Shown: in pieces, positions 1 to 12,407 of the stretch | How positions within the stretch are numbered: the stretch's first letter is position 1 | How the letters are laid out: each line of letters begins with the position of its first letter | Source of the DNA: a virus | Taxonomy: Duplodnaviria > Heunggongvirae > Uroviricota > Caudoviricetes | DNA: 12,407 nt | Virus record (IMG/VR): IMGVR_UViG_2541047881_000002 | Coordinates: 1 to 12,407 of that record | Direction: 5' to 3' (one strand) | Program-made: the position numbers and the translations under genes | Notes under the pieces: generated by a model | Databases searched by the model: none | Seen by the model: the letters and a program-made list of their open reading frames with translations, nothing else | Told to the model about the DNA's origin: nothing

Positions 1-3000
1 ATGCTGAAACGTCTGTTAAGTAAACTGACGGGAAACCGTCAGCAGATAGAACATCACCTAAAAAATCAGTACCAGGTTGAGGAAAACGGACTTAGCTTTC
101 CGCTATCGCTGGTTGATGATTCGCAGCTTTGGGCACTGGCATCCTGGCTAGAACAACTGGCTGAAGAAGACTATCTGATATCACTTACAGACCGGTGGTT
201 GTTGAGTTGGGACGCACTGTATCGCCTGCTGGAGGATGAGGAACATGCCAGCAGCCTGCCTCTTATCGGTGTACCTGACGTACTGCCTTTACGCGCAAGC
301 CTGAGTTCACGAGGAGCATTAAGCGATAGCGATTTTCGCGTCTGGATTGCTGAATGGGCTACGCTTCCAGCCCGCAAGCCGATCCGTTTCAGTCGTACCG
401 GTGCCATTTTAACCCATGAAAATCAGCAATACCTGTTATCGCGTGAAAACTGGGCACTCTTACAGGCAACAGAACAACTCAGTGCACAGAAAAATCAGAC
501 TCCTGGTGAAACCACTAACCAGTTGGGATGGGCCGCTATCCGCAAATGTGCGAAGCAAGCAGCCGCAAAATTTGATGATTATTTAGAAAAAACGCATGTC
601 GTCAAACCAACTTCATTGTCATTACGTCTGCGTAAAGCAACGGTTGCCGATACTGCTGTTATCGAAATTGAGCCCCATTTCGAGGACCAGCCTGCTAACT
701 GGCTAGGCAGTTTTGACAAAAACTCGCAGGTTCACGATAGCTACCGCATCCCTGGAGAGAATGGCGAACTCAGCCATGTCATTATCCCTCCCGAAGTGAA
801 AGAAGTCCTGAATTCAATACACTCGATTCCAGGCCGTCGAGTGGCCGGAAGCGAAGCGCTTTCCTTTGTTCGCAATCCTTATACCTTCCTGGGTGAAGAT
901 GCCGCCAGTGTTATTGCCCCTGAAGAACATGAACAGGCACTGTTTGATGCCAGGATTTTCTTTCATCATTTCAGGTTGATACCGCAACTGAATGCGGAAA
1001 ATAAGATCGCAGAAGTTACGCTGGTACTTGAGCCTGTTTCACCTGTTCCCCAGCCAGAAATCACTTTTGGGTTCTCAGCCCCCCGGGAGCTGGATAAATT
1101 CATACAGCAACTCGGTATTAGCGTCGCTGCACAGATGCCTGCCGGTTCATGGCAAGGTTACGAGCTGGAATTAAGTCAGTTCACTGAACAGCAGTGGCAC
1201 GATTGCCAGGCACTTCTAACTCGCTGGCAGCAAGAAATAGAAGGAAAAGAATTTAGCGATGTGCTGGATATTGCGAAGTATGGCGATCGCGTGATTGGCA
1301 TTGGTGAATTTGAAAAAATCTCCTCTCCCTGGCTGACCAAAGCGCAGAGTGAAAACTGGCTTCCAGATGACATCGATTTCTCCGCGTTTTCAGTCGAAAC
1401 ACTGTCTGGCTGGCAACCTGAAAACCTTCACCATTTCGATGAACTGCAGGAGAGAATTACTCAGGCAGAAGCTGTAGGTGAAACGCATATCACCGCACCA
1501 TGGAATGACAGCCAATTACCGTTGGATGCTGCTAAAACCTTCAGTAAGAACTGGGAAAAACAGCAAAGCACTGCAAATGAATCTCAAGGCAACGTTGCAG
1601 ATAAAACGGCCCGAGCCGTACTCAAAATTGAGCAGAATATTGAAGAAACGGCCTACATCAAACAGCGCCGCAATTCACTCCTCAATGCGCGTCATGCCGA
1701 GCCTGAAATTCCTCTGAGCCTTAAAGAGCATATCCGACTCAAAGACCATCAACGTGAAGGCGTAGCCTGGCTCCAGCAACTCTTCCTTCGTTCACCTGAG
1801 GAAACCGCAGGTTGCCTGCTGGCGGATGATATGGGGCTTGGGAAAACGCTGCAAATTCTGAGCTTCCTGGTATGGTTCATTGAAAAATTCCCGCAAGAAC
1901 CGCCAAGTCTCATTGTTGCTCCTGTCTCTCTTTTAGATAACTGGGAACGTGAACTGGACAATTTCTTCTATACCGCAGGAATACCGGTATTGAAATTGTA
2001 TGGCGAGACCATTAAAGCGGTGAAATATCCCAAACAGGCTATCCCTGCTCATCTGCAATCTCAGGGGATCAAAAACCTGCTTAAACCTGGCTGGCAGGGT
2101 GAGGCGAAAATCATCCTGACAACCTACGAAACGCTTCGCGACCAGGAGTTTTCTCTGGCACGCCAGCCGTGGTCCATTATGGTGTGCGACGAGGCACAAA
2201 AAATAAAAAACCCAGCTGCGTTAATCACACATGCGGCCAACGCGGTACAAGCCAGGTTTAAAGTGGCATGTACAGGAACACCTGTCGAAAACACACTTGT
2301 CGACCTGTGGAGCTTATTTGATTTTGCCCAGCCAGGATTGTTAGGGGCACTAAATGAATTTGGTAAACACTATGTTCGCCCCATCGAGAACGAAGATGGC
2401 CGCGATACGGAACGGTTGGAAAGCCTGCGAGCGCTGATAGAACCTCAGACTTTACGCCGAACCAAAGAAGAGGTTGCGCGTGATTTACCTCAGAAAATTG
2501 AAGTGGAAAGCTGCAAGCAATTGACGTTGTCTGGCGTGCAAAAACAGCTCTACCTTTCGTCCGTTGCAAATTGGCAACAACAGCAAGCACTGAGCGAAGG
2601 GATGCAGCAGGCCGGAACCGGTATGTTAGGTTTGTTACACCGACTGAAACTCATCTGTGCACACCCTGCAGTAGTTAATCCAGAACCACGTTTTCGTGAT
2701 AACTCACCCAAGCTTAACTGGCTGCTGAAAATACTCGCAGAACTAAAACACACCACGAAAGATAAGGTCATTATTTTTACGGAGCTTCGAGATTTACAGC
2801 GCGAACTTCAACATGCGATCCACCAAAAGTTTGGTTTCCGCCCTGTCATTATCAATGGTGATACCAGCACTAAAAGTCAAAGTCAAAACAGCCGCCAGCG
2901 CCTGATTGATGATTTTCAGGCTCAGCCTGGGTTTGGGGTGATTATTCTCTCTACGGTTGCCGTCGGATTCGGCGTTAACGTCCAGAAAGCCAATCATGTT

Positions 3001-3243
3001 ATTCATTTCACTCGCTGCTGGAACCCAGCCAAAGAAGATCAGGCAACAGACCGGGCGTACCGAATTGGGCAAACTAAAGATGTGTATGTCTATTACCCGA
3101 CGGTGAAGGACACTGAAATCACCACATTTGAAGAAACACTGGATGACCTTCTGCAGCGTCGACGTGCATTGGCCAGAGATATGCTCTGCGCTACTCCCGA
3201 TTTGAGTGGCGCGGATTTTGAGGCCATTTTGAAGGGGGCTTAA
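1..3243 (+). CDS. SNF2-family (Swi2/Snf2-type) helicase/ATPase, 1080 aa, with an uncharacterised ~560-aa N-terminal region
   Basis: Single uninterrupted ORF from ATG at 1 to TAA at 3241-3243. Translation shows SNF2 motifs: motif I LLADDMGLGKT (nt ~1819-1848), motif II MVCDEAQKIKN (DEAQ box), motif III TGTPVENTLVDLWSLFDF, and C-terminal motif VI QATDRAYRIGQ. Residues 1 to ~560 carry no motif I can recognise. Confidence 0.85.
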   Translation: MLKRLLSKLTGNRQQIEHHLKNQYQVEENGLSFPLSLVDDSQLWALASWLEQLAEEDYLISLTDRWLLSWDALYRLLEDEEHASSLPLIGVPDVLPLRASLSSRGALSDSDFRVWIAEWATLPARKPIRFSRTGAILTHENQQYLLSRENWALLQATEQLSAQKNQTPGETTNQLGWAAIRKCAKQAAAKFDDYLEKTHVVKPTSLSLRLRKATVADTAVIEIEPHFEDQPANWLGSFDKNSQVHDSYRIPGENGELSHVIIPPEVKEVLNSIHSIPGRRVAGSEALSFVRNPYTFLGEDAASVIAPEEHEQALFDARIFFHHFRLIPQLNAENKIAEVTLVLEPVSPVPQPEITFGFSAPRELDKFIQQLGISVAAQMPAGSWQGYELELSQFTEQQWHDCQALLTRWQQEIEGKEFSDVLDIAKYGDRVIGIGEFEKISSPWLTKAQSENWLPDDIDFSAFSVETLSGWQPENLHHFDELQERITQAEAVGETHITAPWNDSQLPLDAAKTFSKNWEKQQSTANESQGNVADKTARAVLKIEQNIEETAYIKQRRNSLLNARHAEPEIPLSLKEHIRLKDHQREGVAWLQQLFLRSPEETAGCLLADDMGLGKTLQILSFLVWFIEKFPQEPPSLIVAPVSLLDNWERELDNFFYTAGIPVLKLYGETIKAVKYPKQAIPAHLQSQGIKNLLKPGWQGEAKIILTTYETLRDQEFSLARQPWSIMVCDEAQKIKNPAALITHAANAVQARFKVACTGTPVENTLVDLWSLFDFAQPGLLGALNEFGKHYVRPIENEDGRDTERLESLRALIEPQTLRRTKEEVARDLPQKIEVESCKQLTLSGVQKQLYLSSVANWQQQQALSEGMQQAGTGMLGLLHRLKLICAHPAVVNPEPRFRDNSPKLNWLLKILAELKHTTKDKVIIFTELRDLQRELQHAIHQKFGFRPVIINGDTSTKSQSQNSRQRLIDDFQAQPGFGVIILSTVAVGFGVNVQKANHVIHFTRCWNPAKEDQATDRAYRIGQTKDVYVYYPTVKDTEITTFEETLDDLLQRRRALARDMLCATPDLSGADFEAILKGA

Positions 3244-3279
3244 CCGATACGAGTGGCAATACCACCAGCAGTCGAACCG

Positions 3280-3409
3280 ATTCATTTGAAACGACACGTA
3301 GCCGCGATGGATCTGTATCACCTACCGACAGCTTGGGAAAGTCCCGAATTACAAATGTTCAGGGGAATACCATAACCTGCCGGACTTATTCGTTTGGAAC
3401 GACGTGTTA
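3280..3409. repeat. Pair of imperfect 22-nt direct repeats (3280-3301 and 3388-3409, 16/22 identical, differences mostly transitions), each flanked by short inverted repeats
   Basis: ATTCATTTGAAACGACACGTAG versus ATTCGTTTGGAACGACGTGTTA. The second copy is enclosed by CGGACT (3381-3386) and AGTCCG (3416-3421); the first by GTCG and CGAC. Lies in the 520-bp non-coding gap between two convergent genes. Confidence 0.4.
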
Positions 3410-3764
3410 CGACTTAGTCCGAGGGAAACATGCCAGGTAAAAACCGAATATCCATCCTCAGCTTTAGCAAATACCTCCCCATACTCGCTACTTCATATTG
3501 AGAAGATATTGTGTTGCTCATATTGCTTTGAGCATGCTCTTCAGCGTTTACATGTGGATCGTACTACCCTGATGATCCGATGCGTTGTTTACTGCTTTTA
3601 ACCTCTATATACAAAACCCCCACTAAATATTTTTCTGAGACTAACGGTAAATCATTATCTATCATGTAGTTACGATAGAATTGCATGTATCTGGCACAAA
3701 ATAAGGTTTCATTACGTTCTATCTTGTTAAATATAAAGGGATCATTTCCTCCCAAAGTCACAAT

Positions 3765-4478
3765 CTACAGGAACGGTTTCAATAACATCGGATCAATGAT
3801 CCCCTCTGGAAAATCGTAAAGATGCTGACGCGCTGTCGTCTCCTTCAGTCCCGCTGCTTTAGCAAAATCGCTGACGGAGTAGCCTTCAGGCCACCAGCTC
3901 TGATAGTAAATATCAAAATACTGCCCCCACTCTGCGCTCATCGGGCGTCGTGATAGCTGTCGGGCAGCAGATTTCTGAGTCAGTTGATATTTCACAATAT
4001 ATTCACCAACGCTAAGACCATTCTCGACTTTTTCGCGCTGAAACTGGCGACGATGGTAAACCCAGAACAGCGCCCTAAGCGATGCGCCACCAGCTTTATG
4101 CAGCGCATTCCAGGCTCTGCGGTGCGGTATCCTGTAGCGTTGCGCGTATTCGGTTTGTGTAATGCCATGCAGAATCGCTTCACGACGATAATTTTGCTTG
4201 TGCCAGGCCCAGTCAATCTTCCAGCGGTCGCATCGCTCGCTGTAGTCCTGAGCTCTTTTCTGGCGGGCAACAGGCAACTTCAGAAAGTTTTCAAAGAGTG
4301 TATCCAGCGAGCACGCAACCGGATGGATATGCTGCGTTTGCAGACGTATCTCATTGGGCGTAAGTGGGCGATATTCGAGCCCCGTTAGACGTTCCAGCCG
4401 CCATTCATGATAGTTTTTTCGACGACGTCTATTCCCGGCATACTTCAAACGATACAGTGCCTGTTCAGCGTATGACAT
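3765..4478 (-). CDS. YagL/YfjJ-like island protein, 237 aa; C-terminal W/Y-rich domain paralogous to the C-terminus of the adjacent Rep-like protein
   Basis: ATG at 4476-4478 preceded by a strong SD (AAGGAG, 7-nt spacer); stop TAG at 3765-3767. C-terminus (SAEWGQYFDIYYQSWWPEGYSVSDFAKAAGLKETTARQHLYDFPEGI) aligns with the 315-aa protein (SPHWLRHFDRYYDNYWPCGVSVAQYCNWHDLNPSTARRYLCDYPPAV). A 14-bp overlap with the upstream gene suggests an operon. Family assignment is from recall, not a search. Confidence 0.65.
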   Translation of the reverse strand: MSYAEQALYRLKYAGNRRRRKNYHEWRLERLTGLEYRPLTPNEIRLQTQHIHPVACSLDTLFENFLKLPVARQKRAQDYSERCDRWKIDWAWHKQNYRREAILHGITQTEYAQRYRIPHRRAWNALHKAGGASLRALFWVYHRRQFQREKVENGLSVGEYIVKYQLTQKSAARQLSRRPMSAEWGQYFDIYYQSWWPEGYSVSDFAKAAGLKETTARQHLYDFPEGIIDPMLLKPFL

Positions 4479-5412
4479 ATTGAATCTCCTTTTGAAGCCA
4501 ACCCCTCAGGATGCCAGGTGAGATAACTGCTGGTGGATAATCGCAGAGATAACGCCGGGCTGTTGAAGGATTTAAATCGTGCCAATTACAGTACTGAGCG
4601 ACGCTGACTCCGCAGGGCCAGTAATTGTCGTAATAGCGATCGAAATGCCGTAGCCAGTGAGGAGATAGTTGAGGTTTTTCAGCTGCTTTTCCGCGCTGAT
4701 ACAGCTTCAGTAAACGCTGAATGCTGCGAATCTGGCTATTTGTTTCATAATCCAGAGAGTCAATCTCTGCGGGTTCATTATCACCGAGAAATAACGGGTC
4801 AAGCTTACCTGGCAGCGGACAGTAACGTTCGGCAGGTGGCTGGCATTGCTTGAGTTTGGCTGGAGTCCTGGGTTTAGGCTTTTGTTGCTTCAGTACTTTG
4901 TAGTGCTTGCGTCCGTACAACGGAATATGTTTTGCGATTCCGGTCTTAGTGGCGTATTTAGCGAAATAGCTCAACCTTAACAGAAGCTCCCCCAGGGTCT
5001 GCGAATCGCGCTTATGGACCATGTAGTATCCGTTTTTGGGAAACCAAACTTTCCCGTTAGTTGCCGAACTCCAGGTCTTCTCCACCAGCCCATTCAATAC
5101 CTTTGGTGTACGTATGTGGTTCCCGTCCACCATGAGCACACAGTGATAGTGCTGCGCTGTCGCTTTGTCATGCTCACGAACCCAGAATATATCGAAAAAA
5201 GACTTTGGATAACGAGCACGTAATACCTGGGCTAATTGCTGGCAGAAGTCCGAAATAACCTGATTGTCATCTGTATAGCTCTTGAGATGTAAATCATAGC
5301 GAACAGCCAGAAAACGCGAAGTCCGCAGATAGGTTTGATTCACCGTATCAAAAAGGGCTTCCATGATCCTGGAATCATACTCTCCCTCTGCATGAAGTAT
5401 CGGCCAGAACAC
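4465..5412 (-). CDS. YagK/YfjJ (inovirus Gp2-like) rolling-circle Rep-like protein with HUH motif, apparently 5'-truncated at the IS junction (possible pseudogene)
   Basis: The ORF has no ATG start: the first candidate is GTG at 5410-5412 with no SD, and the frame stays open for 32 more codons up to the IS end at 5509. Contains AQHYHCVLMVDG (HUH-like) and LSYFAKYATK (Y-x-x-K-Y, resembling the phiX174 gpA active-site motif YVAKYVNK as I recall it). Confidence 0.6.
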   Translation of the reverse strand: MFWPILHAEGEYDSRIMEALFDTVNQTYLRTSRFLAVRYDLHLKSYTDDNQVISDFCQQLAQVLRARYPKSFFDIFWVREHDKATAQHYHCVLMVDGNHIRTPKVLNGLVEKTWSSATNGKVWFPKNGYYMVHKRDSQTLGELLLRLSYFAKYATKTGIAKHIPLYGRKHYKVLKQQKPKPRTPAKLKQCQPPAERYCPLPGKLDPLFLGDNEPAEIDSLDYETNSQIRSIQRLLKLYQRGKAAEKPQLSPHWLRHFDRYYDNYWPCGVSVAQYCNWHDLNPSTARRYLCDYPPAVISPGILRGWLQKEIQYVIR

Positions 5413-5550
5413 TTCGTCATACAGAAAGTATCCTTGAGCATTAATCCACTGAGCTGCTTGCGAGGCCGGTATATTATTAATTACCGATGGTTTCTCGAAC
5501 TGATGATCTGAACCGCCCCGGGTTTCCTGGAGAGTGTTTTATCTGTGAAC

Positions 5551-6441
5551 TCAGGCTGCCAGATCATCGTTTCCGATGGAAGCATAATAAGCTTTTTCTG
5601 CTTCTGCCGGAGGAGTATGGCCCAGCCTTTCCAGCAATCGTCGATTGTTATACCAGTCCACCCACGTGAGTGTGGCCAGTTCCACTTCTGCACGGTTTTT
5701 CCAGCTCTTACGGTGTATTACCTCCGCTTTGTAAAGACCATTGATGCTCTCCGCCATCGCGTTGTCATACGAGTCGCCTGTACTTCCTGTTGATGCCAGT
5801 AATCCGGCTTCCTTAAGCCGCTGTGTGTAGGCCAGCGATACATACTGAGAACCTTTATCACTGTGATGGACCGTGCCGGACGGTCGACGGGCCCATAACG
5901 CCTGCTCCAGTGCATCCAGCACGAATGTCGTTTCCATGGACGATGAGACCCGCCACCCCACGATGTATCCGGCAAACACATCAATGATGAACGCCACATA
6001 GACGAAGCCCCGCCATGTGCTGACGTAAGTAAAATCAGCCACCCACAGCTGGTCAGGTCGTTCTGCCACGAACTGACGGTTTACGCGGTCGCCTGCGGCA
6101 ACGGCTTTCCGGCTGATGGTCGTACGGACCTTTTTACCCCGGAGAACACCGGCAAGTCCCATAACCGCCATGAGGCGCGCCACTGTACATCTGGCCACCC
6201 TGATTCCTTCCCGTAACAACTGACGCCAGACTTTACGCACACCGTACACCTGATGATTTTCATCGTATACGCGCTGTATCTCTCTCTTCAGCCAGTCATC
6301 GTGCTGCGCACGGGCACTGCGTTTATCCGGATGATGTCGCTGTTGCTGACAATGGTAATACGTTGACGGGGCAATATGCAGTTCGCTGCATACCGGTCCG
6401 ACCCCGTACTGCTCACGCAGCTTATCCAGCAGTGGCATCAT
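5551..6441 (-). CDS. IS3-family transposase OrfB (DDE catalytic core), 296 aa
   Basis: Translation carries the IS3-type DDE triad context (WVADFTYV ... HHSDKGSQY ... [11 protein letters not shown]). Begins ATGATG, overlapping the orfA stop in the -1 frame. Confidence 0.9.
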
Positions 6442-6449
6442 TTTTTCCA
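6438..6449 (-). other. Candidate programmed -1 ribosomal frameshift site at the orfA/orfB junction (CTGGAAAAAATGATG on the minus strand)
   Basis: A run of six A (6441-6446) immediately precedes the orfA stop TGA (6438-6440), with orfB in the -1 frame. IS3-family elements make OrfAB by -1 frameshifting; a canonical A-AAA-AAG heptamer is not present here, so the exact site is uncertain. Confidence 0.4.
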
Positions 6450-6764
6450 GAGGCGGTCGAACTCCGCCTTCGCAAAATAAGCGGAAGCCTGGCGAAGGAT
6501 ATCGTTACTGCGGCGCAGTTCACGATTTTCACGTTCCAGCTCTTTCAGACGCTGACGTTCAGCGCTGGTGAGCCCACCATCACCGCCCCCGGTATCCCGC
6601 TCATGCTGGCGAACCCAGACACGCAGAGTCTCCGGCGTACAGCCAATCTTTGGGGCAATGGAACAAATTGCCGCCCACTGTGAGTCATATTCATCCTGAC
6701 TTTCCAGAACCATACGGACTGCCCGTTGACGGACTTCGGGGGAAAAACGAGTATTTTTAGTCAT
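6438..6764 (-). CDS. IS3-family transposase OrfA (HTH and leucine-zipper-like region), 108 aa
   Basis: ATG at 6762-6764 (minus strand), 54 bp inside the left IR; ends ...RLWKK with TGA overlapping the orfB ATG. Coiled-coil-like [17 protein letters not shown] segment is typical of IS3 OrfA. Confidence 0.9.
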
Positions 6765-6847
6765 CCTGTTTACCTCTTTCTCAGGAAGTTTAGTCTCCAG
6801 GATTCCCGGGGCGGTTCACCTTGCTTCCGGCTGGTACCGTCCTTTTT

Positions 6848-6936
6848 ACAAAACAGAGAAGAGCATCACCGGACGACGGGCTCATAACCCAATCCATCCG
6901 GGCGGCAGTCACCGCAGGTGTTCTTCTCTGTTTTGT
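6848..6936. repeat. Perfect 15-bp inverted repeat (ACAAAACAGAGAAGA at 6848-6862, TCTTCTCTGTTTTGT at 6922-6936) enclosing a 59-bp GC-rich spacer
   Basis: Read directly; arms extend imperfectly (CATCACCGG / CACCTGCGG). Spacer contains GGGCTCATAACCC, an anticodon-stem-loop-like hairpin. Lies between the IS left end (6818) and the yfdP-like start (6985). Confidence 0.7.
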
Positions 6937-6984
6937 GGAGAAACTAACCGACCTTGCAGGGTCGATATGATGAGGAGCAGCAAA

Positions 6985-7347
6985 ATGGCTAGCGAACGCA
7001 GTACTGATGTGCAGGCATTTATCGGGGAGCTGGACGGCGGCGTATTTGAAACCAAAATCGGCGCAGTTCTCAGTGAAGTCGCTTCCGGTGTGATGAACAC
7101 GAAAACCAAAGGTAAGGTCTCGCTCAACCTGGAAATCGAACCGTTTGATGAGAACCGAGTGAAAATCAAACACAAACTCTCATATGTTCGCCCGACTAAC
7201 CGCGGGAAAATTTCCGAAGAAGACACCACCGAAACGCCGATGTATGTCAATCGCGGTGGTCGCCTGACTATTCTGCAGGAAGACCAGGGACAGTTACTGA
7301 CTCTTGCCGGTGAACCTGACGGAAAACTCCGCGCAGCAGGTCGTTAA
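6985..7347 (+). CDS. yfdP: YfdP-like prophage protein, 120 aa
   Basis: ATG at 6985 preceded by GAGGAG (6973-6978, 6-nt spacer); the track ORF start at 6967 lacks an SD. The 120-aa length matches K-12 CPS-53 YfdP as I recall it, and it is first in a five-gene series matching the yfdP-T lengths. Confidence 0.7.
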   Translation: MASERSTDVQAFIGELDGGVFETKIGAVLSEVASGVMNTKTKGKVSLNLEIEPFDENRVKIKHKLSYVRPTNRGKISEEDTTETPMYVNRGGRLTILQEDQGQLLTLAGEPDGKLRAAGR

Positions 7348-7412
7348 TATCGTTTTTAATTAACTGATTATTTATCTCATCACTGAATATCTTTATATAG
7401 TGAGGACTTATT

Positions 7413-8237
7413 ATGTCTCAGAACTTAGACGCAACCGCAATTAATCAAATCCATGCCCTTATTTCTGCTCAGGGTGTTAATGAAATTATCAGTAAGATTG
7501 GTGCCGATGCTGTGGCATTGCCTGAGAATTTCCGCATTCATGATCTGGAAAAATTTAATTTAAATCGCTTCCGTTTCCGTGGTGCGCTTTCCACTGCCAG
7601 CATCGATGACTTTACCCGTTATTCTAAAGATCTTGCAGATGAAGGCACCCGCTGCTTTATCGATGCTGATAATATGCGTGCCGTCAGTGTGCTTAACCTG
7701 GGTACTATTGATGAACCAGGTCACGCAGATAACACCGCCACACTCAAACTGAAAAAGACAGCACCGTTCTCTGCTCTGTTGTCTGTTAACGGCGAGCGTA
7801 ACTCCCAGAAGTCACTGGCAGAATGGATTGAAGACTGGGCCGACTATCTTGTGGGCTTTGATGCTAATGGTGACGCTATTCAGGCAACAAAAACGGCTGC
7901 GGCTGTCCGTAAAATCACGATTGAAGCAAACCAGACCGCTGATTTTGAAGATAATGACTTCAGCGGCAAACGCTCCCTGATGGAGTCTGTCGAAGCGAAG
8001 ACCAAAGACATTATGCCAGTGGCATTTGAATTTAAATGCGTTCCGTTTGAAGGTCTGAAAGAACGTCCGTTTAAATTACGCCTCAGTATTATCACTGGCG
8101 ATCGTCCTGTACTGGTTCTACGCATTATTCAGCTGGAGGCGGTGCAGGAAGAAATGGCTAACGAATTTCGTGATCTGCTTGTTGAGAAATTCAAGGACAG
8201 CAAAGTAGAAACCTTTATTGGTACTTTCACCGCCTGA
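7413..8237 (+). CDS. yfdQ: YfdQ-like prophage protein (DUF2303-type), 274 aa
   Basis: ATG at 7413 with SD GAGGA (7402-7406); stop TGA at 8235-8237. Length and position in the series match CPS-53 YfdQ (274 aa) from recall. Confidence 0.8.
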
Positions 8238-8249
8238 TTTCATTACTGC

Positions 8250-8271
8250 AAATGCCCCTGCGGGGGCATTT
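8250..8271 (+). terminator. GC-rich perfect hairpin (AAATGCCCC-tgcg-GGGGCATTT) 13 nt after the yfdQ-like stop; candidate partial intrinsic terminator or RNA-stability element
   Basis: 9-bp perfect stem with a 4-nt loop, read directly. Only a 3-T tail follows, so termination is probably partial. Confidence 0.4.
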
Positions 8272-8364
8272 ATGGAAACGTAATTTACTCAATAATCGCC
8301 GGATGGTGAGGGATTCTTTTTACCAGAATTCAGCGCGGTGCAGCGCATATACGTGGAGAACAAA

Positions 8365-8901
8365 ATGTCATTTATTAAAACTTTTTCCGGGAAGCATTTT
8401 TATTATGACAGGATAAATAAAGACGACATCGATATTAACGATATCGCGGTTTCCCTTTCAAATATCTGTCGCTTTGCCGGTCATCTTTCGCACTTCTACA
8501 GCGTCGCCCAACATGCGGTTCTTTGCAGCCAGCTGGTGCCGCAGGAATTTGCTTTTGAAGCGTTAATGCATGATGCAACAGAAGCGTATTGCCAGGACAT
8601 TCCCGCACCACTGAAACGCCTTCTTCCTGACTATAAACAAATGGAAGAAAAAATAGACGCCGTAATCCGTGAGAAATACGGGTTACCCCCAGTTATGAGT
8701 ACGCCCGTGAAATATGCCGATCTCATCATGCTGGCAACCGAACGCCGCGATCTCGGGCTTGATGATGGCTCTTTCTGGCCTGTACTGGAAGGTATCCCGG
8801 CAACAGAGATGTTCAACGTGATTCCACTGGCTCCGGGCCATGCCTACGGGATGTTTATGGAACGCTTTAACGAGTTATCGGAGTTACGCAAATGCGCATG
8901 A
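8365..8901 (+). CDS. yfdR: HD-domain metal-dependent phosphohydrolase, YfdR-like, 178 aa
   Basis: ATG at 8365 with SD GGAGAA 8 nt upstream; the track start at 8338 is in-frame but has no SD. HD-domain signature: H...HD...D pattern in YSVAQHAVLC ... LMHDATEAY. Stop TGA at 8899-8901 overlaps the next start. Confidence 0.8.
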   Translation: MSFIKTFSGKHFYYDRINKDDIDINDIAVSLSNICRFAGHLSHFYSVAQHAVLCSQLVPQEFAFEALMHDATEAYCQDIPAPLKRLLPDYKQMEEKIDAVIREKYGLPPVMSTPVKYADLIMLATERRDLGLDDGSFWPVLEGIPATEMFNVIPLAPGHAYGMFMERFNELSELRKCA

Positions 8902-9254
8902 ATGTTTTCGAAATGGAAGGGTTTCTTCGTGGGAGATGTGTACCGCGAGATCTGAAAGTAAATGAAACAGATGCTGAATACCTAGTGCGTAAATTCGATG
9001 CGCTTGAAGCTAAATGTGCAGCACAGGAAAACAAAGTAATACCAGTGTCAACTGAACTGCCACCAGCAAATGAAAGTGTTTTGTTATTCGATGCTAACGG
9101 AGAAGGCTGGCTAATTGGCTGGCGTTCTCTCTGGTACACCTGGGGACAAAAAGAAACCGGAGAATGGCAGTGGACATTTCAGGTCGGGGACCTTGAAAAC
9201 GTCAATATCACTCACTGGGCAGTAATGCCAAAAGCACCGGAGGCTGGAGCATAA
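8892..9254 (+). CDS. yfdS: YfdS-like prophage protein, 120 aa, Trp-rich C-terminus
   Basis: ATG at 8892 (alternative ATG at 8898 overlapping the upstream TGA as ATGA); length matches YfdS (120 aa) from recall. Confidence 0.7.
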   Translation: MRMNVFEMEGFLRGRCVPRDLKVNETDAEYLVRKFDALEAKCAAQENKVIPVSTELPPANESVLLFDANGEGWLIGWRSLWYTWGQKETGEWQWTFQVGDLENVNITHWAVMPKAPEAGA

Positions 9255-9559
9255 TGACCACTTTTACCGACAAAGAACTGATTAAAGAAATTAAAGAGCG
9301 TATCAGCAGCCTTGACGTGCGAGACGATATTGAGCGCCGTGCTTATGAAATCGCACTCCTATCTCTGGAAGTAGAACCAGATGAACGCGAAGCTTATGAA
9401 TTATTCATGGAAAAGCGTTTCGGTGACTTAGTAGATCGTCGGAGAGCAAAAAACGGCGATAACGAATACATGGCATGGGATATGACTCTCGGTTGGATCG
9501 TCTGGCAGCAACGAGCTGGTATCCATTTTTCAACAATGTCACAGCAAGAGGTGAAATAA
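9254..9559 (+). CDS. yfdT: YfdT-like prophage protein, 101 aa
   Basis: ATG at 9254 overlaps the upstream TAA (TAATG); its own stop TAA at 9557-9559 overlaps the next ATG (TAATG). Length matches YfdT (101 aa) from recall. Confidence 0.7.
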   Translation: MTTFTDKELIKEIKERISSLDVRDDIERRAYEIALLSLEVEPDEREAYELFMEKRFGDLVDRRRAKNGDNEYMAWDMTLGWIVWQQRAGIHFSTMSQQEVK

Positions 9560-9909
9560 TGGAGCCATACAGCCTCACACTCGATGAGGCCTGTCATTTT
9601 CTCAAGATATCCAGACCGACTGCCATTAACTGGATACGCACAGGGCGTCTTCAGGCAACACGCAAAGATCCCACTAAGAATAAATCTCCTTACCTCACAA
9701 CACGACAAGCCTGCATTGCGGCTCTTCAGTCTCCGCTGCATACTGTCCAGGTGAGCGCGGGTGATGGCATAACAGAGGAAAGAAAATGTCACTCTTCCGC
9801 AGAGGTGAAATATGGTACGCCAGTTTCACATTGCCGAACGGTAAAAGATTTAAACAGTCTCTTGGAACAAAGGACAAAAGGCAGGCGACAGAACTCCATG
9901 ACAAGCTAA
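9559..9909 (+). CDS. xis: Excisionase / AlpA-type HTH DNA-binding protein (Xis-like); 3' extent uncertain
   Basis: N-terminal [35 protein letters not shown] matches the excisionase-family HTH pattern (LTLDEA..FL.+SR.T+..WI+.G+L); SD AGAGGTGA upstream. The ORF runs to 9909, overlapping the integrase start by 124 nt in another frame. Confidence 0.65.
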
Positions 9910-10949
9910 AGGCTGAAGCATGGCGGGTCAGCAAACTTGGTGAAATACCTGATATAACGTTCGAGGAAGCGTGTGTCAGGTGGCTTGAAGAGAAAGCACA
10001 TAAAAAATCACTGGACGATGACAAAAGCCGGATCGGATTCTGGCTTCAACATTTCGCAGGAATGCAACTAAGAGACATTACTGAATCAAAAATTTATTCA
10101 GCAATGCAGAAAATGACGAACCGGCGTCATGAGGAAAACTGGAAACTCAGGGCAGAAGCATGCAGAAAAAAAGGGAAACCTGTTCCAGAATACACGCCAA
10201 AACCAGCGTCCGTTGCAACGAAGGCTACGCATCTTTCATTTATAAAGGCCCTACTAAGAGCCGCAGAGCGTGAATGGAAAATGCTGGATAAGGCACCAAT
10301 TATTAAAGTGCCCCAACCAAAGAATAAACGGATCCGCTGGCTGGAGCCCCATGAAGCACAAAGGCTGATTGATGAATGTCCGGAGCCATTAAAGTCTGTT
10401 GTTGAATTTGCACTGGCAACAGGCCTAAGACGCTCGAACATCATCAACCTTGAATGGCAACAAATAGATATGCAGCGCCGGGTGGCATGGATAAACCCGG
10501 AAGAGAGTAAATCAAACCGCGCAATTGGCGTTGCGCTGAATGATACTGCATGTCGCGTATTGAAAAAACAAATCGGGAATCATCACCGTTGGGTATTTGT
10601 GTACAAGGAAAGCTGTACCAAACCAGACGGAACGAAAGCGCCAACAGTCAGGAAGATGCGGTATGACGCAAACACAGCCTGGAAAGCGGCGCTGAGACGG
10701 GCTGGTATTGATGATTTCAGATTTCACGACTTGAGACACACCTGGGCAAGTTGGCTGGTTCAAGCCGGAGTCCCGTTGTCAGTGTTACAGGAAATGGGAG
10801 GCTGGGAGTCTATCGAAATGGTTCGTCGATATGCTCACCTTGCACCTAATCACCTTACCGAACACGCACGGCAAATAGACTCGATCCTGAACCCATCGGT
10901 CCCAAATTTGTCCCAGTCAAAAAATAAGGAAGGTACTAATGATGTGTAA
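9786..10949 (+). CDS. int: Phage-type tyrosine site-specific integrase (lambdoid / Rac IntR-like), 387 aa
   Basis: ATG at 9786 with SD GAGGA (7-nt spacer). Catalytic signature present: [10 protein letters not shown] (Arg), HDLRHTWAS (H-x-x-R), VRRYAHL (Tyr). Stop TAA at 10947-10949, 14 bp from the tRNA 3' end. Confidence 0.93.
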
Positions 10950-10990
10950 CTTATTGATTTAAATGGTGCCGATAATAGGAGTCGAACCTA
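10950..10990. other. Putative attL core of the integrated element, overlapping the 3' end of thrW
   Basis: The integrase stop is 14 bp from the tRNA 3' end and convergent with it, the usual geometry for tRNA-targeting tyrosine integrases. Exact core boundaries cannot be set without the matching att copy. Confidence 0.4.
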
Positions 10991-11039
10991 CGACCTTCGC
11001 ATTACGAATGCGCTGCTCTACCAACTGAGCTATATCGGC
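10964..11039 (-). tRNA. thrW: tRNA-Thr, anticodon CGU, 76 nt with encoded CCA
   Basis: Reverse complement of 10964-11039 reads GCCGATATAGCTCAGTTGGTAGAGCAGCGCATTCGTAATGCGAAGGTCGTAGGTTCGACTCCTATTATCGGCACCA: 7-bp acceptor stem, D-arm GCTC/GAGC, anticodon loop TTCGTAA (CGT), T-loop TTCGACT, 3' CCA. Position next to proA matches the E. coli proA-thrW arrangement. Confidence 0.93.
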
Positions 11040-11079
11040 CCTGAAAGGACATGTTCACGAACGTGAATCACGGTGGACA

Positions 11080-11108
11080 AGGTTAAAACTAACCGGGCGA
11101 TGCGTCAA
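11080..11108 (-). promoter_or_regulatory. Candidate sigma70 promoter for thrW (-35 TTGACG at 11103-11108, 17-bp spacer, -10 TAACCT at 11080-11085, minus strand)
   Basis: Hexamers read on the minus strand upstream of the tRNA 5' end (11039). The -10 is weak, so the call is tentative. Confidence 0.3.
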
Positions 11109-11153
11109 TGGCCTTGTGAATCAAATGGCTACTTTTGCATCACCCGATTTTAT

Positions 11154-12407
11154 TTACGCACGAATGGTGTAATCACCAATGCCGATCCACTTGTAAGTGG
11201 TCAGTGCTTCCAGCCCCATTGGGCCACGCGCGTGGAGTTTTTGTGTGCTTACCGCCACTTCCGCACCCAGTCCAAACTGGCCGCCGTCGGTAAAACGCGT
11301 AGAGGCGTTAACGTAAACAGCGGAAGAATCCACTTCGTTAACAAAACGCTGGGCGTTGCGCATATCGCGGGTCAGGATCGCATCGGAGTGTTGTGTGCCG
11401 TGTTCACGAATATGGGCGATGGCATCGTCAAGATCGCTGACGATTTTGACGTTCAAATCTAATGACAGAAACTCATCGTCATACTCTTCCGCTTTAACCG
11501 CCACCACCTTCGCGGGGCCTGTCTGCAACTGCGCCAGCGCAGCTGCATCTGCGTGTAATGTCACGCCGCTTTCCGCCATTTGTTTGCTTAATGCGGGCAG
11601 GAAGCTATCTGCTATGTTTTTATTTACCAGCAACGTTTCAACCGTATTACATGTGCTCGGACGCTGGGTTTTCGCGTTGACGATTACTTTCAGGGCTTCA
11701 GCGATCTCTGCACTTTCATCAACGTAAATATGGCATACGCCTATACCACCAGTGATCACCGGGATCGTCGACTGTTCACGGCACAGTTTATGCAAACCAG
11801 CGCCACCACGCGGGATCAGCATGTCGATGTATTTATCCATACGCAGCATTTCACTGACCAGCGCACGGTCAGGATTATCAATCGCCTGCACGGCACCCGC
11901 CGGTAAGCCACAGGATTTCAGGGCGTCCTGAATCACCGCCACCGTTGCCGCGTTAGTGCGACAGGTTTCTTTGCCACCACGCAGGATCACCGCATTACCG
12001 GTTTTCAGGCACAGCGAAGCGACATCAACCGTCACGTTCGGGCGCGCTTCATAAATCACGCCAATAACCCCCAGCGGTACGCGACGACGCTCAAGACGCA
12101 GGCCGCTGTCCAGTACGCCGCCATCGATTACCTGCCCCACCGGATCGGCGAGGTTACACACCTGGCGTACATCGTCGGCAATGCCTTTCAGCCGTGCGGG
12201 CGTCAGTGCCAGACGGTCAAGCATCGCTTCGCTAAGGCCATTGGCTCGCGCGTCAGCAACATCCTGGGCGTTAGCGTTGAGGATGATTTCGCTTTGTGCT
12301 TCCAGTTCATCGGCGATTTTTTCCAGCACGCGATTTTTTTCGCGGCTGGAGAGTTGCGCTAATTTATACGAGGCTTGCTTCGCGGCAATGCCCATTTGTT
12401 CCAGCAT
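11154..12407 (-). CDS. proA: Gamma-glutamyl phosphate reductase (glutamate-5-semialdehyde dehydrogenase), complete 417 aa
   Basis: ORF from ATG at 12405-12407 to TAA at 11154-11156; translation [30 protein letters not shown]... matches E. coli ProA as I recall it, with the expected thrW gene immediately downstream. Confidence 0.97.

What the first reader, a model, noticed from the sequence alone, without database searches (positions are those of the whole stretch)
1..3243. Stand-alone SNF2-family helicase with a large unassigned N-terminal half, carried as island cargo
Seen in sequence: a complete 1080-aa ORF whose C-terminal ~520 aa carry all canonical SNF2 motifs (DDMGLGKT, DEAQ, TGTPVEN..LWSL, QATDRAYRIGQ), while the N-terminal ~560 aa have no motif I recognise. 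It is convergent with island replication-type genes and separated from them by a 520-bp non-coding gap. Established knowledge: SNF2-like helicases are components of anti-phage systems such as DISARM (DrmD), and defence genes concentrate in integrase-associated islands at tRNA loci. Inference: this is a candidate single-gene or partial defence / anti-mobile-element effector. Any partner genes would lie upstream of position 1, outside the window.
Basis: partly seen in the sequence, partly recalled or inferred. Interest (0 to 1): 0.65.

Follow-up and report, generated by a model that had tools for sequence, protein, structure and literature searches.

The report
ZorD, effector of type I Zorya
The 1080-residue gene is zorD, the last gene of the already described four-gene Zorya type I anti-phage system of E. 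coli; its "unassigned" N-terminal half is the known, structurally solved ZorD regulatory domain, so the finding is real but ordinary.

Summary
It is not stand-alone and not unassigned. It passes NCBI's equivalog model for type I Zorya ZorD (1822.7 bits, cut-off 1500, matching residues 1-1033). It is about 96% identical over its full length to EcZorD, whose cryo-EM structures are PDB 8QY7 and 8QYC. It differs by one residue from ZorD of E. coli E24377A.

The window starts exactly at the zorD ATG. A public contig identical to all 12,407 bases carries intact zorA, zorB and zorC directly upstream, and the zorC stop overlaps the zorD start (TAATG). Ten more loci examined, with zorD identical or one residue different, also carry zorABC.

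Published work on the ~96%-identical protein names residues 1-502 as an N-terminal domain that packs on the SNF2 C-terminal domain in a toroid. Full-length ZorD was inactive on DNA, which the authors read as autoinhibition. The C-terminal domain alone degrades DNA, and ZorCD without ZorAB gives no defence. My fold search of the N-terminal half found only ZorD itself.

Verdict: already known, low interest. The defence guess was right; the DISARM analogy and the "single gene" reading were not.

The parts
1..3243 (+). zorD, complete coding sequence (1080 aa plus stop), fourth gene of a type I Zorya operon. The window starts at its ATG, which overlaps the zorC stop (TAATG) in the identical contig.
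   Evidence: ORF. NCBIfam NF041790 anti-phage_ZorD equivalog 1822.7 bits, cut-off 1500. PADLOC ZorD PDLC00632 1574 bits over the full length. PDB 8qy7/8qyc 2383.6 bits over 1-1080. RefSeq annotation zorD, WP_000919795.1, 100% identical.
1..1506 (+). ZorD N-terminal domain (residues 1-502). It is ZorD-specific and has no Pfam family. In the published structure it packs against the C-terminal domain in a toroid, and the authors read the inactive full-length protein as autoinhibited.
1507..3240 (+). ZorD C-terminal domain (residues 503-1080): the SNF2-type ATPase, which the published work reports to be the DNA-degrading part.
   Evidence: Pfam SNF2-rel_dom 583-890 and Helicase_C 904-1023. Nuclease activity of the isolated CTD of the ~96%-identical protein is reported in PMC11946911.
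1825..1848 (+). SNF2 motif I / Walker A, DDMGLGKT (residues 609-616, K615).
1951..1953 (+). Codon for Glu651, the residue that recognises the ATP ribose. [quoted passage not shown]
   Evidence: E651 is present. Mutant data in PMC11946911.
2188..2199 (+). DEAQ box (residues 730-733), SNF2 motif II. D730A/E731A abolished both defence and nuclease activity in the published protein.
   Evidence: Mutant data in PMC11946911.
3244..3764 (.). 521-base spacer between the convergent zorD and the 237-aa island gene. The gene spacing is the same in all the annotated loci examined. No feature was found in it.
   Evidence: Same gene spacing.

Best explanation
The ORF is zorD, the SNF2-type effector of a complete, chromosomal type I Zorya (zorA1-zorB1-zorC-zorD) anti-phage operon in the thrW-linked accessory region of E. 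coli.

The mechanism below was shown experimentally for the ~96%-identical NCTC9026 system and is inferred here by near-identity:
1. ZorA5B2 is an inner-membrane, proton-driven rotary motor that senses envelope perturbation when a phage injects.
2. Its long cytoplasmic ZorA tail passes on the signal and recruits ZorC (an EH-signature DNA-binding protein) and ZorD.
3. In resting ZorD the N-terminal domain (1-502) packs on the SNF2 C-terminal domain (503-1080), and the protein does not cut DNA. The authors interpret this as autoinhibition by the N-terminal domain.
4. Once that inhibition is relieved, the C-terminal domain degrades the incoming phage DNA. This activity needs the ATP site (E651, D730, E731).
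5. The infected cell survives: defence is direct, not abortive.

How the ZorA tail relieves the autoinhibition is not known.
For: Family membership:
- The NCBIfam ZorD equivalog is passed: 1822.7 bits against 1500, covering residues 1-1033.
- A PADLOC ZorD model matches over the full length.
- PDB 8qy7/8qyc, deposited as Zorya ZorD, aligns over 1-1080. I counted 34 differences by hand in the first ~957 aligned positions printed, which is about 96% identity.

Operon context:
- L011 is 100% identical to the whole window.
- L011 has intact zorA (729 aa; NF041794 1437 bits, cut-off 750), zorB (246 aa; NF041788 449, cut-off 400) and zorC (560 aa; NF041789 859, cut-off 490) directly upstream.
- The zorC stop overlaps the zorD ATG.
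- From about 420 bases inside the neighbouring hsdM gene remnant to the zorD start, L011 differs from E24377A at 2 bases, and the 362 bases between hsdM and zorA are identical.
- All 10 loci holding this exact protein have intact zorABCD.
- All 24 full-length rows sampled across 86 E. coli genomes have zorC abutting.

Catalytic residues: K615, E651 and D730/E731 are conserved.

Mechanism: PMC11946911; summarised independently in PMC12904381.
Against: - Nothing here tests activity of this particular allele. About 4% of residues differ from the studied protein, and most of the differences I counted fall in the N-terminal domain.
- The island has been hit by IS elements on both sides: IS1 plus a truncated hsdM upstream, and an IS3-family element downstream. 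Expression in the source strain is therefore assumed, not shown.
- The E. coli form has no recognisable nuclease domain, whereas longer homologues carry Mrr_cat or HNH. The chemical basis of the reported nuclease activity is not explained by the sequence.
Confidence: 0.96

Rival explanations
1. A stand-alone or orphan SNF2 defence gene (DISARM DrmD-like, or a single-gene system) that works without partners.
For: Within the window no partner gene is visible, because the window starts at the ATG. Weak DrmD hits fall on the helicase core.
Against: DrmD equivalogs score 75.6 and 57.3 bits against cut-offs of 950 and 610. The identical contig and every related locus examined have zorABC upstream. 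ZorCD without ZorAB gives no defence in the published system.
Confidence: 0.01
2. DpdE, the SNF2-like helicase of the Dpd 7-deazaguanine DNA-modification/restriction system, as the top PADLOC label suggests.
For: The best PADLOC-DB hit is a model labelled DpdE (PDLC02854, 2484.9 bits, full length), and several other DpdE-labelled models hit the helicase half.
Against: The NCBIfam DpdE equivalog gives 29.3 bits against a cut-off of 500 and matches only residues 916-1025. The neighbours are zorA, zorB and zorC, which pass their own equivalog cut-offs. Nothing in the annotated neighbourhoods is named as a dpd gene. The label looks like a naming problem in that PADLOC model.
Confidence: 0.01
3. 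A housekeeping RapA-like RNA-polymerase-associated SNF2 ATPase with a known N-terminal domain.
For: None beyond the shared helicase C-terminal lobe (RapA model 29.4 bits, residues 896-1040).
Against: The RapA cut-off is 576 bits. A full-length copy is present in only 86 of 5,426 complete E. coli genomes, so it is accessory, not core. The N-terminal-half model matches no solved structure other than ZorD.
Confidence: 0.005
4. A genuine zorD in an operon that is silent or decaying in this strain because of the surrounding IS activity.
For: IS1 and a truncated hsdM lie upstream of zorA in L011. An IS3-family element with mismatched flanks and a deleted prophage lie downstream.
Against: All four zor ORFs are intact. 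The zorA upstream region is identical to that of E24377A.
Confidence: 0.03

Closest known systems
EcZorD of E. coli NCTC9026 type I Zorya (PDB 8QY7 apo, 8QYC with ATP-gamma-S; Hu et al., Nature 2024, PMC11946911)
   Same: Same length (1080 aa) and alignable end to end at about 96% identity. Same domain limits (N502/D503). Same catalytic residues (K615, E651, D730, E731). Same operon order, zorABCD.
   Different: About 34 substitutions in the first ~957 residues by my hand count, more of them in the N-terminal domain. No functional data exist for this allele.
ZorD of E. coli E24377A (WP_000919796.1), type I Zorya at thrW
   Same: One amino-acid difference (G278S). Same zorA1-zorB1-zorC upstream genes, with ZorB and ZorC identical and ZorA differing by 1 residue. 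Same downstream 237-aa and YagK/YfjJ genes, and the same thrW-proA locus. From my own memory, not checked here, this strain's system is the type I Zorya first tested by Doron et al. 2018.
   Different: E24377A keeps the full type I restriction-modification genes upstream. Its island end (AlpA-like gene and a 285-aa gene) abuts thrW directly, with no IS3-family element or SfIV-like remnant.
Long-form ZorD homologues with a C-terminal Mrr_cat or HNH nuclease (the PADLOC description 'SWI2/SNF2 helicase, Mrr-like nuclease')
   Same: Same N-terminal domain followed by an SNF2 ATPase.
   Different: They carry an extra C-terminal nuclease domain of 120 or more residues. The window's protein ends shortly after Helicase_C and has none.
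DISARM DrmD and BREX BrxH SNF2-type helicases
   Same: They share the SNF2/helicase core and belong to anti-phage systems.
   Different: No similarity outside the helicase core. Scores are far below the family cut-offs. The partner genes are different.

Membership tests
ZorD (type I Zorya effector) | Passes the curated equivalog model for ZorD over the full length, N-terminal half included | tested here: met
   NF041790 scores 1822.7 bits against a cut-off of 1500, residues 1-1033 on profile 1-1035. PADLOC ZorD PDLC00632 scores 1574 bits over 1-1077.
ZorD (type I Zorya effector) | C-terminal SNF2-type ATPase with an intact Walker A and DEAQ box | tested here: met
   Pfam SNF2-rel_dom 583-890 and Helicase_C 904-1023. 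GKT at 614-616, DEAQ at 730-733 and E651 present.
ZorD (type I Zorya effector) | ZorD-type N-terminal domain with the fold seen in the solved structure | tested here: met
Type I Zorya system | Gene order zorA-zorB-zorC-zorD, with each partner passing its own model | tested here: met
   This lies outside the window but in a contig identical to it (L011). ZorA1 1437.2 bits (cut-off 750), ZorB1 449 (cut-off 400), ZorC 859 (cut-off 490). The ORFs are intact and zorC and zorD overlap.
Type I Zorya system | Protects against phage, and needs all four genes | not testable with these tools
   Shown for the ~96%-identical NCTC9026 system (PMC11946911). Not tested for this allele.
DISARM DrmD | Passes a DrmD equivalog model and sits beside drmA/B/C/MI-type genes | tested here: not met
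   75.6 bits against 950 and 57.3 against 610. The neighbours are zor genes.
Dpd system DpdE | Passes the DpdE equivalog model and sits in a dpd cluster | tested here: not met
   29.3 bits against 500. Nothing in the annotated neighbourhoods is named as a dpd gene. The PADLOC label 'DpdE' on model PDLC02854 conflicts with this.
RapA (RNA polymerase-associated SNF2 ATPase) | Passes the RapA equivalog model and belongs to the core genome | tested here: not met
   29.4 bits against 576. A full-length copy is present in 86 of 5,426 complete E. coli genomes.

The most novel reading that the evidence does not exclude
The 1080-aa short form of ZorD, which unlike many homologues has no Mrr or HNH domain, may degrade DNA through an unconventional active site inside the SNF2 core. 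Its N-terminal domain, which has no structural relative among solved structures other than ZorD itself, may be a dedicated receiver that the rotating ZorA tail displaces. Both ideas are already raised in, or implied by, the published work. Nothing in this window adds to them beyond a natural set of about 34 substitutions, enriched in the N-terminal domain.
Probability: 0.3. Interest if true: 0.3.

Novelty: already known. Interest (0 to 1): 0.07.

Why it matters
It matters little as a discovery. The gene, its system, its structure and a working mechanism are published, and RefSeq already names identical copies zorD. The useful outcomes are three:
1. A clean example of how cutting a window at a gene boundary makes an operon member look like an orphan.
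2. A warning that PADLOC-DB's best-scoring model for this protein carries a DpdE label.
3. A small record of how the thrW hotspot was remodelled in this strain, where a Zorya island was fused to an SfIV-like prophage remnant through an IS3-family element.

Tried and rejected
- DISARM/DrmD, DpdE, RapA and BREX BrxH assignments: tested with curated models and rejected on score and on gene context.
- A known domain in the N-terminal half:
  - Pfam at E<=0.1 found nothing.
  - A PDB sequence search at E<=10 found only ZorD.
- A functional element in the 521-base gap: no Rfam family and no notable promoter or terminator match.
- The whole window in 5,426 complete E. coli genomes: best coverage 56%. 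It was found instead through the exact-protein look-up.
- The original Zorya paper (Doron et al. 2018, PMC6387622) is not held. A search for 'Zorya' plus 'E24377A' found nothing. The statement that E24377A was the strain first tested therefore rests on my memory only.
- The published text I read gives no written outcome for the N-terminal-domain and C-terminal-domain deletion mutants (only in Fig. 4i), so I make no claim about them.
Full report
**1. Observation**

The window holds an ORF at 1..3243 on the + strand, with an ATG start, 1080 codons and a single terminal stop. DDMGLGKT is at residue 609, DEAQ at 730, TGTPVEN at 758, LWSL at 769 and QATDRAYRIGQ at 1014.

Pfam finds SNF2-rel_dom at 583-890 (E 4e-59) and Helicase_C at 904-1023 (E 4e-17). 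It finds nothing in residues 1-577.

The next gene starts 521 bases downstream and is convergent (3765-4478, - strand). It is followed by a YagK/YfjJ / REP_ORF2-G2P-type gene at 4465-5412. tRNA-Thr(CGT) is at 10964-11039 (-) and proA at 11154-12407 (-), which is the thrW locus. The descriptive part of the finding is therefore correct.

**2. Identity**

Curated family models settle what the gene is:
- The protein passes NCBI's equivalog model for the type I Zorya protein ZorD (NF041790). It scores 1822.7 bits against a cut-off of 1500, and the match runs from residue 1 to 1033, so it includes the 'unassigned' half.
- PADLOC's ZorD model PDLC00632 matches residues 1-1077 at 1574 bits.
- The sequence aligns end to end (2383.6 bits) with PDB chains 8qy7 and 8qyc, listed as Zorya ZorD in apo form and with ATP-gamma-S. 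I counted 34 differences by hand in the first ~957 aligned positions printed, which is about 96% identity.
- At the DNA level the ORF is 100% identical to genes annotated zorD in many complete E. coli genomes. At the protein level it is one residue (G278S) from ZorD of strain E24377A.

**3. It is not stand-alone**

The window begins exactly on the zorD start codon. In the annotated genomes, zorA1, zorB1 and zorC lie immediately upstream, and the zorC stop overlaps the zorD ATG (…AAATAATGCTG).

A look-up of contigs that encode this exact protein returned ten loci. One of them is L011 (NCBI assembly GCA_000460355.1, contig KE701683.1). It is identical to the window over all 12,407 bases, so it is the source arrangement or an exact copy of it.

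L011 has intact upstream genes, each of which passes its own equivalog cut-off:

| Gene | Length | NCBIfam score | Cut-off |
|---|---|---|---|
| zorA | 729 aa | 1437.2 | 750 |
| zorB | 246 aa | 449 | 400 |
| zorC | 560 aa (EH signature) | 859 | 490 |

From about 420 bases inside the neighbouring hsdM gene remnant to the zorD start, L011 differs from E24377A at only 2 bases, and the 362 bases between hsdM and zorA are identical. All ten loci have intact zorABCD.

Among 5,426 complete E. coli genomes, 86 hold a full-length copy. All 24 full-length rows in an even sample down the ranking show zorC abutting.

**4. The N-terminal half**

The paper that solved the structure is PMC11946911. It reports the following:
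- Residues 1-502 form the N-terminal domain. This domain contacts the C-terminal domain (503-1080) to form a toroid.
- Full-length ZorD does not cut DNA. The isolated C-terminal domain degrades plasmid and phage DNA.
- D730A/E731A or E651A abolish that activity.
- The authors conclude that full-length ZorD is autoinhibited.

The boundary residues N502/D503 and the residues K615, E651, D730 and E731 are all present in the window's protein.

- A PDB sequence search with residues 1-560 at E<=10 finds only ZorD.
- An exhaustive HMMER search of 1.84 billion cluster representatives with residues 1-520 finds 373 relatives at E<=1e-3. Those of near full length (about 1030-1320 aa) match at their N-terminus.
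- The eight I scanned against Pfam all carry an SNF2 domain downstream. Four add a C-terminal Mrr_cat domain and one an HNH domain. The E. coli-length forms do not.

The N-terminal half is therefore a ZorD-specific module with a known structure. It is not a RapA-like or other housekeeping domain.

**5. Mechanism (from the literature, transferred by near-identity)**

1. ZorA5B2 is a proton-driven inner-membrane rotary motor with a cytoplasmic tail of about 70 nm.
2. The proposed trigger is envelope perturbation at phage injection, which lets ZorB anchor to peptidoglycan so that the motor turns.
3. The ZorA tail is needed to recruit ZorD, and ZorC is also recruited to the activated ZorAB complexes.
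4. ZorC binds DNA and ZorD degrades it.
5. Defence is direct rather than abortive.
6. ZorC and ZorD without ZorAB do not protect.
7. Plasmid conjugation and transformation are not blocked.

These points come, and the same account is given in PMC12904381. For the window, gene identity, operon completeness and conservation of the catalytic residues are shown here. Activity of this allele is inferred. How autoinhibition is relieved is not known.

**6. Rivals**

| Rival | Score vs cut-off | Other evidence |
|---|---|---|
| DISARM DrmD | 75.6 / 950 and 57.3 / 610 | neighbours are zor genes |
| DpdE | 29.3 / 500 | nothing in the annotated neighbourhoods is named as a dpd gene |
| RapA | 29.4 / 576 | full-length copy in only 1.6% of complete genomes |

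PADLOC-DB's single best hit is a model labelled DpdE (PDLC02854, 2484.9 bits, full length). I read this as a labelling problem in that model. A silent or decaying operon cannot be excluded by sequence, but all four ORFs and the zorA upstream region are intact.

**7. Surroundings**

An IS3-family element of 1310 bases occupies 5509-6818. It has terminal inverted repeats starting TGAACCGCCCCGGG, orfA and orfB on the - strand, and an ALIL frameshift pseudoknot (Rfam, 121.5 bits). It truncates the YagK/YfjJ gene to 315 aa, against 355 aa in E24377A.

Strain 2017.15.02CC (L001) has the same element at the same left junction, with a 3-base duplication (ATC) on both sides. E24377A has the empty site. 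In the window the right flank is unrelated DNA.

That DNA, 6819-11000, is 99.6% identical to the int-xis-early region of Shigella serotype-converting phage SfIV, and 99.0% identical to SfV. It ends with xis (9475-9909) and int (9786-10949) against thrW.

My inference is that a prophage integrated at thrW next to the Zorya island. An IS-associated deletion then removed the island's end and most of the prophage. The integrase therefore does not belong to the Zorya island.

No complete E. coli genome in the collection has this exact arrangement; the best coverage is 56%.

**8. Verdict**

Novelty: already known. Interest: low.

Noticed in passing
window 5509-6818: A 1310-base IS3-family insertion sequence (orfA 6438-6764, orfB 5551-6441, both on the - strand; ALIL frameshift pseudoknot 6367-6483) truncates the YagK/YfjJ-type gene. 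Its flanks (ATC on the left, CCT on the right) are not a target-site duplication. The same element in strain 2017.15.02CC (L001) has ATC on both sides. This indicates an IS-associated deletion that joined the Zorya island to prophage DNA.
   Followed up: yes
window 6819-10963: Remnant of an SfIV/SfV-like (Shigella serotype-converting) prophage, 99.6% identical to SfIV. It holds a yfdP-like gene, DUF2303, a yfdR-like gene, DUF551, a 101-aa ORF, xis and int, and it abuts tRNA-Thr(CGT). The integrase beside thrW belongs to this remnant, not to the Zorya island.
   Followed up: yes
whole window; L011 10001-22407: None of 5,426 complete E. coli genomes contains the whole window (best 56%). Draft assembly GCA_000460355.1, contig KE701683.1, matches all 12,407 bases exactly.
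   Followed up: yes
window 1-3243 (protein level): PADLOC-DB's best-scoring model for this ZorD is labelled DpdE (PDLC02854, 2484.9 bits, full length), ahead of the ZorD models. The NCBIfam DpdE model scores only 29.3 bits against a cut-off of 500. This is probably a mislabelled or over-inclusive PADLOC model.
   Followed up: partly
window 3765-4478 (-) and 4465-5412 (-): The 237-aa hypothetical protein and the YagK/YfjJ-type protein share a C-terminal module of about 58 residues (38% identity, E 2e-12). Both modules give weak hits to the N-terminal ~40 positions of a PHROG 'terminase' profile, which would be consistent with a small DNA-binding motif (my guess, untested).
   Followed up: no
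homologues P0022, P0024, P0027, P0046, P0106 compared with window 1-3243: ZorD homologues of about 1220-1320 aa carry a C-terminal Mrr_cat or HNH nuclease domain. The 1080-aa E. coli form has none, although its C-terminal domain is reported to degrade DNA. The catalytic basis is not evident from the sequence (PMC11946911).
   Followed up: partly
L011 1-5378, L002 1-7016, L004-L013 upstream regions: The Zorya operon sits back to back with a type I restriction-modification cluster (hsdR, DUF4268, hsdS, hsdM). In the window's own arrangement this cluster is cut down to an hsdM fragment by IS1. Other strains have a reverse transcriptase gene, GmrSD or P4-like primase genes nearby. thrW is therefore a variable defence hotspot.
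   Followed up: no

Follow-up and report, generated by a model that had tools for sequence, protein, structure and literature searches.

A predicted HUH Rep-type endonuclease of the YagK/YfjJ family and its paralogous partner as a possible replication module of tRNA-integrating defence islands in Enterobacterales

Background

What is the role of a pair of overlapping genes that adjoins the cargo of an anti-phage defence system, and could the larger of the two products initiate replication of the island that carries it? The question is raised by a stretch of 12,407 nucleotides from a virus record assigned to the Caudoviricetes (IMG/VR record IMGVR_UViG_2541047881_000002, positions 1 to 12,407), here referred to as the window. 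An earlier note, made from the sequence alone, had described the pair as a rolling-circle nickase with a paralogous DNA-binding partner, and had assigned both to the replication or mobilisation module of a CP4-like integrative element.

The larger gene, here called rep, is already annotated in RefSeq, where its homologues are named YagK/YfjJ domain-containing or inovirus-type Gp2 proteins, and the pair is a member of a known, uncharacterised family. Both yagK and yfjJ are listed as uncharacterised (PMC11551758), and no experimental work was found on any family member. In Pseudomonas, the islands I23, I44 and I55 carry an integrase, AlpA and defence cargo, and the genes that recur in them, which are probably core, include one for an 'inovirus Gp2-like protein'; these islands are transferred by jumbo-phage transduction and the Gp2-like protein is given no role (10.1101/2024.08.29.610337). 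They belong to another genus and have another backbone (YqaJ, RadC), and their likeness to the islands described here is drawn from gene descriptions.

Results

State of the gene pair in the window

An ORF check of the window returned the two minus-strand reading frames of the earlier note, 4465-5412 (315 aa) and 3765-4478 (237 aa), which overlap by 14 nt (Table 1). The 315-aa frame is not the native protein, as the reading frame continues to 5508, up to the start of an IS3-family (IS629-like) element, and the intact, co-linear gene of E. coli E24377A encodes 355 aa (WP_001037131). The E24377A protein begins with MNKLEKYR followed by DHQFEK; the window copy has 347 of the 355 codons left, and the stop.

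Table 1. Features of the gene pair and its surroundings in the window
Feature	Position	Strand	Basis
zorD, last gene of type I Zorya anti-phage system, cargo adjoining core	1..3243	+	NCBIfam NF041790, 1822.7 bits vs 1500
Non-coding element GTAAACAACGCA-TC-GGATCAT, end of ~200-nt conserved block	3572..3592	-	Cross-locus comparison
Partner gene, 237 aa, overlapping rep stop by 14 nt	3765..4478	-	Paralogue of Rep C-terminal region
Partner repeat R3	3768-3938	-	Helix-turn-helix-like
Partner repeat R2	3939-4088	-	Helix-turn-helix-like
Partner repeat R1	4089-4223	-	Helix-turn-helix-like
Partner LDxLF motif, residues 58-62	4293-4310	-	Aligned with Rep linker motif
First-stage ORF, 315 aa from first in-frame GTG	4465-5412	-	ORF list
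5'-truncated rep, YagK/YfjJ / inovirus-Gp2 family HUH protein	4465..5508	-	Co-linear with E24377A protein, PF11726, PF23343, RefSeq annotation
Rep C-terminal W/Y-rich three-helix (helix-turn-helix-like) domain, common to partner	4495..4668	-	Alignment and model
G-x-L-D-x-L-F motif in low-confidence Rep linker	4789..4809	-	G234, L236, D237, F240 nearly invariant
Motif III YFAKYATK	4945..4968	-	59 residues downstream of HUH motif; homologue alignments
HUH motif HYHCVLMV	5128..5151	-	Invariant in 23 homologues; predicted beta-strand 119-128
Arg111-Glu112 (WVRE), Glu 8 residues before HUH motif	5173..5178	-	R 148/151, E 147/151
IS3-family (IS629/IS1203-like) insertion sequence truncating rep	5510..6818	-	Other flank is prophage DNA

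The insertion took the first 8 codons of rep, its promoter, alpA and the gene of a 285-aa core protein. The loss of the rep start, the promoter and alpA had been overlooked in the earlier note; because of these losses the module in the window is probably dead, a status that is limited to this copy. A phage match starts at 6819, beyond the element, where the rest of the island is absent, and the integrase at 9786-10949 is part of a prophage remnant that resembles CPS-53/SfIV. With alpA deleted and an integrase of prophage type, the window itself does not hold a complete tRNA-integrated AlpA/integrase island. Rfam searches returned only the tRNA and the ALIL frameshift pseudoknot inside the insertion sequence (6367-6483), and promoter-like sites were no more frequent than in shuffles. 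Among complete E. coli genomes, the best match to the insertion junction was NZ_AP027818, in which the far flank of the element differs; the gene pair is carried by only 48 of 5,426 such genomes.

Family membership and predicted fold

Profile scores, motif conservation and the predicted fold support the assignment of the larger protein (Rep) as an HUH Rep-type endonuclease of the YagK/YfjJ ('inovirus Gp2') family, as the earlier note had proposed. The profile search that it called for gave matches above the cut-offs to PF11726 (E 3.5e-16; 60.0 bits against 25.8) and PF23343, REP_ORF2-G2P (30.2 bits against 27.8), and both domains are also precomputed for homologues of rep; the motifs do not reflect chance. 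The PADLOC defence models and NCBIfam gave no match for Rep or the partner, and a profile search against PDB sequences returned nothing relevant (best, a PP2A subunit, E 0.12). A tblastn search of 50,697 phage records gave no match and therefore no evidence for a recent phage origin.

The AlphaFold model of Rep has pLDDT >90 over most of residues 30-200, with the HUH motif on a strand and the tyrosine on the helix C-terminal to it. Foldseek comparison with viral models recovered 'Inovirus Gp2' and Microviridae replication initiators (E 1e-5 to 1e-6). The best match among solved structures was SIRV1 ORF119 (PDB 2X3G); this Rep is described as having the superfamily II fold and a conserved catalytic tyrosine (PMC4187194). 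Among HUH structures, the nuclease domains of parvovirus NS1 and AAV Rep came next, and the predicted fold thus resembles solved HUH nuclease domains. In classical HUH relaxases the tyrosine precedes the His-rich motif; in the island Rep it comes after the HUH motif, and no relaxase Pfam family was matched.

Conservation of the catalytic motifs

The HUH histidines lie in His120-Tyr121-His122 of the 347-residue numbering, which makes them His128 and His130 of the intact Rep, and H, Y and H are each found in 147 of 151 aligned sequences. Motif III follows at about the distance of 60 residues that the earlier note had given; within it, Tyr181, Lys184 and Lys188 are conserved and Tyr185 is lineage-specific. 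The pattern S-Y181-x-x-K184-x3-K188 is kept in ~98% of sequences in the family alignment, and R-E, H-Y-H and S-Y-x-x-K-x3-K are ~98-99% conserved in 150 distant representatives (mutual identity under 50%; 1171 representatives score E<=0.001).

The resemblance to phiX174 gpA is borne out, as gpA contains HFHAV and FYVAKYVNKK, and the window protein does have a tyrosine pair at a spacing of four residues; the second tyrosine, however, is not conserved. Among 23 close homologues, the position of Tyr185 is a tyrosine only here and in two proteins of 75% and 69% identity (P0002 and P0005), the other 20 having C, R, Q, K, N or L, and across the 150 family representatives it is mostly N, V, K or A. 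The conservation check therefore came out in favour of the histidine pair and the first tyrosine, both near-invariant, and against the second. By these alignments a single tyrosine, in a YxxK motif, is conserved in the family rather than a phiX-type pair; on this ground, and with a superfamily II Rep fold as the best solved-structure match, the assignment to the paired-tyrosine 'superfamily I' fails. Tyr181, at the C-terminal end of predicted helix 169-183, is the candidate nucleophile. Glu112 is a candidate third metal ligand at a plausible position, by analogy with AAV Rep.

The partner protein

The C-terminal domain of about 50 aa that the two proteins had been said to share is real and extends over 58 aa (22/58 identities, 38%; E 2e-12; z = 22.7 in a shuffle-tested local alignment). 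In the AlphaFold model of Rep it comprises helices 283-299, 303-310 and 314-317, and PHROG gives a weak match for it to the N-terminal region of a terminase. The partner consists of a basic N-terminus, the LDxLF motif and three tandem helix-turn-helix-like repeats, and is homologous to the C-terminal region of fused Reps of 428-451 aa. Sequence comparison thus shows that it is paralogous to the entire C-terminal region of Rep; in other genera its counterpart forms one fused protein with Rep. The shared domain, the fused Reps and the repeats uphold the view of the downstream protein as a paralogous, probably DNA-binding partner. The beta-clamp-binding motif has the consensus QL[SD]LF; LDxLF was considered as such a motif and dropped because its spacing does not fit.

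Intact islands

In intact islands the order is tRNA - 285-aa protein - AlpA - Rep - partner - defence cargo, followed by a distal integrase of 440 aa wherever the far end was read. The synteny from the tRNA gene to the partner is found in E. coli, Pantoea, Erwinia, Buttiauxella and Silvania, the tRNA gene being tRNA-Thr in E. coli and tRNA-Met in the other genera; a Klebsiella locus has the same four genes, with no tRNA gene detected in the stretch examined. Across several genera, the four-gene module is intact and constant in order at 35-55% protein identity, and is accompanied by Zorya I with type I RM, by type I RM alone or by EcoRII RM.

The E24377A island runs thrW - 285-aa protein - alpA - rep - partner - cargo - integrase - yagP, with zorA1-zorB1-zorC-zorD in the cargo, and is a tRNA-integrated AlpA/integrase island. 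This locus and the synteny of its relatives bear out the placement of the pair in a tRNA-integrated island. The description 'CP4-like' holds for the site, since the island occupies that of CP4-6 (thrW to yagP), but not for the integrase, whose identity to IntF is only 23%. Among the contigs found, none represented the island in extrachromosomal or circular form.

Non-coding DNA and the search for an origin

Downstream of the partner, a conserved block of ~200 nt (about 3570-3764) marks the boundary between core and cargo and contains GTAAACAACGCATCGGATCAT. A 12-mer of the element at its end is identical in the Pantoea/Erwinia loci and in locus L034, and on this conservation the element is a candidate Rep/partner binding or nick site. 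In intact islands, a related AAACAAC motif lies upstream of rep in the same orientation as the downstream element, the alpA-rep spacer carries GTGAAACAACGTGAAATAC, and a tandem TGAAACAA repeat, with copies about one helical turn apart, is present in the rep promoter region. A 65-aa ORF in the block (3564-3761, minus strand) is broken in loci L034, L008 and L010 and was therefore not accepted as a gene.

No nick site or origin of the island was found in the flanking non-coding DNA examined. With both strands folded as single-stranded DNA, the candidate sites formed no significant hairpin (z -0.6 to -1.9), and the only clear structure was the alpA terminator. A k-mer search of the non-coding DNA of six homologue-bearing plasmids gave no universal motif and one block specific to three Psychrobacter plasmids; no motif was common to the island candidate sites and the plasmid homologues. 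GATC sites are strikingly clustered downstream of the partner in Pantoea, with TGATCA occurring five times, but E. coli has only 4 sites in 520 nt there, compared with 3.1 per kb across the window.

Homologues on plasmids

In the Psychrobacter plasmid pA41H1 (2,626 bp), typed as non-mobilizable, the rep homologue is the only ORF >64 aa, and three other plasmids (3.7-5.7 kb) have no Rep candidate besides their homologue. The Gp2-type protein is not always the sole initiator, because in two further Psychrobacter plasmids, pA46P3 and pA52P1, its gene lies beside a Rep_3-type RepM. On small plasmids, homologues are accompanied by a serine resolvase, much as yagK is paired with yagL in CP4-6 of K-12.

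Discussion

Comparison with known systems

YagK of CP4-6 and YfjJ of CP4-57 (PF11726) are 26-28% identical to Rep over the HUH domain, with HYH and Y-x-T-K aligned, and likewise lie inside tRNA/tmRNA-associated islands adjoining defence cargo; yfjJ is located just before abpAB and rnlAB, with alpA nearby. They are single-domain proteins of 208 aa, whereas the island Rep of 355 aa has a linker, an extra helix-turn-helix-like domain and a separate paralogue, and their neighbours also differ (yfjI, DUF3987, in CP4-57 and the resolvase-like yagL in CP4-6).

The Reps of inoviruses and plectroviruses (PF23343) and the Microviridae initiators are alike in profile match, Foldseek matches and HUH-then-Tyr order. 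YVAKYVNK of phiX174 gpA resembles YFAKYATK, and phiX A*, a C-terminal product accompanying gpA, parallels the arrangement of Rep and partner. However, the second tyrosine of the gpA type is not conserved in the island Rep family, the partner is a separate paralogous gene and not the product of an internal in-frame start as in A*, and the element is a double-stranded integrative island of ~12-25 kb with a tyrosine integrase, lacking virion genes and any match in the phage collection. SIRV1 ORF119, NS1 and AAV Rep share only 9-18% sequence identity with the island Rep, which has no helicase domain, and their replicons (a linear archaeal virus and eukaryotic single-stranded DNA viruses) differ from the island.

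Proposed mechanism and alternatives

We put at even chances the identification of the pair as the Rep-plus-partner module in the conserved core of tRNA-integrating defence islands of Enterobacterales. The synteny, the invariant catalytic motifs and the conserved flanking blocks indicate that, in the intact islands, a working module is kept under purifying selection. The function that we favour, and to which we give about half of our confidence, is rolling-circle replication of the excised island; each step of excision and replication, and the modulating role of the partner, is one that we infer. Excision of the island as a circle would be the work of the distal tyrosine integrase, activated by AlpA, and the C-terminal helix-turn-helix-like domain of Rep would bind a site in the conserved non-coding DNA flanking the operon. 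The His-x-His motif would coordinate a metal ion, probably with Glu112 as third ligand, and Tyr181 would nick one strand and become covalently linked to the 5' phosphate. The free 3'-OH could then prime rolling-circle synthesis by host enzymes, by which the excised island would escape loss or would yield single-stranded copies for transfer. The partner, which has LDxLF and three repeats and no nuclease, may occupy the same DNA sites as Rep, or the same host factor, and so modulate it, in loose analogy to phiX174 A* and filamentous-phage gpX, which are C-terminal versions of their Reps.

The evidence for an HUH enzyme would equally fit a relaxase-like nickase, because the chemistry is the same; Rep would then nick an oriT-like site and pilot the strand through helper conjugation, making the island an integrative mobilisable element, or provide single-stranded circles for packaging by a helper filamentous phage. 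The Rep_3 initiator beside the homologue on pA46P3 and pA52P1 frees the latter for such a role, the 'non-mobilizable' typing of these plasmids reflects only the absence of a recognised known relaxase, and the family takes its name from a replication protein of an inovirus. Relaxases related to rolling-circle replicases (MOBT) are moreover an accepted class (10.64898/2026.01.13.699239). We nevertheless consider this function unlikely, given the Rep-like motif order, the missing relaxase Pfam match, a core module with no coupling-protein or mobilisation accessory gene, and a 2.6-kb plasmid, typed as non-mobilizable, that has no sizeable ORF other than a homologue. A different account would see in the pair a decayed relic, with no present function for the island, of a small rolling-circle plasmid or filamentous prophage that had integrated; in the window it would be simply a pseudogene and an orphan paralogue. 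The window copy, truncated and deprived of its promoter and neighbours, looks like this, and the rarity of the pair in E. coli and the resolvase-linked plasmid homologues (compare yagK-yagL) suit it as well. It is nonetheless distinctly unlikely in view of the four-gene module that stays intact beside a tRNA gene across genera while the cargo changes, the invariance of all catalytic-motif residues and the conserved flanking non-coding blocks.

Rep and partner might instead act mainly as sequence-specific regulators of cargo or excision genes, the HUH domain being kept for DNA recognition. Both proteins have helix-turn-helix-like repeats, and the rep promoter region has its tandem repeat, an arrangement often seen in operator sites. 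Autoregulation is, however, compatible with replication by Rep and does not exclude it, and near-complete conservation of His, Tyr, Glu and Lys in >150 distant relatives is hard to explain without catalysis; we regard a purely regulatory role as highly improbable. Rolling-circle replication thus remains our preferred function, and a bolder form of it, which we offer as a long shot, would see in the module between two (G/T)AAACAAC(G) sites of the same orientation what drives a previously undescribed, HUH-dependent class of mobile defence islands. Rep would nick these sites after excision by AlpA and the integrase, and would spin off single-stranded copies that maintain the circle or exit via helper conjugation or filamentous phage; the downstream site at the core/cargo boundary could also be the place where new defence cargo is exchanged.

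Conclusions

For the window itself the message is modest: an annotated gene, disrupted by an insertion sequence. For the family it is wider: many islands of enterobacteria carry genes of the YagK/YfjJ type, CP4-6 and CP4-57, cryptic prophages of K-12, among them, and the HUH and tyrosine residues of their products are under strong constraint across the family. One subfamily, together with the partner, AlpA and the 285-aa protein, forms the conserved tRNA-proximal core of Zorya/RM islands. Residues and DNA sites for testing are now named, and the module provides a testable hypothesis of how defence islands may persist or spread after excision, by rolling-circle replication or single-strand mobilisation.

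Results

Organization of the window and truncation of rep

The window is a segment of the E. coli chromosome adjoining proA and a tRNA-Thr(CGT) gene. A prophage remnant, which carries yfdP/Q/R-like genes, a DUF551 gene, an excisionase gene overlapping the start of the integrase gene and a 387-aa integrase, is integrated at this tRNA gene, and the defence island is thus displaced from the tRNA. Just past the zorD stop codon lies a 41-nt imperfect direct repeat, GG(C/G)AATACCA...TTCATTTGAAACGAC (73% identity, 108-nt spacing), the copies of which end in TTTGAAACGAC and TTTGGAACGAC and faintly resemble AAACAAC-type motifs.

Features of the window and of the comparison loci (L-numbers)
Feature	Position	Description
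zorD, last gene of type I Zorya	1-3243	NCBIfam NF041790, 1822.7 bits
zorD copies in comparison loci	L005 13071-16310; L006 4108-7347
Spacer	between zorD and gene pair	520 nt
Direct repeat copies	3255-3295; 3363-3403
Conserved non-coding block	3570-3764, minus strand	see also L001 16234-16354
GTAAACAACGCA-NN-GGATCAT	3572-3592, minus strand	end of the conserved block
Gene pair (partner; rep)	3765-4478; 4465-5412	minus strand
LDxLF in partner	4293-4310	near N-terminus
LDxLF in Rep	4789-4809	disordered linker
YFAKYATK	4945-4968	Rep
HYHCVLMV	5128-5151	Rep
IS3-family element	5510-6818	IS629/IS1203-like, 1.3 kb; transposase ORFs, both ends read
ALIL frameshift pseudoknot	6367-6483	of the IS element
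Prophage remnant	6819-10949	CPS-53/SfIV-like, own excisionase and integrase
Excisionase ORF; integrase start	9475-9909; 9786	prophage remnant
tRNA-Thr(CGT) gene	10964-11039
UvrD-family helicase and 272-aa ORF	L007 4245-8092	E24377A island
yagK-yagL	L018 4323-5919	K-12, CP4-6
repM and Gp2-type gene	L024 437-2592; L026 407-2459	Psychrobacter plasmids

The 315-aa protein taken as the larger product in the earlier note is the tail of a gene, since the rep frame continues without a stop from the GTG at 5412 back to 5508, where the IS begins, and the version in E. coli E24377A encodes 355 aa, starts MNKLEKYR-DHQFEK and is near-identical elsewhere. In the window the first 8 codons and the promoter of rep are lost, the sequence on the far side of the IS belongs to the prophage instead of the remaining island, and alpA and the gene for a 285-aa protein, located upstream in intact copies, are absent. 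The pair is carried by 48 of 5,426 complete E. coli genomes; among these 48 only NZ_AP027818 matches across the IS junction, the matches listed for the others ending there, and in that genome alpA and the 285-aa gene come next after the shared insertion site. The direct joining of truncated rep to the prophage by the IS suggests that the element mediated a deletion or rearrangement here rather than a simple insertion.

Rep is related to HUH replication initiators

Both motifs from which a rolling-circle initiator had been proposed, HYHCVLMV and YFAKYATK, are present with 59 residues between them, and the phiX174 gpA motif given in the earlier note is correct, the translation of gpA containing HFHAV and FYVAKYVNKK. 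The suggested HMM search returned two Pfam profiles over their curated cut-offs, PF11726 (YagK_YfjJ_C, E 3.5e-16) and PF23343 ('Replication-associated protein ORF2/G2P', E 5.5e-7). In the AlphaFold model (mean pLDDT 79, >90 across most of residues 30-200, numbered on the 347-residue remnant in the window) the HUH motif occupies a beta-strand, and the long helix that follows carries Tyr181 at its end. The best matches among predicted viral structures are 'Inovirus Gp2' and replication initiators of Microviridae, at E 1e-5 to 1e-6.

Arg111-Glu112, His120-Tyr121-His122, Tyr181, Lys184 and Lys188 are invariant in 23 homologues of 37-75% identity. Searching 1.84 billion representatives with a profile yielded 1171 relatives at E ≤ 0.001, mostly single-domain proteins of ~190 aa, and the same motif residues are kept in about 98-99% of the aligned sequences of the top 150 representatives. 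Neither outcome named as refuting in the earlier note, a lack of profile or structural similarity or variable motif residues, was therefore seen, with the second tyrosine as the one exception: Tyr185 is replaced by C, R, Q, K, N or L in 20/22 close homologues, and family-wide the position is mostly N, V, K or A. What the family conserves is a single Tyr within a YxxK motif, which leaves the 'superfamily I' assignment, with its phiX-like tyrosine pair, unsupported, and the likeness of YFAKYATK to YVAKYVNK of gpA is lineage-specific. We consider it highly probable that the pair comprises a gene for an HUH Rep-family nuclease and its C-terminal paralogue.

The partner protein

The C-terminal domain said to be common to both proteins was recovered (22/58 identities, E 2e-12; z = 22.7 against shuffled sequence). 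The 237-aa partner has few homologues and these are without a Pfam domain, yet all the split-type loci examined have one after rep. Atlantibacter, Buttiauxella and Silvania have no separate partner; their Rep proteins are 428-451 aa long, and in the alignment the C-terminal ~190 residues are 32-36% identical to partner residues ~57-237. A short, conserved LDxLF motif falls inside this alignment; besides the fused long Reps, it is found in the linker of the window Rep and near the partner N-terminus. A protein common to all of these may dock on it, but the motif departs from the beta-clamp consensus.

Island backbone and cargo

From the tRNA end, the E24377A island consists of thrW, the 285-aa protein gene, alpA (PF05930), rep, the partner gene and zorDCBA, followed by a type I restriction-modification (RM) system, a UvrD-like helicase with a small ORF and, last, a tyrosine integrase of 440 aa. 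The island adjoins yagP and paoD, which is the CP4-6 site in K-12, although its integrase is just 23% identical to IntF. The order tRNA, 285-aa protein, AlpA, Rep, with or without partner, recurs at tRNA-Met in Pantoea, Erwinia, Buttiauxella and Silvania; in a Klebsiella locus the four genes are likewise present, with no tRNA gene detected within the stretch analysed. The cargo behind the partner varies by locus (Zorya and type I RM; EcoRII RM; acetyltransferase and arsenic-resistance genes), and one 12-kb contig has type I RM followed by an integrase. Given this recurrent order and varying cargo, the pair is part of the conserved backbone of an integrative-island family, mostly with defence genes. 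For Pseudomonas, a preprint on defence islands with an integrase and AlpA counts an 'inovirus Gp2-like protein' among their probable core genes, with no function given (10.1101/2024.08.29.610337).

An 89%-identical zorD lies a few genes downstream of a fused-type Rep in Atlantibacter, the Rep proteins being only ~38% identical, which indicates that Zorya travels with the backbone across genera. The 1010-aa UvrD-family helicase and 272-aa ORF of E24377A, between type I RM and integrase, could represent an additional defence system or provide a helicase usable by a rolling-circle Rep.

Homologues on small plasmids

Rep homologues of 25-32% identity are carried by small plasmids. On pA41H1 (Psychrobacter, 2,626 bp) the homologue is the sole ORF >64 aa, which argues that the Gp2-type family is able to serve as a plasmid replication initiator. 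Three other plasmids of 3.7-5.7 kb (L021, L022, L025) carry the homologue with a serine resolvase and no second recognisable Rep. The same pairing occurs in yagK-yagL of CP4-6, so this stretch of K-12 may be a small plasmid module that has integrated. Three Psychrobacter plasmids (L020, L024, L025) share a conserved non-coding block, ATGT(C/A)ACAGTT(A/G)(C/T)CATGCCTTT, upstream of their Gp2-type genes; it is a candidate origin for that group and is absent from the window.

Candidate DNA sites

About 200 nt past the partner stop codon are conserved and non-coding; a 65-aa ORF within the block was rejected as a gene because its frame is not kept open in relatives. The block ends in GTAAACAACGCA-NN-GGATCAT, past which a relative carrying other cargo is no longer similar, and the 12-mer is unchanged in the Pantoea and Erwinia loci despite ~50% protein identity. 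In intact islands the interval from the alpA terminator to the rep start, which is deleted from the window, contains a related tandem motif, TGAAACAA-N2-TGAAAyA, oriented the same way. Folding of both sites gave no significant gain over shuffled sequence. Both are leads for binding or nick sites, short of a demonstrated origin.

Discussion

The Rep and partner module would drive rolling-circle replication of the excised island, the likeliest mechanism and one to which we give an even chance. A relaxase-like or single-strand export role for Rep, the main rival, is rather unlikely, although two Psychrobacter plasmids leave room for a second role such as mobilisation: there the Gp2-type gene immediately follows a Rep_3-type repM, so the HUH protein is not the sole initiator; either the two are composite replicons, perhaps, or mobilisation may be what the HUH protein serves. 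The disrupted copy in the window is likely a functionless remnant; that the pair is one throughout the family seems more doubtful than an export role, and a purely regulatory role is the least probable of these alternatives.

The pair belongs to a known, poorly studied family and is modest by itself. RefSeq already labels the larger gene 'YagK/YfjJ domain-containing' or 'inovirus-type Gp2 protein', and PF11726 was used earlier as a Microviridae/Inoviridae Rep model (10.1101/555375). Our search of the literature found no functional study of any YagK/YfjJ family member, and yagK and yfjJ are still counted among uncharacterised K-12 genes (PMC11551758). New here are the family-wide motif conservation, the single-tyrosine correction and the nature of the partner, together with the four-gene tRNA-proximal core module, its flanking conserved DNA and the IS truncation in the window. 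These provide a testable lead on the behaviour of defence islands once excised.

Follow-up and report, generated by a model that had tools for sequence, protein, structure and literature searches.

The question raised by this locus is how a gene for a Rep-like protein came to end, without a start codon, at the edge of an insertion sequence (IS), and what has become of the gene. The window, that is the whole stretch of 12,407 nucleotides (12.4 kb) that was analysed, carries part of a Zorya defence island, the IS, and the integrase end of a prophage that adjoins thrW. A sequence-only reading of it had proposed that the Rep-like gene has lost its 5' end at the IS boundary, that the IS marks a deletion or rearrangement breakpoint and not a simple insertion, and that the gene is probably a pseudogene or is expressed only from an outward promoter in the IS. 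The features listed below were assigned from an ORF listing, a tRNA scan and comparison with annotated complete Escherichia coli genomes, and the coordinates of the prophage genes were carried over from the annotation of locus L003.

1-3243, plus strand: zorD of a type I Zorya system, intact, cargo of the island that holds the Rep-like gene (PGAP on identical loci; PADLOC ZorD models)
3765-4478, minus strand: orf237 (237 aa; ORF listing)
4465-5508, minus strand: 5'-truncated gene of the YagK/YfjJ family, putatively HUH Rep-like, codons 9-355 plus the stop
5362-5364, minus strand: ATG of M57, the start used by gene callers for a 299-aa product
5410-5508, minus strand: orphaned codons 9-40 and the GTG (V41 of the intact protein), including VINNI (V17-I21) and G34
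5506-5508, no strand: ATC, the lone retained copy of the 3-bp target-site duplication from the original IS629 insertion
5509-6818, minus strand: IS629-type element of the IS3 family, 1310 bp, apparently intact
5551-6441, minus strand: orfB of IS629
6438-6764, minus strand: orfA of IS629
6819-6984, plus strand: new junction, the interior of a prophage gene fused to IRL of IS629 without a target-site duplication
6985-10949, plus strand: integrase-proximal remnant of the lambdoid thrW prophage (100 % identical to NZ_AP022245.1)
6985-7347, plus strand: yfdP
7413-8237, plus strand: yfdQ
8365-8901, plus strand: yfdR
8892-9254, plus strand: phage protein
9254-9559, plus strand: yfdT
9475-9909, plus strand: HTH/xis-like gene
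9831-10949, plus strand: tyrosine integrase
10964-11039, minus strand: tRNA-Thr(CGT), thrW, attachment site of the tandem array (ARAGORN)
11154-12407, minus strand: proA

The order of genes in the Zorya-carrying island is hyp285 - alpA - rep-like - orf237 - zorDCBA. The gene cut at 6819-6984 is annotated in intact prophages as 'hypothetical protein, frameshifted'. A search for att copies derived from thrW found none, besides thrW, in the part of the window to the left of thrW.

Translation of the minus strand over 4465-5508 gives 347-348 sense codons followed by a stop, with no internal stops or frameshifts. As had been claimed, the GTG at 5410-5412 is preceded by 32 codons without a stop or an ATG, and in this stretch, 5413-5508 (DHQFEKPSVINNIPASQAAQWINAQGYFLYDE), GTG and TTG are absent as well. 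The GTG lacks a Shine-Dalgarno (SD) sequence, the computed pairing being +0.6 kcal/mol. The frame is open as far as the IS end at 5509, as stated, but is not ended there, as it runs on for 10 more codons (NTLQETRGGS) within the IS; the stop that bounds it there is a TAA at 5539-5541, with the orfB TGA at 5551-5553 before it. No start codon for the Rep-like frame was found within the IS end up to these stops. The gene shares the frame of orfB by coincidence, and a transposase-Rep fusion was rejected because the TGA and the TAA intervene. It had also been claimed that none of the three minus-strand frames continues the gene beyond the IS. This holds for the in-phase frame, which stops after 9 codons and has no ATG, but not for one out-of-phase frame that is open for at least 49 codons and contains ATGs. 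The overstatement does not matter for the conclusion that the gene is truncated.

The region 4400-5508 is present at 99 % identity or more in 49 of 5,426 complete E. coli genomes, and 48 of the 49 do not have the IS junction. In the two IS-free genomes inspected, strains 602354 and E24377A, PGAP calls a gene of 1068 nt for a 355-aa 'YagK/YfjJ domain-containing protein', and the frame extends to the ATG of this gene. The intact ATG sits 24 nt past window position 5508, and the protein begins MNKLEKYR-DHQFEKPSVINN (MNKLEKYR, then DHQFEK). Hence exactly 24 nt including the ATG, namely codons 1-8 (MNKLEKYR), are missing from the gene in the window, and the proposed N-terminal truncation at the IS stands. 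The 32 codons are not a chance feature, as the intact loci show that they are codons 9-40 of a conserved 355-aa gene. Judged by this comparison, the loss is one of eight codons and the presumed promoter, far smaller than a large N-terminal domain.

The homologues recovered by a database search are 343-371 aa long in genera such as Klebsiella, Pantoea, Mixta and Enterobacter; more distant ones, for example from Citrobacter, reach about 450 aa. Their alignment locates the missing N-terminus; the first 56 residues are conserved down to 37-38 % identity. V17, N19, I21, G34, W43, E49 and M57 are invariant in a 17-sequence alignment (down to 38 % identity), and in the full 41-sequence alignment N19, I21, G34 and W43 are still invariant and M57 is nearly so. 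The homologues do not start at the equivalent of the GTG; their starts co-align with M1. Taken together, the lack of any start in 5413-5508, the two stops within the IS and the conserved N-terminus of the homologues identify M1 as the real start.

The natural start could instead be the GTG or the ATG of M57, in which case the IS would lie in the 5' leader only and the coding sequence would be complete. M1, the native start, itself has only a weak SD (-1.2 kcal/mol), and gene callers report a 299-aa product from ATG 5362-5364 in 22 contigs. However, among ten places listed with this call, four are IS-bearing alleles, five are IS-free and one is a contig that begins at the gene, and of the five IS-free contigs listed, four have either codon 5 changed from GAA to TAA or a deletion of 1 nt and one has a run of Ns. 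As every IS-free contig that can be read upstream of M57 has a nonsense mutation, a frameshift or Ns there, the 299-aa call is a by-product of damage. Undamaged alleles are called at 355 aa (cluster P0001 has 186 members), and the homologues of 343-371 aa co-align from M1 and keep V17, N19, I21, G34 and W43. An AGGA precedes the ATG of M57 but is only 2 nt away, and the codons that form it are not conserved among the homologues; M57 is probably not a natural start. Given the conserved N-terminus, the co-aligned starts and the upstream lesions, both GTG 5410-5412 and ATG 5362-5364 were rejected as the true start, and a complete coding sequence behind an IS-bearing leader is hardly credible.

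The boundaries of the IS, 5509 and 6818, are exact and define an element of 1310 bp with imperfect terminal inverted repeats, TGAACCGCCCCGGG(TT/AA)TCCTGGAGA. Its ends are TGAACCGCCCCGGGTTTCCTGGAGA and TGAACCGCCCCGGGAATCCTGGAGA, and thus have the form 5'-TG...CA-3'. IRR is at 5509 and IRL at 6818, so that the transposase genes are transcribed toward the truncated gene. Over positions 1-1310 the element is 98.0-98.1 % identical to elements of Stx phages annotated as 'IS3 family IS629'. The orfA and orfB reading frames overlap, Pfam HTH_Tnp_1 and rve domains are found on identical copies, and PGAP annotates an identical copy as an IS3 family transposase with a programmed frameshift and a pseudoknot. 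The median occupancy of IS629 is 3 places per genome.

The junction between the gene remnant and the IS was found in exactly one complete genome, that of strain 2017.15.02CC (GenBank accession number AP027818.1). The IS in AP027818.1 is identical to the copy in the window (1310/1310 nt) and has the same left junction and the same orientation. However, in AP027818.1 it is a simple insertion, ctgatgATC-IS-ATCtctatatttttctaatttattCAT, flanked by a 3-bp duplication of ATC, and the gene continues beyond it. On the far side of the IS this strain has the 24 nt that the window lacks, then the region upstream of the gene, alpA with its terminator, and a gene for 300 aa. Further on are a partial thrW, a P22-like prophage, a second partial thrW, and a lambdoid prophage that includes a restriction-modification module and whose int end adjoins thrW-proA. 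The thrW-proA region is identical in AP027818.1 and the window and about 2 % different in other strains, indicating that the two share a backbone at this locus.

The number of ATC copies differs accordingly. The intact locus L001 has one, AP027818.1 has ATC-IS-ATC, and the window has ATC-IS-CCT. The sequence past the IS in the window reads ccttgcttccgg, not ATCtct. In uninterrupted prophages (GenBank accession numbers AP027818.1, AP022245.1 and CP013025.1; loci L003, L004 and L007), ccttgcttccgg is preceded by cagcttgtac, without an IS. The right flank of the window is thus contiguous with an internal position of the lambdoid prophage at thrW, and it is co-linear and co-oriented with prophage site L007:32275, which lies 84.6 kb from the IS in AP027818.1. 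If L005:13460, the right end of the IS, is connected to L007:32275, with both in the same orientation, the arrangement of the window is obtained and 84.6 kb would be lost. A simple insertion in the window was rejected, as the duplication is absent and the right flank is foreign, and the claim that the IS sits at a deletion breakpoint is borne out: the flanks do not match (ATC on the left, CCT on the right), and the sister strain retains the undisturbed insertion.

The simple insertion in the sister strain and the displaced right flank in the window together give the order of events, with the IS insertion first and an IS-anchored deletion second; the ATC duplication is missing from the window owing to the later deletion. 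We note that the size of the deletion is dependent on the genome used as the comparator. The window contains yfdP-yfdQ, and its prophage differs from that of AP027818.1 in this respect and by 19 SNPs. The ancestor must then have been similar but not identical to AP027818.1, and about 85 kb is an estimate. Strain WP8-S18-CRE-02 was considered as an ancestor-like genome and rejected; its prophage end is 100 % identical, but its array does not include the Zorya island.

We consider it very probable that two ordinary IS events, one after the other, produced this arrangement in an array of mobile elements lying in tandem at thrW, the rearrangement being seen directly and the mechanism of the deletion being deduced from it. 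In the first step, an IS629-type element inserted at codon 9 of the 355-aa Rep-like gene and duplicated ATC, as is seen in the sister strain, with its transposase genes reading toward the Rep-like gene. The second step would be a deletion anchored at the IRL end of the same IS. On the gene side it would have removed the second ATC, the 24 nt of coding sequence including the ATG, and the promoter region, and on the island side the alpA terminator, alpA, hyp285 and the att copy of the island. From the prophage it would have taken the DNA up to a point in the early-left region of the lambdoid prophage that adjoins thrW. Its extent would be about 85 kb if the ancestor resembled 2017.15.02CC.

For the second step we favour an adjacent deletion by IS629 that left the IS intact, either by intramolecular transposition or by an IEE-type event. 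The window has an undamaged IS, one end of which still has the junction of a simple insertion, whereas its other end has lost the duplication and meets a distal, co-oriented flank; this is the pattern of an adjacent deletion. Large adjacent deletions in which IS629 is left intact, including the IEE-promoted type 'd', are described in section 5.2.4 of PMC9330008, and the introduction of PMC8860574 states that IS3 rapidly makes adjacent deletions of various lengths.

The same end product could have been formed by homologous recombination between direct repeats of IS629, one in the Rep-like gene and one in the prophage gene at gtacCCT. The intervening DNA would be lost and a hybrid IS would remain with half of each duplication (ATC ... 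CCT), which is exactly the pair of flanks seen here. IS629 is present in multiple copies in many E. coli genomes, and in other strains IS629-like copies lie a few hundred nt or less from this part of the prophage. However, no IS629 at the prophage site, by either junction, was found in the 5,426 complete E. coli genomes, the representative genomes or the JGI metagenome contigs, and AP027818.1, the closed genome of a close relative, has nothing inserted there. There is also no hybrid signature relative to the single AP027818.1 copy, although identical copies would leave none. Recombination between two copies is therefore rather unlikely.

An artefact of assembly, in which a short-read scaffold joins the junctions of two IS629 copies, would make the deletion unreal but would leave the gene interrupted by the IS. 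Over 11,364 nt the window matches scaffold KE701683.1 of the draft assembly GCA_000460355.1 at 100 % identity, IS629 is a multi-copy repeat of 1.3 kb, and the right junction was found nowhere else in the complete E. coli genomes, representative genomes and JGI metagenomes searched. However, this explanation still needs a second IS629 at the prophage site, and none was found. The scaffold has no Ns across the IS, and other draft assemblies (L012 and L013) break at the IS instead of bridging it. We regard an artefact as distinctly improbable, and an adjacent deletion remains the preferred route to the window's right junction.

What the deletion did to expression can be judged from the intact loci, in which alpA is followed by a strong intrinsic terminator some 80 nt before the Rep-like ATG. 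With the terminator in this position, the Rep-like gene must have had its own promoter in the 80-110 nt that are now deleted. The suggestion that the remnant is expressed from an outward promoter in the IS is unsupported; no sigma-70-like site is present at the junction, and a consensus scan of 5200-7000 on both strands found no sigma-70-like promoters. The best candidate by eye, TCGAGA-16-TAATAT, lies in native gene sequence and at 8/12 matches is below the threshold. Transposase read-through into the remnant is possible, but would supply no start codon. The start codon, codons 1-8 and the promoter region have gone and no ATG, GTG or TTG is in frame before V41, which agrees with the pseudogene reading, and by sequence the remnant is most likely a recent 5'-truncated pseudogene without a promoter of its own. 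Only 1 nt in 5.5 kb separates the whole region from intact alleles; the event is therefore recent, and no conclusion can be drawn from the fact that the rest of the ORF is undamaged.

The domain predicted for the protein lies in the part that is left. The intact protein matches Pfam PF11726 (YagK_YfjJ_C) over residues 71-197 with 59.8 bits (cutoff 25.8, E 4e-16); all of this domain is downstream of M57 and is retained in the remnant. Over the same residues, 71-197, the protein just passes the cutoff for PF23343 (REP_ORF2-G2P; 29.9 bits, cutoff 27.8). H128, Y129, H130, Y189 and K192 are invariant among the 41 homologues, and we infer that H128-Y129-H130 and Y189/K192 are the HUH and catalytic-Tyr motifs. 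An AlphaFold2 model of the intact protein has a mean pLDDT of 78.5, with residues 30-215 mostly >85, and includes a confident beta-hairpin formed by strands 34-38 and 41-45 and a helix at 54-70. The label 'Rep-like' is a reasonable one for the predicted protein. A PDB sequence search with the family profile gave spurious matches only, NCBIfam and PADLOC gave no match for the Rep-like protein, and a literature search found no functional studies of the YagK/YfjJ family.

A product made from V41 or M57 would, according to the model, lose VINNI and part or all of the predicted first beta-hairpin. Such a product might nevertheless be functional if read-through or a weak hybrid promoter gave a protein starting at M57 (299 aa) or V41 (315 aa) that keeps the PF11726/HUH domain. 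The transposase genes are directed at the remnant and no terminator on the minus strand separates them from it, and the Pfam domain at 71-197, with the HUH and Tyr motifs, is downstream of M57, which is nearly invariant. The 347 leftover codons are free of stops and frameshifts, the 299-aa ORF is annotated by PGAP and other callers, and other alleles with 5' lesions (the codon 5 nonsense mutation and two frameshifts) keep it. Against this, residues 17-49, which would be lost wholly or partly, are among the best conserved in the family and include the confidently modelled hairpin. The GTG has no SD, the AGGA is only 2 nt from the ATG of M57 and is not conserved, no promoter-like site was found, the integrity of the ORF says little for so recent an event, and the set of other lesions is biased by ascertainment, as the look-up was keyed on the exact 299-aa sequence. 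A live remnant is thus improbable, and we retain the pseudogene reading.

The recurrence of lesions before M57, namely IS629 at codon 9, a nonsense change (GAA to TAA) at codon 5 and two frameshifts of 1 nt each, could also mean that, in different lineages, the 5' end is knocked out repeatedly while the M57 ORF is kept, either through selection against the full-length Rep or because an M57 isoform is functional. We consider this very doubtful. Selection against full-length Rep, if true, would amount to domestication or immobilization of the defence island.

Downstream of the Rep-like gene, orf237 overlaps it by 14 nt and has a strong SD of its own, AAGGAG (-8.7 kcal/mol); no Pfam, NCBIfam or PADLOC match was found for its product. 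As the promoter shared with the Rep-like gene has been lost, a polar effect is expected, and orf237 is probably silenced or reduced in expression. The Zorya genes are untouched by the deletion. The two partial thrW att copies of AP027818.1 fall within the stretch that the deletion would remove, and if the ancestor had an array of this type, the loss of the internal att copies means that the remnant of the Zorya island and the int end of the prophage are fused, probably no longer excisable, and fixed in place.

An IS629 insertion followed by an IS-anchored deletion is an already known and ordinary kind of event, and the value of this case is mainly practical; it opens no new biological question. 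In PGAP annotation the IS-bearing allele is an ordinary 299-aa protein with no pseudogene flag. Public annotation, from PGAP and from gene callers in draft assemblies, thus shows a normal protein for what is a fragment of a 355-aa gene without its start and deserves a pseudogene flag. The locus also provides an example of how a single IS629 can collapse a tandem array at thrW, here the Zorya island, the P22-like prophage and the lambdoid prophage. The outcome would be one fused, non-excisable remnant that keeps its defence cargo, a textbook route to chromosomal fixation of a defence island.

Among known systems, the element is closest to IS629 (= IS1203v) of the IS3 family, with which it shares the size class, the orfA/orfB frameshift layout and the 3-bp duplication (in the sister strain). 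However, it is about 2 % diverged from the IS629 copies of O157 Stx phages. The rearrangement resembles the adjacent deletions of IS629 in that the window has kept the IS whole together with one of its original junctions and has lost a large segment on one side. The Rep-like protein has PF11726 ('YagK/YfjJ C-terminal domain' / 'inovirus Gp2 family') in common with YagK (CP4-6) and YfjJ (CP4-57) of E. coli K-12, and its gene likewise adjoins an alpA-type gene in a tRNA-associated island. The K-12 YagK and YfjJ proteins are shorter, about 200 aa, whereas the Rep-like protein, at 355 aa, has in addition a conserved N-terminus (VINNI) and, at its C-terminus, a tail that is HTH-like. The HUH rolling-circle Rep endonucleases with which it may be compared include the SIRV1 ORF119 Rep, the nuclease domains of parvovirus NS1 and AAV Rep, RepB of pMV158 and gpII of filamentous phages, and the nested in-frame products of filamentous-phage gene II offer a loose analogy for a shortened M57 isoform.

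Lesions at the 5' end of the Rep-like gene (YagK/YfjJ family; window 4465-5508, minus strand, where it is cut by IS629) were found in alleles that are free of the IS. In at least two contigs, L008 (at about 5896-5900) and L016, codon 5 is TAA rather than GAA, while the allele in L011 has a 1-nt deletion at about codon 26 and that in L014 has a different 1-nt deletion directly before M57, the ATG at window 5362-5364. Each of these alleles retains the 299-aa ORF that begins at M57, but this sample is ascertainment-biased because the exact 299-aa sequence served as the look-up query. Sequencing errors may lie behind some of the lesions. In the window, IS629 orfB and the truncated Rep-like gene share a reading frame, with only TGA-VHR-TAA (window 5539-5553) and 10 sense codons between them; this is a coincidence, without apparent consequence.

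The tail at the C-terminus of the Rep-like protein (residues 298-330; window about 4540-4640) and the product of orf237, the gene that overlaps it downstream (aa 139-176; window 3765-4478, minus strand), each match positions 1-40 of phrog_1711 ('terminase') weakly, with E values of 5e-4 and 3e-6, respectively. A small HTH-like DNA-binding motif common to these two adjacent genes is suggested.

Several large E. coli genomes (5.3-5.5 Mb) carry an IS629-like copy in the homologous prophage region, at a distance of a few hundred nt from the site of the window right junction (6819). These were seen as two-piece hits to window 6669-6968, and include:

NZ_CP024479.1, 1828655-1829291 (example)
cattle strains NZ_CP0286xx

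The prophage region around this site may be a recurrent IS629 target.

The prophage remnant in the window includes yfdP-yfdQ (6951-8253, about 1.3 kb), which is missing from the otherwise similar prophage in AP027818.1, and SNPs between the two are clustered at 8260-8325. This indicates mosaicism of the two lambdoid prophages, despite the identity of thrW-proA. At thrW, AP027818.1 contains three mobile elements in tandem, with 63-64-nt partial thrW copies between them:

lambdoid prophage with a restriction-modification module
P22-like prophage
Zorya island
sites in the array (AP027818.1 stretches): L005, 15016-15078; L006, 29348-29411; L007, 35116-35191

In the two intact loci inspected (L001 and L002), the annotation shows no integrase at the end of the Zorya island that is proximal to thrW, and the island might therefore depend on a co-resident thrW integrase.

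Over its full length, the window ZorD (1-3243, plus strand) scored 2485 bits against a PADLOC model named DpdE (PDLC02854), whereas the best of the PADLOC ZorD models reached 1574 bits. The higher score of the DpdE-named model is probably a labelling quirk of the PADLOC library.

Follow-up and report, generated by a model that had tools for sequence, protein, structure and literature searches.

The locus analysed here, part of a 12,407-nucleotide stretch of viral DNA (hereafter the window), raises the question of what five small genes that lie ahead of a phage excisionase and integrase, one of them coding for an HD-domain protein, are, and what role they could play for the phage that carries them. 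All five open reading frames, coding for 120, 274, 178, 120 and 101 amino acids, are located on the plus strand and are followed by xis and int (Table 1). From this size series they had been compared to the yfdP-T genes of prophage CPS-53 of E. coli K-12, and the encoded proteins are indeed orthologues of the K-12 proteins, with 96–99% protein identity (118/120 residues identical for YfdP, 271/274 for YfdQ, 174/178 for YfdR, 115/120 for YfdS and 97/101 for YfdT). The order, lengths and spacing of the five genes are identical to those of CPS-53 (KplE1; b2359-b2363), and the two DNAs are colinear, with 96.5% identity, over a segment that opens 19 nt ahead of yfdP and closes 57 nt inside xis. We thus regard the identity of the five genes as yfdP-T orthologues, and their prophage context, as practically certain. 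That these frames are real genes and not chance openings follows from the abundance of homologues and from dN/dS ratios of 0.06–0.11 with respect to the K-12 copies; in comparisons with distant copies, the ratios were 0.10–0.20.

Table 1. Features located in the window (positions in nucleotides from the first letter of the window)
Feature	Position	Strand	Description
IS629	5509-6818	-	1310 bp; ALIL frameshift pseudoknot (121.5 bits); ORFs; ends read from sequence
Terminator hairpin, 3' half, DicF-like	6819-6847	+	closes STnc100-like leader RNA in intact relatives; 5' half removed by IS629
Structured leader	6843-6941	+	25-bp outer stem around two inner hairpins; conserved
Small hairpin	6947-6966	+	between leader and yfdP ribosome-binding site; sequence varies among relatives, hairpin kept
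yfdP	6985-7347	+	120 aa; Pfam PF27127 (YfdP); PHROG 204
yfdQ	7413-8237	+	274 aa; DUF2303/PF10065
GC-rich hairpin 3' of yfdQ	8250-8271	+	AAATGCCCC-TGCG-GGGGCATTT; weak T tract; z only -2.4
yfdR	8365-8901	+	178 aa; YfbR-like HD-domain phosphohydrolase; K-12 orthologue binds DnaA
yfdS	8892-9254	+	120 aa; C-terminal DUF551; 5' end overlaps yfdR end
yfdT	9254-9559	+	101 aa; no domain; PHROG 660; TAATG overlaps with yfdS and xis
xis	9559-9909	+	116 aa; excisionase; PHROG 2907 family
int	9786-10949	+	387 aa; tyrosine integrase; 124-nt overlap with xis
att core	10947-11009		common to phage attP and bacterial site; covers 3' part of thrW
thrW, tRNA-Thr(CGT)	10964-11039	-	integration site

The preliminary description considered the whole cluster to be translationally coupled through overlapping stop and start codons, and this holds for part of it. 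Overlaps are present at the yfdR/yfdS, yfdS/yfdT and yfdT/xis junctions, but yfdP and yfdQ are separated by 65 nt, and yfdQ and yfdR by 127 nt; coupling is therefore possible only for yfdR-yfdS-yfdT-xis. When read from the sequence, the yfdS/yfdT (9252–9256) and yfdT/xis (9557–9561) junctions are both TAATG, and a Shine-Dalgarno sequence precedes each. An ATGA is found at 8898–8901 where yfdR ends, yet the 120-residue YfdS begins at the ATG at 8892, which carries a GGAG 8 nt upstream and generates a 10-nt overlap with yfdR. The hairpin that follows yfdQ could serve as a partial terminator or to stabilise the mRNA. Nor does the HD gene immediately precede xis-int, as had been proposed, since yfdS and yfdT come between them.

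The proximity of the cluster to the integrase had been contrasted with K-12, where the yfd genes were said to lie far from it. In CPS-53, however, the gene after yfdT is ypdJ, a 5' stump of this xis, and the gene for the excision factor TorI and attR come next; the cluster thus ends, as in the window, at an excision gene adjoining an att site. CPS-53 differs from the window in that xis was cut down to ypdJ and replaced by torI/attR, in that intS is located at the opposite end of the prophage, beside argW, and in that no structured leader precedes yfdP. In the circular form of CPS-53, intS is found just across attP (PMC2951348), and the contrast arises because the integrated prophage was read as a line, a misreading that is corrected once the prophage is drawn as a circle.

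Nor is the arrangement new, since it is present as orf32-28/xis/int in phage SfV and as orf34-30/xis/int in SfIV, and the SfIV paper already reports a yfdP-T-type cluster adjoining xis-int (PMC3851460). Between 6985 and 10949 the DNA identity to SfIV is 99.7% and that to SfV 99.1%, and the proteins of the window are 99–100% identical to those of SfV orf32-28 (120/120 residues for YfdS and orf29, 101/101 for YfdT and orf28). The annotated order in SfV, cI - orf33 - orf32..28 - xis - int - attP - gtrABV, is also that of an intact E. coli prophage at thrW, and at least 80% of the 6985–10949 block is present in 558 of 5,426 complete E. coli genomes. Xis matches the PHROG 2907 excisionases over its full length (E 1e-50), carries an HTH_17 domain and is identical to SfV Xis at 114 of 116 positions (98%), while Int matches PF00589 at 164 bits and SfV Int at 381 of 387 positions. 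Homology to SfV extends to 11009 and homology to a prophage-free thrW locus resumes at 10947. The SfV-type int and xis abut the 3' end of thrW, which adjoins proA, the location that characterizes SfV/SfIV-type prophages.

Integrase, excisionase, thrW attachment site and yfdP leader are common to the window and to SfV, SfIV and SfII, but the window has neither the gtr genes (gtrA-gtrB-gtr(type)) nor the immunity region or the genes for structural proteins. At 6819 the homology to the phages gives way to IS629, which cuts the element there (6818/6819), and the far end of the prophage is gone. The element in the window is thus a 4.2-kb remnant (6819–11009) and not a prophage. The edge of IS629 lies 166 nt upstream of yfdP; the insertion sequence truncates the prophage and joins the stump to an unrelated Zorya defence island. 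Its flanks stem from different elements, with homology breakpoints at 5509 and 6819, and no target-site duplication surrounds it (ATC to its left and CCT to its right). An IS629-mediated rearrangement deleted everything 5' of the yfdP leader, including the promoter, and fused the stump to the Zorya island. A consensus scan of the window revealed no sigma-70-like promoter on the plus strand between 6700 and 11100, and yfdP-T, although intact, are probably poorly expressed there. The exact IS629/leader junction was absent from one-genome-per-species contigs and from complete E. coli genomes; none of the latter carried 80% of the window at a single location.

The region between IS629 and yfdP displays a structured RNA leader, a three-way junction of approximately 100 nt with a predicted folding energy of -51.2 kcal/mol (RNAfold; z -8.5). 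In 25 distinct copies, 95.2% of cells were paired and nine pairs were changed on both sides, a level of covariation reached by 0 of 500 shuffles; the covariance model scored 118.6 bits on the plus strand versus 41 on the minus strand. The leader at 6843–6941 has no match in Rfam, and gathering-level scans of six related loci identified no family at its position. Upstream, the window from 6819 corresponds to an intact prophage (L001) from position 14835, where the region 14643–14866 matches Rfam STnc100 with 43.4 bits (E 1e-7), which is below the gathering score of 47, and the region 14804–14858 matches DicF weakly (E 0.28). The stretch ahead of the hairpin that yields the STnc100 match is missing from the window. 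The yfdP leader shares RNA motifs with the dicF-dicB interval of prophage Qin and with the leader of the P1 ban operon. We also considered an antiterminator of the HK022 put type, whose RNAs are about 70 nt long, form two stem-loops and are paired behind both early promoters as putL and putR (PMC9378689). This identity was rejected, as the covariance model detected a single copy in each prophage, with no copy on the cro side, and the architecture differs. The leader RNA may be a more novel lead than the gene cluster itself.

The product of the third gene is an HD protein, as initially suggested, with the motif H50...H69-D70...D118. It aligns with PDB 2gz4 (E 3e-14), where H50, H69-D70 and D118 correspond to the VAQH, LLHDA and KKAD segments, and the H/HD/D metal ligands are kept in the Klebsiella homologue; the 175-residue Klebsiella neighbour is 63% identical to YfdR. 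YfdR scores below the curated cut-offs of both PF12917 (YfbR-like; 25.2 bits versus 25.9, over residues 41–104 only) and the NCBIfam equivalog PRK03826 (20.5 bits versus 122), which indicates that it is a relative of YfbR and not its equivalog. YfdR has in common with the E. coli 5'-deoxynucleotidase YfbR (PDB 2PAQ) and with Atu1052 (PDB 2GZ4) the HD fold and the H...HD...D metal ligands, and it bears the RefSeq label '5'-deoxynucleotidase', but its sequence similarity to YfbR is weak (E 0.88) and K-12 YfdR additionally binds DnaA. Its affinities for nucleotides are described as far below YfbR's (Zimmerman 2008, as cited in PMC4776307). The family (PHROG 318, E 3e-110) is found in 333 phage records, virulent and jumbo phages included. 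The presence of YfdR-like HD proteins in virulent phages whose hosts are far from E. coli fits a general role in nucleotide metabolism better than a DnaA-specific one.

YfdQ is a DUF2303 protein, as had been noted, with a full-length match to PF10065 (309 bits, residues 7–272) that is above the cut-off. PDB fold searches with YfdP and YfdQ, and a viral-structure search with YfdQ, revealed no informative fold relatives. YfdS matches DUF551 at 22.2 bits (cut-off 22) and its PHROG matches are mosaic. YfdS and YfdT were compared as a possible reason for their interchangeability in the K-12 assay described below, and showed no significant similarity (E 0.34). A longer version of YfdP, prolonged upstream in some records (227 residues in phage Kati), was discarded: the extension contains stop codons in phiNP and Flotzy, is not protein-like and coincides with the covarying RNA hairpin.

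Functional data are available for K-12, and the preliminary description gave them accurately: YfdR binds DnaA, and overexpression inhibits replication initiation (Noguchi & Katayama 2016, PMC4776307). Binding involves Phe46 in DnaA domain I and is in competition with DiaA and DnaB; inhibition at oriC requires yfdQ together with yfdR, plus one of yfdS and yfdT, all in multicopy, yfdP being dispensable (PMC4776307). The effect was seen only upon overexpression, deletion of yfdQRST in K-12 gave no replication phenotype, and the authors allow for an artefact (PMC4776307). YfdR from the window differs from K-12 YfdR at 4 of 178 residues, and DnaA binding and the oriC effect are known for the K-12 proteins only. 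The cluster, its placement by xis-int and its sole known activity are all already published.

In an SfV/SfIV-type serotype-converting lambdoid prophage at thrW, yfdP-T make up the distal portion of the putative 'early-left' operon, a label that we infer from the gene order cI, leader, yfdP...xis, int. They would serve as an early host-takeover accessory set, produced together with Xis and Int upon prophage induction, in which the Yfd proteins would keep the host chromosome from starting further rounds of replication, and might also trim the dNMP pool, to the advantage of phage replication. This mechanism is tentative, and we give it somewhat less than even weight; the explanation as a whole, identity and mechanism combined, is likely, as a compromise grade. 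A further reading, in which the conserved yfdP-yfdQ pair together with YfdR would let N-less lambdoid phages take over the host or counter its defences as an unrecognised unit, for instance by capturing DnaA/DnaB on behalf of the phage origin or by removing a nucleotide signal, and would be switched on through the leader at 6843–6941, appears unlikely.

The genes could instead be 'morons' that benefit the lysogen, expressed without induction and aiding the host against H2O2, acid, MMS and hydroxyurea. In K-12, deletion of CPS-53, yfdQ or yfdS is described as increasing sensitivity to H2O2, and deletion of yfdQ as increasing sensitivity to MMS (Wang 2010/Rooney 2009, as cited in PMC4776307), while multicopy yfdQRS or yfdQRT raises hydroxyurea resistance (PMC4776307). 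These stress phenotypes are weak, however, and the overlap with xis and the position behind a repressor-side leader point to expression on induction rather than in the lysogen. The reading frames are intact and under purifying selection even in the K-12 and window stumps, but recent descent from 99% identical active phages, and recombination with them, explain this equally well, and we judge this reading to be quite improbable.

It had also been suggested that the module acts against host defence, in which case the HD enzyme, with YfdP and YfdQ as partners, would degrade immune signals (cyclic oligonucleotides, cCMP/cUMP or gcADPR) or counter dNTP depletion. HD hydrolases are able to cleave cyclic nucleotides, the genes occupy a variable accessory region of temperate phages, and the YfdR family is widespread in phages. 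The low affinity for ordinary nucleotides mentioned above, as cited in PMC4776307, leaves room for another substrate. Nevertheless, the nearest solved relatives of YfdR are YfbR-type 5'-nucleotidases (2gz4 and, weakly, 2paq), and on reading by eye no HD-GYP signature was seen in YfdR. None of the seven proteins matched PADLOC at E <= 0.01, a library of defence and not anti-defence proteins, and no link of yfdR, yfdQ or DUF2303 to defence was found in the titles, abstract openings and passages of the literature covered. Within that coverage the anti-defence or second-messenger idea is unsupported, and we consider it very unlikely. Least probable of these readings is that YfdP, YfdQ and YfdR replace the absent Rec module or helicase loader of N-less lambdoid phages, for instance as recruiters of DnaA and DnaB to the origin of the phage. 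Rec genes are indeed not recognisable in SfV/ST64B/LLS-type phages, some of which are also without a helicase loader (PMC12315714), and the DnaA residue bound by YfdR is one that makes contact with DnaB (PMC4776307). Not all Rec-less phages carry the cluster, however, nor is it confined to them, and phage ArgO145 has it alongside a complete Rec module (PMC12315714); moreover, YfdP and YfdQ resemble neither annealases nor exonucleases nor loaders in fold.

As a discovery the finding is genuine but commonplace, and carries small weight. It does imply that what was reported for the widely cited yfdQRST genes of K-12 should carry over directly to phages still active in Shigella and E. coli (SfV, SfIV and Stx2c phages). 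About one fifth of lambdoid phages are without known recombination genes, and many carry the yfd block.

The order cI...yfdP-yfdQ-(HD gene)...xis-int is also seen in Klebsiella, Citrobacter and Salmonella and in further E. coli phages, while a Xenorhabdus locus keeps cI, yfdP and yfdQ with no HD gene, xis or int afterwards. The yfd genes are common in lambdoid early-left operons according to a 2025 survey, and yfdP-yfdQ-HD trios are present in Salmonella ST64B and 118970_sal3, Citrobacter phiNP, E. coli Flotzy and LLS, and Klebsiella prophages (PMC12315714). As in the window, these trios are located downstream of the cI repressor gene and carry the same leader hairpin, with proteins that are 52–64% identical; they differ in that genes for ParB-like, exonuclease and other proteins replace yfdS and yfdT, and in their integrases. 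A functional parallel could be the cell-cycle inhibitors DicB and DicF, encoded at the corresponding place in the operon of prophage Qin: dicF-dicB would resemble the yfd block as repressor-controlled early-operon genes that block a step of the host cell cycle, but the proteins are unrelated, and the target is cell division (FtsZ/MinC) and not DnaA. The kil gene of phage lambda would likewise be comparable to the yfd block as an early-operon gene that blocks a host cell-cycle step.

The five genes upstream of xis and int are the yfdPQRST cluster of E. coli K-12, in the position published for Shigella phages SfV and SfIV and inside a prophage stump truncated by IS629; the cluster is real, correctly named and already known. 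The proteins are identical to their K-12 counterparts at 118/120 (YfdP), 271/274 (YfdQ), 174/178 (YfdR), 115/120 (YfdS) and 97/101 (YfdT) residues, and share 99–100% identity with SfV orf32-orf28, which bears out the family membership proposed in the preliminary description. At the DNA level, 6985-10949 matches SfIV (99.7% identity) and SfV (99.1%) over its full length, the yfdP-yfdS segment is also found at 95–97% identity in Stx2c phages, the cdtI phage, mEp460 and others, and at least 80% of the block is present in 558 of 5,426 complete E. coli genomes. RefSeq names for E. coli copies are yfdP, 'YfdQ family protein', 'yfdR: 5'-deoxynucleotidase' and yfdT. The annotated SfV record reads cI - orf33 - orf32..orf28 - xis - int - attP - gtrA gtrB gtrV, an order shared by the intact E. 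coli prophage at thrW. SfIV orfs 30-34, described as hypothetical proteins, are the same cluster as SfV orfs 28-32, with >98% identity (PMC3851460), and Noguchi and Katayama also note the SfV homologues (PMC4776307). The arrangement has thus been known in print since the genomes of SfV and SfIV were published.

Reading frame sizes and strands agree with the earlier account of five co-directional genes ending in xis-int. The coupled overlaps it described are also present, as ATGA at yfdR/yfdS (8898-8901) and TAATG at yfdS/yfdT (9252-9256) and yfdT/xis (9557-9561), all read directly from the sequence; since the 120-aa form of yfdS begins at 8892, six bases before the ATGA and with GGAG 8 nt upstream, the yfdR/yfdS overlap amounts to 10 nt. 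Coupling does not, however, extend over the whole cluster: yfdP and yfdQ are separated by 65 nt, yfdQ and yfdR by 127 nt, and a hairpin follows yfdQ, so that translational coupling, judged from these junctions, can apply only to yfdR-yfdS-yfdT-xis. The hairpin might set yfdP-yfdQ apart from yfdR-yfdS-yfdT-xis-int as separate expression units. Nor is the HD gene directly upstream of xis-int, as had been stated, because yfdS and yfdT stand between yfdR and xis.

Coordinates of the cluster and of associated features (window positions unless a locus is named)
Feature	Position	Strand	Remarks
IS629	5509-6818	-	complete, 1310 bp; orfA 6438-6764; orfB 5551-6441; ALIL frameshift pseudoknot 6367-6483
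Leader hairpin	6843-6941	+	~100 nt; 25-bp outer stem around two inner hairpins
Leader hairpin, other copies	L001 (intact E. coli prophage at thrW) 14859-14957; L003 (SfV) 7855-7960; L006 (further related locus) 5429-5535
yfdP	6985-7347	+	120 aa
yfdQ	7413-8237	+	274 aa
GC-rich hairpin	8250-8271	+	directly after yfdQ stop; 9-bp stem, 4-nt loop; weak T tract only
yfdR	8365-8901	+	178 aa
yfdS	8892-9254	+	120 aa
yfdT	9254-9559	+	101 aa
xis	9559-9909	+	116 aa
int	9786-10949	+	387 aa
thrW, tRNA-Thr(CGT)	10964-11039	-	14 nt past int stop; then proA

Homology between the window and the K-12 element CPS-53 (KplE1) spans 6966-9615, starting 19 nt before yfdP and ending 57 nt inside xis. The K-12 gene ypdJ (12095-12235 of the CPS-53 locus, L002) corresponds to 9475-9615 of the window, and its 46-residue translation consists of an out-of-frame upstream read followed by the first 18 residues of the window's Xis; ypdJ is thus the 5' stump of the SfV-type xis. 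Its frame is that of a long, upstream-extended xis form, also annotated by RefSeq in other strains, as a 'helix-turn-helix protein' of 144 aa. The form that fits the PHROG excisionase profile has 116 aa and starts at the TAATG overlap (9559). Downstream of ypdJ, K-12 carries the excision factor torI and then attR. Separate transcripts cover the RDF and integrase genes of KplE1, with the intS promoter overlapping attL (PMC2951348), and the annotated K-12 record places intS by attL/argW and torI by attR, at opposite prophage ends. The K-12 genes had been described as lying far from the integrase; as yfdT adjoins the xis stump, torI and attR, the cluster sits beside a recombination module in both elements, and in K-12 a module of the torI-attP-intS type has simply taken the place of the SfV-type xis-int seen in the window.

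Phages of Klebsiella, Citrobacter, Salmonella and other E. coli repeat the order cI repressor, gap, yfdP, yfdQ, HD gene, variable genes and xis-int (in Klebsiella, the 175-aa product encoded next after yfdQ shares 63% identity with YfdR). A locus in Xenorhabdus has yfdP-yfdQ but lacks the HD gene. Hence yfdP-yfdQ form the constant core, in most cases joined by the HD gene, with yfdS and yfdT as variable members. Conservation is described in the same way in a 2025 survey of 314 lambdoid phages, which reports that the genes are not confined to phages lacking a recombination module and are not present in all of them (PMC12315714). Values of dN/dS against K-12 are 0.10 (yfdP), 0.08 (yfdQ), 0.06 (yfdR), 0.11 (yfdS) and 0.09 (yfdT), and range from 0.10 to 0.20 when yfdP and yfdQ are compared with distant copies.

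Three blocks emerge when the window is compared with four reference loci by pairwise BLAST. The first (1-5509) is 99.98% identical to the defence island beside thrW in other E. coli, which comprises a type I R-M system, zorA, zorB, zorC, zorD, a hypothetical gene and a YagK/YfjJ gene; IS629 follows, and the last (6819-12407) corresponds at 99.5% identity to the intact prophage together with thrW and proA. SfV homology ends at 11009 and homology to the prophage-free locus restarts at 10947, and the overlap places the att core at 10947-11009. The flanks of IS629 derive from different, unrelated elements and lack a target duplication (left ATC, right CCT), which points to IS-mediated deletion or recombination rather than simple insertion. 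The event took away the remaining prophage and 23 nt at the start of the YagK/YfjJ gene. Neither complete E. coli genomes nor contigs from one genome per species yielded the exact junction. Position 1 of the window is the ATG of zorD (1-3243, +), encoding a 1080-aa SNF2-type helicase of the type I Zorya anti-phage system; in other E. coli (prophage-free locus L004), the zorABCD and type I R-M island adjoins thrW, and here the prophage stump intervenes. The YagK/YfjJ ('inovirus Gp2-type') gene (4465-5509, -) shares 14 nt with a hypothetical gene of 237 aa (3765-4478), and both (3765-5509, -) belong to the Zorya island.

YfdR is an HD-superfamily protein, as the preliminary description had proposed: H50, H69-D70 and D118 line up with A. 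tumefaciens Atu1052 (PDB 2gz4, E 3e-14), and the match to YfbR (2paq) is weak. Its PHROG hit is 318, 'deoxyribonucleoside 5' monophosphate phosphatase' (E 3e-110); its scores fall under the Pfam YfbR-like cut-off and far under the NCBIfam equivalog cut-off. Related proteins are found in 333 phage records, jumbo phages and phages of Caulobacter and Bacillus among them. YfdS carries DUF551 at its C-terminus with a score at threshold, and YfdT gave no domain match. The N-terminal ~45–50 residues of each match other PHROG families, which shows mosaicism within both genes; in many phages, shared DNA stops 118 nt into yfdT, so that recombination joints lie inside yfdS and yfdT (window 8892-9559). 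No significant similarity was found between YfdS and YfdT (E 0.34), though they are interchangeable in the K-12 assay. A few database proteins of 166-284 aa (P0011, P0074 and P0160) combine a YfdP domain (PF27127) and a DUF2303 domain in a single chain, and are probably deletion or frameshift products between adjacent genes rather than true fusions.

The most novel item, incidental to the cluster itself, is a covarying leader RNA upstream of yfdP, for which Rfam gave no match. The hairpin folds at -51.2 kcal/mol (z -8.5), and its conservation extends to at least 62 phage records. A search with the motif of its first inner loop found 114 copies that had sufficient flanking sequence, mostly in viral contigs, and a YfdP ORF lies within 500 nt downstream in 85 of these. 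Among 25 distinct copies, the leader structure is 95.2% paired, with nine both-sided pair changes (reached in 0/500 shuffles; one position is GC in 14 copies and CG in 11) and a covariation score of 0.156, compared to at most 0.059 with partners slid. That the element is an RNA in the sense of yfdP is indicated by its G-U pairs and by the covariance model, which scores 118.6 bits on one strand and 41 on the other; it could act as an RNase III site or as an element of leader control. The model found no second copy on the cro side, and a putL/putR-like pair was rejected on that account; an in-frame upstream yfdP extension annotated in some records was also rejected, as it is not conserved as protein. 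In intact prophages, the ~220 nt before the hairpin (L001 14643-14866) match Rfam STnc100 just below threshold (43.4 versus 47 bits, E 1e-7) and end in a DicF-like terminator hairpin. Since IS629 sits in the loop of this terminator, the window retains only its 3' half (6819-6850) and 166 nt of phage DNA upstream of yfdP, without the promoter and most of the leader; with the promoter lost, the block is probably nearly silent. SfV also carries, adjacent to each other within orf37 (early-right; L003 4826-5014, -), Rfam matches to C4 antisense RNA (82 bits) and an isrK-family RNA (64 bits), which suggests a P1-like C4/ant-type immunity element in a lambdoid phage.

Functional data come from the work of others on proteins 96–99% identical to those of the window. 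K-12 YfdR binds DnaA, with DnaA Phe46 important for binding, which confirms the interaction given in the preliminary description; multicopy yfdQ and yfdR with either yfdS or yfdT inhibit oriC initiation in vivo, extracts oversupplied with YfdQRST do so in vitro, yfdP is dispensable, and deletion of the genes in K-12 gives no replication phenotype (PMC4776307). Given their place downstream of a repressor-side leader and their coupling to xis, the genes would be made on prophage induction, where their likely job would be to stop host initiation while the phage replicates, perhaps also adjusting dNMP pools. Weak K-12 stress phenotypes speak for an alternative role as a stress-tolerance moron. An anti-defence enzyme drew no direct support from the searches, and PADLOC matched none of the seven proteins. 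The same searches lent no direct support to a hidden replication or recombination function, and the lambdoid survey calls hidden recombination genes unlikely (PMC12315714).

In the K-12 prophage Qin (L133), motifs of the yfdP leader recur between dicF and dicB, and in phage P1 (L134) they are found in the leader of the C1-controlled ban operon (2501-2532), together with two weaker copies of the hairpin model (2142-2256 and 2419-2516). The proposed arrest of host initiation would resemble the action of DicB/DicF of Qin, which block host cell division from the same operon position.
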